Shown here: positions 1 through 64,000 of the stretch, piece after piece | Position numbering within the stretch: the first letter of the stretch is position 1 | How the letters are laid out: each line of letters opens with the position of its first letter | From: Narcine bancroftii | Lineage: Eukaryota | Reading direction: 5' to 3' | Assembly: GCF_036971445.1 (NCBI RefSeq) | Contig: NC_091469.1 | Location: 5,828,001-5,892,000, forward strand | Length of the DNA: 64,000 bases | Made by a program: the position numbers and the translations under genes | The notes under the pieces: generated by a model | Told to the model about the DNA's origin: nothing | Databases searched by the model: none | Seen by the model: the letters and a program-made list of their open reading frames with translations, nothing else

Positions 1-535
1 CTGCATCTGGAGTACTTTGTGACTTGAGGAAGGATGTAGTAACTTTAGAGGTGGTGCAGAGGAGGTTATTCAGGTTGATTCCAGAGATGAGGGGATTAGC
101 CTTTGAGGAGCGATTGTGTCATCTGGGACTGTACTCACTGGAATTTAGAATAATGAGAGGGAATCAAACAGAAAGATAAGATAGAGGTGGGTAAGTTGTT
201 TACATTGGTGGGAGAGACCATAACTAGGGGTCATCGCCTCAAGATTCAGGGTAGTAGATTTAGAATGGAGATGAGGAGGAACTGCTTTTCCCAGAGGGTG
301 GTGAATCTATAGAATTCGCTGCCCATTGAAGCAGTGGAGGCTACCTCAGTGAAAATATTTAAAACAAGGTTGGATAGATTTTTACATAGTTGGGGAATTA
401 AGTTGGGGATATGGGGAAAAGGCAGGTAGGTGGAGATGAGTCATCATCAGATCAGCCATGATCTTATTGAATGGCGGAGCAGGCACAACAGGCTGGATGG
501 ACAACTCCTGCTCCTATTTTTTGTGTCCTTCTGTT
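1..535 (+). mobile_element. CR1-clade LINE 3' fragment (intron of NDUFV1)
   Basis: Degenerate CR1 ORF2 C-terminus (RRFxRLIP..., FSQRVVNLxN-type motifs) and a CR1-type 3' tail ending CTCCTGCTCCTATTTT; homologous to other CR1 tails in the window. Confidence 0.8.
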
Positions 536-765
536 TTTATGTCCCATGTCTGTTCAGGAGGCTGATCATCTCTCTCTCTCTCCCCCCACACTATCTCCCC
601 CCTCTCTCTGCCCCACCTCTCTTTTTCCCCTCTCTCTCTCTCTGGCACCACTTCCCCCACTCTCTCCCCCAACTCTCTTCCCCCACTCTTTCCTCCCCAT
701 TTCCCCTCCTCTCTTCCACCCCCCCCCCCTCTTGTTACCCCATCTCTCTCTCTCTCCTGGGACAG

Positions 766-911
766 GGGTTGACTGGATGAACCGGATGCTATGGCGATTT
801 GTTAGAGGTGATGCACAGGAGCGGGAGATTGACATGCTTTGGGAGATCAGCAAGCAGGTGGAGGGACACACAATCTGTGCTCTTGGAGACGGAGCTGCTT
901 GGCCTGTGCAG
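766..911 (+). CDS. NDUFV1: NADH dehydrogenase [ubiquinone] flavoprotein 1 (51 kDa subunit), penultimate exon
   Basis: cag|GG...CAG|gtatct; encodes [48 protein letters not shown], matching the NDUFV1/NuoF C-terminal 4Fe-4S region. Confidence 0.95.
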
Positions 912-1100
912 GTATCTGACCCCTTTCTTGCCACCCTCTCTTCCCCCCTCCTCTCCTCCTGCCTCTCTTGCCCTCTTTTCACTTCTCTCTCGCCCCTGTC
1001 CCCACCACCTTCTCTCCCTGCGCAGCCCCCCCTCTCTCTCTCTCTCTCTCTCCCCCATTCCACCCCTTCTCCCTCTCACAATCTTCCTTTCCTATTCCAG

Positions 1101-1184
1101 GGTTTAATTCGTCACTTCCGTCCAGAATTGGAACAAAGGATCCGTGCATTCCGGGAACCATCCGCCTCTGCCGTGGTCTCATAG
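1101..1184 (+). CDS. NDUFV1: NDUFV1 last coding exon
   Basis: ttccag|GGT; [27 protein letters not shown]; in phase with the previous exon. Confidence 0.93.
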
Positions 1185-1323
1185 AGACCCCTATCACTTG
1201 CCTGCAGGCTTCGAATCCCTGCTTCCCCCTATCTTTCTCACTCTCCTCCCCATCTCTCTCTCTTCCCCTCTCTCCCCCCACCCCCCCTCCTCACCCCCCT
1301 CTCTCTTCCCTCCCTGGTTTCTG

Positions 1324-1329
1324 AATAAA
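1324..1329 (+). terminator. Poly(A) signal of NDUFV1
   Basis: AATAAA 140 nt after the stop codon. Confidence 0.7.
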
Positions 1330-1594
1330 CACAATGATCCAGCATATTCTCCCTCAGTTTCTGATGGGGATACAGTCTCCCCCTGATCTCGTCCCATGTC
1401 CTCAAATTAATCTCCCTGTCCCCAGATCTGAATGGGCATTTAATTGAAGTTGTCCATCTGCCTCACCCCAATCTGCACACCCCTTGTGTTCTGGGTTTGT
1501 GCACGTGTGGTGGGGGGTGGTTTGGTGGAAGTTGCCCCATTATATCTCCACCTCTCACCTTCAATCACTGTCCATCCGGCGAGGGGATATTAGA

Positions 1595-1985
1595 TATTAG
1601 TGTGTGTGAGTGGGGATGTGTGTGAATGTTATTTGTGAGTAAGAATGTGTGCATGTGTAAGACTGAGTGTGTGTGAGAGAGCGTTTGTGTGTGCATGAGT
1701 CTGAGTGTGAGTGAGAATGTGTGTGAGAGCACCCGTGTGTGTGTGCATGAGGATGTGTAGGCATGTGTGTGTTTCTGAGTATGTGAGTGAGAAGGTGTAT
1801 GAGAGAGAGCGCATCTGGGGGGGTGGGACGGTTGGAGGGAGGGCCTGTGTGTGGGAGATTGTTTGAGAAAGTATGTGAGAGTGTGTTGTGCGTGACAGGT
1901 GAGTGAGTGAGTGAGTGAGTTTGTCCGTATGTGAAAATCTAGGTGTGAGCATGTGAAAGCATGCCTGCACACTGTGTGCGGCATG
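1595..1985. repeat. Degenerate (GT/GA)n microsatellite tract
   Basis: GTGT/GAGT-rich low-complexity run. Confidence 0.75.
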
Positions 1986-2028
1986 AAATGGGTAAAGCAA
2001 TGCGCGGATTTGAAGCTGTAATGGCATC

Positions 2029-2160
2029 ATAGGCCCTTTCAGGTGGACCCTCCTCCTTGAGAGCGGCGGCAAGAGTGGATCTTAACCTGCAGACTCAACT
2101 TTCAGGTGGCAGCCCTAAAAGACTGCTGCAGCGTTGCCCGGTCCACCTGAAAAGGCCTAT
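2029..2160. mobile_element. MITE with ~21-bp terminal inverted repeats (PIF/Harbinger-like ends)
   Basis: ATAGGCCCTTTCAGGTGGACC (2029-2049) pairs with GGTCCACCTGAAAAGGCCTAT (2140-2160), one mismatch. The superfamily assignment is inference. Confidence 0.7.
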
Positions 2161-2508
2161 TCATATCTAGAAGCGCCTCGGAGCACCTCCGTATCTGATG
2201 GAGGCGGGGCGACTGGTGCCGCAGTGTCACCCGTCATAAATATGCAGCATAGCAATGGCCGTCTTCCCTACCCATAATACGCCACGCAGGTGGAACCGCT
2301 CTGTGTTTCCCACACAGTTCCAACTGCATGGGGGGGATAATGGATAGGGAAAACCAGCATTGCTATGCTGCATTTTGATCCATAAAGGACAGCCCCGGTG
2401 CAGGAGGGGCCAGCTGGGCTCTGACAACCTGCACCGGCCGACATCCCCTGCCCCGACGTTTCCCCCACCGGCCGACCCGACATCCACTGCCAGCCGCCCT
2501 GCCCCAAC

Positions 2509-3165
2509 GGCCACCCGTGCCCCAGTAGGGCAGGGTCTGTCCGCCCCAACAGCCCCCACTGGCCACCCGTGCCCCAGTAGGGCAGGGTCTGTCCGCCCCA
2601 ACAGCCCCCACTGGCCACCCGTGCCCCAGTAGGGCAGGGTCTGTCCGCCCCAACAGCCCCCACTGGCCACCCGTGCCCCAGTAGGGCAGGGTCTGTCCGC
2701 CCCAACAGCCCCCACTGGCCACCCGTGCCCCAGTAGGGCAGGGTCTGTCCGCCCCAACAGCCCCCACTGGCCACCCGTGCCCCAGTAGGGCAGGGTCTGT
2801 CCGCCCCAACAGCCCCCACTGGCCACCCGTGCCCCAGTAGGGCAGGGTCTGTCCGCCCCAACAGCCCCCACTGGCCACCCGTGCCCCAGTAGGGCAGGGT
2901 CTGTCCGCCCCAACAGCCCCCACTGGCCACCCGTGCCCCAGTAGGGCAGGGTCTGTCCGCCCCAACAGCCCCCACTGGCCACCCGTGCCCCAGTAGGGCA
3001 GGGTCTGTCCGCCCCAACAGCCCCCACTGGCCACCCGTGCCCCAGTAGGGCAGGGTCTGTCCGCCCCAACAGCCCCCACTGGCCACCCGTGCCCCAGTAG
3101 GGCAGGGTCTGTCCGCCCCAACAGCCCCCACTGGCCACCCGTGCCCCAGTAGGGCAGGGTCTGTC
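2509..3165. repeat. 52-bp GC-rich minisatellite, ~12.6 essentially identical copies
   Basis: Unit GGCCACCCGTGCCCCAGTAGGGCAGGGTCTGTCCGCCCCAACAGCCCCCACT, with no spacers. Confidence 0.97.
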
Positions 3166-3399
3166 AGGCAGCGGGGAGTTGGATCGCCGGTTGATAGAGT
3201 CATCAGCCCGCCCGCAGGCAGCCTCTTACAGTGGCTGCACATTCAGATGCCTCAGCGGAGCCCGGCCCTCCACCGATTATCCTTCCCGGAGTAGCGTTGG
3301 TGTCGGTGCTTTTGGAGCATTCAGGCGAGTACTTCCTTAGCGGCATAGGGGGAGAAGATGTGGCTTTTCAATAGGGTGTTCAGGCCATCTGAAAGTGCT

Positions 3400-3709
3400 G
3401 GATGAGGGGGGCGGAGCAACAAGGCCGTTGGAGCTGGGACAAGTTACACCACATCAGATTAGGCAGGGCAATGAGATAATTTGGAGATACCGCCTGTGAT
3501 GCCACAATGCAATGGGCGGAGTAACGGCGCGTCCTGATGCCAGAACACAATAGGCGGTGCAACGAGGACCATTGGTCGGTGGGACTAATGACGTCAGAGA
3601 AGGTGGAACTGGCTGAGATGCAACAATTCACAAGGAGCGGTGTCGATCTTCGGCCTACATTGACGTAAGGGGGCGGTGCCTAGCTTGAGCGTGATTGCGT
3701 CACTGCACA
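3400..3709 (+). promoter_or_regulatory. CpG-rich promoter/5' UTR of MRPL18
   Basis: GGGCGG boxes, a TGACGTCA (CRE) at 3589-3596, TGACGT at 3661 and ATTGG, directly upstream of the ATG at 3710. Confidence 0.7.
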
Positions 3710-3758
3710 ATGGCAGCGACGGTGAGCACCGTGCGAGCGGCTCGAGCGGGAGCTACAG
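3710..3758 (+). CDS. MRPL18: Mitochondrial ribosomal protein L18 (uL18m), exon 1
   Basis: ACAATGG Kozak context; MAATVSTVRAARAGAT is Ala/Arg-rich and presequence-like; phase-1 donor CAG|gtaccg is compatible with exon 2. Confidence 0.7.
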
Positions 3759-4409
3759 GTACCGGCTGGAATGTTTGCTGGGGGAGGGCGGATTCATCCC
3801 CGGCTCTAATTGGCTGCTTTACTAGAAGAACAGGAGGCAATGATAATTCTCGCTGATTGGGCCCACAGATAATTGAGAGGGGCTGAAAATCTAGTCCGAG
3901 AGTTGATTAGCTGAGTAGCTTGAGGCGAGGCCCCCCTCGCTGGCTGCTGTTTGGCCGTTCCCCAGAGAGCCTGCCTTCTGATTGGGCAACGGTCACGATT
4001 TATCAAGCCCTCTTCGATCTTTGATTGGCTATTGGCTTCCGCTGTCGATTAGTCAGTTTACCCCCATTCTCTCATTGGTCGGACTGCCAAGGTTCGGACG
4101 ACTCCCGATCTCTGATTGTTCGAGTTCCGAAACGAGGAATGTCTGATTGGTTAATATAACAAGGGCAGGGTGGTACCTACCAAATCTTGACCTTTGATTG
4201 GTTACTATGGGAAGGGTGATAAATCTTGGGCTCTGATTGGCCTCTTTACAAAAAAAAGGTACGGGGCTCTATTCTCAGAGCATTGGAGGGGCCTGCACTT
4301 TCAGATAATCATTCCTCCCCTTCCATTCTCCTCCCCTTCCATTCTCCTCTCCTCCACCTCTTTCACCTCTTCCCTTCCATTCTTCTCCTTACCCTCATCT
4401 CTCCCACAG

Positions 4410-4602
4410 CCTCTCTGACAGGCTTCTGGGGCCGAGCCACAATGAGGCAGGTGATCTCTGAGGGTTGGAGGGAGATGCAGGGCAATGAGGCGGTGGCCCC
4501 GAGATTCAGGAACAGGAACCCCCGGAACCTGGAGTGCCTGGGGCTGGGCATCAAGGACAACGGCTGGCAGACAACATGGCCCCGAAGGAGCTACTGGCAC
4601 AG
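4410..4602 (+). CDS. MRPL18: MRPL18 exon 2 (alternative in-frame acceptor at 4422)
   Basis: [40 protein letters not shown] matches the uL18m motif [17 protein letters not shown]...GW...FWHR; donor AG|gtgatg. Confidence 0.9.
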
Positions 4603-5821
4603 GTGATGGAGGATCGATGGACAGAGGCAACTTGGGGTGTGAAGGTGGGGAGTATCGCGGGATGGAGTGACCTCAGGATACAAGGGTGGGACTCGCAGAG
4701 TATCAAGGGATCAATACAACCTGTGTGAAAATCCTGAGGAGGATTGTATTGGGTGATAAGGAGAATCTTGATGTGATATACCAAGGAACACAAGAGAAGT
4801 TGAAAAGATGGTGCCAGGAGAAGAACAGAAAACTTAGAAAGAGACAAGCGTGCAGAGGGCAAGGGTGTGTCGTAGAACAGAGACCTCGGGGTATGGGGAT
4901 TAGCACAGTGAATGGTGGGTTAATGTAGAACAGAGAGACTTCAGGGTACCTCGGGGTACGAGGGTGGGACACAGAGTCTCAAAGGATGGATACAACTTAT
5001 GTAAAGATCATGATGGGGGATAGGGAGAACCCTTGATGCTATATACAGCCTCTCCCGACTTATGATCGAAAAAACACTATAAATACTATATTTTAAAACT
5101 ATATAAATCAACATCATAAATTAGCATCACCACTATCTATTATTGGGGGCTGGTTGTGGGCTGTCGGGAGGGAGCAGGGCAGTAGGATCAGTGTGGGGGC
5201 TGGTGGCGGGCTTTTGGGAGACTCACCCGGCAGCCCGCTGTCAGTCCCGTGCTGGTCCCGCTGCCCACTCTCCCGGCGGCCCGCTGTTGGTCCACACACC
5301 TCCCTCCCAACAGCTTGTCACAAGCCCCCACACCGATCCCACTGCCCCACTCCTTCCCAATAGCCCATCACCAGCCTCCACACTGATCCCACCACCCTGC
5401 TCCAAAAAGGCAAACAATAAAATGGATACAGTAAATTTCTGACAAGCCCATTTTGAGATATGACCGGTTAGTCAGAACAGAATCAACATATATCAGAGCA
5501 TATCTTTACCAAGGAACAAAAGAGAGGTTGAAAAGATGGTGCCAGGAAAACAACAGAAAGAGGTGGGCGCACAGAGGGCAAGAGAAATACCTCAGGATAT
5601 GGGCACCAACATGGTGTATGGTGGGGAGTGTCATAGAACAGAGAAACCTTGGGGTACAGGGATTAACACAGTGAACAGTGGGAAGCGATGTCGAACAGAA
5701 CCTCGGGGTACAAGGGTGGGGAATGTGAAGGGATGCAGGGACTTCAAGGTATAAGGGTGGGGTATACAGCATGTGGATAGATCTCGGATGAAATCTCGTC
5801 CTTTCTCCCTCCCACCCCCAG

Positions 5822-6053
5822 GTTGACCGTGCGGAAGTCGCAACACTACCTGACAGCTGTCGTGGAGAGTGCTGCAGGTGAACCGGTGATCAGCGCCTCG
5901 ACTGGGGAATGGTGTATTCGCCGGCACCTTCCCAGTGGTCAGGGAGTCTCAGCAGCTCAAAACCTGGGCTGTGTCCTGGCCCGTCGCTGCCTTGAGGCTG
6001 GGCTTGGCTACCTGTCCTTCAGGGCCGTGCCTTGGGTGTACCGGTCAGATACG
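5822..6053 (+). CDS. MRPL18: MRPL18 exon 3
   Basis: ccag|G; LTVRKSQHYLTAVVE...VISASTGEWCIRRHL...LGCVLARRCLEAG...PWVYRSDT is the L18 core; donor gtaagg. Confidence 0.93.
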
Positions 6054-6278
6054 GTAAGGGGAGAGGAGGGAAGGAGAGGTGAAGGCAGGGAGATGGGAGG
6101 GAGAGAAGGAGAGATGGGGGACAGGAAGGAAGGAGGTGAAGGGAAGGTGAAGCGAGGGGATTGTGATGGGGAGGGGGTAGGAGAGGGGAGAAGACAGAGT
6201 GACAAAGAAGGGGAGGATTTGTTCACTCTCTGCTTTTTGCTGGAACAGATCTTCGTGATTTTTATAAATGACCTGGAC

Positions 6279-6644
6279 CAGTGGTTCTCAATGTTTTTCT
6301 TTCCACTCTCATCCCACTTTAAGTAATTCCTATTCCATCGGTGCTGTGATTAGTAAGGGATTGCTTAAGGTGGGATGTGAGTGGGAAAGGAAGGTTGAGA
6401 ATCATTGCTCTAGACCAAATCGTTACTGAAATATTTTGCCTGATAAAAATTGTCATTGACCCATTTCCTTTGGAGTTATGAAACCGTGCACATAATGTGT
6501 CAATTCGGTACAATTAAAACAGTGGTTTTCAAACCTTTTCTTTCCACCCACATACCACCTTAAGCAATCCCTTACCAATCACAGAGCGCATAGGGAATGC
6601 TTAAAGTGGTATGTAAGTAGAAAGAAAAAGATTGAGAACCACTG
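6279..6644. mobile_element. hAT (Charlie-like) MITE made of two palindromic units
   Basis: Termini CAGTGGTTCTCAA...TTGAGAACCACTG; units ~6279-6406 and ~6520-6644 are each self-complementary. Confidence 0.75.
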
Positions 6645-7289
6645 TCTTAAAGATATTTACCATTCTCCTTGTATTCTTCCACAGAGCTGTAAGGCACATG
6701 TGGATATTAATTAAAATTAATGTCTACATTCATATACACGAGGCAGACCCTCACTTCCACGAGAGAGGTGTTTTGGGCACTGGGAGGTTAAAGAGAGCAC
6801 AGAACATTACAGCACAATACAGGCCCCTCAGCCCATGATGTTGTGTTTACCTATAGAACAATACAGCACAGAAACAGGCTCTTTGATCCTTCATGTCCAT
6901 GCTGAACTATTATTCTACCTAGTCCCTTTTAAATATTTCCTCACCTTAAACCAATGGTTCTTTTCCCTTTTTCCATGAACGTACCACCATAGTAGAAAAA
7001 AATAGAGGGTTTCGGGATAGGGAGGGTTTAATGCTTTTTTTAAAAGGAATATATGGGCCAGGTCAATATCGAGGGTGAAGGACCGAAACTGTGCTGTTGT
7101 GTTCATTCATTCATTCAAGGCTCCAACTAAAAACTAACTTGTCTTCTTACTCTTTCATTTCTGATGAACGGTCTCCAAACCAAAACTAACTCTTCTTCCC
7201 TTTCCACACAGAAACCTAACCTAATATACCTAACCTACCAAAAATCAAACGAAACCCTTCCTACCTCGTAACCCTTTATTTTCCTTTGT

Positions 7290-8810
7290 CCTTTGCCTTC
7301 TTTTCTTCTTTCTTTGGCTTGGCTTCGCGGACGAAGATTTATGGAGGGGTAATGTCCACGTCAGCTGCAGGCTCGTTTGTGGCTGACAAATCCGATGCAG
7401 GACAGGCAGACACGTTTGCAGAGGTTGCAAGGGAAAATTGGTTGGTTGGGTGTTGGGTTTTTCCTCCTTTGTCTTTTGTCAGTGAGGTGGGCTCTGCGGT
7501 CTTCTTCAAAGGAGGTTGCTGCCCGCCGAACTGTGAGGCGCCAAGATGCACGGTTTGAGGCGATATCAGCCCACTGGCGGTGGTCAATGTGGCAGGCACC
7601 AAGAAATTTCTTTAGGCAGTCCTTGTACCTCTTTTTTGGTGCACCTCTGTCTCGGTGGCCAGTGGAGAGCTTGCCATATAACACGATCTTGGGAAGGCGA
7701 TGGTCCTCCATTCTGGAGACGTGACCTACCCAGCGCAGTTGGATCTTCAGCAGCGTGGATTCAATGCTGTCGGCCTCTGCCATCTCGAGTACTTCGATGT
7801 TGGAGATGAAGTCGCTCCAATGAATGTTGAGGATGGAGTGGAGACAACGCTGGTGGAAGCGTGCTAGGAGCCGTAGGTGATGCCGGTAGAGGATCCATGA
7901 TTCGGAGCCGAACAGGAGTGTGGGTATGACAACGGCTCTGTATACGCTAATCTTTGTGAGGTTTTTCAGTTGGTTGTTTTCCAGACTCTTTTGTGTAGTC
8001 TTCCAAAGGCGCTATTTGCCTTGGCGAGTCTGTTGTCTATCTCATTGTCGATCCTTGCATCCGATGAAATGGTGCAGCCGAGATAGGTAAACTGGTTGAC
8101 TGTTTTGAGTTTTGTGTGCCCGATGGATATGTGGGGGGGGCTGGTAGTCATGGTGGGGAGCTGGCTGATGGAGGATCTCAGTTTTCTTCAGGCTGACTTC
8201 CAGGCCAAACATTTTGGCATTTTCCGCAAAACAGGACGTCAAGCGCTGAAGAGCTGACTCTGAATGGGCAACTAAAGCGGCATCGTCTGCAAAGAGTAGT
8301 TCACAGACAAGTTGCTCTTGTGTCTTGGTGTGAGCTTGCAGGCGCCTCAGATTGAAGAGACTGCCATCCGTGCGGTACCAGATGTAAACAGCGTCTTCAT
8401 TGTTGAGGTCTTTCATGGCTTGTTTCAGCATCATGCTGAAGAAGATTGAAAAGAGGGTTGGTGTGAGAACGCAGCCTTGCTTCACGCCATTGTTAATGGA
8501 GAAGGGTTCAGAGAGCTCATTGCTGTATCTGACTCGACCTTGTTGGTTTTCGTGCAGTTGGATAACCATGTTGAGGAACTTTGGGGGGCATCCGAGGCGC
8601 TCTAGTATTTGCCAAAGCCCTTTCCTACTCACGGTGTCGAAGGCTTTGGTGAGGTCAACAAAGGTGATGTCAAGTCCTTTGTTTTGTTCTCTGCACTTTT
8701 CTTGGAGCTGTCTGAGGGCAAAGACCATGTCAGTAGATTCTCTGCGCGAAAGCCTCACTGTGATTCTGGGAGAACATTTTCGGCGACACTAGCCTAGCGA
8801 AGATTTTGCC
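7290..8810 (-). mobile_element. RTE-clade LINE, 5'-truncated, frameshifted ORF2 (RT)
   Basis: FVDLTKAFDTVSR, GVKQGCVL, LLFADDAALVAHSE, QLRWVGHVSRMEDHRLPK, C-terminal C2H2-like motif; 3' end with (GAA)-type tail. Confidence 0.92.
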
Positions 8811-8811
8811 T

Positions 8812-9375
8812 AAAAGTCTCTTAAATGCCTCTAAAGTTCCATTCTCCACCATTACCCATGGCAAGACATTCCAGGAGCCCACAACTCTGTGTAAAACAAA
8901 ATAATTACCCCTGATGTCTCCTTTAAACTTACCTCCCTTCACCTTGCACAGATGCTCTCTGGTGTTTGCTATTCCTTCCTTGGGGAAAAAGGTGCTGGCT
9001 GTCTACCTTATCTGTGCCTCTCGTAGTCTTGTAGACCTCTAGTCTCTCTTTCTTCTTTGCTGCAAAGAGAAAAATCCCAACTCTGTTAACCTTGCCTGAT
9101 AAGACATTTCCAATCCAGGCAACATCCTAGTAAATCTCCTCTGCATCCTCTACACAGGTTCCACATAGTTTCTGTAATGAGGTGACCAGAACTGAACACA
9201 ATATTCTAAGTGTGAGCTCACCAGCAGATTTATAGAGCTGCAACATTACCTCACGACTCCTGAGAACTCAATCCCTGAATAACGAACCCCAGCATATCAT
9301 CAGCCTTCTTAACTATCAACCTGTACGGTGACCTTAAGATCTATGGATTTGGACCCCAAGATCCCTCTGTTCTTT
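8812..9375 (-). mobile_element. CR1 LINE 3' fragment
   Basis: KGGKFKGDIRG...RVVGSWNVLP on the minus strand. Confidence 0.8.
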
Positions 9376-10320
9376 AACAAAAGGTGTTGTGGGCAGTGTG
9401 GGAGCTTACAACAGGATATAGACAGAACAGGAAATTGTGCTGAGAAGTGGAGGGAGGGTCAGTGAGAATACAGAAAGGTGGGAGGTGTTGTGGGCAGTGT
9501 AGAAGGTTGTCAGAGGACATAGGCAGGCTGCAGAGTTGGGTGGAGAAGTGGCAGACGGAGTTCAATCTGGATAAATGTGAAGTGATGAATTTTGGAAAGT
9601 CAAATTTGAAAGTGGATTACATGGTTAATGACAGGATTCTTAATAGTATGGAAGAACAGAGGGTCCAAATCCAGAGATCTCTCATGGTTGCTGTACAGGT
9701 TGACAGGGTAGTTAAGATAGCTTATGGTCCACTGGCCTTCATTAGTCAGGGGGATTGAGTTCAGGAGCTGTGAGGTAATGTTCTAGCTCTACAAATATCC
9801 AATAAGAGCACACTTGGAATATTGTGTTCAGTTCTGGTCACCTAATTACAGGAATAATGTGGAAGCTATGGAGAGGGTGCAGAGAAGATTTTCCAGGATG
9901 TTGCTTGGTTTGGAGAACTAGTCTTATGAGGCAAGGTTAGCAGAATGAGGAATTTTCTCTTTTCAGCAAAGGATGAGAGGTGACTGAATATAGGTAGACA
10001 AAATTCTGACAGACATGGATAGGGTAGACAGCTAGTGTCTCTTTCCTAGGCTGGGAGTAGCATACACCAGAGGACATTTGTACCAAGTGAGGAAAGTTTA
10101 GGGGACAAAGGGGTAAGAGTGGTAGTTGTCTGGAATGCATTGCCAGGGGTGATGGTTTAAGCTGAATCATTAAGAGACTTAGGTGCATGGATGGAAGTAC
10201 AATAAGAGAGTTATGGGTGTGAGGGAGAGGAGGGTTCGATTATTGTACAGATTATTGTATATGGGTCAGCATAACCTCGTGGGTCGAAGGGCCTGCACTG
10301 TGCGAGAATGTTCAATGTTC
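9376..10320 (+). mobile_element. CR1 LINE 3' fragment
   Basis: WVEKWQTEFNLDKCEVMNFGKSN, HLEYCVQFWSP, CR1 3' tail. Confidence 0.85.
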
Positions 10321-10726
10321 CCTGGTTGGACCTCGGTTTTCTGACCAGTGAGCAGGTAATTGTGTCTCTTCTGCATTCAAAGTAGAAGCAACTAATAGTC
10401 TCTCTTTCCCTTTGCTCCCTTCCCTCTATCCCCCACTCCTCCCACTCTTTCCCCTCTCTCTACTTCCCTCCCCTCACACCCTTCTCTGCCACACTTTTTT
10501 TCCCCCTTTCTGCTTCTCCCTCCCCTCACTCCCTTCTCTCATCTCACCCTCTCTCTCCACTTCTGCCCTCCCTCTTTCCACCCTTTCTCTCCTCCATCTT
10601 TCACCAATGCTCCCCTTCCCTCTCCACTCTCCGTCACATTCCCTTCCCCTCTCTTGACCTCTCACTCTATTTTTCTCCCCCACCCCACAATCTCCCTCAC
10701 CCTTTTCTCTCTCCTCTCCCTCCCAG

Positions 10727-10816
10727 ATTCAACATTTCTGCAAGGTAATGAAGGAATCCGGAATGGTTCTGAGTGAACCCCGTCGCGTCCGAGTGACAAA
10801 GGGGAGGGAAGAATGA
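10727..10816 (+). CDS. MRPL18: MRPL18 exon 4 (last)
   Basis: Long pyrimidine tract and cccag|ATT; IQHFCKVMKESGMVLSEPRRVRVTKGREE* resembles the human terminal ...MTEGGVVLREPQRI; phase 0. Confidence 0.88.
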   Translation: MQHFCKVMKESGMVLSEPRRVRVTKGREE

Positions 10817-10860
10817 AAAGGGAGGGAGGGGAAACCTCCCTCAATACCTGAAACCAGTGC

Positions 10861-10866
10861 AATAAA
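10861..10866 (+). terminator. Poly(A) signal of MRPL18
   Basis: AATAAA 45 nt after the stop, followed by a GT-rich downstream element. Confidence 0.7.
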
Positions 10867-12379
10867 ATCTCCCTCTGTACCAGACTGCACAGTGTTCTTT
10901 TGGGGTAATTGATTTTGCCGAGAGTCGATTGTGGGATGGTGGACTCCCTCGCTCTCCACCCTACCCCCACCACCATCTCTCCCCTTTCCCTCCCTCTGTT
11001 GTGTTCAGAGTTGGTTTGATCGGTTCATAGAGAATCAGGGGTAGATGTGTGTTATGAACATTGGTCTTTATTTACACACAGAATTCACAAAAAGGGCACA
11101 CACTCATTTATATACACAGCATCGGCATGGTATACCAAGAATGAGGGTTTAACTTGTCCAGTGAGAAATGAGTACATATAAACCTGGTGTCCAGAGCAGC
11201 CTGCAGCTCAGCATTAGTCACAACTAACAAATTGTACAAGACCCCCCCCCCCCCCCAACTGCTTTTCTCCAAAAAATTGCCCCAAAACCTCCCACCTCCC
11301 CACCCCCACCCCCCAAGATCTTATAAGTGAAGGAGACATTTTGGGTACTGCAATACAAATGTAATGGAGGCTTTAATCTGCAAAACGGTGAAAGCACTCA
11401 AGCTACTCACCCAGCTTCAAGAAGCTCGCGGTGGTGCTGTGGCTGACCAGAAAGTGGGCCTGCAGCTTCGTGGGCCACCTTCCCTTGAGTGGCCTCTGCT
11501 TTCAGGAGCCACTGCTGCTGCTCATTTCTCCCAGTGAGAAGGTCGACCACAGCAGCCCCCGCCAGCAATGCAATGGATGTGTAGTACATGCTGATGGCAT
11601 GATCGATAACTTGCTCTGAGGGAAACATTGGGCTTTGATGATTAGGCTCCACGTTGAGCCTTTGTCCAACAAGCAAATTGAATGTGCAGGGGTGGGTGGC
11701 AGTGAGCAAGCAGCCTGTCAAGCTCGGCTACCTCCTGCCCTTGTGTGCACTTGCATAGCTGCCAATCCATCAGTGTTTGCACAGTGGGGGGAAGCACCAA
11801 GCGACGTGCTGCTACCAAAACATGGCCCTCTGGTTTGTTGCAACAGCTCAGTGCAGGAGCAATGGCCATCTTCCTTACCCATAATTCTCCATGTTGCTGG
11901 AAGCAGAGCAGCGCTTGCAGCAGCGCCCCCCACCGATTGTGGCAGCAGCACTTCAGCCAGGGGGTTTCCCTGTGACGCACGCACACAAACGCTGATGTCA
12001 CCAAAGTAACCCGGTAGGCTATTTCCCTTTTCAACCACTGGAGCAGAATGCCCGGTTAAGTTTTACTAGGTTCTCTGACCACCGACCTCTGAGGTGGGTT
12101 CTGACTGGGTTGAGCCAGTTGGACCCTTTCAAATAGTCATGTGCCTGGGTCGCAAACTATGCAAATTGCCCAGTTATCCCCAGTTTATGTGGCAGTTCGA
12201 AAGGGCCTAGGGAGGGACTGAATATGCTACTTTTTCAATGCAGGACCCGTCCACGTCAGCCTCACAGGTGGGCAGATCCAATCCTTGATTAGCATGTGAA
12301 GTTGCTTCCCACGAGGCTGTTTATGGTCACATGACCCATCCTCCTTCAAACTACACCCTGTTCCTTTCCTACCTCCCTC

Positions 12380-12590
12380 TAGGATGGCAAGATTAGTGTA
12401 GCGATTAGAGCAATCGGGACCCAGGTTTGAATCTCATGCTGTCAGAAGAGTTTTTATGTTCTACCCATCTCTGCGTGGGTTTTCGCAGATGCTTTAGTTT
12501 CCTCCCATTGTTTAAAAACACACTGGGGTTGTAGGCCAATTGGACAGCATGGACTAGTGGACCAAGGGCTGTTACAGTGCTGTAGGTCTC
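12380..12590 (+). mobile_element. tRNA-derived SINE (V-SINE-like) with CR1-like tail
   Basis: B-box-like GGTTTGAATC and core ATGTTCTACCCATCTCTGCGTGGGTTTT...GTTTCCTCCCA. Confidence 0.65.
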
Positions 12591-12699
12591 TCCCCCTTCT
12601 TTCTCTGCTTCTTCTCTCCCTTCCCCAGATATAACAGTTTTCAGTGAACCCTGTTCCATCCAAATGAGGAATGGAAGAATGGAGAGAGAGGGGAGACCT

Positions 12700-13995
12700 C
12701 AGGATCATAATTTATGGTCATGAACACGTCACAAAATTTGTTTTGCAGCAGCATCAGATTAAACATTTCAAAATAAATAAAATAGTGCAAGAATAAGACA
12801 CTGTGAGGCAGTGTCTGTGGTTCATTGTTCATTCAGGGATCTGATGGCAGAGGGGAAGAAGCTGTCCTTGTGTCAATGACTGCTCGTCTTCCCAGATGGT
12901 AGCAGAGTAGAGGGCATTGGCTGAGTGGTGGGGATCCTTAAGGGGAGAGGCTGCTAAGACGCCATCTCTTGTCGATGTCCTTCCTCAATGGAGTGAAGAC
13001 ACTGTGATGGCACTGGCCATTAACCCTCTGGAGTTTTTCTTGTCCTGACAGTTGGCACCTCTGAACTAGACAGTGATGCAACCAGCCAGAATGCTCTCCA
13101 TGGTACAGCTGTGGAAGTTTTCGAGTCTTTGGTAACATACTGATTCCCCTCAAACTCACAAAGCATAGCCGTTGGCGAGTCTTCTTCGTGATTGCATCAA
13201 TACAGAGGCTCCAGGACTGATCCTCTGAGATGTTGACACCCAAGAATTTGACATTCTTAACATTGAGCGCAAGGTTGTTGGTGAGACGACGAGCTGATCC
13301 ATCTCCCTCCTGTATGCTTCCTCATTGCTATCCGTGATTCTGCCAACTGTGGCGTCATCAACAAATCTGTAAATAGCAATTGAATTGTGCTTTGCCAGTC
13401 ATGGATGTAGAGCAAGTAGAGCAGGGGGCTGAGTACACATCCTCATGTTGATAGTGAGGAGTTGTTTCCAATTCATACTGACTACGGTCTTCTGATGAAG
13501 TCAAGGATCCAGTTCCAGAAGCCTAGGGTTTGGATCTTCTTGAACAGCACTGAGGGAATAATGGTATTGAAGGCTGAGCCGTAGTCTGAAGAGCAGCTGT
13601 ATATATGAATTGCTGTTTTCTCGGTGATCCAAAGAGTGGGACTGATTCTGCTGTGATGATAGGCAAGTTACAGTGGACCCAGACTTTGCTTAGGTACATG
13701 TTAATTCTGGCCATGACCAACCTCTCAAAGCATTTCATCACAAGTGTGAGTTCTACTGGGCAGCAGTCATTGAGGCTGTTCACTCTGGTTTTCTTGGGCT
13801 CCGGGATGATTACTGCCCTTAAGTAGGTGGGAACTTTCCACTGCAGCAGTGAGATTGAAAACTGTGAACACTCCAGCTAGTTGGTTGGCACAGATTTTCA
13901 GTACCCTGCCAGGGTCTGATGCCTTGCAAGGGTTCACCTTGAATGATTTTCTGACATCAGCCTCAGAGAAAGACAATAGGTTCCTGAGATTTTGC
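12700..13995 (-). mobile_element. Rex1/Babar-clade LINE, degenerate
   Basis: LKICANQLAGVF, MKCFERLV and ITKKTRQRL motifs in broken frames. Confidence 0.8.
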
Positions 13996-14428
13996 AGGAA
14001 AACACAGACCTCCCTCAACACCTGAAATCAGTGCAATAAAATCTGCCTCTGCACCCAACTGCACAATGTTCTTTTGAGGGAAATTGCTTTTACCGAGAGT
14101 CAGCGATGGAATGGTGGAGACTCTCGCCTGCAACCACTACCCTCCCTCTTCCTTTCTCTCCCTTTCCTTCTCTGTACTTTCCCTCTCCCTCCACTTTTTC
14201 TCCACCTCACCCACTTTCCCTCCTCACCTCCCTTTCCCTACCTTTCCCACTCTTCCATCCCACCCCACTTCTCCCTTCCCCTCAACCCATTTTCCCTCTG
14301 CCCCTCCCCTTCCCCTCCCTCTCTGCCCACTTCCCCTCCCTCCTTTTCTCTCCCACTCCTTTCTCTTTCCTTCTCCCTTCCCTCTCTACTCCCCTCCCAC
14401 AACACACAGACACATGGCCAACAACAAC

Positions 14429-14434
14429 TTTATT
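14429..14434 (-). terminator. Poly(A) signal of RNF20
   Basis: AATAAA on the minus strand ~125 nt after the stop, followed by a GT-rich tract. Confidence 0.7.
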
Positions 14435-14559
14435 CGAAACAAACCCCTAGGTTCAGGGACTCCACGATCAAGGACATGGGAGTCTCGGACCCCCACCCCC
14501 CAAGGATGTGGGACCCTAGGACCCCTGGGAAGGAGGAGACTGAGTCTCAGGCCCTCCCC

Positions 14560-14736
14560 TCAGCCAATGTAGATGCGGTGGAAGTCATTCGCCCCAAAGG
14601 CGGCATTACACTTGGGACACTTGCGCTGCCGAGTGTCGTAGCGAGTCTTGACGCACTCGAAACAGAAGACGTGAAAACATTTGGTGAGGATGGCATCCTT
14701 CCGCCGGATATTACAACATGGGCAATTCAGCTTGGC
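14560..14736 (-). CDS. RNF20: E3 ubiquitin ligase BRE1A, last coding exon (C3HC4 RING)
   Basis: [58 protein letters not shown]. Confidence 0.95.
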
Positions 14737-15467
14737 CTGAGTAGGTGGGAAAGAGAGAGAAGGGGGGGGGGGGTAGAAATAGAGAGAGGGGGAAGGGAGA
14801 GGGTTGAAGGGAGCAAGGGGGTGAATGGAGAGACAAGAGAGGGAGAGGGGAAAGGAGAGTGGGGAAGACAGCGGGAGGGGGAGATGAAGGGATGGGGAGA
14901 TGAAGGGATGGGGAGACGGGTCAGGGAGATGGAGGGATGAGGGGAGAGGGAGGGAGGGGTTGACGAGGGAGGATGAGGGAGGGGACAGAAGGGTGGGAAG
15001 ATGGAGGGAGTGGGAGAAGGTGGGGGGAGACAGTGGGGTAACGGGGGAAGACAGAGAGAGAGAGAGAGATAGGAGAGAGTTCAGGATTGAAAGAATTGCT
15101 GTTGAACAAGATCTTTTCTCCTGATGCAATCTGACCCAGGAAGAATATGTCTCTTTCTACCCTTCTCTCTCCCCACTCCTATTATTCCCCTCCCTTTCCC
15201 TATCTCCCCTCCCATTATGCCCCCCTTCCCCTCCGATTATTCCAATCTCCCCTCCCCTCCCATTATTCCCATCTCCTCTCCCCTCACATTATTCCCCCTT
15301 CCTCTCCCCTCACATTATTCCCCCTTCCCCTCCCATTATTCTCCCCTCCCCTCATTTCCCCTCCCCTTCTATTATTCCCCTCCCTTATCTCCTCTCCCCT
15401 TCTATTATTCCCCCTTCCCCTCCCTTATCTCCCCTCCCATTATTCCCATCTCTCCCCCCACCTCTAC

Positions 15468-15569
15468 CTTGTAATCTTTGATCTCCTCCATCAGAATTTC
15501 ATCACAGTTTGTGTACAGCTCAGGTTTCTTCTGTTTCTCCAACTTACGGCGCAGTTTTGAAATGTCCTC
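15468..15569 (-). CDS. RNF20: RNF20 coding exon 18
   Basis: [34 protein letters not shown]; AG/GT ends; 102 nt. Confidence 0.92.
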
Positions 15570-15689
15570 CTGTCTCCGAGAAGAGAGACTATCACTCCAA
15601 GTCCAACCCCAGGAGCATGTGATGGGACGGTGCAGAGGGAGCTTTAATCTGTGTCCCACCCCAGGAGTGTGTGTTGGATGGGGTAACCA

Positions 15690-17135
15690 TATAACAATTT
15701 ATAGTATATGGAAATAGGCCATGTCGGCCCTTCTAGTCCGCACCGATTTATGTGAAACTCCACTAGTTCCAGCGATCTGCTCCCTTGCCCACAACCCTCC
15801 AACCCCCTCACAACCATGTACTCAAAATCATCTAACCTCCTCTTAAATGACAGAATTGACCCTGCCACAACTACCTCTTCTGAAAGATTATTCCACAGCC
15901 ACCACTCTCTGAGTGAAGAAGCATCCTCTTATATTACTCCTAATGTTTTGCCCCCTAACCCTGAACTTATGTCCCTTTGTTCCAATCTCCCCTACCCTCA
16001 GGGGAAAGAGTCTATTCACATCTACTCTATTTATTCCCTTCATAATTTTAAATACCTCTATCAAATCCACTCTCAACCTTCTACACTCCAATGAATAAAG
16101 TCCCACTCTACTCAATCTTTCTCCGTATTCTAAATACTGCAGTCCAGGCAACATTTTCATAAATCTTTTTTGCACCCTCTCAACCTTTTTTTATATCCTT
16201 CCTATAATTTGGAGACCAGAACTGCACACAATTCTCCAAACTTGGCCTCATCAATGCCTTAATCAGTCTCAATATAAACCCCCCCACCCCCCCCCCCCCC
16301 CCTGCTCCTATATTCTATGCTATGATTTATAAAGGCCAGCATACCAAAAGCCTTCTTCACCACCCTCTACACAGGAATCCACTTTGAAGGAACGATGAAC
16401 TGTTATTCCAAGATCCCTCTGTTCCTCTGCATTCTTCAATGCACCTCACACTTATTTACATTAAACGCCATCTGCCACTTTTCAGCCCACCTTTCCAAAC
16501 AGTTCAAATCCTTCTGTAGTCCATGAAAACCCTCCTCACTATCCACAACTCCCTCTATTTTTGTATCATTTGCATATTTACTCACCCAATTTACCATCCG
16601 GTCATCAATATAAATGACAAACATCAAAGGACCCAACACCGATCCCTGAGGCACACTGCTCGTTACAGGCCTCCATCCTGACAGACAGTTGTCCACCATG
16701 ACTTTCTGGTGCCTATCTTCCAGCCACCATTGAAATCATCTGACTATCTCTATATTGATCCCTAGAGACTGAACTTCCTCATCAACCTTTCATGTGGAAC
16801 CTTATCAAAGGCCTTACTAAAATCCAAATAGACCATATCAACTGCTCAACCTTCATCAACCTTTCTCGTCACCTCTTCAAAAGATTCAACAAGATGCGTC
16901 AAACATGACTTTCCCCTCACAAACCCATGTTGGGTGTCACTGATCAATCCCTGCCTTTCCAGATATTTATACATATTATCCCTAAGAATTCCTTCCATTA
17001 GTTTCCCCATCACCGATGTCAAACTTACTGGCCGATAATTGCTTGGTCTACACCTTGCAACCTTTTTAAACAACGGAACCACGTTTGCAACCCGCCAATC
17101 TAGCGGCACCACACCCTCCTCCAGTGACCCTTCTC
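15690..17135 (-). mobile_element. CR1 LINE ORF2 (RT) fragment with 3' tail
   Basis: NYRPVSLTSVMGKLME, QHGFVRGKSCLT, VPQGSVLGPL. Confidence 0.9.
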
Positions 17136-17137
17136 TA

Positions 17138-17600
17138 GAGGGAGCTTCTCTCGGTGTCCCATCCCGGGAATGTGTGCTGGGATGGGATAGAGGGAGCTTT
17201 ACTCTGTGTCCCACCCCTGGGGTGTGTGATGGACATGGTAGAGGGAGCTTCACCCTGTGTCCCACCCCGGGAGAGTGTGTTGGATGGGGTAGAGGGAGCT
17301 TCATTCATTGTCCCACCCCGGGAGAGTGTGTTGGATGGGGTAGAGGGAGCTTCATTCATTGACCCACCCCGGGAGTGTATATTGAATGGGGAAGAGGGAG
17401 CTTCATTCAGTGTTCCACCCTGGGAGTATGTATTGGAACAGGACGGTGGGAGCTTCACTCGGTGTCCCACCCCGAGAGTATGTGATGGACAGGGTAGAGG
17501 GAGCTTCACCTGGTGCCGCACTCCAGGAGTGTGTAATGGACAGGGTAGAGGGAGCTTCATTCAGTGTCCCACCCCGGGAGTGTGTGCTACGATGGGGTAG
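17138..17600. repeat. ~51-bp degenerate minisatellite; family also at ~15600-15690, 34500-34700, 37090-37320
   Basis: Unit like AGAGGGAGCTTCACTCTGTGTCCCACCCCGGGAGTGTGTGATGGGACAGGGT. Confidence 0.85.
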
Positions 17601-17611
17601 TAGGAGTTTAC

Positions 17612-17749
17612 CTGGGCTCGCTTATAGTTGAAGGATTCTTTCTCCCGCCCAACACTGCTTTCAATGATGTCTTCCTGCACGTCCGCAAGTTTTGATTGGG
17701 TTGCTTCCAACTGCAGTTTAAGGTCCTCTGCTAATTGGGGCTTCCACGC
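17612..17749 (-). CDS. RNF20: RNF20 coding exon 17 (5' end garbled; upstream acceptor at 17771 is out of frame)
   Basis: [42 protein letters not shown]|gtaaac. Confidence 0.85.
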
Positions 17750-18010
17750 CTGAATTGGGCAGCTTCACCGCCTGTGGGGAAGTGGGGAGAATTGGATAGG
17801 GGTGTGGAAAGAGGGGGGGTGAGAGAGATGACAGAGACAGGAGAGATGACAGAGAGAGAAAGGGGGAGGAGAGAGGGGCAAGGATGGAGAGGTTGGTGAA
17901 GATGGGAGGGGAAGGAAGTGAGGAGGAAAGGAAGGGGTGAGAAGAGAGGAAGGGAAGGAAGGTGGAGGGAAGGAGGGGAAGAGGTGGGAAGGAGGGAGGA
18001 GAGGACACAC

Positions 18011-18136
18011 CTTGCGCTTGTGCAGTTCCACAGTCTGTGAGCGCAGAGCCAGCTCCTTCTCCATAGTAGTCACATTGGACTGGAGAAGCTGTTCAGTAGC
18101 CTCCAGCTTCTTCACCACCTGTAGTTGGGCATCCAC
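18011..18136 (-). CDS. RNF20: RNF20 coding exon 16
   Basis: VDAQLQVVKKLEATEQLLQSNVTTMEKELALRSQTVELHKRK; 126 nt. Confidence 0.92.
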
Positions 18137-18424
18137 CTGTAGGTGGGGACAGAGAGGTGGGCGACCCCACATGGGAGGGGATGGATTGGTGGAGGAGGAA
18201 ACACTGTATGATGAGAGCGAGACCGGTGGGGTGTGAGATGTGGTGGAGGAGGAAGAGAAAGACGGTGAGAGAGTGAGAGACAGGGAGAGAGAGAAACGGG
18301 GAGAGAGAGAGAGAGAGAGACGGGGAGAGAGAGAGAGAGGCGGGGAGAGGGAGAGACGGGGGAGCAGGAGAGAGAGAGAAGGGGGGAAAGGAAAGAAGGG
18401 GAGAGAGAGACGGGGAGGGGGAGA

Positions 18425-19100
18425 GATGGGGGGAGGGGGAGAGACGGGGAGGGGGCGAGACGGGGGAGGGGGGCGAGACGGGGGAGGGGGGCGAGACGGG
18501 GGAGGGGGGCGAGACGGGGAGGGGGGCGAGACGGGGGAGGGGGCGAGACGGGGGAGGGGGCGAGACGGGGGAGGGGGCGAGACGGGGGAGGGGGCGAGAC
18601 GGGGGAGGGGGCGAGACGGGGGAGGGGGCGAGACGGGGGAGGGGGCGAGACGGGGGAGGGGGCGAGACGGGGGAGGGGGCGAGACGGGGGAGGGGGCGAG
18701 ACGGGGGAGGGGGCGAGACGGGGGAGGGGGCGAGACGGGGGAGGGGGCGAGACGGGGGAGGGGGGCGAGACGGGGGAGGGGGCGAGACGGGGGAGGGGGC
18801 GAGACGGGGGAGGGGGCGAGACGGGGGAGGGGGCGAGACGGGGGAGGGGGCGAGACGGGGGAGGGGGCGAGACGGGGGAGGGGGCGAGACGGGGGAGGGG
18901 GCGAGACGGGGGAGGGGGCGAGACGGGGAGGGGGCGAGACGGGGAGGGGGCGAGAGATGGGGGGGACTGATGCAGAGAGAGGGGGGGACTGACGGAGAGA
19001 GAGGAGGGGACTGACGGAGAGAGAGGGGGGGACTGACGGAGAGAGAGGGGGGGACTGACGGAGAGAGAGGGGGGGACTGACGGAGAGAGAGGGGGGGACT
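18425..19100. repeat. 17-bp G-rich minisatellite (GGGGGAGGGGGCGAGAC) followed by a ~21-bp repeat
   Basis: Direct tandem periodicity. Confidence 0.9.
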
Positions 19101-19762
19101 GAAGTCGTTGGGAATTAGAGGGAGTGTAGCAGGACTGACAGGGAGAGAGGAGACTGGCAGAGAGATAGAGATAGGGGCCTGAAGAGAGAGGGGGACAAAG
19201 AGGGAGAGGAGATGCGAGGGATGGGGAGATGGAAAGAGGAAGGGGGATGCAGAGTAAGAAGGACAGAGAAAGTGGGGGGATGGAGGGACAGTGGGAATCA
19301 AGAGAGAGAGATCAGAGAGATGGGGAGGGGTCAGAGAGTGGGGAGGGGGACGGAGGGAATGAGAGAGGGGTGGAAAGCAGGGTAGGGGTTATCGGAAAGA
19401 GTAGGGATGGAAAGTGGGAGGCGGGTGGAGAATGGGGGCATGAAAAGCAGGCTGGGGTGCAGGTTGGGCTGGGGAGATAACGGAGGGACAGATAGGGGAC
19501 AGTGAGAGAGTCACAGAGGGGAGACAGAGAGAGAGCAAGAGGGGGGAGACTCTCAGAGAGAGAGAGAGAGAGACCAACAAAGAGAGAAAGAGGGCCCGAG
19601 AGAGAGAGAAAGGGATGGAGAGTGGGAGGATTGTAGGGATATAGGACTAAATGAGAGAGCGAGAGAAAGAGATGGTGATGGTGGGGGGGAGGTCTGAGGG
19701 AGAGTGATGAGGAGATGGAGAAGAGACTGGAGCAATGTGGGAACCTTCCCCCCTCTCCCTAC

Positions 19763-19975
19763 CTGGGTCTTGAGGGTCAGCACCTGGTCAACCAGCTCTT
19801 CTTTCTCCTCCTTGAGCAGTTTGTGGATCTGGTTCGATTTGATCCGCTCCGACATGAGCTTGAAGTTGGCGTCATCTTTCTCCCGGAGTTGTTGCATCAG
19901 TCGGATGTTTTGCTCCTGCATGTCTTCAAAGGCCTGGCCCGTCACATCCATCTCTGAGAGGAGGGCCTCCTCTTC
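19763..19975 (-). CDS. RNF20: RNF20 coding exon 15
   Basis: [71 protein letters not shown]. Confidence 0.95.
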
Positions 19976-20269
19976 CTGTCCCAGGGCGGCAGGGAGAATG
20001 TGTTAAGCCTGTCTCTGTACCAGGTTGTGGACAGTATCACTTCACTCACTTTCTCACCCTGATTGACTTTCTCACTCCCTCTCTTTACTGAGTTCCCTGC
20101 TGCATCACCACTCTCTATAATCCCTGACTGTATCACTCCCTCTCTACCCCAGATCGATGATTGCATCACCTAACCTCCTCTCCATTCCGTGTCTGCAACA
20201 ACATCACCCCTCTGCTATACTGGGTTCCTGACTGTATCTCCCCTCAAATGACTATATTACTCTCTAGAC

Positions 20270-21778
20270 TAGGGGTGGCCAAATTGCAGCTCGCAAGCTA
20301 CCTATGGCTCTTGGACATATAATGTGGGGCTTGCAAAAATATGTTGGCTGAGACAGAAATCTTATGAGCCAGTGCTCATAATGGTAGTTTTAGTGGACAT
20401 GACTTGCGAAGTGTGGAAGATAGTTCTTCAGGTACCTCCCATTGTCCAGGGAGGATGGCAGAGCCTTGGCCTGGGAGGACATGCAAGTCTCAGCTGGATA
20501 GCATTTGCAGGACAAAGGTTCAGCATGCACATGGTACCGACACTCTCTGGAGCCAGTGGCCCATGAAGGGAGGTCGGAAGAGATACCAGCGCGCCTGAAG
20601 CCACCTCAGGACACACTGAATCCCTGCAGCCAGCCCAAGGGGTTCCAGGACAGGCACTGCCTGGGCTGAGTGACAAGGAGAGGGAAGAGGCACTGGAGGA
20701 ACGGTCCCTTCAGAGGAATGGAGTGAGCAGTGCATGATGGAGTTGGGTTCTCCTTGCACAGGCCGGGCCACATCACAACAGAGTGCTGCCAACATGGGAT
20801 GTGTGGTAGGAGGGTCACACAAAATTGAGGGCCGTGCAAAGCTGACATTCCTCTACAGGGAGCAGCCATATCGGTCGGGAAGCAAGAGGGTGGGCTAGGA
20901 GAGGTCCGATGAGGTATGACATGCTCCAGAGGTGGGGTGTCTGTCCAGACACTCTGGTAGAGGGGGAAGCAAGATGATGGAGACAGGGAGCAGAAGCTGG
21001 AGGGGGTCCCCAATGAGGACATCACCCAGGAACCAAGCCAGGACAGATCTAGAGCTGGCAGCAGCAGTGAAAGCCGTCAGTGGCCATGGGCAAGACCTGC
21101 CCCACCAGATGGAGAGACAGCACCAGGCAGTGCAAAGGTTAGACCGCTCCATACCCCAGCCTCTGCTCCCAGCAGCGCTCCCCCCATACTGCCAGCAACT
21201 GGGAAGAGGGGAATGAAGGGAGGGATAGGAAGGAGCAGAACTGTGGCTTTCTTGGCATCTCCGCTGCAGGAGGCATCTTTGCGTCAGGTTGCTTCACACA
21301 TCGTGCACTCGTCTGTAGATGGGATGCTATAATGGTGCAGGTCTCTGCAGAGACCAGTGGCAGCAGTGTTACCAAAGAGAACACATCAGAAACAAGAGCA
21401 GGAGTCGTCCATCTGGCCTGTCAAGCCTGATCCCACATTCCTTGAGATCACAGCTGATCTGGCAGTGGTCTAAGCTCTGCCTTTCCCTCATAACCCTTAA
21501 TTCCCCTACAATGCAAGCATCTATCTTACTGTATTTAAATATATTTAATGAGGTAGCCTCTACTGCTTACTTGGGCAGAAATTTCCACAGAAAATCAGTC
21601 AGGATTTTAAAAATATTTGGTATGCTTATGTGTATTTCTTAACATTTATATAATTTTTCCATCAAAACATGCATGCAAGAGTAAAAATGTGTTTGTAATT
21701 TTTTTCATTCCTGAGGTTCTCAAATATCAGAAGTTTATCATATGTGGCTCTTACACCAAGCACACTTGGACACCCCTC
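20270..21778. mobile_element. Non-autonomous hAT transposon
   Basis: TIRs TAGGGGTGGCCAA...TTGGACACCCCT, subterminal TGTGGCTC motifs, degenerate 8-bp TSD CTCTAGAC/CCCTACAC; same family as 44086-49658. Confidence 0.75.
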
Positions 21779-21929
21779 CCCTACACCAGATATCCCTGAC
21801 TGTATCACTCCCTCTCTATCCCTGATAGACTGCATCACCCCTTCTCTAACCCCAATCAACTGTATCACTCCCTCTCTAGTCCTGATCGACTATCACTCCC
21901 TCTCTAACCCCAATGCCCGAATGTATCAC

Positions 21930-24900
21930 AGAACATAGTTGTGCCGAACTTGAAATTACTAGGCTTTCTTATAGCCCTCTATTTTCCTAAGCTCCATGTA
22001 CCTATCCAAAAGTCTCTTAAAGGACCCGATCGTATCTTCCTCCACCACCGTTGCCAGCAGCCCATTCCACACACCCATCACTCTACGTAAAAAATGTATC
22101 CTCTGTACCTATTCTCCTGCACCTTAAACCTATGTCCTCTTGTTGCAACCATTTCAGCCCTGGGAAAAAGCCTCTAACTATTTACACTATCAATACCTCT
22201 CATCATCTTAAATACCTCTATCAGATCACCTCTCATCCTACACAACTCCAAGGAGAAATTCACTCAGCCTGTTTTCATAAGGTATGCTCCCTAAGCCAGG
22301 CAAAATCCTTGTAAATCTCCTCTGCACCCTTTCTATGGCTTCCACATCCTTCTGGAGGTGAGGTGACCAGAACTGAGCACAGTACTCCAAGTGGGGTCTG
22401 ACCAGGGCCCTATATAGCTGCAACATTACCTCTCGGCTCCTAAATTCAATTCCACAATTAATGAAGGCCAATACACCATTTGCCTTCTTAACCACAGAAT
22501 TGACCTGTGCAGTTGCTTTGAGTGTCCTATGGACTCAGACTTCAAGATCTTTCTGATCCTCCACACTGCTGACTTACCATTAATACTATATTCTGCCATC
22601 AAATATGACCTACCAAAATGAACTACTTCACACTTATCTGCCACTTCCAGCCCAGTTTCGCTGTATCCTCTAACAGCCCTCCACACTATCCACAACAACC
22701 CAATCTTTGTGTCATCAGCAAACTTACTAACCCATCTCTCCACTTTCTCATCCAGGTCATTTTTTTAAAAATCACGAAGAGTAAGGATCCCAGAACAAAT
22801 CCCCGAGGCCACCAACCTCCATGCAAAATATGACCCATCTACAACCAATCTTTGCCTTATGTGGGCAAGCCAGTTCTGGATCCACAAAGCAATGCCCCCT
22901 TGGATCCCATGCCTCCTTACTTTCTCAATAAGCCTTGCAAGGGGAACCTTATCAAAAGCTACACTGCATCTCCTGCTCTTCCTTCATCAATGTGTTCAGT
23001 CACATCCTCAAAAAATTCAATCAGGTTCGTAAGGTATGGCCTGCCCTTGACAAAGCCATGCTGACTATTCCTAATCATATTAACCTCTCCAAATGTTCAT
23101 AAATCCTGCCTCTCAGGATCTTCTCCATCAACGTACCAACCACTGAAGTAAGACTCATTGGTCTACAATTTCCTGAGCTATCTCTACTCCCTTTCTTGAA
23201 TAAAGGAACAGTATCTGCAACCTCCAATCTTCCAGAACCTCTCCCATCCCCATTGATGATTCAAAGATCATCGCCAGAGGCTCAGCCCCTCGCCTCCCAC
23301 TAGACTAGGGTACATCTCATCCAGTCCTGCGACTTATCCAACTTGATTCTTTCCAAAAGCTCCAGCACATCCTCTCTCTTAATATCTACATGCTCAACCC
23401 TTTCAGTCTGTGGCAAGTCATCATTACAATCACCAAGATCCTTTTCTGTAGTGAATACTGAAGTAAAATATTCATTAAGAACCTCTGTTATTTCCTCTGT
23501 AACAGATTTTAGATGTTTTTAGGAGATAAATTGGGGCAGGTTTTTTAGTGTAGGTCACATGCAGGTCTCATTTAAAATACTGGAGCTCAGCTCAAGCTAG
23601 GCAGGTCGGCTCCAAGATCCTTTGCAAAAACTTTGGAGAGTGCCCGAGACTTCACTAATGGATTGTTGTTCTGAAAAGCAACGGATGAAAGAACTCAGAG
23701 GAGTAGGTTTGGATCCGCAGGCTGTCTGGAGTGCTTCTTGCTGTTCTAAGGAGGGGGGGGGGGGTCATGTGGTTTTGCAAGCAGAGAGTGAGTCAAACAG
23801 GTTTTTCTCTGAGAGAGAGTATCAGTTCTGCAGTTTTTCAGTCAGCAGCAACAGCTTGGACTGGAACAGAACAAGCTGGCAAGCTTGTGGAAAACCCCCA
23901 TTTTGAACATGGGTTGTGAGTACTTAGTTCAGCCTGTCAAAGCCCTTATGGTTCATGCAAGAGGAGAGGACTGGCTGCCTAATGTTTCACTTGAAATAAG
24001 CGAAACAAAAAGGAACTCTTTGGTGACCTGAAAGAAAGAGGTTATCATCTGGAAAACCCTGATGGGGCAAGTTTCTTCAGCAAGACACTGAAGTGGCTGA
24101 TTAAAAGGGATCAGTTGTGGGTATCCTGTGAACAACAAATCTCTCTCTGAAAACCGAGAAGAACCTTTTTGAGCGGTAACCATTTACCTTTCAAGCACCA
24201 AAGCCTGGTGAACTTTATAAATGTTCAATTTTGTGCACAGTATAAGAATTGCCTGCAACCAATAACTTGGAGGAATGAGAAGTGAGATTGGACTGTAAAT
24301 CAAAGAACTTTTCTAAACTTACTCACACATTACATACATGTGCGCTTAAAATTAGAAGGGTTAAGTTAAGTTAATAGTGATAAGTTAAAGCGTGATTCTG
24401 TTTTCATGTTTAAAGATAATTAAAAGTAACTTTTGTTTAAGTAACCATTTGTCTTGGTGAATTTCTATTGCTGCTGGGTTTTGGGGGCCTCTAGGTTCGT
24501 AACATCTCCAGTTTCATACACTTTCCCACTGTCACACTTGATAGGTGCTGTTTTATCATGTCTTATCCTCTTGCTCTTCACAAACTTGTAGAATGCCTTG
24601 AGATTTTCCCCAATCCTGTCCACCAAGGCCTTCTCATGGTCCCTTCTAGCTCTCCTAATTTCCTTTTTATGATCCTTCCTGTTAGCTTTATAATCTTCTA
24701 GATCTCTAACATTATCTTGTTCTCTGAACCTTATGTAAGGTTTTCTTTTCTTTTTGACTAAATTTTTTTTTAGTCTTTGTATACCACAGTTCCTGTACCC
24801 TACCATAACTTTTCTGTCTCATTGGAACGTACCTATGAAGAACTTCACACAAATATCCCCTGAACATTTGCCACATTTCTTCTGTACTTTTCCCTGAAAA

Positions 24901-24970
24901 CATCCGTTCCCAATTTAAGCTTCCAATTTCCTGCCTGATGGTCTCATAATTCCCCTTACTCCAATGAAAC
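21930..24970 (-). mobile_element. Long CR1 LINE fragment interrupted by a solo LTR
   Basis: KFADDTKIG, LVRPHLEYCAQFWSP, KAFYKFVKSKR. Confidence 0.88.
23498..24504. mobile_element. Solo LTR (~1 kb)
   Basis: Termini TGTAAC...GTAACA; CR1 sequence resumes on both sides; near-TSD CCTC/TCTC. Confidence 0.75.
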
Positions 24971-25730
24971 TCCCTCCCTGTCTACCCCAGATCACCGACT
25001 ACATCACTCCTTCTCTATACCAGGTCCGTGACTGCATCACACCTTCTCCACCCCAAATCACCACTGCATCACTCCCTCTCTAACTGCTGATCCCTGACTA
25101 TTATACCCCCTCTCAATACAGGGCCTCCAACAATATTACCCTCTCTCTATGCTAGGTTCCTGACTGCATATCTTCCCCTCTACCCAATTGATTGCATCAC
25201 TCAATATCCCAGATCCCCAACTGCATCACCCCCTCTCTAACCCCAATAGATTGCATCACCCTCTCTCTAACCTCGATAGATTGCATCACACCCTTTCTCA
25301 CCCCAATTGACTGTATCACCCCCTCTCTAACTGAAATCAACTACATCACTCCCTCTCTAATCTGTACTACTCCCCTCTAACCCCAAATGACTGTCTCAGC
25401 CCCTCTCTACCCCGATCCTCGAATGAATCACTCCCTCTCTACCCCTGGTCCCCAACTATATCACTCCCTCTCTAACGCCAATCAACTGTATCACTCCTCT
25501 GCTCCTGTTCAACTGTAACACTCCCTCTCCATCCCTGATCAATTGTATCACCCCACTTCTACCCTCAATCGACTATCACTCCCTCACTAATCCTAATCAA
25601 ATGTCTCACCCCCTCGCTATACTGAGTCTCCGAGTTATCACCCCCTCTCAATACAGGGTCCCCAACTGTATCACTTCCGATCCTCGTCTGTATCATCTCC
25701 CTCTCTAACCCCAATCTCCAACTGTAAGGG
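24965..25730. repeat. ~27-bp degenerate minisatellite (GACTGTATCACTCCCTCTCTAACCCC..); also at ~20090-20265 and 21780-21930
   Basis: Repeated CITPSL-coding unit; the array is split by the hAT and CR1 insertions. Confidence 0.85.
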
Positions 25731-26290
25731 AGACTCCATCCTTATTCCTCTCCCCCTCACCCTTCATACACCCCATCTATTTTTTCCTACCCCATCTATT
25801 TTTTCCTACCCCATCCCTCCACAAACCACCTTCTATATGCTCCACCTTCCCCTTCCCTCTTCACCCTTTCCCTCCCTCCCCAACCTCACCTTGTCTGTTC
25901 CATCCTCCTAATCCCTGTAATTTCCTACCATCATTCCTCTGCTACCTTCTCGGCTCCCTCTTCCACTTCTCCAATCCCTCTACCCCCTCCTTTACCACCT
26001 CCATCCCATTTCTTTTCCCACCTCTGCTCCTTCCTCTCCCACCTCATCCCTTCAACCACACCTTCTCTGTTGTCCTTTCCCCCTTCCCTGTACTCCCCCT
26101 CCAATCGTCCTTTCCCTCTCCAATCCATTCCTCCTCCTCCCTCTCCTTTGAATTCCTCCACCTCCCAAAACCCCCCGTCTCCACTCTGCACTTCCCTCCT
26201 GCCCCTTCCCCTCCCTCACCTACCCAACATTCCCTGCTTCCCCACATCCTCCCTCTGCCCCATCCCATCCCTCTACTCCACCCCCCTTAC

Positions 26291-26440
26291 CTGCTTGGCC
26301 AGCGCCACCCTCTTCATCATCACCTCCATCTGTTCATCAGCCACCTTCACACGCAGCAGGGAGTCCGCGTCCGCCATCTTGCGACCCTCCGCCCTCTCCT
26401 TGTCTTCCAGCTCCCTCATCCTCTGTTTCAGGGCCTCCAG
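26291..26440 (-). CDS. RNF20: RNF20 coding exon 14
   Basis: LEALKQRMRELEDKERAEGRKMADADSLLRVKVADEQMEVMMKRVALAKQ; 150 nt. Confidence 0.92.
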
Positions 26441-26883
26441 CTGTTCAGGGAGGAGGAGGAGGTGGGGTAGGGGGATGTTAAATGGTGAGTGGTGAGAGGT
26501 GTGACACCATCTCCAAAACCCTTTCTCCCCTGCCCCCCTTCCCTCTCCATGACATAAAGGGTGTGTAACCCACCCACTTCTCTCCAACCCCACCAAGTCC
26601 TCACCGACTATGACCTCCCTGACAGCATTTCTCAGTGACCTCCCCAATCCAGACCTCTCAGTCACCTCTCCGAGCATGATGGCCCACAGACCTCCATGAC
26701 CTCTCTGAACCAGACTTCTCCATGTCTACCCTGACCTTTCCATGACAATCCAGACTCTGATCTGTGCGACCCTCCAGCCCCCCAACCATAAGCTCTCCAA
26801 CTGTGACCTCGCCGACTTCCCATGAACACTTCAACCCTCATCTCCTCGAGCTGACCTCTCCATCTCAGGGGCTGACCTCTCAC

Positions 26884-27001
26884 CTCTGCCTTGGCCCTTC
26901 TCTCTGCAGCCATCAGCTGCACTTTGTCTCGATGTTCCTTCGGAGACGATCGGTACATGTCCAGCAGAAGCTTCATCTCTTTCTGACTCTCCTGGGCCCT
27001 C
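26884..27001 (-). CDS. RNF20: RNF20 coding exon 13
   Basis: [39 protein letters not shown]. Confidence 0.94.
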
Positions 27002-27109
27002 CTGGGAGAGGGGGGGGGGGGGGGGGGAGAAAGAGAGAGAGAAAGAGAGAGAAGTGAAGGGGAGAGAGTGTGGGGAGAGCATGGGGGAGGGCAAGAGCAG
27101 GGTGTGGTG

Positions 27110-27802
27110 GAGGAAGAGGGGGAGAAGGGGGAAGAGGGGGAGAAGGGGAAGAGGGGGAGAAGGGGAAGAGGGGAGAAGGGGAAGAGGGGGAGAAGGGGAA
27201 GAGGGGGAGAAGGGAAAGAGGGGGAGAAGGGAAAGAGGGGGAGAAGGGAAGGGGGGGAGAAGGGAAGGGGGGGAGAAGGGAAGGGGGGGAGAAGGGGAAG
27301 AGGGGGAGAAGGGGAAGAGGGGGAGAAGGGGAAGAGGGGGAGAAGGGGAAGAGGGGGAGAAGGGGAAGAGGGGGAGAAGGGGAAGAGGGGGAGAAGGGGA
27401 AGAGGGGGAGAAGGGGAAGAGGGGGAGAAGGGGAAGAGGGGAGAAGGGGAAGGGGGAGAAGGGGAAGAGGGGAGAAGGGGAAGAGGGGAGAAGGGGAAGA
27501 GGGGGAGAAGGGGGAGAAGGGGAAGAGGGGGAGAAGGGGAAGAGGGGGAGAAGGGGAAGAGGGGGAGAAGGGGAAGAGGGGGAGAAGGGGAAGAGGGGGA
27601 GAAGGGGAAGAGGGGGAGAAGGGGAAGAGGGGGAGAAGGGGAAGAGGGGGAGAAGGGGAAGAGGGGGAGAAGGGGAAGAGGGGGAGAAGGGGAAGAGGGG
27701 GAGAAGGGGAAGAGGGGGAGAAGGGGAAGAGGGGGAGAAGGGGAAGAGGGGGAGAAGGGGAAGAGGGGGAGAAGGGGAAGAGGGGGAGAAGGGGAAGAGG
27801 GA
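27110..27802. repeat. Pure-purine 17-bp minisatellite (GGGGGAGAAGGGGAAGA)
   Basis: ~690 bp containing only G and A. Confidence 0.95.
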
Positions 27803-28334
27803 TGTAGGAAGGGTGAGGGGAGTGGGGGTGAGGAGGGGTGAGGCGAGAGGGATAAGGGGAGAGGGGGTTTTGGAGAGGCAGGAGGGGAGAGGCGGGAAGG
27901 GAGAGGGATTGCAAGAGGCATTATCCCTGGATCAGACACATAGTGCACCATGCAGAATTCCCCGAATCCAAATCTCACACTGGGAGCACCGTACATAGTT
28001 CCCCATCCCCATATCTAACACCATTAATACCCCGTGCACACTACCTGGTGTCTGTATCTCAGTCTGGGAGCAGCATGCACAGTTCCCCATTTCCATATCC
28101 CACTCCGGGTTAAATGTCAATAGTTCCCCGTCTCTGTATTCCACATTGGGAACACCATGCACAGTTCTCTATCTTGATATCTCACACAAAGAGCACCGTA
28201 CAGAGTTCTCCATTCTCCATATCCCACAGAGCATCGTGCAGTTTCCCAATCTTCGAAACCCACACCAGAAACATTGTGCACAGTTCTCCATCTCTGTATG
28301 GCACACCAGGATGGCATGGTTCTCAATCTCCATA

Positions 28335-30820
28335 TCAACTCTATTGTAATCTATAGGCCCCCAAATAGCCCTATGGACACCAAGGAGCAGATACGCAGGC
28401 AGTTTTTGGAATAGTGCAGGAAATACAGAGTTGTAATTACAGGTGATTTCAACTTCCTTAATATTGTCTGGCACCTACTGATTGCAAGAGGGAGATGGGG
28501 TTGAATTTGTCAGGTGTGTACAAGAAGGATTCCTGACACTGTATATTGACCAGCCAGTGAGAGGAGAAGCCATATTGGATCTAATTCTGGGTAATGATCC
28601 TGGTCACATGGGGGACCTCTCAGTGGGGAGAGCATTTTGGTGAGAATAACCACAACTCCTTGAGCCTTAGCATAACTATGAATAAGGATAAAAGCAGACA
28701 AAATGGGGAAGAGTTTAATTGGGGAAGGGCTAATTATGATGGGTTAAGGCAGGAATTAGCTAGAGCAAATTGGAAACAGTTGTTCAAGGGTGAAAGCACA
28801 GAACTAATATGGAGGAAGTTTAGGGACTACTTGTATGGGGTTCAGGATAGGTATGTCCCATTGGGACAGGGAAAAGATGGTAGGATAAGGGAACCGTGGT
28901 TGATGAAGCAGGTGAAGAGGAGGAAGAAGGAAGCATACATTAGATATAGGAAGAGGATAACAGGAAAGGCTTATGAGATGTATATGGTAGCCAGGAAGGA
29001 GTTTAAGGAAGGACTTGGGAAAGCTTGAAAGAGCCTTGAGAAGGCCTTGACATGTAGAATTAAGGAGAACCCCAAGTCGTTTTATGCATATGTGAAGAAC
29101 AGGATGACAAGAAGTCACTAAAGAATAAAGAGGCAACATGTGTCTGGAGGCGGAGGAGGTTGGGGAGGTCCTAAATTAATAATTTGCTTCGGTATTCACA
29201 AGAACTTGATCAGGGTGAGGCTGGAATAGAACAGGCCTGTGTCCTGGATAATGTGAATATTAAGGAAGAGAAAGTGTTTGATCTTTTTAAAAAACATCAG
29301 GATTGATTGTGTCCCGGGACCAGACACAATATATGCCAGGTTGCTGTGGGAAGTGAGAGAATAGATAGCTGGAGCAGTAGCTATGATCTTTGAATCCTCT
29401 TTGGCTGCAGGGGAGGTATCGGAGGATTGGAGAATGGCAAATGTAGTCCCCTTGTTTAAAAAAAGGTAATAGGAAGAATCCTGGGAATTTAGACTGGTGA
29501 GTCTAACATCAGTGGTGTGCAAACTATTGGAGAGGATTCTTAAGGATAGGATCTATGAGCATTTGCAAGGATAGTCAGCATGGCTTTGTGAAGGGAAGGT
29601 CATGCCTCATGAGCCTAATTGAGTTTTTTGAGGAGGTAAAAGGAAATTGATGAAGGTAGAGCAGTAAATATGGTCTACATGGATTTTAACAAAGCATTTG
29701 ATAAAATCCCCCATGAGAGACTTGTTCATGAGGCATGGATTCCATGGAACTTTGGTTGCATGGATTAAAAAATTGGCTTGCAGGTAGAAAGAAGAGTAGC
29801 AATGGAAGGAAAGTATATTGCCTGGAGGTCAGAGACTAGTGGAGTGCTGCAAGGATCTGTTCTGGGACCCCAGCTCTTTGTGATTTTTATAAATGTCCTG
29901 GATGAAGAGCCGGAAGGATGGTTTACGAATGATATGAAAGTTGGAGGAGTTGTGGGTGGAGCTGAAGGTTGTCGAAGATTACAAGAGGATATAAACAGGA
30001 TGCAGAGTTGGGCAGAAAGTGGCAGATGCAGTTCAATCCAAATAAGTGTGAGGTGATGCATTTTGGAAGGACAAATCAGAAGGCTGAGTACAGGGTTAAT
30101 GGTCGGTTACTTAACAATGTTGGATGTACAGGGAGACCTTAGGGTCCAAATCCATAGATCCCTCAAGGTCGCTGTAGAGGTTGACAGGATAGTTAAGATG
30201 GCCTATGGAATGCTGGGCTTCATTAATAGAGGGATTGAGTTCAAGATTTGAGAGGTCATGTTGCAACTCTACAAATCTCTGGTCAGACCACACTTGGAGA
30301 ATTCTGTTCAGATCTGGTCACCTCATTTAGGAAGGATGGAGAGGGTGCACAGGGGATTTACCAGAATGATGCCTGGATTGGGAAACAAGTCTTATGAGGC
30401 AAGGTTGGCAGAACTGGAAGTTTTCTCTTTGGAGCCTAGAAGGATGAGAGGAAACTTAATAGAGGTCTACAAGATTATGAAAAGGCATAGATAGGGTGGA
30501 GAGTCAGGACCTGTTTCCCAGGGCAGGATCTGCAAACACCAGAGGACAAGAATACCAAGTGAAGGGAGGGAAGTTTAGGAGGGACATCAGGGGTTTGTTT
30601 TTATTTATGCAGAGAGTTGTGGGTTCCTGGAATGCCTTGCCCAGAATGGCGATGGATGCTGAAACATTGGGAGCATTTAAGAGACTGTTAGAGAAGCACA
30701 TAGATGAAAAAAAAGAGGATTACGGGGTAGGGAAGGTTTAGTAGGTTTTTTTTAAAAAAGGAATATATGGGTCGGCACATCAAGGGCCGAAGGGCCTGTA
30801 CTGTGCTGTAGTGTTCTATA
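28335..30820 (+). mobile_element. CR1 LINE, most of ORF2 (EN to 3' end), degenerate; inserted in a ~45-bp minisatellite (27930-28335, 30820-30945)
   Basis: VITGDFN endonuclease motif, WRMANVVPLFKKG, QGSVLGPQLF, LVRPHLE, 3' tail. Confidence 0.9.
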
Positions 30821-30952
30821 TCCAAAATCAGGAGCACTGTGGTCAGTTCCCAATCTCCCTATCCCACCAGGCACAGTTTTCTCTCTCTCCGTATCTCACA
30901 CGAGGAGCACTGTGCACTTTTCCCCGTCTCCGCATGCCACACTGGAACCTAC

Positions 30953-31235
30953 TTGAGATCAGCCTTCATTTGCTTGATGACGTCAGCCTCCTTCCTCCTC
31001 CCCTCTTCACTCCTCCCTTTCTCTTTCTCTCCTTCCTTCTCTCGCCCCTTCTCCCGGGGCCGCTCCTTGTTCCGACGATCCCTCTCCCTTTCCTCCTCAT
31101 CTGCTCTCCGAGATCTCAGCTCCTCCTCTGGAGCAGGCACTTCTTGCTTCACTCGTTTCCCCCCAGGGTCCTCAGGTCTTTTTTAGGGGGGTCTGCGGGG
31201 GTAGAGGGGGAGGGGGTGGGGACTCGAAGACGTGC
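30953..31235 (-). CDS. RNF20: RNF20 coding exon 12 (charged region; apparent 1-nt deletion at ~31160-31200)
   Basis: ARLR... then, in a second frame, VKQEVPAPEEELRSRRADEEERER...RRKEADVIKQMKADLK; 283 nt where the phases require 284. Confidence 0.85.
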
Positions 31236-32127
31236 CTGTGGGAGGGGGAAGAGCGAGAGAGTCAGTGAGGCAGGGGAAACAGAGGGGCAGGGGGGAGGGT
31301 GAGGGGAAAAGGATGGGAGGGGAAAGAGAGGAATGGGGAAGGAGCGAGTCGGGAAGAAGGGGTGGGAAGGAGGGGAAAGAGGGAAGGACGGGGTTGGGAT
31401 GGAGGGGTCATGTAAGGAAGGAGGGATTAAGGAAGGGGAGTTATGAGGTGGGGATGGGGAGAGGGGTGGGAAAGAAGAGGGGCTAAGGGGGCAAAAGGGA
31501 CAGGGTGCAATGTTGGGCAAGGGGGTGGAGGTTGGGGGAGAAGGGAGGGGACAGAGAAAGGGGTGTGGAAACGGGAGAGCAGGGTGAGGAGGAGGAGAGG
31601 GGAGAAAGGATAGGGGGAGGGGGAGAGGGGAGAAAGGATAGGGGGAGGGGGAGAGGGGAGAAAGGATAGGGGAGGGGGAGAGAGGGTGTTGGGGGAGAAT
31701 GGTTTGGGAAAGGGAGTGAGGGTAGAGATAGGGGAGAAGGGGAGGGCAGTGAGGGGAGAGGATATGAAAGGTGAAGGGGGGAGAAGAGGGGGCAAGAAGG
31801 TTGTGATGGAAAGAGCAGGGAGGTGAGGAGGGGAGAGTCAGGAACGAGGGGTGCAAGGGGGGGTAGAGGGGATGGAGTTGGGAGAAAGGGGAAGGGGTGA
31901 ATAGTGCATGGGGGAGAGGGGAACATTGGTGATGTGGGAGATGGGGGTGTGAGGGGGTGGTATGGGGGAAAAAGGGGGACACAAGAGGGAGGGGAGATGG
32001 GGAAGGGGTGAAGGCAGAGTGAGCGGGGTGCAAGAGGGGCTGGGTAATGGGGTTAGATGAGCAGGAGATGGGGTTGGGCAGGAGAGGTGGGAGGCTGTGA
32101 GTGGGAGAGAGAGTGAGCAAAACTCAC

Positions 32128-32290
32128 CGGTGCCAGCTCACTGTGTGCCTCCCACACCTTGCGTCGTACTTTGGCCAGCTCACTGTGGGTCTCGCGCATC
32201 TTGCGTTTGTAACGCTGAACGTCCCCTTCAGCTGATGGTTGTGGTTCTGGAGACTGCTGATTAGGTGGCGCATCTCCCTGTTGATGGGAC
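32128..32290 (-). CDS. RNF20: RNF20 coding exon 11 (apparent 1-nt deletion at ~32223-32226; alternative donor at 32170)
   Basis: [23 protein letters not shown] / [17 protein letters not shown] in shifted frames. Confidence 0.87.
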
Positions 32291-32469
32291 CTGCGTGGAG
32301 ATAGGTGTCAGTCACTGGATCTCATCTCCTTCCCCCCTCTGTCTGTCTGCCCCCTCTCTCCCAATCCACGCCTCTCTCTCCTTCCTCTTCCTCCCCTTCA
32401 TTACTCGCTCCTCTCCTCCCCTTCCAACCTCTCCCCTTCTCCTCCCCCTCCCCCACTCCCCAAACCCAC

Positions 32470-32605
32470 CAGCTTGCTCGTTGGCAGCCAGCGTCTGCTC
32501 AAACTCCAGCCTCAGCATCTCGTACTCCTTGCGAACCTGGGCCAGTGTGTCCTCCAGTTGGATCACCTCTGTCCTCAGCTTTGTATGGAGGCCGGCCTCA
32601 TCTCC
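32470..32605 (-). CDS. RNF20: RNF20 coding exon 10
   Basis: [45 protein letters not shown]. Confidence 0.94.
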
Positions 32606-33250
32606 CTGCAGTGCCGGGGATGGGCAGTGTCAGGATTCAGCTCATTACACCTCAGGATCATTCCCCTCAGGGTTAACCCCTCAATACATCACTTCCTAAC
32701 CCTGGACACTCCCTGACATTCATTTGTCACAACCCATGGACTTTAATCAGAAATGCCACGCTTCCCTCTGCACCACCCAGACCCCAGCCTTGTGCACCTT
32801 GGTCTCCTCCCTGGACCCCTATACCCCCCACCCCTAAATCCCCTTCACTGCCCCTCAGATGCCCCCCCACTGCATCCCCTCTCCACTCCTCCCAGACCCC
32901 TTTGTACTCTTCCCTGGAACCCCACGCTCTCCTCCCCTGGATGCCTCCGCTCTCATCCTCCCTGAACACCCCGCACTCCTCCCCCTCCCCAGACCCCCTG
33001 CCCTCCCCCTCCAGACCTCCTGCATTGCCTCCCAGAACCCCCACACAGCTCCCAGGCCCCCACACATCTCCCAAGCCACATTGAGAGTCTTGGACCCCCA
33101 ACCACCCCCATCTCCCGGCTTCACAAGAGTCTCCCTCCACTCTGGTTAAATCCCGGACCTACGAGTCTCTTCGCACTCCCTCTCGCCACCCACCCCACCT
33201 GGTTGAAACCTGGTTCAATCACTGGAACCCCTGGTTCTCCCCACACCTAC

Positions 33251-33430
33251 CCCCATTTGCTGAATCTGTCTGTGATGGACGGAGCGTGTACTGAGCAGCA
33301 AGGCCCGTGCCTCATCGAGCTGTGACTTGGCCTGAAGGCTCTCATTGTACAGGACGGAGAACTGAGATTGCAGGCAGCGGAAGTCTGGAGTCTCCCGCAC
33401 CACCTCGCTGGCTCGGGTTTTCAGCTCTTC
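33251..33430 (-). CDS. RNF20: RNF20 coding exon 9
   Basis: [45 protein letters not shown]...; 180 nt. Confidence 0.93.
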
Positions 33431-33741
33431 CTGTGGGGGGAGAGGAAGGGTGAGAGGATGGGAAGGGGTGGGTAAGATTGAGGGGGCGGTGAGGAGGAGG
33501 GGGCAATGAAGGGTGACAAGGGTTGGGAGGGGCAAGAGAGGGGAGAGAAGAGGTGGGCAGGGGGGGAGAAGGGAGCATGAAGGGGGTGCGAGAAGTGGGG
33601 TGTGAGGGGCGAGAAGAGGGGGGAAGGGGAGATTAATTTGCAATTTATTATGTCTTATTTATTGTGCTACTCTTTCCCCCCCCCCCCTCTCTCTCCCACT
33701 CTCTCCATTTCTCTCCACCTCCTTCTTGGACAGTCCCTGAC

Positions 33742-33861
33742 CTTTAGCTTGAGGTTCTCGCTGGTGACTTGCTGGAGGTCCTGTCGGAGTTTCTCAAGCT
33801 CTGAAAGACGGTTCAGGGCAATTTCCTTGTTCTCCTCCAGATCCGAATTCATCTCCTCAAA
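33742..33861 (-). CDS. RNF20: RNF20 coding exon 8
   Basis: FEEMNSDLEENKEIALNRLSELEKLRQDLQQVTSENLKLK. Confidence 0.94.
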
Positions 33862-34380
33862 CTGTATGGGGGGTGGGGGAGGGCAAGGGGTGGGGGTTGT
33901 AGGGAGAGAGAGTGATTGAGAGGGACAGAAAGAATAGACAGGTAACTGCAGATCGAAACACTTTCTCACTCTTCTCCTCCAAAGGAGCTCCATCCCTCCC
34001 GAGAAACTTTCTCCCTCCCTTCCCGAGGAGCTCTCTCCCTCTCTCCTCTAATGTGAAGATCCTTCCCTCTCCTCTCTTCTGGAGGAGCTCTCTCTCCTCC
34101 TCTCACAAGGAGCTCCCTCCCTCCCGAGAAACTCTCTCCCTCCCTTCCCCGAGTTCTCTCCCTCTCTCTCCTAATGAGGAGATCCCTCCCTCCCCACTCT
34201 TCTGGAGAAGCTCTCTCCCTCCTTCTCTCCTCTCACAAGGAGCTCCCTCTCTCTCCTTCCAACGAGCTTCCTCCATGCAACTCCAGGAACTCCCTTCTTC
34301 TTGACCCCCCCCCCACCCCTACCCTTGTCGAGGGAGCTCCCTCCCTCTATTTCCCTCTCATTTCCCCTCCCTGCACTCAC

Positions 34381-34458
34381 CTTCCTGGCATTGATGGTAA
34401 CTGTTCCTCCATACAAATTACTCGATCCTCCATAAACTTTATAACCTTTCGATTTCAC
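34381..34458 (-). CDS. RNF20: RNF20 coding exon 7
   Basis: VKSKGYKVYGGSSNLYGGTVTINARK, which is RNF20-type rather than RNF40-type. Confidence 0.94.
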
Positions 34459-34728
34459 CTGAAGAGAATGCAGGGGAAAGATAAATATCACCCCAGAAAT
34501 GTATGATGGGACAGTGCAGAGCAAACTTCACTCTTTCCCACCCTGGGAGTGTATGATAGGATAGGGAGAGGAGCTTCACTCTGTGTCCTTCTAGGGGAAT
34601 AAGTGATGAGGGAGCTTCATGTGTGTCCCACCCCGGGAGTATTTGATGTGATGGTGTGGACAGAGTTTTACTCTGTGTCTCACCCCTGGAGTGTGAGATG
34701 GGAAGGGGGAAGGGAGAATTACACTCAC

Positions 34729-34875
34729 CCTCTCCAGAACCTCGGCCAAATGCCTGTTCAAACGCTGCTCTCGTTTCCGAATCTTGTCGGTGTCCCACTG
34801 CAAGTCTTCGATGCGGCTCTGCATATCCAATATCCGCTCATCTGCTTGCTCCAAGCGTTCCTGGAGCTGGGAACC
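34729..34875 (-). CDS. RNF20: RNF20 coding exon 6
   Basis: GSQLQERLEQADERILDMQSRIEDLQWDTDKIRKREQRLNRHLAEVLER. Confidence 0.94.
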
Positions 34876-35207
34876 CTGTGAGAAAGTGAGAAGTGGGGCA
34901 GAGAGAAATCCTTCCCCTCCCCCTTCGCCCTCTCCACTCCCTCCTTACTCTCCCTCTGCTCCTTCCTTCCTGTTTCCATGTCCTGCACCATCCTCCTCCT
35001 CTCCCAACCATTACCTCTTTTGTCCAAACCAACCCTTCCTTCCCTTCCTCTTCCTTCTTTTCCTCTACTTGGTCTCCACCCATTACCCTCTTTATCTTAT
35101 CCTCTCCCTCCCCTTACCTTGGCCATTCCTTCCACTGACTGCCCTTCTCCCTTTTTCCCACCTGTCCCTTCCTGTCTTTCCTGTCATGTCAGTCACCCCT
35201 ACCTCAC

Positions 35208-35326
35208 CTCCTGGGACATGGTCTGACGTCTGCCCTGCAGCAGGCGGGTGAGCTTAGCCAAACGTTCATTCTGCTGTTTCAGAAGTGAGTGAAGTTCCCT
35301 CATTGTGGCTTCTGACTGAGAGGGGT
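35208..35326 (-). CDS. RNF20: RNF20 coding exon 5
   Basis: DPSQSEATMRELHSLLKQQNERLAKLTRLLQGRRQTMSQE; phases 1 to 0. Confidence 0.88.
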
Positions 35327-35461
35327 CTGTCAAATAGGGGGGGGGGAGAAGGGGGAAAGAGGATGAACCTGTTGAGAGAGAGAGACAGGGAGGGGTGGGG
35401 GGAAGAGGGGGGCGGGGAGTAAGGGGTGGAGAGCGAAACATGGGAGCAGGGAGGGGAGCAT

Positions 35462-36160
35462 GGGGACAGGGGAGGGAAGCATGGGAGCAGGGGAGGGAAG
35501 CATGGGAGCAGGGGAGGGAAGCATGGGAGCAGGGGAGGGAAGCATGGGAGCAGGGGAGGGAAGCATGGGAGCAGGGGAGGGAAGCATGGGAGCAGGGGAG
35601 GGAAGCATGGGAGCAGGGGAGGGAAGCATGGGAGCAGGGGAGGGAAGCATGGGAGCAGGGGAGGGAAGCATGGGAGCAGGGGAGGGAAGCATGGGAGCAG
35701 GGGAGGGAAGCATGGGAGCAGGGGAGGGAAGCATGGGAGCAGGGGAGGGAAGCATGGGAGCAGGGGAGGGAAGCATGGGAGCAGGGGAGGGAAGCATGGG
35801 AGCAGGGGAGGGAAGCATGGGAGCAGGGGAGGGAAGCATGGGAGCAGGGGAGGGAAGCATGGGAGCAGGGGAGGGAAGCATGGGAGCAGGGGAGGGAAGC
35901 ATGGGAGCAGGGGAGGGAAGCATGGGAGCAGGGGAGGGAAGCATGGGAGCAGGGGAGGGAAGCATGGGAGCAGGGGAGGGAAGCATGGGAGCAGGGGAGG
36001 GAAGCATGGGAGCAGGGGAGGGAAGCATGGGAGCAGGGGAGGGAAGCATGGGAGCAGGGGAGGGAAGCATGGGAGCAGGGGAGGGAAGCATGGGAGCAGG
36101 GGAGGGAAGCATGGGAGCAGGGGAGGGAAGCATGGGAGCAGGGGAGGGAAGCATGGGAGC
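35462..36160. repeat. 21-bp minisatellite (GGGAGCAGGGGAGGGAAGCAT), ~33 copies
   Basis: Perfect tandem array. Confidence 0.97.
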
Positions 36161-36329
36161 GGGGCAGGGTGAGCAGAGAGGGTGGGAAAAGCAGAGGAGG
36201 TTGGATGGAAGGGAGAAGAGGGGAGGGCGGGATAGGGACAGAGGGATGGGGAAGGAGGATGGGCATGGGGGCTGAAGGGAGGTGGGGTGGGAGGAGGAGA
36301 GGGGGATCTTCTGTGATCCTGACACTTAC

Positions 36330-36521
36330 CCCCACTGCCCATCCGATGAGACAGCTCCTCAATGGTGGTCCGCAGCCTCTGGAACACTCTTAGGGCCGAA
36401 CTGACAGAGTCCCGGGAGGTCACCACTCGCTCCCTGAGCTGCTGCTCCATTTCTTCCCCGCTGCTGCTGGCAAGCAGGGCGAGGAAAGGCAGAGTGGTCT
36501 CACCTGGGCTGTCCCGAGGAG
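36330..36521 (-). CDS. RNF20: RNF20 coding exon 4
   Basis: ...PFLALLASSSGEEMEQQLRERVVTSRDSVSSALRVFQRLRTTIEELSHRMGSG; 192 nt. Confidence 0.9.
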
Positions 36522-36899
36522 CTGAACAGGATTGGAGGGTGGGGAGGAGTGGACAGAGACAGAATAGAGAGAGGAGTGTCGTTAGAAATGGGCATTCCCA
36601 GTGTTCCCCCTATTTCTCCCCCGTCCATCTCTCCCCTCCCTTTCTCCCTTTCTCTCCCCCTCCCACTCTCTCCCCCTCTCCCACCCTCCCTCTCCTCTGT
36701 TCCCCCCCTCCCTTCTCTGTTCCCCACCCTTTAGCTCTCCCTCCCTCCTCTCCCCCCTATTTCACTCTTCTGCAGCCCATTTCTGGGTCACTGAGGGGAG
36801 GTCAGGGAAGAGAGAAGGGATGGGTGGGGGAAAGGGGGTAGGGGGTGTGGGAGAGAGGTAGTGAGGGAGGAGGGGGGCCACCTTTATACAGCCACCCAC

Positions 36900-37041
36900 C
36901 TCGCTCCCTCTCCTCACGCCGATCCCTCTCTGGATTGTTGTCAGTTTCCATCTCAGGCTCGGCTGGATCCACTGGTCGCTTCTCCAGCAACTCCCGCTCC
37001 AGATCCCAGCGCTGCAGAACGATCCCAATGTTCTCATCGAA
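36900..37041 (-). CDS. RNF20: RNF20 coding exon 3
   Basis: FDENIGIVLQRWDLERELLEKRPVDPAEPEMETDNNPERDRREERER. Confidence 0.92.
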
Positions 37042-37324
37042 CTGACAGAAGGAAAACCAAGTATGATATAGTTGGGACGAAGCTAAGTGTCCTTCACTCT
37101 GTGTCCCACGGTGGGAGTGTGTTATTGGTTGGGTTGGAGGGGGCTTCACTCTGTGTCCCACCCTGTGATTGTGATGGGACAAGCGGGAGTGTGTGATGGA
37201 ACGGTGCAGGAGTGATGCGACTGTGTAGAGGAAGCTCATACTGTGTCCCTCCCTGGGAGTCTGTGAAGGGATGGTGTGGAAGAATCTTCACCCTATGTAT
37301 CACCCTGGGAGTGTGTGGCTATTA

Positions 37325-38985
37325 ACAACACTAGAAAATAATAATAAGCTGTTTAAGGAAAAATTTCTTACCCTACTGAGTCATGTTAAGAAGGCTTTGG
37401 CTCAATGGTCCCGCTTTCGATGTCCTTAATTGGATGTGTTAATATTATTAAGAAAATTTTATACATTTTTCAAGCTGTACCAGTTTTGGTTCCTAAATCC
37501 TTTATTAATTCTTTGGACTCTCTTATATGGAATAATAAGTTACCCTATCTTAAAAAAAACCTTCCTTCAAAATATTAAGAAAAATGGAGACTTGGCATTA
37601 CCTAATTTTAGATTTTACTACTGGGCAGCTAATATCAGATACTTTATTTTTTGGTTTAATCACAAGGTTCTTTCAGGTGCTTCAGGTTGGATTAATTTAG
37701 AAATTAAATCTACTAAAAAGTTCTCCTTTATTCCAATACTTGGAGCACTTTTACCTTTCTCTGCTTCCCGATTATCGGATAATTTTGTAGTTAGACACAT
37801 TGAGAATTTGGTTTCAATTCAGGAAACATTTTGGATACCAGAGGTTCTTATTAGTCAGTCCTATCTTAAGTAATTCTTTTGTCCTCCCTCGGTTCAAGAT
37901 ACTGGTTTTTATCAATGGTCTAACTTAGGCACCCTATCTTTCTTGAATCTTTTTATCAACCATAATCTTGCTTCTTTTGAATAACTAGCTGTTAAATTTA
38001 ATATACCTAGATATAATTTTTATCATTATTTACAGGTTAGGAATTTTTAAAAACTCTTTATCTTTGAGACCTCTTCAGGATTTGGAGTTTGATGTTATAG
38101 GGAAAATATATAATTTCAACTGGACCATAAACAGCTGATGCCTGCCCTATATGAGCTACTTTTACAATCTAAGAATAATTTATAAGGTGGAATTTAAAAT
38201 AAATATAGGAACTAGATTTCCAACAAATATTTTCTGAGACTATATGGGATTCTATTTTGAGACATATTCATTCATCATCTCATTATCGCAATTTAAAGTA
38301 GTACATTGTGCCCACTATTCCTAAACTCAATTGGTTAAATTCTATCCAAATGAGGTTCATTGTATCATATGTTTTGGCTATGTCCTTCTCTACTCAATTA
38401 TTGGAAAGGCGTATTTTGTACACTAGCTTTAGTTCTTCATATTAATTTGGCCCCATCTCCTTTTATTGCCTTGTTTAGAATATATGGGCCCATCAATCCG
38501 ATAATGAATCCTTTACAATCCCATATAGTACCTTTTGCTCTCCTGAATGCTAGAAGAACCATTCTAATGAAATAGAAAGATACTGTCCCTCCCACTCACA
38601 CAAAATGGCTGTCTGATATGATGGCTTATTTATCTTTAGAAAAAAATTAGATGTGGAACTACTGTAATGAATAAAAACTTCATTTTTTCATGGGTTCTTT
38701 TCTTAACCCAATTTGTAAGCATAATTAATTTTTGATTCTTGACCTCATTGTTTTTTTTCCCCATTATCAGATACTTTGCTAACAGCCTCTGTAGGTAGGG
38801 GAGTCAAATTCGTAGATTAGCTAGTTTATTTTTCTTTTTGCATGTATTTTTTAAAAAATGCAACATAGATTTTGTCATTAGTGATATTATTACCATTTAA
38901 ATTTTGATGATTGTTCTATTCATGTTCATTTGCCTAAGTAACATTTGCTAAATGAAATTAATAAAGATATTGAAAAAGAAAAGAA
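37325..38985 (+). mobile_element. L1-clade LINE ORF2 3' fragment (AT-rich, old)
   Basis: GDLALPNFRFYYWA, HMFWLCPSLLNYW zinc-binding region, AATAAA plus A-rich end. Confidence 0.85.
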
Positions 38986-39335
38986 CAGCAGATACAGAAA
39001 CACCAACTGCATTACGTAGGCACATCAATAACCTACAGTAATGCCAACGATTAAAGTGTTCAGTTGTATTGTATTGCTATTTTGATAGAAATTTTGATGG
39101 CATATGGGATAGTTTGGTCTCAAAACACCATTATTTTTGCAGTGTAACTGGTTGAAAACTGCCAGGCTTAATAGTGTTTGGCCCGATATTTGTTATATTT
39201 TTCTGTATGTACCCCACAGCCTAAAAAGTTTGGACCCCTTGGTATCGAGGTAGCTTCATGCTGTGTCCCCCACCCACCCCACCCCCCCCCCCCCCACCCG
39301 GGGATGAGATTGGGAGAGGAAGATTCTCCAAGTAC

Positions 39336-39503
39336 CTGGCACCAGTATCTGTTCAGGATAAGCAGTGTGGCATCGTCAGTTGCCTGCCTCTTCACCAGCT
39401 TCTCAATCTGGTCCCTGAGCTCATCTTCGATGCATTGCCTCTGGTCAATCACTTCAGAGAGCTTCCGGTTCTTAGTCTGCAGAGTACGGATGTCCAACTC
39501 CTC
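39336..39503 (-). CDS. RNF20: RNF20 coding exon 2
   Basis: [56 protein letters not shown]. Confidence 0.95.
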
Positions 39504-39573
39504 CTGTGGAAAAGGGAGAATATGAGAAGGAAAGTAAGGGGGGAAAGAGAGAGGGGTGAAGAGGAGAGTGGGG

Positions 39574-39931
39574 NNNNNNNNNNNNNNNNNNNNNNNNNNN
39601 NNNNNNNNNNNNNNNNNNNNNNNNNNNNNNNNNNNNNNNNNNNNNNNNNNNNNNNNNNNNNNNNNNNNNNNNNNNNNNNNNNNNNNNNNNNNNNNNNNNN
39701 NNNNNNNNNNNNNNNNNNNNNNNNNNNNNNNNNNNNNNNNNNNNNNNNNNNNNNNNNNNNNNNNNNNNNNNNNNNNNNNNNNNNNNNNNNNNNNNNNNNN
39801 NNNNNNNNNNNNNNNNNNNNNNNNNNNNNNNNNNNNNNNNNNNNNNNNNNNNNNNNNNNNNNNNNNNNNNNNNNNNNNNNNNNNNNNNNNNNNNNNNNNN
39901 NNNNNNNNNNNNNNNNNNNNNNNNNNNNNNN
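39574..39931. other. Assembly gap (N)
   Basis: Run of N. Confidence 1.
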
Positions 39932-40400
39932 GGAGGGGAGGGGGCGGGGAGGGGAGGGGGCGGGGAGGGGGAGCGGGCGGGGAGGGGGAGCGGGCGGGGA
40001 GGGGGAGCGGGCGGGGAGGGGGAGCGGGCGGGGAGGGGGAGCGGGCGGGGAGGGGGAGCGGGCGGGGAGGGGGAGCGGGCGGGGAGGGGGAGCGGGCGGG
40101 GAGGGGGAGCGGGCGGGGAGGGGGAGCGGGCGGGGAGGGGGAGCGGGCGGGGAGGGGGAGCGGGCGGGGAGGGGGAGCGGGCGGGGAGGGGGAGCGGGCG
40201 GGGAGGGGGAGCGGGCGGGGAGGGGGAGCGGGCGGGGAGGGGGAGCGGGCGGGGAGGGGGAGCGGGCGGGGAGGGGGAGCGGGCGGGGAGGGGGAGCGGG
40301 CGGGGAGGGGGAGCGGGCGGGGAGGGGGAGCGGGCGGGGAGGGGGAGCGGGCGGGGAGGGGGAGCGGGCGGGGAGGGGGAGCGGGCGGGGAGGTGGAGCG
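39932..40400. repeat. 17-bp G-rich minisatellite (GGGGGAGCGGGCGGGGA)
   Basis: Tandem array abutting the gap. Confidence 0.95.
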
Positions 40401-40815
40401 TGTGACTAGTGGTGTGCCTCAGGAATCAGTACAGGGATTATTGTTGTTTATAATCTATATCAATAATCTGGATGATAACATGGTAAATTGGATCAGCAAG
40501 TTTATAGATTAAAGTAAAATTGGAGATGATATGGACAGTGAAGGTTTTCAAAGCTTGCAGAGGGATCTGGTCCAGCTGGAAAAATGGGCTGAAAAACGAT
40601 AGATGGACTTTAATGCAGACAAGTGTGAGGTGTTGCATTTTGGAAGGACACACCAAGAAAGGACATATACGGTAGGACACTGAGGCGTGCAGTGGAACAG
40701 AGGGATCTGGGAATACTGATACATAATTCCCTGAAAGTGGCATCACAGGTAGATAGGGTTGCAAAGAGTGCTTTGGCATATTGGTCTTCATAAATCAAAG
40801 TTTTGGACCAGGAGC
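40400..40815 (+). mobile_element. CR1 RT fragment
   Basis: VTSGVPQESVQGLLLFIIYINNLD, FNADKCEVLHFG. Confidence 0.8.
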
Positions 40816-40870
40816 TGGGAGGAGAGGGAGCGAGAGGAGGAAGGGAGGGAGGGGAGGAGGGATAGCCCGC

Positions 40871-42682
40871 GGGGGGAGAGAGTGAGGCGAGGGGGGAGAG
40901 AGTGAGGCGAGGGGGGAGAGAGTGAGGCGAGGGGGGAGAGAGTGAGGCGAGGGGGGGAGAGAGTGAGGCGAGGGGGGAGAGAGTGAGGCGAGGGGGGAGA
41001 GAGTGAGGCGAGGGGGGAGAGAGTGAGGCGAGGGGGGAGAGAGTGAGGCGAGGGGGGAGAGAGTGAGGCGAGGGGGGAGAGAGTGAGGCGAGGGGGGAGA
41101 GAGTGAGGCGAGGGGGGAGAGAGTGAGGCGAGGGGGGAGAGAGTGAGGCGAGGGGGGAGAGAGTGAGGCGAGGGGGGAGAGAGTGAGGCGAGGGGGGAGA
41201 GAGTGAGGCGAGGGGGGAGAGAGTGAGGCGAGGGGGGAGAGAGTGAGGCGAGGGGGGAGAGAGTGAGGCGAGGGGGGAGAGAGTGAGGCGAGGGGGGAGA
41301 GAGTGAGGCGAGGGGGGAGAGAGTGAGGCGAGGGGGGAGAGAGTGAGGCGAGGGGGGAGAGAGTGAGGCGAGGGGGGAGAGAGTGAGGCGAGGGGGGAGA
41401 GAGTGAGGCGAGGGGGGAGAGAGTGAGGCGAGGGGGGAGAGAGTGAGGCGAGGGGGGAGAGAGTGAGGCGAGGGGGGAGAGAGTGAGGCGAGGGGGGAGA
41501 GAGTGAGGCGAGGGGGAGAGAGTGAGGCGAGGGGGGAGAGAGTGAGGCGAGGGGGGAGAGAGTGAGGCGAGGGGGAGAGAGTGAGGCGAGGGGGGAGAGA
41601 GTGAGGCGAGGGGGGAGAGAGTGAGGCGAGGGGGGAGAGAGTGAGGCGAGGGGGGAGAGAGTGAGGCGAGGGGGGAGAGAGTGAGGCGAGGGGGGAGAGA
41701 GTGAGGCGAGGGGGGAGAGAGTGAGGCGAGGGGGGAGAGAGTGAGGCGAGGGGGGAGAGAGTGAGGCGAGGGGGGAGAGAGTGAGGCGAGGGGGGAGAGA
41801 GTGAGGCGAGGGGGGAGAGAGTGAGGCGAGGGGGGAGAGAGTGAGGCGAGGGGGGAGAGAGTGAGGCGAGGGGGGAGAGAGTGAGGCGAGGGGGGAGAGA
41901 GTGAGGCGAGGGGGGAGAGAGTGAGGCGAGGGGGGAGAGAGTGAGGCGAGGGGGGAGAGAGTGAGGCGAGGGGGGAGAGAGTGAGGCGAGGGGGGAGAGA
42001 GTGAGGCGAGGGGGGAGAGAGTGAGGCGAGGGGGGAGAGAGTGAGGCGAGGGGGAGAGAGTGAGGCGAGGGGGGGAGAGAGTGAGGCGAGGGGGGGAGAG
42101 AGTGAGGCGAGGGGGGAGAGAGTGAGGCGAGGGGGAGAGAGTGAGGCGAGGGGGGAGAGAGTGAGGCGAGGGGGGAGAGAGTGAGGCGAGGGGGGAGAGA
42201 GTGAGGCGAGGGGGGAGAGAGTGAGGCGAGGGGGGAGAGAGTGAGGCGAGGGGGGAGAGAGTGAGGCGAGGGGGGAGAGAGTGAGGCGAGGGGGGAGAGA
42301 GTGAGGCGAGGGGGGAGAGAGTGAGGCGAGGGGGGGAGAGAGTGAGGCGAGGGGGGGTGAGAGTGAGGCGAGGGGGGTGAGAGTGAGGCGAGGGGGGGTG
42401 AGAGTGAGGAGGGGGGGGTGAGAGTGAGGCGAGGGGGGGGTGAGAGTGAGGCGAGGGGGGGGTGAGAGTGAGGCGAGGGGGGGGTGAGAGTGAGGCGAGG
42501 GGGGGGTGAGAGTGAGGCGAGGGGGGGGTGAGAGTGAGGCGAGGGGGGGGGTGAGAGTGAGGCGAGGGGGGGGTGAGAGTGAGGCGAGGGGGGGGTGAGA
42601 GTGAGGCGAGGGGGGGGTGAGAGTGAGGCGAGGGGGGGGTGAGAGTGAGGCGAGGGGGGGGTGAGAGTGAGGCGAGGGGGAG
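40871..42682. repeat. 20-bp minisatellite (GAGTGAGGCGAGGGGGGAGA), ~1.8 kb, switching to a 21-22 bp variant at the right end
   Basis: Tandem array starting ~10 bp from the donor of RNF20 coding exon 1. Confidence 0.97.
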
Positions 42683-42692
42683 AAACACTCAC

Positions 42693-42818
42693 CGTCGACG
42701 TGTCACTGCCCAATTTGATGGTCTCCACCTTTGTTCCCGAACTCCCAGATGGAGCCTCCACTCCTGGACGGTCCAGGGCTGCATCTGAGTGCAGGCGTTT
42801 CCCTCCGCAGCCCGCCAT
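42693..42818 (-). CDS. RNF20: RNF20 coding exon 1 (exon probably starts at 42949 in the 5' UTR)
   Basis: MAGCGGKR...SGTKVETIKLGSDTST|gtgagt resembles RNF20 MSGIGNKR...SGTTVETIKLGGVSST; acceptor ccctcag at 42950. Confidence 0.9.
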
Positions 42819-43114
42819 GATCCCGTGCTCTCGAGGGAATGAGTCCCAAACTCTCTGGGGACTGGGTCCCGTGCTCTCAGGTGGTCTGCGTTCCCAATGG
42901 ATTGCCCCACGCTCCCAAAAGATGGGTTCACGTTCTCAATCCCTCGACTCTGAGGGAGAGGAGAGAGGTAGTTACATCTGGTCAGGTGTGATCTTCTCCC
43001 TATCAATGTCTCCCCATTTTCGCTCCTCAATCCCTCCATCTCATCTCCCCTTCAATCCCTCCAGTCCTTCCTCTTCAACTCCCATCTCCCTCCTTTTTAA
43101 TCCCTCCATTACAA

Positions 43115-43650
43115 ACACTACAGCACAAAAATAGGCCTTTCAACCCTTCTAGACTGTGCCAGACTATTATTCAACCCCACTGACCAACACCCAGTCCATA
43201 GCCCTCCATCCCCCTACCATTCATGTACCTGTCTAAATTTTTATTGAATGTTAAAATTGAGCCTGCATTCACCATTTCAGCTGGCATCTCATTCCATATT
43301 TCTACCACTCTTTGTGTGAAGAAGTTCCCCGGAAGGTTCTCCTTTCACCCTTAACCCATATCTCATTTTCTATGTTCCAGAAAATAAAGTCCTAACCAGC
43401 TCAACCTCTCCAGCAACATCCTAGTAAATCTTCTCTGCACTCTTTCTGTCTTTCCTGTAGTTAGGTGACCAAAACTGCACACAATACTCCAATTTGGCCT
43501 CACCGATTCTTATGCAACTATCATAACATCCCAACTCCTATACTCAATACTATGATTTATGAAGGCCAATGTGTTGAAACCTGTGATGCAACTTACAGGG
43601 AATTATGTATCTGTATTCCCAAATCCCTGTTCTACCACACTACTCAGTGA
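43115..43650 (-). mobile_element. CR1 3' fragment
   Basis: Reverse-complement CR1 tail and LEYCVQFWSP region. Confidence 0.7.
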
Positions 43651-44594
43651 CCAACCGTCTCCTCCCTCCTCCTCACCCCTTCAACCCCTCTATCTCCCTC
43701 CTCATTCCCTACCAACTCCCTCCCTCAACACCTCCCATTCCCTCCCTCATTTTCTCCATCTTCCTGCCTCAAATCTCTCCACCCCCTCTTCAAATCCTCC
43801 AAATCACTCCTTCAATACCTCCATTTCCCTCCCTCATTTCTTCCATGTCCTCCCTGTCCCTCACTCCCCTCTATTCCTTACCTCTCTGCTATTCATCACC
43901 ACTCCAACCCTCCCCTCCATTACTCCCTTCCCTTCATCCCCAAACCCTCCCGCTCCATCCCCCTCCCCTATAACTGCCCCTTCCCTCCATCTCTTCTAAC
44001 CCTCCCTTTCTTCCCCCCCTATCTATCCTTCCTTCCTCCTTCCACTCTATCCCTCCTCCCCTTGATAACCCCCCTTCCTCAATCCCAGGGGTCACCACCA
44101 TGGCTCCGAGCCACATGCAGCTCTTTTAACATGAATGTGTGGATTGTGGAGGTATTTTGGCTGCATACTGTTAGTGGACATGGTCTGCAGTTATGTGATT
44201 GTGGCATGTGGTGTCGTGGGCAATGGAATTAGCAGAGTGTAAGTGCGATACAGTCCGCCCTCCCATCTGAGGTCCCGACACCCCGGCCACCCTCCCATCT
44301 AAGCTCCCAATGCCCCTGCCGCTCTCCCATCCATGGTCCTGACACCCTGGCCACCTTCCCAGCTGAGCTCCAGACAACCCGGCCTCCCTCCCATCCGAGC
44401 TCCCGGCACCCTGAACTCCCTCCCATCTGAACCCCCAGTACCCTGGCTGCCCTCCCATCCATTCTCCCGACACCCTGGCCAGTCTCCCATCCGAGATCCT
44501 GACACCCCAGCTGCTCTCCGTTCCGAGCTCCCAACGCTGCAAAATTGTATGTGTGTAATGATCGACCCCCTAAATTTTACCATAAAGGTTAGTC

Positions 44595-47500
44595 TATAGC
44601 GGGCCAAGTGGCCTCAGCGCAATGCTCTGAACTGTTACCCTGCAGGCCTGATCGCTGCTCACTCTCCTGGGTCTGGGGGGACGGGGCCATGCTGTGGGCT
44701 GGGTCACAGCGCACTGAGGAGTTGGGTACTCACCCTCAAGATGGCATGGGGCTCCCGTCGTCTTTAGTTTAAGATACGCATCCTTCAGGTGAGTTGCAGG
44801 TACGGGGTGATGCCACTTACGGTCCCAGGTATCTGGGCCGGAAAGGTTTTAAGAGGAGGCAAATTTGACTAAAGAGTCTTTGCTGACTAACACTGTGTCT
44901 GGTGAATTCATTTAGTAGCTCTACTGGAGTAATCGCTACCAATGGTGACCCCGACGGCAAGATTCAGTCAAAGCTCGAATCCACAATCAATATGGACACA
45001 ACAGCGGTTGCTCCCACAGCTGCAGTTAACGGTAGGCATTCACTTGCCCTCTTTCTGGGCCAACCAGCCTCGAGTGTGGCTGAACCAGGCTGAGACCCAG
45101 TTCCGCCTTCATGGAATAACAGCTGAGGACACAGTTTTGGCACGTCGTCGGGGCACTGGATGCCGCTACAGCGGCTAAAGTAAGTGAATTTATTGGTCAC
45201 TCCCTGGCAGAAAACCAATACATCAGGTTCTGGCAGTTCCTCCTGAACACCCTGGAATTAACCAGGCACGAACGAGGCATGCAGCTTTTTAATACGGAGA
45301 GGCTAGGCAACAGGATTCCGTTTGATTTAATGAATTGCTTTCTTTTTGAGAACTTATTCTTGACAAAGCTCCCATATAACCATTTACAACACGGAAACAG
45401 GCCATGTCGACCCTTCAAGTCCGTACCGGTTCACTTGAACAACTCCACTAGCTCCTCCACAAACTCCTGAGGAAGTAGAGGCTTTCTTCATGATGTCATT
45501 GGTGTGTATACCTACATAATAAAAGCTACCGTATATTTTTGTGTATAAGACGACTCTTGAAGCACCCAAAAAACACATCTTCTAGGCCAGATACAAAAAT
45601 GTGACCTTACCGGGTCACATCTCCATACCAATAGCAAACATGGATTTTGGCCGACCCCATGACGTGACCCGGGAGGCTGAAAGACTCTACCACACGCCAC
45701 GGCAAGAGTCTGCCCACATACAGCCCGTGTCCTCAGCAGAGGTATCTCTTGTGCTGTGCCCGTAGCTGTGGTTCAAAAAAGGGATGAACGTAATGACAGG
45801 GGCCGAGAATGGTGTTTTACCACTGCCAGTGGGGAAAAAAATGCCCGAAGATGTGTGCCCCCTTGTGGCTACTACGGCAGCAGTGGCAAGCCTGAAAAGT
45901 TGTTGGGAAACAACAAAGCCAGCTGCCAGTAGTGGCCTCGGCAGCTGTCACAAGTACTAGCCTCCTCTATCTTCACGATGATGCTTATGAGCACAAATTT
46001 TCCGTGGATGCAGGAGCTGAGCTCAGTTTACTCCCACCAACAAACTTTGAAAAGACGCATATGCGACAGGGACTTGCCCTTCAAGCTGCGAGCAGGACTT
46101 CCATCCCCAGCTTTGGCACACGACGTGTCACAATTAAGATAGGAGAAGCAGTGTTCCATTGGAATTTCATTTTGGCTTCCATCACACAGCCCATCTTGGG
46201 TGCAGATTTCCTACAAGCCCATGATCTGCTTGTGGACGTTAAGTGAAAGAAGCTAGTCAACACCACTACTTTCCTAACATACCCTTGATAAGCAGCAAAT
46301 TACAAGTCTCCTTACTCAGGGTGCACACTCTACCCACTGACACCTATGCTTCCTTGCTCAACGAATTTTCTGGTGTGCTCTCTCCTAAATTCAATTCCTC
46401 GACAACTGCCCACAGCGTGTCCCATTACATTGACACCTCGGGCCCACCAATTTATGCCAGTGCTCATCATTTCCAGCCAGATAAACGACAGCAGGCCAAG
46501 GCAGAATTCACAGTCATGGATGAATTGGGAAGCATTCCAACAGCCCTTGGGCATCACCATTTCACATGGTGCCCAAGAACACAGTGGGTGGAGACCCTGC
46601 GGTGACTACTGTAGGCTCAATGATATAACTACACCTGGCAGATACCCTATTCCGCATATACAGGAATTCGCTGTCCTTCTAAACAATTGCTGTGACTTTT
46701 CCAAGGTCGACCTCGTGAAGGGATAACATTAAATCCAAATCTTTCCAGATGACATTCCCAAAACAGCAATTATTACTCCTTTCAGGCTTTTTGAATTAAT
46801 CAGGATGCCATTTGGTTTGAAGAATGCTGCTCAAATGTTCCAGCAGCTTATGGACACTTTGGGCAGGGATTTAGAATTCACATACATAGATGATATGCTC
46901 ATCGCCAGTCAAAATGAGCAAGATCACCAACTGCACTTATGCCACCCGTTCCAATGGCTAGATGAATTCGGAATTACCGTCAACCTAGCAAATGCCAGTT
47001 TGGCAGAATGACCATCCATTTCCTAGGGCACAAGATCACAGCAGAAGGTGTGTTTCCCTTACCCACCGAAGTGGACACCATATGTGCTTTCCCGAAACCT
47101 ACCACAGTTAAAGGAGTGCAGAAATTTTTGGGCATGATGAATTTCTATCACCGTTTCATTCCAGCAGCCACTGACATTTTTGGCCCACTATTTCAACTCC
47201 TCACCACAAAGTGCAAAGAAGATACTTATACTGCAGAGGCAGAGTTTGTGTTCACAGCCATCAAAGACGCTCTGGACAACACAGCAATGCTCGCACATCC
47301 TAATCCCACCGCTGCCCAGGCACTTACCACAGACCCCTCTGATACAGCAGTGTGTGCGGTTCTTGAACAGTCCGTCAATGGCCACTGGCAACCCCTGGCT
47401 TTCTTTAGCTAACACCTACAGCCTTCAGAAATGAAGTAGAGCGCATTTGATCGAGAGCTGTTGAACACACACTTCCAATATGTTTGGAGGGTTCCCATTT

Positions 47501-49396
47501 CACCACTTTCACGAACCATAAGCCACTAACTTTAGCAAGATATCGGACCAGTGGTCGGACAGGCAGCAATGTCACTTGCTGTACATTTCCAAGTTCACAA
47601 TGGATGTGCATCACGTTTCAGGAAAAAACAATCTGGTCGCTGACATGCTGTCCAGAATGGCAGTGCATCATATCCAGGGTGGCATTGATACCTCTGACTT
47701 GGCAAGTGCACAGGCCGTGAACCCAGACATTCAGGCATACAGAACTGCCATCACAAACCTAGACATACAACATGTGGCACCACAACTGGGTGGGCTGAGT
47801 CTGCTTTGTGACATATCTATGGACGACCCCAGGCTGGTAGCCCCCGCGTCTTGGAGGACAGTGCATTTTTGACAAAGTTTACAACCTGTCCCATCCCTCC
47901 ATCAGAACAACAGTCAAACTCTCGGACTTAAGAAAGACGTTGCAAGTTTTAAATAGGAGAATAAGGAAAATGGTTGATGTTTTAGGAATGTTGTCTTATA
48001 AAGGGTTTAAAATAAGAAAACAGAAATGGAAAAGGAGGAAAGGTAATGATGGAAAAACAGAAAGGGAAGATAAACAAAGTATAAAATGGCTACGTTGAAC
48101 TATATGACTTTAAATATTAATGGAATACATAACCAAATTAAAAGGAAGAAACTGCTAAATTTACTGAAAAAAAAAGACGTTGCGCAGTGAGCCCTGAGGT
48201 GTACCCACTGCCAAACTTCCAAAATTTAGCAGCATACTAAAGCACCTCTCCAGTCTTTCCCAGCAGTGTGCCACATTTTGAGCATTTGCACATAGATGTG
48301 ATCGGACCCCTGCCAGTGTCCCAGAACACGAGATATATCCTCATGGTCATAGACCAATTCACATGATGGCCAGAGGCCATCTCATTGCCATCCACCAACA
48401 CTGAGACATGCACCAGTCCATTCATTGCTAACTGGATCTCAAGATTTGGAGTTCCCACACACATCACCTCAGAGCGCAATTCACCTCCGCATTATGGACT
48501 GCCCTTGCACGCTTTTGTACCACTTGCAGTCCAATGGTCTTGTGGAACGTTTCCACCGGCAACTCAAAACCGCATTCAAAGCCCGACTCACCAGGCCCAA
48601 CTGGGTAGACAAGTTGCCATGGGTTCTGCTGGGAGTGTGCACTGCCTCGATGGAAGATATACCAGAGTTGTCCTCAGAAATGGTTTACAGTTCAGTTCCC
48701 GTCCATCTCCTACCCTTCTGATCTGGACGTCCTTCAGTAGCTTCAACACCACGTTCTTTGTGTTCGTACATATACAGGCCCCAGGAACGCCATTGCAACG
48801 GCCGTATGATGGCCCTTTCCGTGTGATCAAAAGGGATGGAGTTGCATACACTTTAGATATGGGGGGACATTCTCAACTGCTTACTATGGACAGACTCAAA
48901 CCAGCACATGTGGATCCTACTACCCCTATTCACTGCCCCAAGTCCAGGAGAAGAAGGTGTCCGCCTAAAGCACATGAAGCCGGTTCATCTCTTTTGGGCG
49001 ATGATTCTGGGGTGGGTGGTGTAGCTGGCCGAGTGGCCACATAGTGCAGTGGGCTGAACTGTAGTCCATGTGGTTGGCCAAGTGGCTACGCAGCGCCGCT
49101 GGCCTGGTCGCCACTAACTCACCTGGCCGGGGGGTGGGCATGTGGTGGTGCGGGCTTGGTTGCAGTACACTGAGGAGTTGGGTACTCACCTACAAGATGG
49201 CACAGGGCTCCCGTCGTCTTTACTTTAAGACACGTGCCCTTCAGGTGAGTTCAGGCATGGGGTGATGTCACTTCTGGTCCTGGATACCTGGGCCAGAAGG
49301 GATTTAAAAGAGGAGGCAAATTTGAATAAAGAGACTTTGCTGACTAACATCGTGTCTGGTGAATTCATTTAGTAGCTCTTCTGGAGTAGTCACTAT
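44595..49396 (+). mobile_element. Ty3/Gypsy LTR retrotransposon, decayed (gag-PR-RT-RH-IN)
   Basis: LTRs ~44595-44940 and ~49020-49396; PBS TGGTGACCCCGACG (44943-44956); G-rich PPT before 49020; VDAGAELS (PR), MPFGLKNAA/YIDD (RT), SNGLVERFHRQLK and PYDGPF (IN). Confidence 0.93.
47944..48172 (+). mobile_element. Short L1 insertion (inter-ORF spacer plus ORF2 start) with TSD
   Basis: Near-identical to 61700-61911; flanked by AAAGACGTTGC at 47933-47943 and 48173-48183. Confidence 0.88.
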
Positions 49397-49899
49397 TAAT
49401 TTGACTATTACACGTGTATATACGGTAAGTGTATATTTTGATTATTGAAACCAATACAAATTAGCAGTTTAAAAACTACATACTTGAATAAACATTATTA
49501 TATACATGTATTTCTTAATATTTATAAAATATTTGTGTCAAAATGTGCATGTAAGAGTATAAACGTGTATGTAATATTTTTTTTCATGTCTTATGGCTCT
49601 CAGACATCTGAAGTTTAACATATGTGGCTCTTACCTTAAGCAAATTTGGTCATCCCTGCTCTATACCTTCCTCCCCAATATCCCTCCCTCCATATCTCCT
49701 CTCTCTCCTTTCCCTTTATCCCTCCTTCCCCTCAAGCAAATTTGACCACCTCTGCTCTATCCCTTCCTTCTTCTATCCCCCCTTCCCTCCAATCCTTTCT
49801 CCCTCCCCTCCCCTATCCCTCTCTCTCCTTCCCTCTATTTCTTTTTCCCTCCCTCTATAACATTCTCCCTTTTATTTGTCCTTCCCTTCTATTCCTTAC

Positions 49900-50200
49900 C
49901 TGCCGCCCCTCTCACCCTACACCTCCATCCTGTCTCCCTCTATCTCTATCCCTCTCCCTCCATCCCTCTATCCCTCTCCCTTCACCTCGAAGCGCTCCAG
50001 GAACGATGGCTGGATAACCAGAAGTGACGTAACTAGCACCCGGAGGACCAAATGATCCCGCCTGGAGGACCCGCTCTCTCCCGCCCCTCCCGTGACGTCA
50101 GCGCGCTGTAGTCGCCAAGCGCAGGCACCTTCCACCCTCCCTCTGCTATGACATCAGTGCGCTGCTCCCCGACCGCACTGGCTCCTCCCACCCTTTCTCT
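49900..50200 (-). promoter_or_regulatory. Probable RNF20 promoter and non-coding exon 1
   Basis: Local CpG enrichment, TGACGTCA (50093-50100), ETS/CRE-like GAAGTGACGT, CCGCCC; minus-strand donors CAG|gtaagg (49900) and GAG|gtgaag (~49986). Confidence 0.6.
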
Positions 50201-50209
50201 GCTGCGAAC

Positions 50210-50461
50210 TCAAAGTTGGTCCTAAGTTTTACCTTCAAACTTTTTTGGAATTTAAATTTTTGCAAAGTTTGATCGACGGGTCAAAGTCTAAACCAAACGT
50301 TTGTCCAAAGTTTTATCTGCATACATTTTTAGGAGTTTAGTTTTGCAAAGTATGGTTCAATTGGGTTCAGTCTGAACCAAAAGTTTGTCCAACATTTTTA
50401 TTTCCAAACTTCTTTTGGGGTTTACTTTTGCAAAGTTTGCTCCACGGTTCAAAGTCTGAAG
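50210..50461. repeat. ~80-bp AT-rich tandem repeat (~3 units); inverted copy at 56003-56195
   Basis: Repeated TTTTGCAAAGTTTG...CAAAGTCTGAACCAAAAGTTTGTCCAAAGTTTTAT. Confidence 0.8.
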
Positions 50462-50849
50462 ATAGAATATTACAGCCTATGATGTAAAGAGTGAAAACAC
50501 AGAGAAATGCTGGAGGAACTCAGCTTGACTTGCAGCATCCATAGGAGGTAAAAATATTTTATCAACATTTCGAGCTGGAGCCCTTCTTCAAGGTAGAAGC
50601 AATAAGCAGGAAGAGATCTGAACTAGAGAGAGACTTGGATAAACTTGGATATGAAAGAGACAAAACTTGAGGAAAGGAGATGAGATAGAAGATGGGGGAA
50701 TTTTAATAGAAAATGGGGAATTGTAATTGATAAAAATGCTCTTTATTGACTACAGTTCAGTATTTATCAACATAATCTCAAAACTGATTAGCAAATTCCA
50801 AGACTTGGGACTCAATACCACTGTGTAATTGGATACTTGATTTCCTCAC

Positions 50850-51089
50850 TGTGATAGTACAGATCTATCACTAATGTATATAGTGTATGTAGTTACAGTA
50901 TCTAGACTGTGCTTACAGCGATTGGCTGAGAGCTAAGCCACGCCTACTGTTTGGGCCTTAAAGGGTTGTGTCCCAAGCCAGGTTGGATCATTCCGGACTG
51001 GTCGGCCACCTGTGAAGAGCTCCTGTCTTTTGCTAATAAAAGCCTTGGTTTGGATCAACAAGTCTTTGATTCTTTCGACGAGCTCTACG
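50850..51089 (+). mobile_element. Solo LTR (240 bp) with 5-bp TSD
   Basis: TG...CG termini flanked by CTCAC on both sides; contains GCTAATAAAAGC like the 63634-63839 LTR. Confidence 0.85.
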
Positions 51090-51765
51090 CTCACCTCTAG
51101 ACCACAATCAGTGAGGGTTGGTAAGAACATCTCCTCCACAACCTCTCTCAGTAGTGGGTTTTATAAAAAAGGGTGATGAATCAGCATACAGATTGAAAGC
51201 TTGGCTGAATGATGTACAAACAACAACCTTGCACTTGATGTCACCAAAACCAAGGAGCTGATTGTTGACTTAAAGAAGGGAAAACCAGAGATGTATGATC
51301 CAGTGATCATTGGGAGATCAGAAGTGGAGAGGGTGAGCAAATTTAGGTTTTTAGGAGTCAATATCTCGGAGGATCTTTCCTGGACCCACACATTAATGGC
51401 ATTGTGAAGAAAGCTCGTCTGCACCTCTACTTCTTCAGAAACTTGCAGAGGTTTGTTACAAACCCTGGCAAATTTCTACAAGTGTGTGGTGGAAAGTGTG
51501 CTGACTGGCTGCATCACTGTCTGGTATGAGGACACCAATACATTTGAGCATAAAGCCTTGCAAAAGATAGTGAACATAGCCCAGGACTTCACAAGCAAAA
51601 TCCTCCCCACCATCGAAAACATCTACGGGAAACTCTGCCAATGGAGGGCAGCAGCAATCATCAAAGATCCACACCATCCAGCTCCATTGTCTCTGCTACC
51701 ATCAGGAAAGAGGTATTGGTGCCACAACACTCGCACCACCAGGTTTAGGAACAGCTGCTACTCCT

Positions 51766-51992
51766 TGTAATGGTATGGATTGTATATTGTCATTGGCCGA
51801 TAAAGGCACGAGCTGGCCCGCCCCCTGATAACACTCTCCCCTGGACTCCTCCCCTGTGGTCTAGGCCATAAAGGTTGAGCCACCTTTACCTTCCCTGCAC
51901 TTCCCTAGCTTGGATCCAGGCCAGCTCAAGTCTTATGTCCAATAAAGCCTATCGTTCCCCTCAGTCTTTGTCTTTGTAATTATTGGGGCAAC
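51766..51992 (+). mobile_element. Probable solo LTR
   Basis: Starts TGTAATGG; has CATAAA and AATAAA; interrupts Rex1; no clear TSD. Confidence 0.5.
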
Positions 51993-52239
51993 TGGTATTG
52001 CCCAACACCCCTCCGCAATCAGACTCCAATAATAAATTCAATCAGGGCTCTTACATTTGCACTATTTTTTCCTATATTGCACAGTCAGTTTGTTTACATT
52101 TCTTTATTTGTTTACATGTGTACATTTTTACTCTACCAATAAGTGGGAATTCTGCCTTGCCCACAGAAAAAGAATTTCAGAGTTGTATGTGATATCATGT
52201 ATGTACTCTGACAACAAATCTTAAATCTGATCCGAAATC

Positions 52240-52810
52240 AAAGTTGCTTATCATGCCATCCAGTTGGAGAGTACCCAGACAGAATATAAGGTGGTGTTCC
52301 TCCAATTTGCAGGAAACCATGGACAGATGTCAACAAGGGAAATGGGATGGGGAATTGAAATGGGTGGCCACTAGGAGATCCACACTATTGCTGTGGACAG
52401 AACTGAGGTGCTCAACAAAGCAATCTCCCAGTCTGCGTCCAGTCTTTCCGATATAGAGGAGACAAAAGTGGCAGCACTGGATGCCGTAGATGACCCCTGC
52501 AGATTCACAAGTGAAATGTTGCTTCACTTGAAAGGATTGTTTGGAGCCCCAAATGGTGCTGACAGAAGAGATGTGGGCGTAAGTGGAGCATCTCCTAAGG
52601 TCACAGGGGAAGATGTCAGGAGGGCTATTTGTGGGGATGGATGAGTGAATGAGAGAGTCATGGAGGGAGTGGTCCCTGTGGAAGGCGGTGAGGGGAGGAA
52701 AGGGGAATATGTCTGGTAGTTAGATCATGTTGTAGGTGGCGGAAATGGCAGAGGATAATATGTTGAAAATAGAGGATGGTGGGGTGGTAGGTGTGGACAA
52801 GAGGAATCCT
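52240..52810 (-). mobile_element. Penelope-like element fragment (GIY-YIG endonuclease)
   Basis: FTCESAGVIYGIQC...LLYIGKTGRRLGDCFVEH. Confidence 0.85.
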
Positions 52811-52814
52811 TGAT

Positions 52815-53710
52815 GTTATACCAACCTACATTAACCTTCTCAACAATCTAACCCTTCCCTCCCTCACATCCACAACCCTCTATTTTTTCTGCATCCATCT
52901 TTTAAATGTTCCTATTGCACCAGACTCCAGCACCATCCTTGGTAATGCATTCCAGCTCCCACCACTCTCTGTCTAAGAAACTTAGTCCTGACGTTTCCCC
53001 TAAACTTTCCTCCCTTCACTTTGTACAGATGTCCTCTGGTGTTTCCTACTTTTACCTCCGGTGGGGGGGGGGGGGGAAGATGCTGTCTGCCTACCTACCT
53101 CTGCCTCTCATAATCTTGTAGACTTCTATAAACTCACTTCTCACCCTTCTTTGCTCCAAAGAGAAAAGAGTAGAAAAGAGCTCTTTCTACAAAGGTTGTT
53201 TCCCATGGTGGAAGATTCTCAGACATGAGGACACAACTTCAGGATTGAAGGGCATCTGCTTGGACAGAGATGCATAGAAATTTCTTCAGCCAGAGGGTGG
53301 TAAATCTGTGGAAGTTGTTGCCGCAGGCAATTGTGGAGGCCAAGTCAGTGGTGTATTTAAGGTGGAGTCTGATAGGTTGATTAGCCAGGGCATTAAAGGT
53401 TATGGGAAGAAGGCCAGGGAGTGGGACTAGGTGAGAAAATGGATCAACTCATGATTAAATGGTGGGGCAGACTCGATGGGCTGAATAGTCACCTTCTGCT
53501 CCTACCATATAGTCTTATGGTTTAAAAGCACCCCCAGCTCTGTTAAGCTTGCCCCATAAGACATGTTCTCCAATCCAAAAAACATCCTGGTAAATCTCCT
53601 CTGCACCCTCTCCACAGCTTCTACATCCTTCCTATAATGAGGCAACCAGAACTGAACACAATATTCCAAGTGTGCAGCTGCAACATTACCTCACAGCTCT
53701 TGAAGTCAAT
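52815..53710. mobile_element. CR1 (-) fragment with a CR1 (+) tail nested at ~53170-53522
   Basis: CR1 3' motifs on both strands; the minus copy resumes after the insert. Confidence 0.7.
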
Positions 53711-53749
53711 CCCCCGACCATCTCTCCTTGCCACAGTCAGAAGTTCCTA

Positions 53750-54815
53750 TCTGCATCATCCGACTACTCTTCATTGACTACAGCTCAGCTTTCAACACCA
53801 TCATCCCCTCGGTGCTGGTCAACAAGCTCCAAAGCCTGGGCCTCTGGACCCCGCCTCTGCAACTGGATCCTTGACTTCCTCATCAAAAGACCACAGTCAG
53901 TGTGAATCAGAAACCAAATTTCCTCATTAATTATCCACATAGATGCACCTAAGGGATGTGTGCTTAGCCCACTGCTCTACTCACTCTACACCCATGACTG
54001 TGTGGCCAGGCACAATTCAAATGTCATCTGAAAATTTGGTGATGACACCAGGGTCAATGGCAGAATGACTGACAACAATGAGGTAGCATACGGGAGGGAG
54101 ATAGATCAAGTAGTTGAGTGGTACCACAAATTAGCACTCAACATTAATAAAATCAAAGAGATGATTGTGGACTTTGGGAGGAAATGAGGAAAACGCGAAC
54201 CAGTCCTCATAGAGTGGTCAGCGATGGAAAAGGTCAAGAATTTCAAATTCCCACATACCAACAACTCCAAGGATCAGTTCTGGGGCCTCAATATCAACGT
54301 AATCACAAAGAAGGCTCGCTAGTGGCTATACTTCATGAGGAGTTTGAAGAGATTTGTAATATCACCAAAGACTCTTGCAAAGGTGTAGCATGGAGAGCAT
54401 TCTGACTAGTTTCATCACTGTCTGGTATGGAGGTGCCAGGATAGGAAAAAAAACTCCAGAGCATTGTGAACTCACCCAGTGCAATCTCAGGCACCAGTCT
54501 TCACTCCATCGAGGACGTCTACAAGAAACAGATCTTAAGAAAGCAGCCTCCATCCTCAAGGACCCTCACTACCCAGCACACACCCTCTTCACACTGCTGA
54601 AAGAGGTATATGAGGCTGAAGACGAACACACAGCAGCACAAAAGCATCTCCTCTGCCATCAGAAATTCTAAATGGACAATGAACCACAGTCACTACCCTG
54701 CTTCATCCTATTTTCTTGCACTATTTATTTATTTTTGATATATAATTTATGGCAATATTTCAATAACACTGCACAAAACAGAGTTTTGTGACATGTTCAT
54801 GACAATAAATTTTTA
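53750..54815 (+). mobile_element. Rex1/Babar LINE fragment
   Basis: FIDYSSAFNTIIP, LCNWILDFL, GCVLSPLLYSLYT, ESILTSFITVWYG. Confidence 0.85.
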
Positions 54816-54819
54816 TTCT

Positions 54820-56000
54820 GAGTTCTGGTCACCTTATTACAGGAAGAATGTGGGAAGCTATGGAAAGGGTGCAGACAAGATTTTCCAGGATGTTGCTTAA
54901 ATTGGAGAGTGTGTCTTATTAGGCAAGGATTAAGAGCTAGGGATTTTCTCTTTGGAGCTCAGGATGACAGGTGACTTAATAGAGGTTTACAAGATTATTA
55001 GAGGCATAGATAAGTGGACAGCCAGCATAATTTTCCAGGGTAGGAGTACAAGATGATGGGAGGAGTGTGTGTTTTCATGCAGAGAATTATGGGTGCCTGG
55101 AATGCATTGTCAGGGATGGTGGTGGAGGCTAGAACAATAGGGGCATTTAAAAGACTCTTAGACAAGTACATGGATGTAAGAAAAATAGAGGGTTATGGGT
55201 GTGAGGTAGGAATGATTTAATTGACATAGGACGGCACAACTTCATGTCCGAAGGGTCTGTACTGCACTGCAATATTCTATGTTTGTGGAGAAAATTGAAA
55301 ATACCCAGATGCAAAGTGACCTGGGAGTCCTCGTGCATGCTAGCCTGAGAGTAAACTTGCTTGTGGTGAAGATGGCAAATTCAAAGCTAGCATTCAAGGG
55401 ATAAGAGCAGGGATGTGATGTTGAGGCTTTATAAGGCACTAGTGAGATCCCACTTGGAATACTGTTAGCAGTTTTTGGCTCCTCATTTAAGAAAATGAGG
55501 AGAGGGTTCAGGGGAGGTTCATGAGGATGATTCCGGGAATGAAAGGGTTATCACATGAAGAGCATGTATGTGACAACTCTTAATCTGTATTTGTTGGAAT
55601 TTAGGAGAACTAGGGGAGATCTCATTGACACATTTTGAATGTTGAAAGGTGTGGACAGAGTAGATGCAGAAAGGTTGTTTGCCATGGTGGGAGAGTCCAG
55701 GTCAAGAGGGCACAATGTCAGGATTAAAGGGTGTTTGCTTGGAACAGAAATGCAGAGGAATTTCATTTGCCAGAGGCTGATGAATCTATGGTATTTGTTA
55801 CCACAAGTGGTTGTGGAGGCCAAGTCACATGGCGAACTTAAGACAGAGATTGATAGCTTCTTATTTAGACAGGGCGTCAAAGATTACGGAGAGAAGACCG
55901 GGCAATGGGGCTGAGAGGAAAAAATGGATTAGATCATAATTAAATGGCAGGGCAGACTCAATGAGCTGAATAACCTATTCCCGCTCCTATGTGTTGTGGT
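54820..56000 (+). mobile_element. Two tandem CR1 3' fragments
   Basis: CR1 tails ending at ~55280 and ~56000. Confidence 0.8.
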
Positions 56001-56002
56001 CT

Positions 56003-56195
56003 TTTGGTTCAGACAGTGAATAGTGGATCAAATTTCTCAAAATTAAACTCTGAAAATGCTGGAAGATAAAACTTTGTATGAACTTTTGGTTCAGACTTTA
56101 AACCCAAGTGAACCAAACTTAGCAAAAATAAACTTCCAAAAAAAATTGAAGATAAAACTTTTGGTTCAGACTTTGACCCAAGAATTGTCAAACTC
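56003..56195. repeat. ~80-bp tandem repeat, inverted relative to 50210-50461
   Basis: CTTTTGGTTCAGACTTT...GATAAAACTTT units are the reverse complement of the left array. Confidence 0.8.
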
Positions 56196-56329
56196 TACAG
56201 AATTTCAATCAGGACAAACACCACGAACGTCTGGGTGAGACTTCGTATAACCTTTGAACAGTACTCTGCAATCACAATGAAAATATAAAGGTGGACGTGT
56301 GCTTCGAAAACAAACTTTGAGCCTTATTT

Positions 56330-56530
56330 CCCAACAGGTCTGTCTGCCATTGGCTGAAAGTTTGGCCTTCCTTAGCCAATGGGGAAGGGAGGTGTGGTAC
56401 CGCCCACCTCTGTGATGTGTAGGGTGGTTCATTAAGCCAATCCCTCGGGGTTAGAGGCTGGGACTGAGGAGGTAAAGATCGAGGAGTTGGAGGTGAGAAT
56501 CCACGGAGCTGGAAAGGAGGACGAGGTGGG
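56330..56530 (+). promoter_or_regulatory. Putative promoter / first exon of an unidentified + strand gene
   Basis: Three CCAAT/ATTGG boxes, CCGCCC, candidate donors GAG|gtaaag and GAG|gtgggg followed by a purine tract. Confidence 0.4.
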
Positions 56531-56844
56531 GGAGAGGGGAGAGGGAAAAGAGAAGGAGATTAGGGGAAGGGAAGGAGGGGGGAAAGGGGAGGTACAGAGA
56601 GGAGTGGGGAGAGGGGAAGTGGGTAGAGGGTGGTAAGGGGGGAGTTCGGGAGAGGATAGATGGAGTGTTGAGAGGGGGTGGGGAAAGGGGAGGTGGGGAG
56701 AAAGGAGCTGGGATGGATCTCCATGGGGGAGGGTGGTGGTGTGAGGGAGAGAGAGAGAGAGAGAGCGAGCGAGCGAGCGAGCAACATTTGAATTAACCTA
56801 TCAGGATTTTCTTGTCTCCAGCCTGGACTGAGACCAGTTGAATA

Positions 56845-57044
56845 NNNNNNNNNNNNNNNNNNNNNNNNNNNNNNNNNNNNNNNNNNNNNNNNNNNNNNNN
56901 NNNNNNNNNNNNNNNNNNNNNNNNNNNNNNNNNNNNNNNNNNNNNNNNNNNNNNNNNNNNNNNNNNNNNNNNNNNNNNNNNNNNNNNNNNNNNNNNNNNN
57001 NNNNNNNNNNNNNNNNNNNNNNNNNNNNNNNNNNNNNNNNNNNN
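56845..57044. other. Assembly gap (N)
   Basis: Run of N. Confidence 1.
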
Positions 57045-59877
57045 TTGGAGGGAGAACAAATGCTTTAATTAGCTTATAACTATGGGTAGGGTTTCACAGT
57101 AGTCTTCAGAAGGGTTCTGGGTTTAAACAGGAAACCAGGGTTATATGTGAGCAGGTGGGGGTGGAACCAGGAGTCGGGGCCAGTCCATCAGCACAACACC
57201 CTACCAGTGAATCCCAGTTCACTGCATTCACCCCTTCCTGTAGAATTTTGGGGTCGATGAAGGAAGACAAAGAACATGGGTTCAGAAATAAAGTTGAAAA
57301 TTTACAGTTATTTACAGATTTAAGCGGTCCCGGGAATCTCTAGATACTGGTGGAGCGCCTTAGCACTGGGGGGGCCTTGGGCTCCTTAGGACTCCTGGTC
57401 CCCTTGTGAGGGAGGAGAGGCGGGCTGTGTCTCCGGCTCAATGGTGAAGGGGAATGCACTTTCTTCCTGAACCGGATCCCCCGAGGCCCTGACTGGGGGT
57501 GTGAGAATGAGCTCTGTGCCTCGCAGGGCATCTGAGGCAATGGACCCTCTGATCCAGCGGGTGCCAGGTCCTTGATGGAGACGGTGTCCTCTCTGCCATC
57601 CGGGTACTCCACACAGCGCCACATACATGGGATTGGCATGGAGCAGTTTCACCCTTCCACCAGTGGATCAGTCTTGCTTCTCCTCACGTGCTTCCTGAGA
57701 AGGACCAGACCAGGAATGGTGAGTCAGGTTGGAAGTGTAGTTCCAGATGCCAACCTTCTTTCGAAATTGAATAGGAGCTCATGAGGAGTAGCGTTTGGTT
57801 GTGGTACATAGTAGTGACAGATGGAATAGAGGATCATAGGAAGGACTTCCTGCCAGCGTGAGTCTGAAGGCCATTTGGACTTCAGGGCTAGTTTGACAGC
57901 CTTTTCCCTACCCACCCAGACCATGGCGTTCTATTTTCAACCTGTCCATTCCCCCGAAGGTTTGTAACTAGTAGTCCTGCTGGATGCGATGCCTCTTGCC
58001 AGCAGGTACTGATGTAGCTCGTCACTCATAAAGGATGAGGCCCGGTCGCTAAGAATATAGCTGGGATACCCAAACCAGGGCAAAAATGGAATCTAGGGCC
58101 TTTATGACTGACAAAGTGGAAGTGTCTGGACATGGAATGGCAAATGGGAAGCGTGAGTACTCATCAATGACAGACAGGAAGAAGTTGTTCCTGTTTGTAG
58201 AGGGGAGAGGTCCCTTAAAATCCACACTGAGCCGTTGAAGAGTCTGGATGGCTTGATCAGGTGCACCTTTGCTGGGTGGTAAAGTGCGGCTTGCACTCTG
58301 CGCAGACCTGGCAAGACCTGGTCATTTCCCTGACATCTTCCATGGAGTAGGGAAGATTGCATGCCATGACAAAGAGCCATTCGGGTGTCCCCTGGATGGC
58401 AGAGCTCATTATGCAGAGACTGCAGTTGGCCGGTGTGTGCAAAGGCACAGCTTCCTCTGGATAAGGCATCTGGAGGGTCATTAAGGGTTCCTGGACGATA
58501 GGCAATGTCATAATGCCATAGCAATCTTGTCATTTTTGATTTTTCCCATCTTGACATTTTTAAACATGAATGCGACCAAGCGCTGGTCAGTGAGGAGCGT
58601 AAATCTCCTACCAGCCAGGTAGTGTTTCTAGTGCCTCACAGCTTCTACAATGGCTTGAGCCTCATTTTCCACAGAGGGGTTCCAGAGCTCGTGGCTTGCA
58701 ATGTCCGAGGGAAAAAAAATGCAACCAGCCTGCCCACCTGGTTTGGGAGGGTAGCGGGCCAGAGCAATGTCCGAAGCATTGCTTTCCACTTGGAAAGGCA
58801 CTTTCTCGTCCACCCGTGTGCATGGCGGCTTTCGCAATGTGGTTCCGGAGGTAGTTAAAAGCCGTTTGGGTTTCAGTCGAGAGGGAGAAATTAGTTGCTT
58901 TAAAGAGAAGGTGAATCTTATCAATGTATTGAGGGATCCACTGGGCGTAATATGTGAAAAATCCCAGGAATCTCCTCAAAGCCTTTGTGGTCCAGGGGAT
59001 GGGGACCTCTAACAGGGGGCGCATCTTATTGGGATTGGGGCCAATGATGTCATTCTCCACCATGTAGCCCAGGATAGCCAGAGGTTTAGTCCTGAACATA
59101 CACTTGTTCGAGTTATAAGTGAGGTCCAGGGCTTTCGCTGCATGGAGAAAACTCTGGAGGTTGGTGTCATGGTTTTCCAAGATGTGGCCACAGATGGTGA
59201 CGTTATTGAGGTAGGGGAAGGTAGCCTTCAACCCATACTTGTCCACCATTGTCCATCTGTCTCTGGAAGATAGAAACTCCATTAGTGATACCGAAAGGGA
59301 CACTCCAGAATTGATAGAGATGACTGTTAGCCTCAAATGCCTTTTACGGACAGTCCTTGGAACGGATTGGCAGCTGATGATAAGCAGCTTTCAGGTTGAT
59401 GGTCGAATAGACCCAAAACTGCGCAATATCATTCACCATGTCCAAAATTTGAGGGAGGGGTAGGCGTCCAGGAGTGTGCACCGATTTAATAGTTTGGCTA
59501 TAGTCAATTACTAGCCTGGACTTGTTTTTCCCTTTTACCACAACCATTTGCGCTCTCCACAGGCTGGTGCTAGATTCGATGATACCTTCATCAAGCAGAC
59601 ATTGTGTCTCAGACTTTATGAAATCTCAATCTGCTATGCTGTACCTCCTGCTCTTGGTAGCGATAGATTTGCAGTCTGAAGACAGATTGGGAAGAAGAGA
59701 AGTGGGGGGTCGATATTCAGGATGGAGAGGCTGCATGTGGGTTCTGATTTTAGGAGCCCTCTGTTCCGAACCGTTACAGGGGGGAGGGGACCAGAATACT
59801 CCAAGGTCATGCTTTTAAGGTGACACAGGCAGTCCAGACTCAACATCACTGGAGCGCACAATTCATCAAGTATCTAC

Positions 59878-62300
59878 GAGGAGTCACGCGATGGAGTAGT
59901 GGCCGGACGGTGAACTCCAGCCCTCTCCAGAAAAGTCGGGAAAAACAAGAGAAAACACAAAGGCACAGAAATAAAAGTTACAGAAAAGTGAGTATAAAGG
60001 TGGAAAGAAGATGGCGACAAAAAAAGAAAAGTCGAAAGCAACGGTAAGAAGAGAGGAAGAGAAGACAAAGGAGGAAAAAGGTGAAGGCCTTACCTGTCCG
60101 AAGAGGCCCGCTGCGGAGAGAGAAACCCGCTCCCTCAGGTCGGTAAATAATGGACTACAAAAATGGCTCGCAGAGCCGAGTAAAAGTGCGCAACCGCGCA
60201 TGCGCGAAGTTTCGCGCATGCGCGATGCGAATGAAAAAAAACACACCGACGGGAGGGGGGACCAGCTGGGGAGTCGATCTCCACAGCCGGCAACGACAGC
60301 TGCAGAACACCTGCAGCAAGAAGAGACCACAGAAGACAATAGAAACAAGAAAGAAGAGGAGGAAAGGGCAACAAAGAAACAACAGATGGCCAACCCAGAG
60401 GAAGAAGAAGAGGAAGAGTATGGTGAAATAGAAGAAGAAAAGAAAGGCAAGGTAAAGGATATACTTGCTCTTATTAGAGGATACATGGAATCATTTAAAG
60501 AATGGCAAACACAGGAATTTAAGGATTTAAGAAAAAGAATAAACAACACAGAGGAGAAAATAATTAAAATGGAGATGACCTTAACAGAAATGGGAAAGAA
60601 AATGGACAAGATGGAAGAGCGGGCAGTAGCAGCAGAAATGGAGGTAGAAGACTTAAAAAAGAAATTGGAGAAATCTAATAAAAAAACTAAAGAGACACAA
60701 GAACTACTAGCTCAAAAAATAGATACAATGGAAAACCATAACAGAAGAAATAACATAAAGATAGTGGGCCTTAAGGAAGATGAAGAAGGCAAGAATATGA
60801 GGGAGTTTATAAAAGAGTGGATCCCTAAGACCCTAGGATGTCCAGAACTACAGCAAGAATTGGAAATAGAAAGGGCACATAGAGTATTGGCCTCTAAACC
60901 ACAACCACAACAAAAACCAAGATCTATTGTAGTAAAATTCCTAAGATATACTACAAGAGAAAAGGTACTGGAGAAGACAATGGAAAAAGTAAGAGAGGGC
61001 AACAAACCACTGGAGTATAAAGGGCAAAAAATCTTCATTTATCCAGATATAAGTTTTGAACTCCTAAAGAAGAGAAAAGAGTTCAATACAGCAAAGGCGA
61101 TTTTATGGAAGAAAGGGTATAAATTTATACTAAAGCATCCAGCGGTATTGAAAATATTTATTCCAGGACAACAAAACAGACTATTCTCGGATCCAGAAGA
61201 AGCACGAAAATTTGCAGAACAATTACAAAAATAGACTGAGGGAGGAAGACGGGTAATGAGAGTTAAGATGATCACAATTGATATGTATGTGGGTAAAGAC
61301 AAAAATAGACTGAGGGATGAAGACGGGTAATGAGAGTAAAAATGATCACGATTGATATGTATGCGGGTAAAGAGGTATAAGAGTGAATAGAGACAAGGAG
61401 CATACGTGAATGTATCTGTACTTAGAGGAAAATATAGATAGTATAGACAAAAATTAATAAGGGAAGGTAATGGAATAGAGAGAATAAGGAGGGAATTAAA
61501 AGAGTGACCTTTGTGACATATGAAAAGTGAAATCTTTTCTGGGGGAGGCGGGGTGGGGGGAAATAGCGGTCACTGCAAAATCAGTTGACGCTTGCGAGTG
61601 GATTCGCAAATCCAAATGGAGAGGGGAGATGTGGTTGTCCGACAAGGGATAAAGGACAACTCAGGAGGTGAATGGGAGATTGGGAATAAATAAGATAGAA
61701 ATAGGAGAATAAGGAAAATGTTGGATGTTGTAGGAATGTTGTCTTATAAAGAGTTGAAAATAAGAAAACAGAAATGGAAAAGGAGGAAAGGTAATGATGG
61801 AAAAACGGAAAGAGAAGATAAACAAAATATAAAAGGGCTACGCTGAACTATATGTCTTTAAATATTAATGGAATACATAACCAAATTAAAAGGAAGAAAC
61901 TACCAAATTTAAATGAATAAATGTATTCCATTAGAAAAAATAACATATTGGTTAAGAAATAATATTGAAATATTCGAACAAGTATAGGAGCCTTACATTA
62001 AATACAATAGCGAAAACCTACCGGGGACAAACATTACCTAAGTTGATGGAAGGAGAAGGAAAGAAAAGAATGGACTCAGTAGAATTTCTGGTGTAATTTT
62101 GTTGAATGACAACATTGTCTGACTGGATTAATGCAACCTAGATTGTATACCTAAAATGGATGAGAGGGGGGGTGGGGGGGTGGTTTGGGAGGAAAGGGGC
62201 GGGGGAGAAAAAGTCACTGTATATGTGTGAAAAAGAAATTGTGTATATCATGGCTAATGTGATTTATGGTGTGAAAAATTAAAAAAAAAAAAAAAAAAAA
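59878..62300 (+). mobile_element. Full-length ORF1-only L1 derivative (HAL1-like)
   Basis: Perfect TSD AAGTATCTAC (59868-59877 and 62301-62310), poly(A) tail, intact ORF1, ORF2 reduced to its two ends. Confidence 0.9.
60011..61234 (+). CDS. L1 ORF1p (coiled coil, RRM, CTD); the true start may be a downstream Met such as 60386
   Basis: MENHNRRNNIKIVGLKE, IERAHRV, PRSIVVKF, IFIYPDIS and HPAVLKI are L1 ORF1p/Transposase_22 motifs; the frame is uninterrupted. Confidence 0.92.
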   Translation: MATKKEKSKATVRREEEKTKEEKGEGLTCPKRPAAERETRSLRSVNNGLQKWLAEPSKSAQPRMREVSRMRDANEKKHTDGRGDQLGSRSPQPATTAAEHLQQEETTEDNRNKKEEEERATKKQQMANPEEEEEEEYGEIEEEKKGKVKDILALIRGYMESFKEWQTQEFKDLRKRINNTEEKIIKMEMTLTEMGKKMDKMEERAVAAEMEVEDLKKKLEKSNKKTKETQELLAQKIDTMENHNRRNNIKIVGLKEDEEGKNMREFIKEWIPKTLGCPELQQELEIERAHRVLASKPQPQQKPRSIVVKFLRYTTREKVLEKTMEKVREGNKPLEYKGQKIFIYPDISFELLKKRKEFNTAKAILWKKGYKFILKHPAVLKIFIPGQQNRLFSDPEEARKFAEQLQK

Positions 62301-64000
62301 AAGTATCTACAAGCAAAATTTACAGAACTGCCCCCCCCCCCTCAAATGACAGATATACTATACAATGTTGTTGAATACTGTAGAATGTGAATGAGATGCA
62401 AGGAATATGCGATAATTGGAAGGATACATATTCTTGCACAGTCTGTAAGTCTCTGAAGCTTTCAGTAGAGCCTGTGTCGATTAGGCATTTAGTGGATCTT
62501 CACAGTCACTATGGAGTTGCTGAGCTGGTGAGGTCTGTCCTGATCTAGAACTATCGAGGCTAGGACCCCAGAGACTCCATTCTCTTTGCTTGAGTGGCCC
62601 CCACTGTCCAGGGTTGCCCTTCATGGATAAGATGGCGTCGACCTCATGGCGTAGCAAGATGGCCACCCTCCTTCCTCCTCTGATGATGATGCCGCAGAGT
62701 TTGAATTTGGGTTTCAGCAAGATGGCTGCCGAGCCTTTTCACACCATTTCCTCACAACCACCCTCCGTCGGCGTGTAGTACAGCAAGTGGGTTCGGGTGA
62801 ACTTGGGGCAGATGGCTTCGGGCTGGAATTGGATCTGGGAGCAGTCCAGGCCACAAACTTCCCCGGGCTTCCCCTTGCGTGGCAAACCCTCGCCCAATGC
62901 TCTTTCTTGCCACAGCTGGAACTCACTGAGTCTTTTGCCAGGCAACAAGTTCAGGGATGCAGGCTCTTGCCATAGAAAAAGCACTCCCTGGCATGGGAAG
63001 CGGCAGCCATTAGGGCTGGGGTAGCGGAAGCATCTGGTCCTTGGAAGGGCTCTCCTGGGTAAGCGAGCTCGCTGGCTTATAGGTGGTTGTTTTCGAGCTT
63101 GGCCTGTTCCCACAATTTGACCAGTTCAACGTGGCTTGGGAGGTTCTTCTTTCCCAACTCATGCAGCCGCTGCCTCATGTATCTCAAGCGGACCCCCTGC
63201 GACAAGAATGTCCCAGATCTGTTCTTCCTCATGAACACAGCCCTTAGCCGCTTCTTCCCTGCACTTCTTGGCAAGCGTCCACAGATCCAGCAGGTAGTCA
63301 TCAATGGTTTCTCCTGGCCATTGGCAACTTAGTCAGTGCCTCGCTAGGACCTCATTTTGCGACTTCAGGTACCTAGCCTTCAGTGCCTCGATGGCAGTAT
63401 CATATGTAGTGCAGTCCCTGATGACTGCATAGCTTTTCATTCCTACACTCGAAACGAATGCGGACCTCCTGAGTTAATCGGTGTGGAAGGCGTCTCTGGT
63501 CGTGTTCAGGTAGGTCTGGAAGCAGTCTAGCCAGTATGTGAACTCCACAGCCATATCGAGGGACAGAAGGTCTATCAGCGGCGTACCTGGCTTGAGTAGA
63601 GCTTCCATCATCTAGGGGATAATCTAATAAAATTGTAGTGTGAATAAAAGCTCTCACGACAGGAGTGAGAACAAATGCTTTTATTAGCTTATAACTATGG
63701 GTAGGTTTCACAGTGGTCTTCAGAAGGGTTCTGGGTTCAGGCGGGAAACTAGAGTTTTATGTGAGCAGATGGGGGTGGAGCTGGGAGGCAGAGCCAACCA
63801 TCAGCACAACACCCTACCAGTGAATCCCAGTTCACCACAGAACCTCCCTCTCCCCCATCCCATCAAATTCTCCTGGGGTTGGACATAAGGTGAACCTTCC
63901 TCCGATCTGACCCGCCACGCAGTCCTGGGGTGTGACACAGAGTAAACTAATCGGAAAATGTCTTGATATTTTCCTGTGCAGAAAGAACCTCGTTCCCTCT

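What the first reader, a model, noticed from the sequence alone, without database searches (positions are those of the whole stretch)
59868..62310. Young, full-length ORF1-only L1 (HAL1-like non-autonomous retrotransposon)
Seen: a 2.4-kb unit with a defined 5' end, an uninterrupted ORF1, a pure poly(A) tail and a perfect 10-bp TSD. ORF2 survives only as ~26 N-terminal codons (xATLNYMSLNINGIHNQIKRKK, with the start mutated ATG>AGG at 61834) fused at ~61911 to what looks like the extreme ORF2 C-terminus (MNKCIPLEKITYWLRNNIEIFEQV*EPYIKY). Known: HAL1 'half-L1' families encode only ORF1 and are mobilised in trans. Inference: this element moved in its deleted form, and an intact ORF1 beside a decayed ORF2 remnant suggests selection on ORF1p in cis, so it may be an independently derived active HAL1-type family.
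Basis: partly seen in the sequence, partly recalled or inferred. Interest (0 to 1): 0.7.

Follow-up and report, generated by a model that had tools for sequence, protein, structure and literature searches.

The report
Half-L1 family trading ORF1 with helper
This is one young copy of a family of about 3,000 shortened LINE-1 jumping genes, likely in an electric ray, that lost their copying enzyme and likely borrow it from complete LINE-1s in the same genome; the complete elements in turn carry short stretches of the RNA-packing gene that likely came from the shortened family.

Summary
Confirmed. The 2.4-kb element (59878-62300, 10-bp TSD) has an intact 407-aa L1 ORF1 and lacks 3,590 bp of ORF2. 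The junction is not unique: 3,032 exact genomic matches; 85 of 99 sampled copies are full-length, and all 66 TSDs found among 81 full-length copies differ. The likely helper is in the genome: a 6.0-kb L1 with both ORFs intact, 94% identical, with the same target preference. This is a HAL1-type non-autonomous L1, a kind known from mammals (rat RNHAL1), likely in an electric ray; the scan noted such elements in this genome before. A second, independent ORF1-keeping deletion family exists (51 matches). Selection on ORF1 in cis is only suggested (p 0.05-0.06), not shown. The youngest autonomous subfamily (821 matches) carries a short ORF1 tract closer to half-L1 copies than to its own predecessors, and a 34-copy subfamily carries a tract matching the youngest half-L1s. 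An AU tree test on that tract was inconclusive.

The parts
59868..59877 (+). left target-site duplication (10 bp), at a CATC|AA site typical of the family
   Evidence: empty paralogous site L173 and site profile
59878..60010 (+). 5' UTR (presumed internal promoter; inferred), 4.5% different from the autonomous copy L070
60011..61234 (+). ORF1, 407 aa: N-terminal region, coiled coil (heptad register from about codon 149 to 243), RRM (about 247-329), CTD (about 334-397)
60195..60224 (.). CpG-rich palindrome (13-bp arms, 4-nt loop) inside ORF1; recurrent deletion hotspot in older copies of both lineages
   Evidence: fold z=-5.85; deletions of many sizes; 7/67 young versus 22/52 older half-L1 copies deleted
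60341..60461 (+). ORF1 codons 111-151 (acidic stretch and start of the coiled coil): segment likely exchanged between the half-L1 and autonomous lineages
61225..61373 (+). 74-bp tandem duplication at the ORF1 end, also present in the autonomous element
61235..61833 (+). inter-ORF spacer, 5.2% different from the autonomous copy
61834..61911 (+). ORF2 N-terminal stub, 26 codons, start codon AGG instead of ATG; deletion junction at 61911
   Evidence: AGG in 93 of 99 sampled copies
61911..62041 (+). ORF2 C-terminal remnant (about 43 codons), out of frame with the stub, with an internal stop at 61985-61987
62042..62280 (+). 3' UTR with a G-rich tract, homologous to the autonomous 3' UTR (92% over the 3' 400 bp)
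62281..62300 (+). poly(A) tail
62301..62310 (+). right target-site duplication

Best explanation
This is one recent full-length copy of a multi-thousand-copy ORF1-only L1 family (HAL1 type) that arose by a single 3.59-kb deletion in ORF2 and likely retrotransposes using the ORF2 protein of its autonomous sister L1 in trans, while likely supplying its own ORF1 protein in cis. Shown: one shared junction, dispersed copies with their own TSDs and tails, a 94%-identical autonomous L1 with both ORFs intact, the same target preference and TSD length in both, loss of the ORF2 start in the family, and ladder-like succession of subfamilies in both lineages. Inferred: transcription from the retained 5' end, ORF1p coating its own RNA, capture of helper ORF2p at the 3' end/poly(A), target-primed reverse transcription. 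Its success is likely helped by short length (86% of copies that reach the junction keep the 5' end). The two lineages likely swap short tracts, most often around ORF1 codons 111-151, probably by template switching during reverse transcription (mechanism inferred).
For: 3,032 exact junction matches beside 2,661 matches to the undeleted ORF2 5' motif. 85 of 99 position-sampled junction copies reach the 5' end; 42 of those 85 keep ORF1 open. 66 of 81 full-length half-L1 copies examined gave a TSD of 8 or more, all 66 different, median 16; autonomous 27 of 30, median 16; both prefer CATY|AA (T at -2 in 44/56 and 17/24). L070: 6.0 kb, ORF2 1,265 aa with endonuclease (E=2e-12) and RT (E=1e-42); 8 of 40 position-sampled ORF2-start copies have both ORFs open. 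Trees: 29 autonomous and 87 half-L1 copies form sister groups, each a ladder ending in near-zero branches. ORF2 remnant carries inherited N+stop:S of 8:1 in half-L1 against 0:2 in the helper (p=0.055). Exchange: 4 of 119 half-L1 copies carry runs of 3-8 helper-type letters; 21 derived alleles shared against 2.2 expected from the overlap of private mutations; neighbour-incompatibility test 0 of 2,000 permutations; tract comparisons.
Against: Trans-mobilisation and ORF1p use in cis are not tested experimentally. Purifying selection on ORF1 is borderline (rest of ORF1 outside codons 105-245: ratio 0.47, p=0.049; RRM+CTD alone 0.44, p=0.11; frame lesions p=0.06; within-region N:S tests all non-significant), and the parsimony count gave ORF1 N/S at or above neutral. 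Other L1 families in the genome could also act as helpers. The AU test on codons 105-156 did not reject separate clades (p=0.50 and 0.27). The half-L1 clade has weak stem support (0.73; 39.7) and one copy (L081) falls outside it.
Confidence: 0.88

Rival explanations
1. ORF1 is a passenger: the family moves like a long SINE using both helper proteins, and ORF1 is still open only because the lineage is young.
For: No significant N:S deficit within any ORF1 region; parsimony ratio for inherited ORF1 changes 1.5-1.9 relative to tips; frame test p=0.06, and 0.29 against inter-ORF indels.
Against: The ORF2 remnant took disabling changes that spread through the lineage (start loss, W-to-stop) while no ORF1 stop or frameshift outside the hairpin is shared by more than 3 of 115 copies; amino-acid variants pile up at codons 105-245 (24 shared/33 private against 9/95 elsewhere, p=1e-6), which a non-translated passenger would not be expected to show unless all were imported.
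Confidence: 0.25
2. The alleles shared by half-L1 and helper are convergent substitutions under a common selective pressure on the coiled-coil start, or come from an older unsampled ORF2-bearing donor, not from the half-L1.
For: 15 of the 21 shared alleles are non-synonymous; codon 138 changed to different residues in the two lineages; the 60421/60422 pair can arise through a CpG intermediate; basal copy L105 is only 4 differences from the young helper tract against 2 for the best half-L1; L094 shows a basal-type patch in the same region; AU test inconclusive. The tract limits were chosen after seeing the data.
Against: 6 shared alleles are silent or non-coding (about 1.3 expected, p=0.002); the young helper tract regains a deleted codon and several ancestral letters at once; L092 differs by 1 letter from the youngest half-L1s over 129 bp against 6 from its own subfamily; those alleles appear stepwise along the half-L1 ladder (74-78 of 115 copies) but all at once in 2 of 28 helpers; 12 of 12 such loci examined keep the ORF2 ATG and undeleted junction and are helper-type on both sides of the tract.
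Confidence: 0.3
3. A one-off deletion after insertion at this locus.
For: None found.
Against: 3,032 exact junction matches on many contigs, with distinct flanks and TSDs.
Confidence: 0.01

Closest known systems
HAL1 (half-L1) of mammals, above all rat RNHAL1
   Same: L1-derived, ORF1 only, both ends kept, non-autonomous, repeated independent origins (PMC5753468, passages). Rat RNHAL1: about 7,500 copies, thought still to propagate, 5' part 98% identical to the active L1 (PMC2241872, one passage). Guinea-pig HAL1 kept ORF1 coding capacity for a long time, read as cis ORF1p plus trans ORF2p (PMC3627910, passage). Short length preserving the promoter is already noted for rat HAL1 (PMC8535693, passage).
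   Different: Host is likely a cartilaginous fish (nearest named protein from Narcine bancroftii, 92%); separate origin; ORF2 stubs and the exact junction are still legible; tract exchange with the helper was not seen in the passages read. Bao and Jurka 2010, the main HAL1 paper, was not held, so what it says on non-mammals or recombination is unchecked.
ORF1-present bipartite non-autonomous LINEs (HeT-A, Ag-Sponge, HAL1) as grouped in PMC5786205 (passages)
   Same: Internal deletion keeps both ends and ORF1; proteins proposed to multimerise with those of the autonomous partner.
   Different: HeT-A is Jockey-clade and telomeric, Ag-Sponge CR1-clade; this element is L1-clade and dispersed.
Recombination between mouse L1 families, including coiled-coil transfers (PMC3600994, passages)
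   Same: Segments of the ORF1 coiled coil move between co-existing L1 families; polymerase strand switching is one proposed route.
   Different: There the donors named are autonomous families; here the likely donor is an ORF2-less family and the tracts are short (about 40-130 bp).
Non-mammalian L1 dynamics as summarised in PMC5381506 (section 16 read, plus passages)
   Same: L1-clade element in a non-mammalian vertebrate.
   Different: That paper reports no cascade phylogeny, no ORF1 arms race and very few full-length progenitors in fish, frog and lizard (sharks not mentioned: 0 hits); here there are ladders, excess coiled-coil-region change and an estimated ~500 double-intact helpers (8 of 40 x 2,661).

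Membership tests
HAL1-type (half-L1) non-autonomous retrotransposon | Derived from an L1-clade element | tested here: met
   ORF1 matches human L1 ORF1p, E=5e-13; 92-95% identical to an L1 with APE endonuclease and RT
HAL1-type (half-L1) non-autonomous retrotransposon | Encodes ORF1p only; ORF2 lost | tested here: met
   3,590-bp deletion, start codon lost, remnant out of frame; no ORF2 of 1,240 aa or more in 81 full-length copies
HAL1-type (half-L1) non-autonomous retrotransposon | Amplified as a family in the deleted form, with TPRT hallmarks (poly(A), variable TSD, 5' truncations) | tested here: met
   3,032 junction matches; 66 distinct TSDs; 14 of 99 copies lack the 5' end
HAL1-type (half-L1) non-autonomous retrotransposon | ORF1 coding capacity maintained by selection | tested here: inconclusive
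   p=0.049-0.11 for amino-acid constraint, p=0.06-0.29 for frame; parsimony ratio not below neutral
HAL1-type (half-L1) non-autonomous retrotransposon | Mobilised by ORF2p of an autonomous L1 in trans | not testable with these tools
   Indirect only: co-active helper, same target profile and TSD length
Mammalian HAL1 lineages in the strict sense (HAL1, HAL1b, RNHAL1) | Descent from a mammalian L1 | tested here: not met
   Sister to an L1 of this genome at about 5% divergence; nearest named proteins are from rays. Convergent origin.
Named Repbase/Dfam family | Match to a curated consensus | not testable with these tools

The most novel reading that the evidence does not exclude
The half-L1 is not only a parasite of its helper but a reservoir of ORF1 variation for it: the currently amplifying autonomous L1 subfamily (821 matches) took the start of its ORF1 coiled coil from the half-L1 lineage, a second import founded a 34-copy subfamily, and both lineages run a mammal-style ladder with accelerated coiled-coil change in a cartilaginous fish.
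Probability: 0.55. Interest if true: 0.72.

Novelty: new member of a known kind. Interest (0 to 1): 0.55.

Why it matters
It gives a young, fully resolved half-L1/helper pair: exact deletion point, both lineages still producing near-identical copies, thousands of full-length insertions. That makes two open questions testable: whether HAL1-type elements need their own ORF1p in cis, and how a non-autonomous L1 gets around cis preference. If the tract exchange holds, a non-autonomous element feeds variation back into the fast-evolving part of its helper's ORF1p. The ladder trees and large pool of intact L1s also run against the published picture of non-mammalian L1s, which did not include cartilaginous fish.

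Tried and rejected
Unique post-insertion deletion: rejected. DNA search with the helper's ORF2 3' part returned no candidates; the tool skips very common words, and an exact pattern gave 9,346 matches, so the blank means nothing. Expression: no RNA holder listed; runs guessed to be RNA are contigs and cannot show level or strand. Presence in other organisms: contigs of coded organisms B and C show the AGG start, and one C contig crosses the junction with only 29-30 letters a side, below the tool's 31-letter rule; organism D showed only the ATG and undeleted forms among listed pieces; inconclusive. AU test of helper or half-L1 monophyly on codons 105-156: no rejection. Simple purifying selection on the whole ORF1: not found. 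First count of shared alleles (24 vs 1.9) included alleles ancestral to both lineages; redone as 25 minus 4 fixed in both = 21 vs 2.2; one of the 21 (60341) may also be ancestral. The shared -31 and -18 deletions in ORF1 were considered as inherited ORF1-dead subfamilies and rejected: carriers are interleaved with intact copies and occur in both lineages at a hairpin. One-sided C-to-T decay reported for another half-L1 family of this genome was not seen here (inherited C>T 4, G>A 18). No structure or complex prediction was run: a trimer pass would follow from likeness to solved L1 ORF1p. Literature: searches showed no paper on HAL1 in cartilaginous fish or on HAL1-to-L1 exchange (listings seen; one search returned 0); Bao and Jurka 2010 was not held; no supplements were opened, and Repbase/Dfam entries could change the novelty claim.
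Full report
Observation. The element runs from 59878 to a pure poly(A) ending at 62300, between two copies of AAGTATCTAC. A paralogue of the flanking LTR element without the insertion shows the flanks overlapping by 10 bp (L173). ORF1 (60011-61234, 407 aa) is open and aligns with human L1 ORF1p over the coiled-coil end, RRM and CTD (E=5e-13); the Atlas's nearest clusters are chordate L1 ORF1 proteins. The nearest named protein is from the electric ray Narcine bancroftii (92%), then a stingray (46%), so the host is likely a ray.

It is a family. A DNA search with the 3' part gave 899 candidates, 40 scored, all 99-100% identical across the junction. An exact 43-nt junction pattern has 3,032 matches, reversed control 0; this is a lower bound. 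I fetched the 39 closest copies and 99 of the first 100 listed junction hits on contig C1 (the hundredth is the window). 85 of 99 reach the 5' end, 42 of those 85 keep a 395-415-aa ORF1, and 93 of 99 read AGG at the old ORF2 start, 2 ATG, 4 unreadable. Among 81 full-length copies examined for TSDs, 66 gave one of 8 bp or more, all different, median 16. The closest copies differ by 0.4% on average.

The helper. Next to one fetched copy lay a complete L1 (L070, 6.0 kb, its own TSD) with ORF1 and a 1,265-aa ORF2 holding endonuclease and RT domains. It is 94% identical over the 5' 2.0 kb and 92% over the 3' 0.4 kb. The comparison fixes the deletion at 3,590 bp with 1 nt of microhomology, leaving 26 N-terminal and about 43 out-of-frame C-terminal codons. 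The undeleted ORF2 5' motif has 2,661 matches and one variant of the undeleted 3' motif 9,346. Of the first 40 listed ORF2-start hits, 8 are full-length with both ORFs open and 2 belong to a second deletion family. Helper and half-L1 share TSD length and a CATY|AA target profile, as expected if one endonuclease inserts both (inference).

History. Trees of full-length copies (CpG-prone columns masked) show two sister ladders about 5% apart, both ending in near-zero branches. Support for the helper stem is full; for the half-L1 stem it is weak, and chimeric L081 falls outside. A second ORF1-keeping family with a different, in-frame ORF2 deletion branches earlier; it has 51 exact junction matches, its own TSDs, and mostly broken ORF1 (3 of the 22 copies examined have an ORF1 of about 400 aa). 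ORF2 loss thus spread at least twice from this L1 lineage.

Selection on ORF1. I compared variants shared by 3 or more copies with private ones, each counted once, CpG columns, the hairpin, a G-tract and 4 chimeric copies left out (115 half-L1, 28 helper copies). Outside codons 105-245, shared amino-acid variants are about half of neutral expectation (9/95 vs 43/214, p=0.049); RRM+CTD alone gives p=0.11. Disabling lesions outside the hairpin: 1 shared (a homopolymer slip in 3 copies) against 29 private, p=0.06, or p=0.29 with inter-ORF indels as the yardstick. The ORF2 remnant, by contrast, lost its start and gained a stop along the lineage. Codons 105-245 show an excess of shared amino-acid variants in both lineages (3.6-fold, p=0.0001; 2.5-fold, p=0.026); the boundary at 105 was set after seeing the data, the first cut at 136-245 gave 3.2-fold, p=0.004, and within-region N:S tests are not significant. 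A parsimony count gave no deficit of non-synonymous change overall. So cis selection on ORF1p is likely but not shown.

Exchange with the helper. Four of 119 full-length half-L1 copies carry runs of 3-8 helper-type letters. Of derived alleles shared within each lineage, 25 occur in both; 4 are fixed in both and so ancestral; the other 21 compare with 2.2 expected from how often private mutations coincide. Seventeen lie at 60341-60619; 6 are silent or non-coding. Neighbouring informative sites are more compatible than shuffled ones (0 of 2,000). The 12 youngest sampled helpers differ from their predecessors at 60400-60470 by 9-11 letters including a regained codon, but from half-L1 copies L086/L198 by 2-3; just downstream the pattern reverses (0-1 versus 13). 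That type has 821 genomic matches, the older type 834. A second type (L092, both ORFs open) is 1 letter from the youngest half-L1s over 129 bp; it has 34 matches, and 12 of 12 examined keep the ORF2 ATG and are helper-type on both sides of the tract (the central tract letters were part of the pattern, so only the flanks and left extensions are independent). Against: the AU test on the 158-bp tract rejects nothing, a basal copy is only 4 letters from the first tract, and most shared alleles change amino acids, so convergence or an unsampled donor remain possible.

Mechanism. Shown: structure, family, helper, shared targeting, ladders. From established L1 biology (recalled) and inference: the retained 5' end drives transcription, ORF1p binds its own RNA, helper ORF2p engages the 3' end, and target-primed reverse transcription makes a copy with tail and TSD. 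Being 2.4 kb, most copies stay full-length and can become sources; the ORF2-start to 3'-motif ratio of the helper (2,661 to 9,346) suggests a much lower share there, though the patterns are not strictly comparable. Template switching between co-packaged or co-localised RNAs is the likeliest route for the tracts; gene conversion is not excluded.

Comparison with what is known. HAL1 is defined as an L1 derivative encoding only ORF1p, arisen several times in mammals (PMC5753468, passages). Rat RNHAL1 is a young high-copy precedent (PMC2241872, one passage); guinea-pig HAL1 supports cis ORF1p (PMC3627910, passage); ORF1-present bipartite LINEs are reviewed in PMC5786205 (passages); canine review PMC13756887 (passages) and PMC8535693 (passages) mention HAL1 only for mammals. 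Coiled-coil transfer between mouse L1 families is known (PMC3600994, passages). PMC5381506 (section 16 and passages) finds no ladder or ORF1 arms race in fish, frog and lizard. Bao and Jurka 2010 was not held. My searches found no paper on HAL1 in cartilaginous fish or on HAL1-to-helper exchange, which is limited to the library held. Earlier notes of this scan describe half-L1 elements in this genome and in other rays; none of the lines shown mentions exchange.

Verdict. A real, young, high-copy HAL1-type family with an identified helper: a new member of a known kind. The likely two-way ORF1 exchange and the mammal-like dynamics are the parts worth following. Interest 0.55.

Noticed in passing
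L112, L113, L216-L235; G000:C1:28092402 and 50 other places: Second, older ORF1-keeping deletion family of the same L1: keeps the ORF2 ATG and an in-frame deletion leaving a 192-codon mini-ORF2; 51 exact junction matches.
   Followed up: partly
G000:C1:384067111-384187941: Eight copies of the second family's junction at about 17-kb spacing: a tandem segmental array.
   Followed up: no
window 60195-60224: CpG-rich palindrome in ORF1 that is deleted again and again in older copies but kept in the source lineages. Each arm resembles an NRF1 binding motif (motif recalled, not tested).
   Followed up: partly
window about 57900-59867 and 62311-63300, minus strand: The half-L1 sits inside an old, broken Gypsy-like LTR retrotransposon, between protease-like and RT-like sequence (labels from translation and recall; integrase PF00665 E=7e-5, below cut-off). 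Nearest paralogues are 85-90% identical; 2,492 candidates.
   Followed up: partly
L037/L070, L061, L063, L080, L082, L085, L113: Many copies lie directly beside or inside other L1 copies (for example a 5'-truncated half-L1 abutting the tail of L070), hinting that L1 sequence is a frequent target. Not tested against chance.
   Followed up: no
helper sample L090-L129: A large pool of intact L1s for a non-mammal: 8 of 40 sampled copies have both ORFs open, about 500 by extrapolation.
   Followed up: partly
P0002, P0003, P0005: Ray proteins named FAM122B isoform X1, GrpE-like and tRNA adenosine deaminase 1 isoform X3 contain L1 ORF1 sequence: either exonised L1 pieces or annotation artefacts.
   Followed up: no
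window 2501-3165, 18407-18955, 27112-27801, 35431-36169, 39935-40400, 40871-42680: Highly homogeneous minisatellite arrays (periods 52, 17, 17, 21, 17, 20; 95-99% matches).
   Followed up: no
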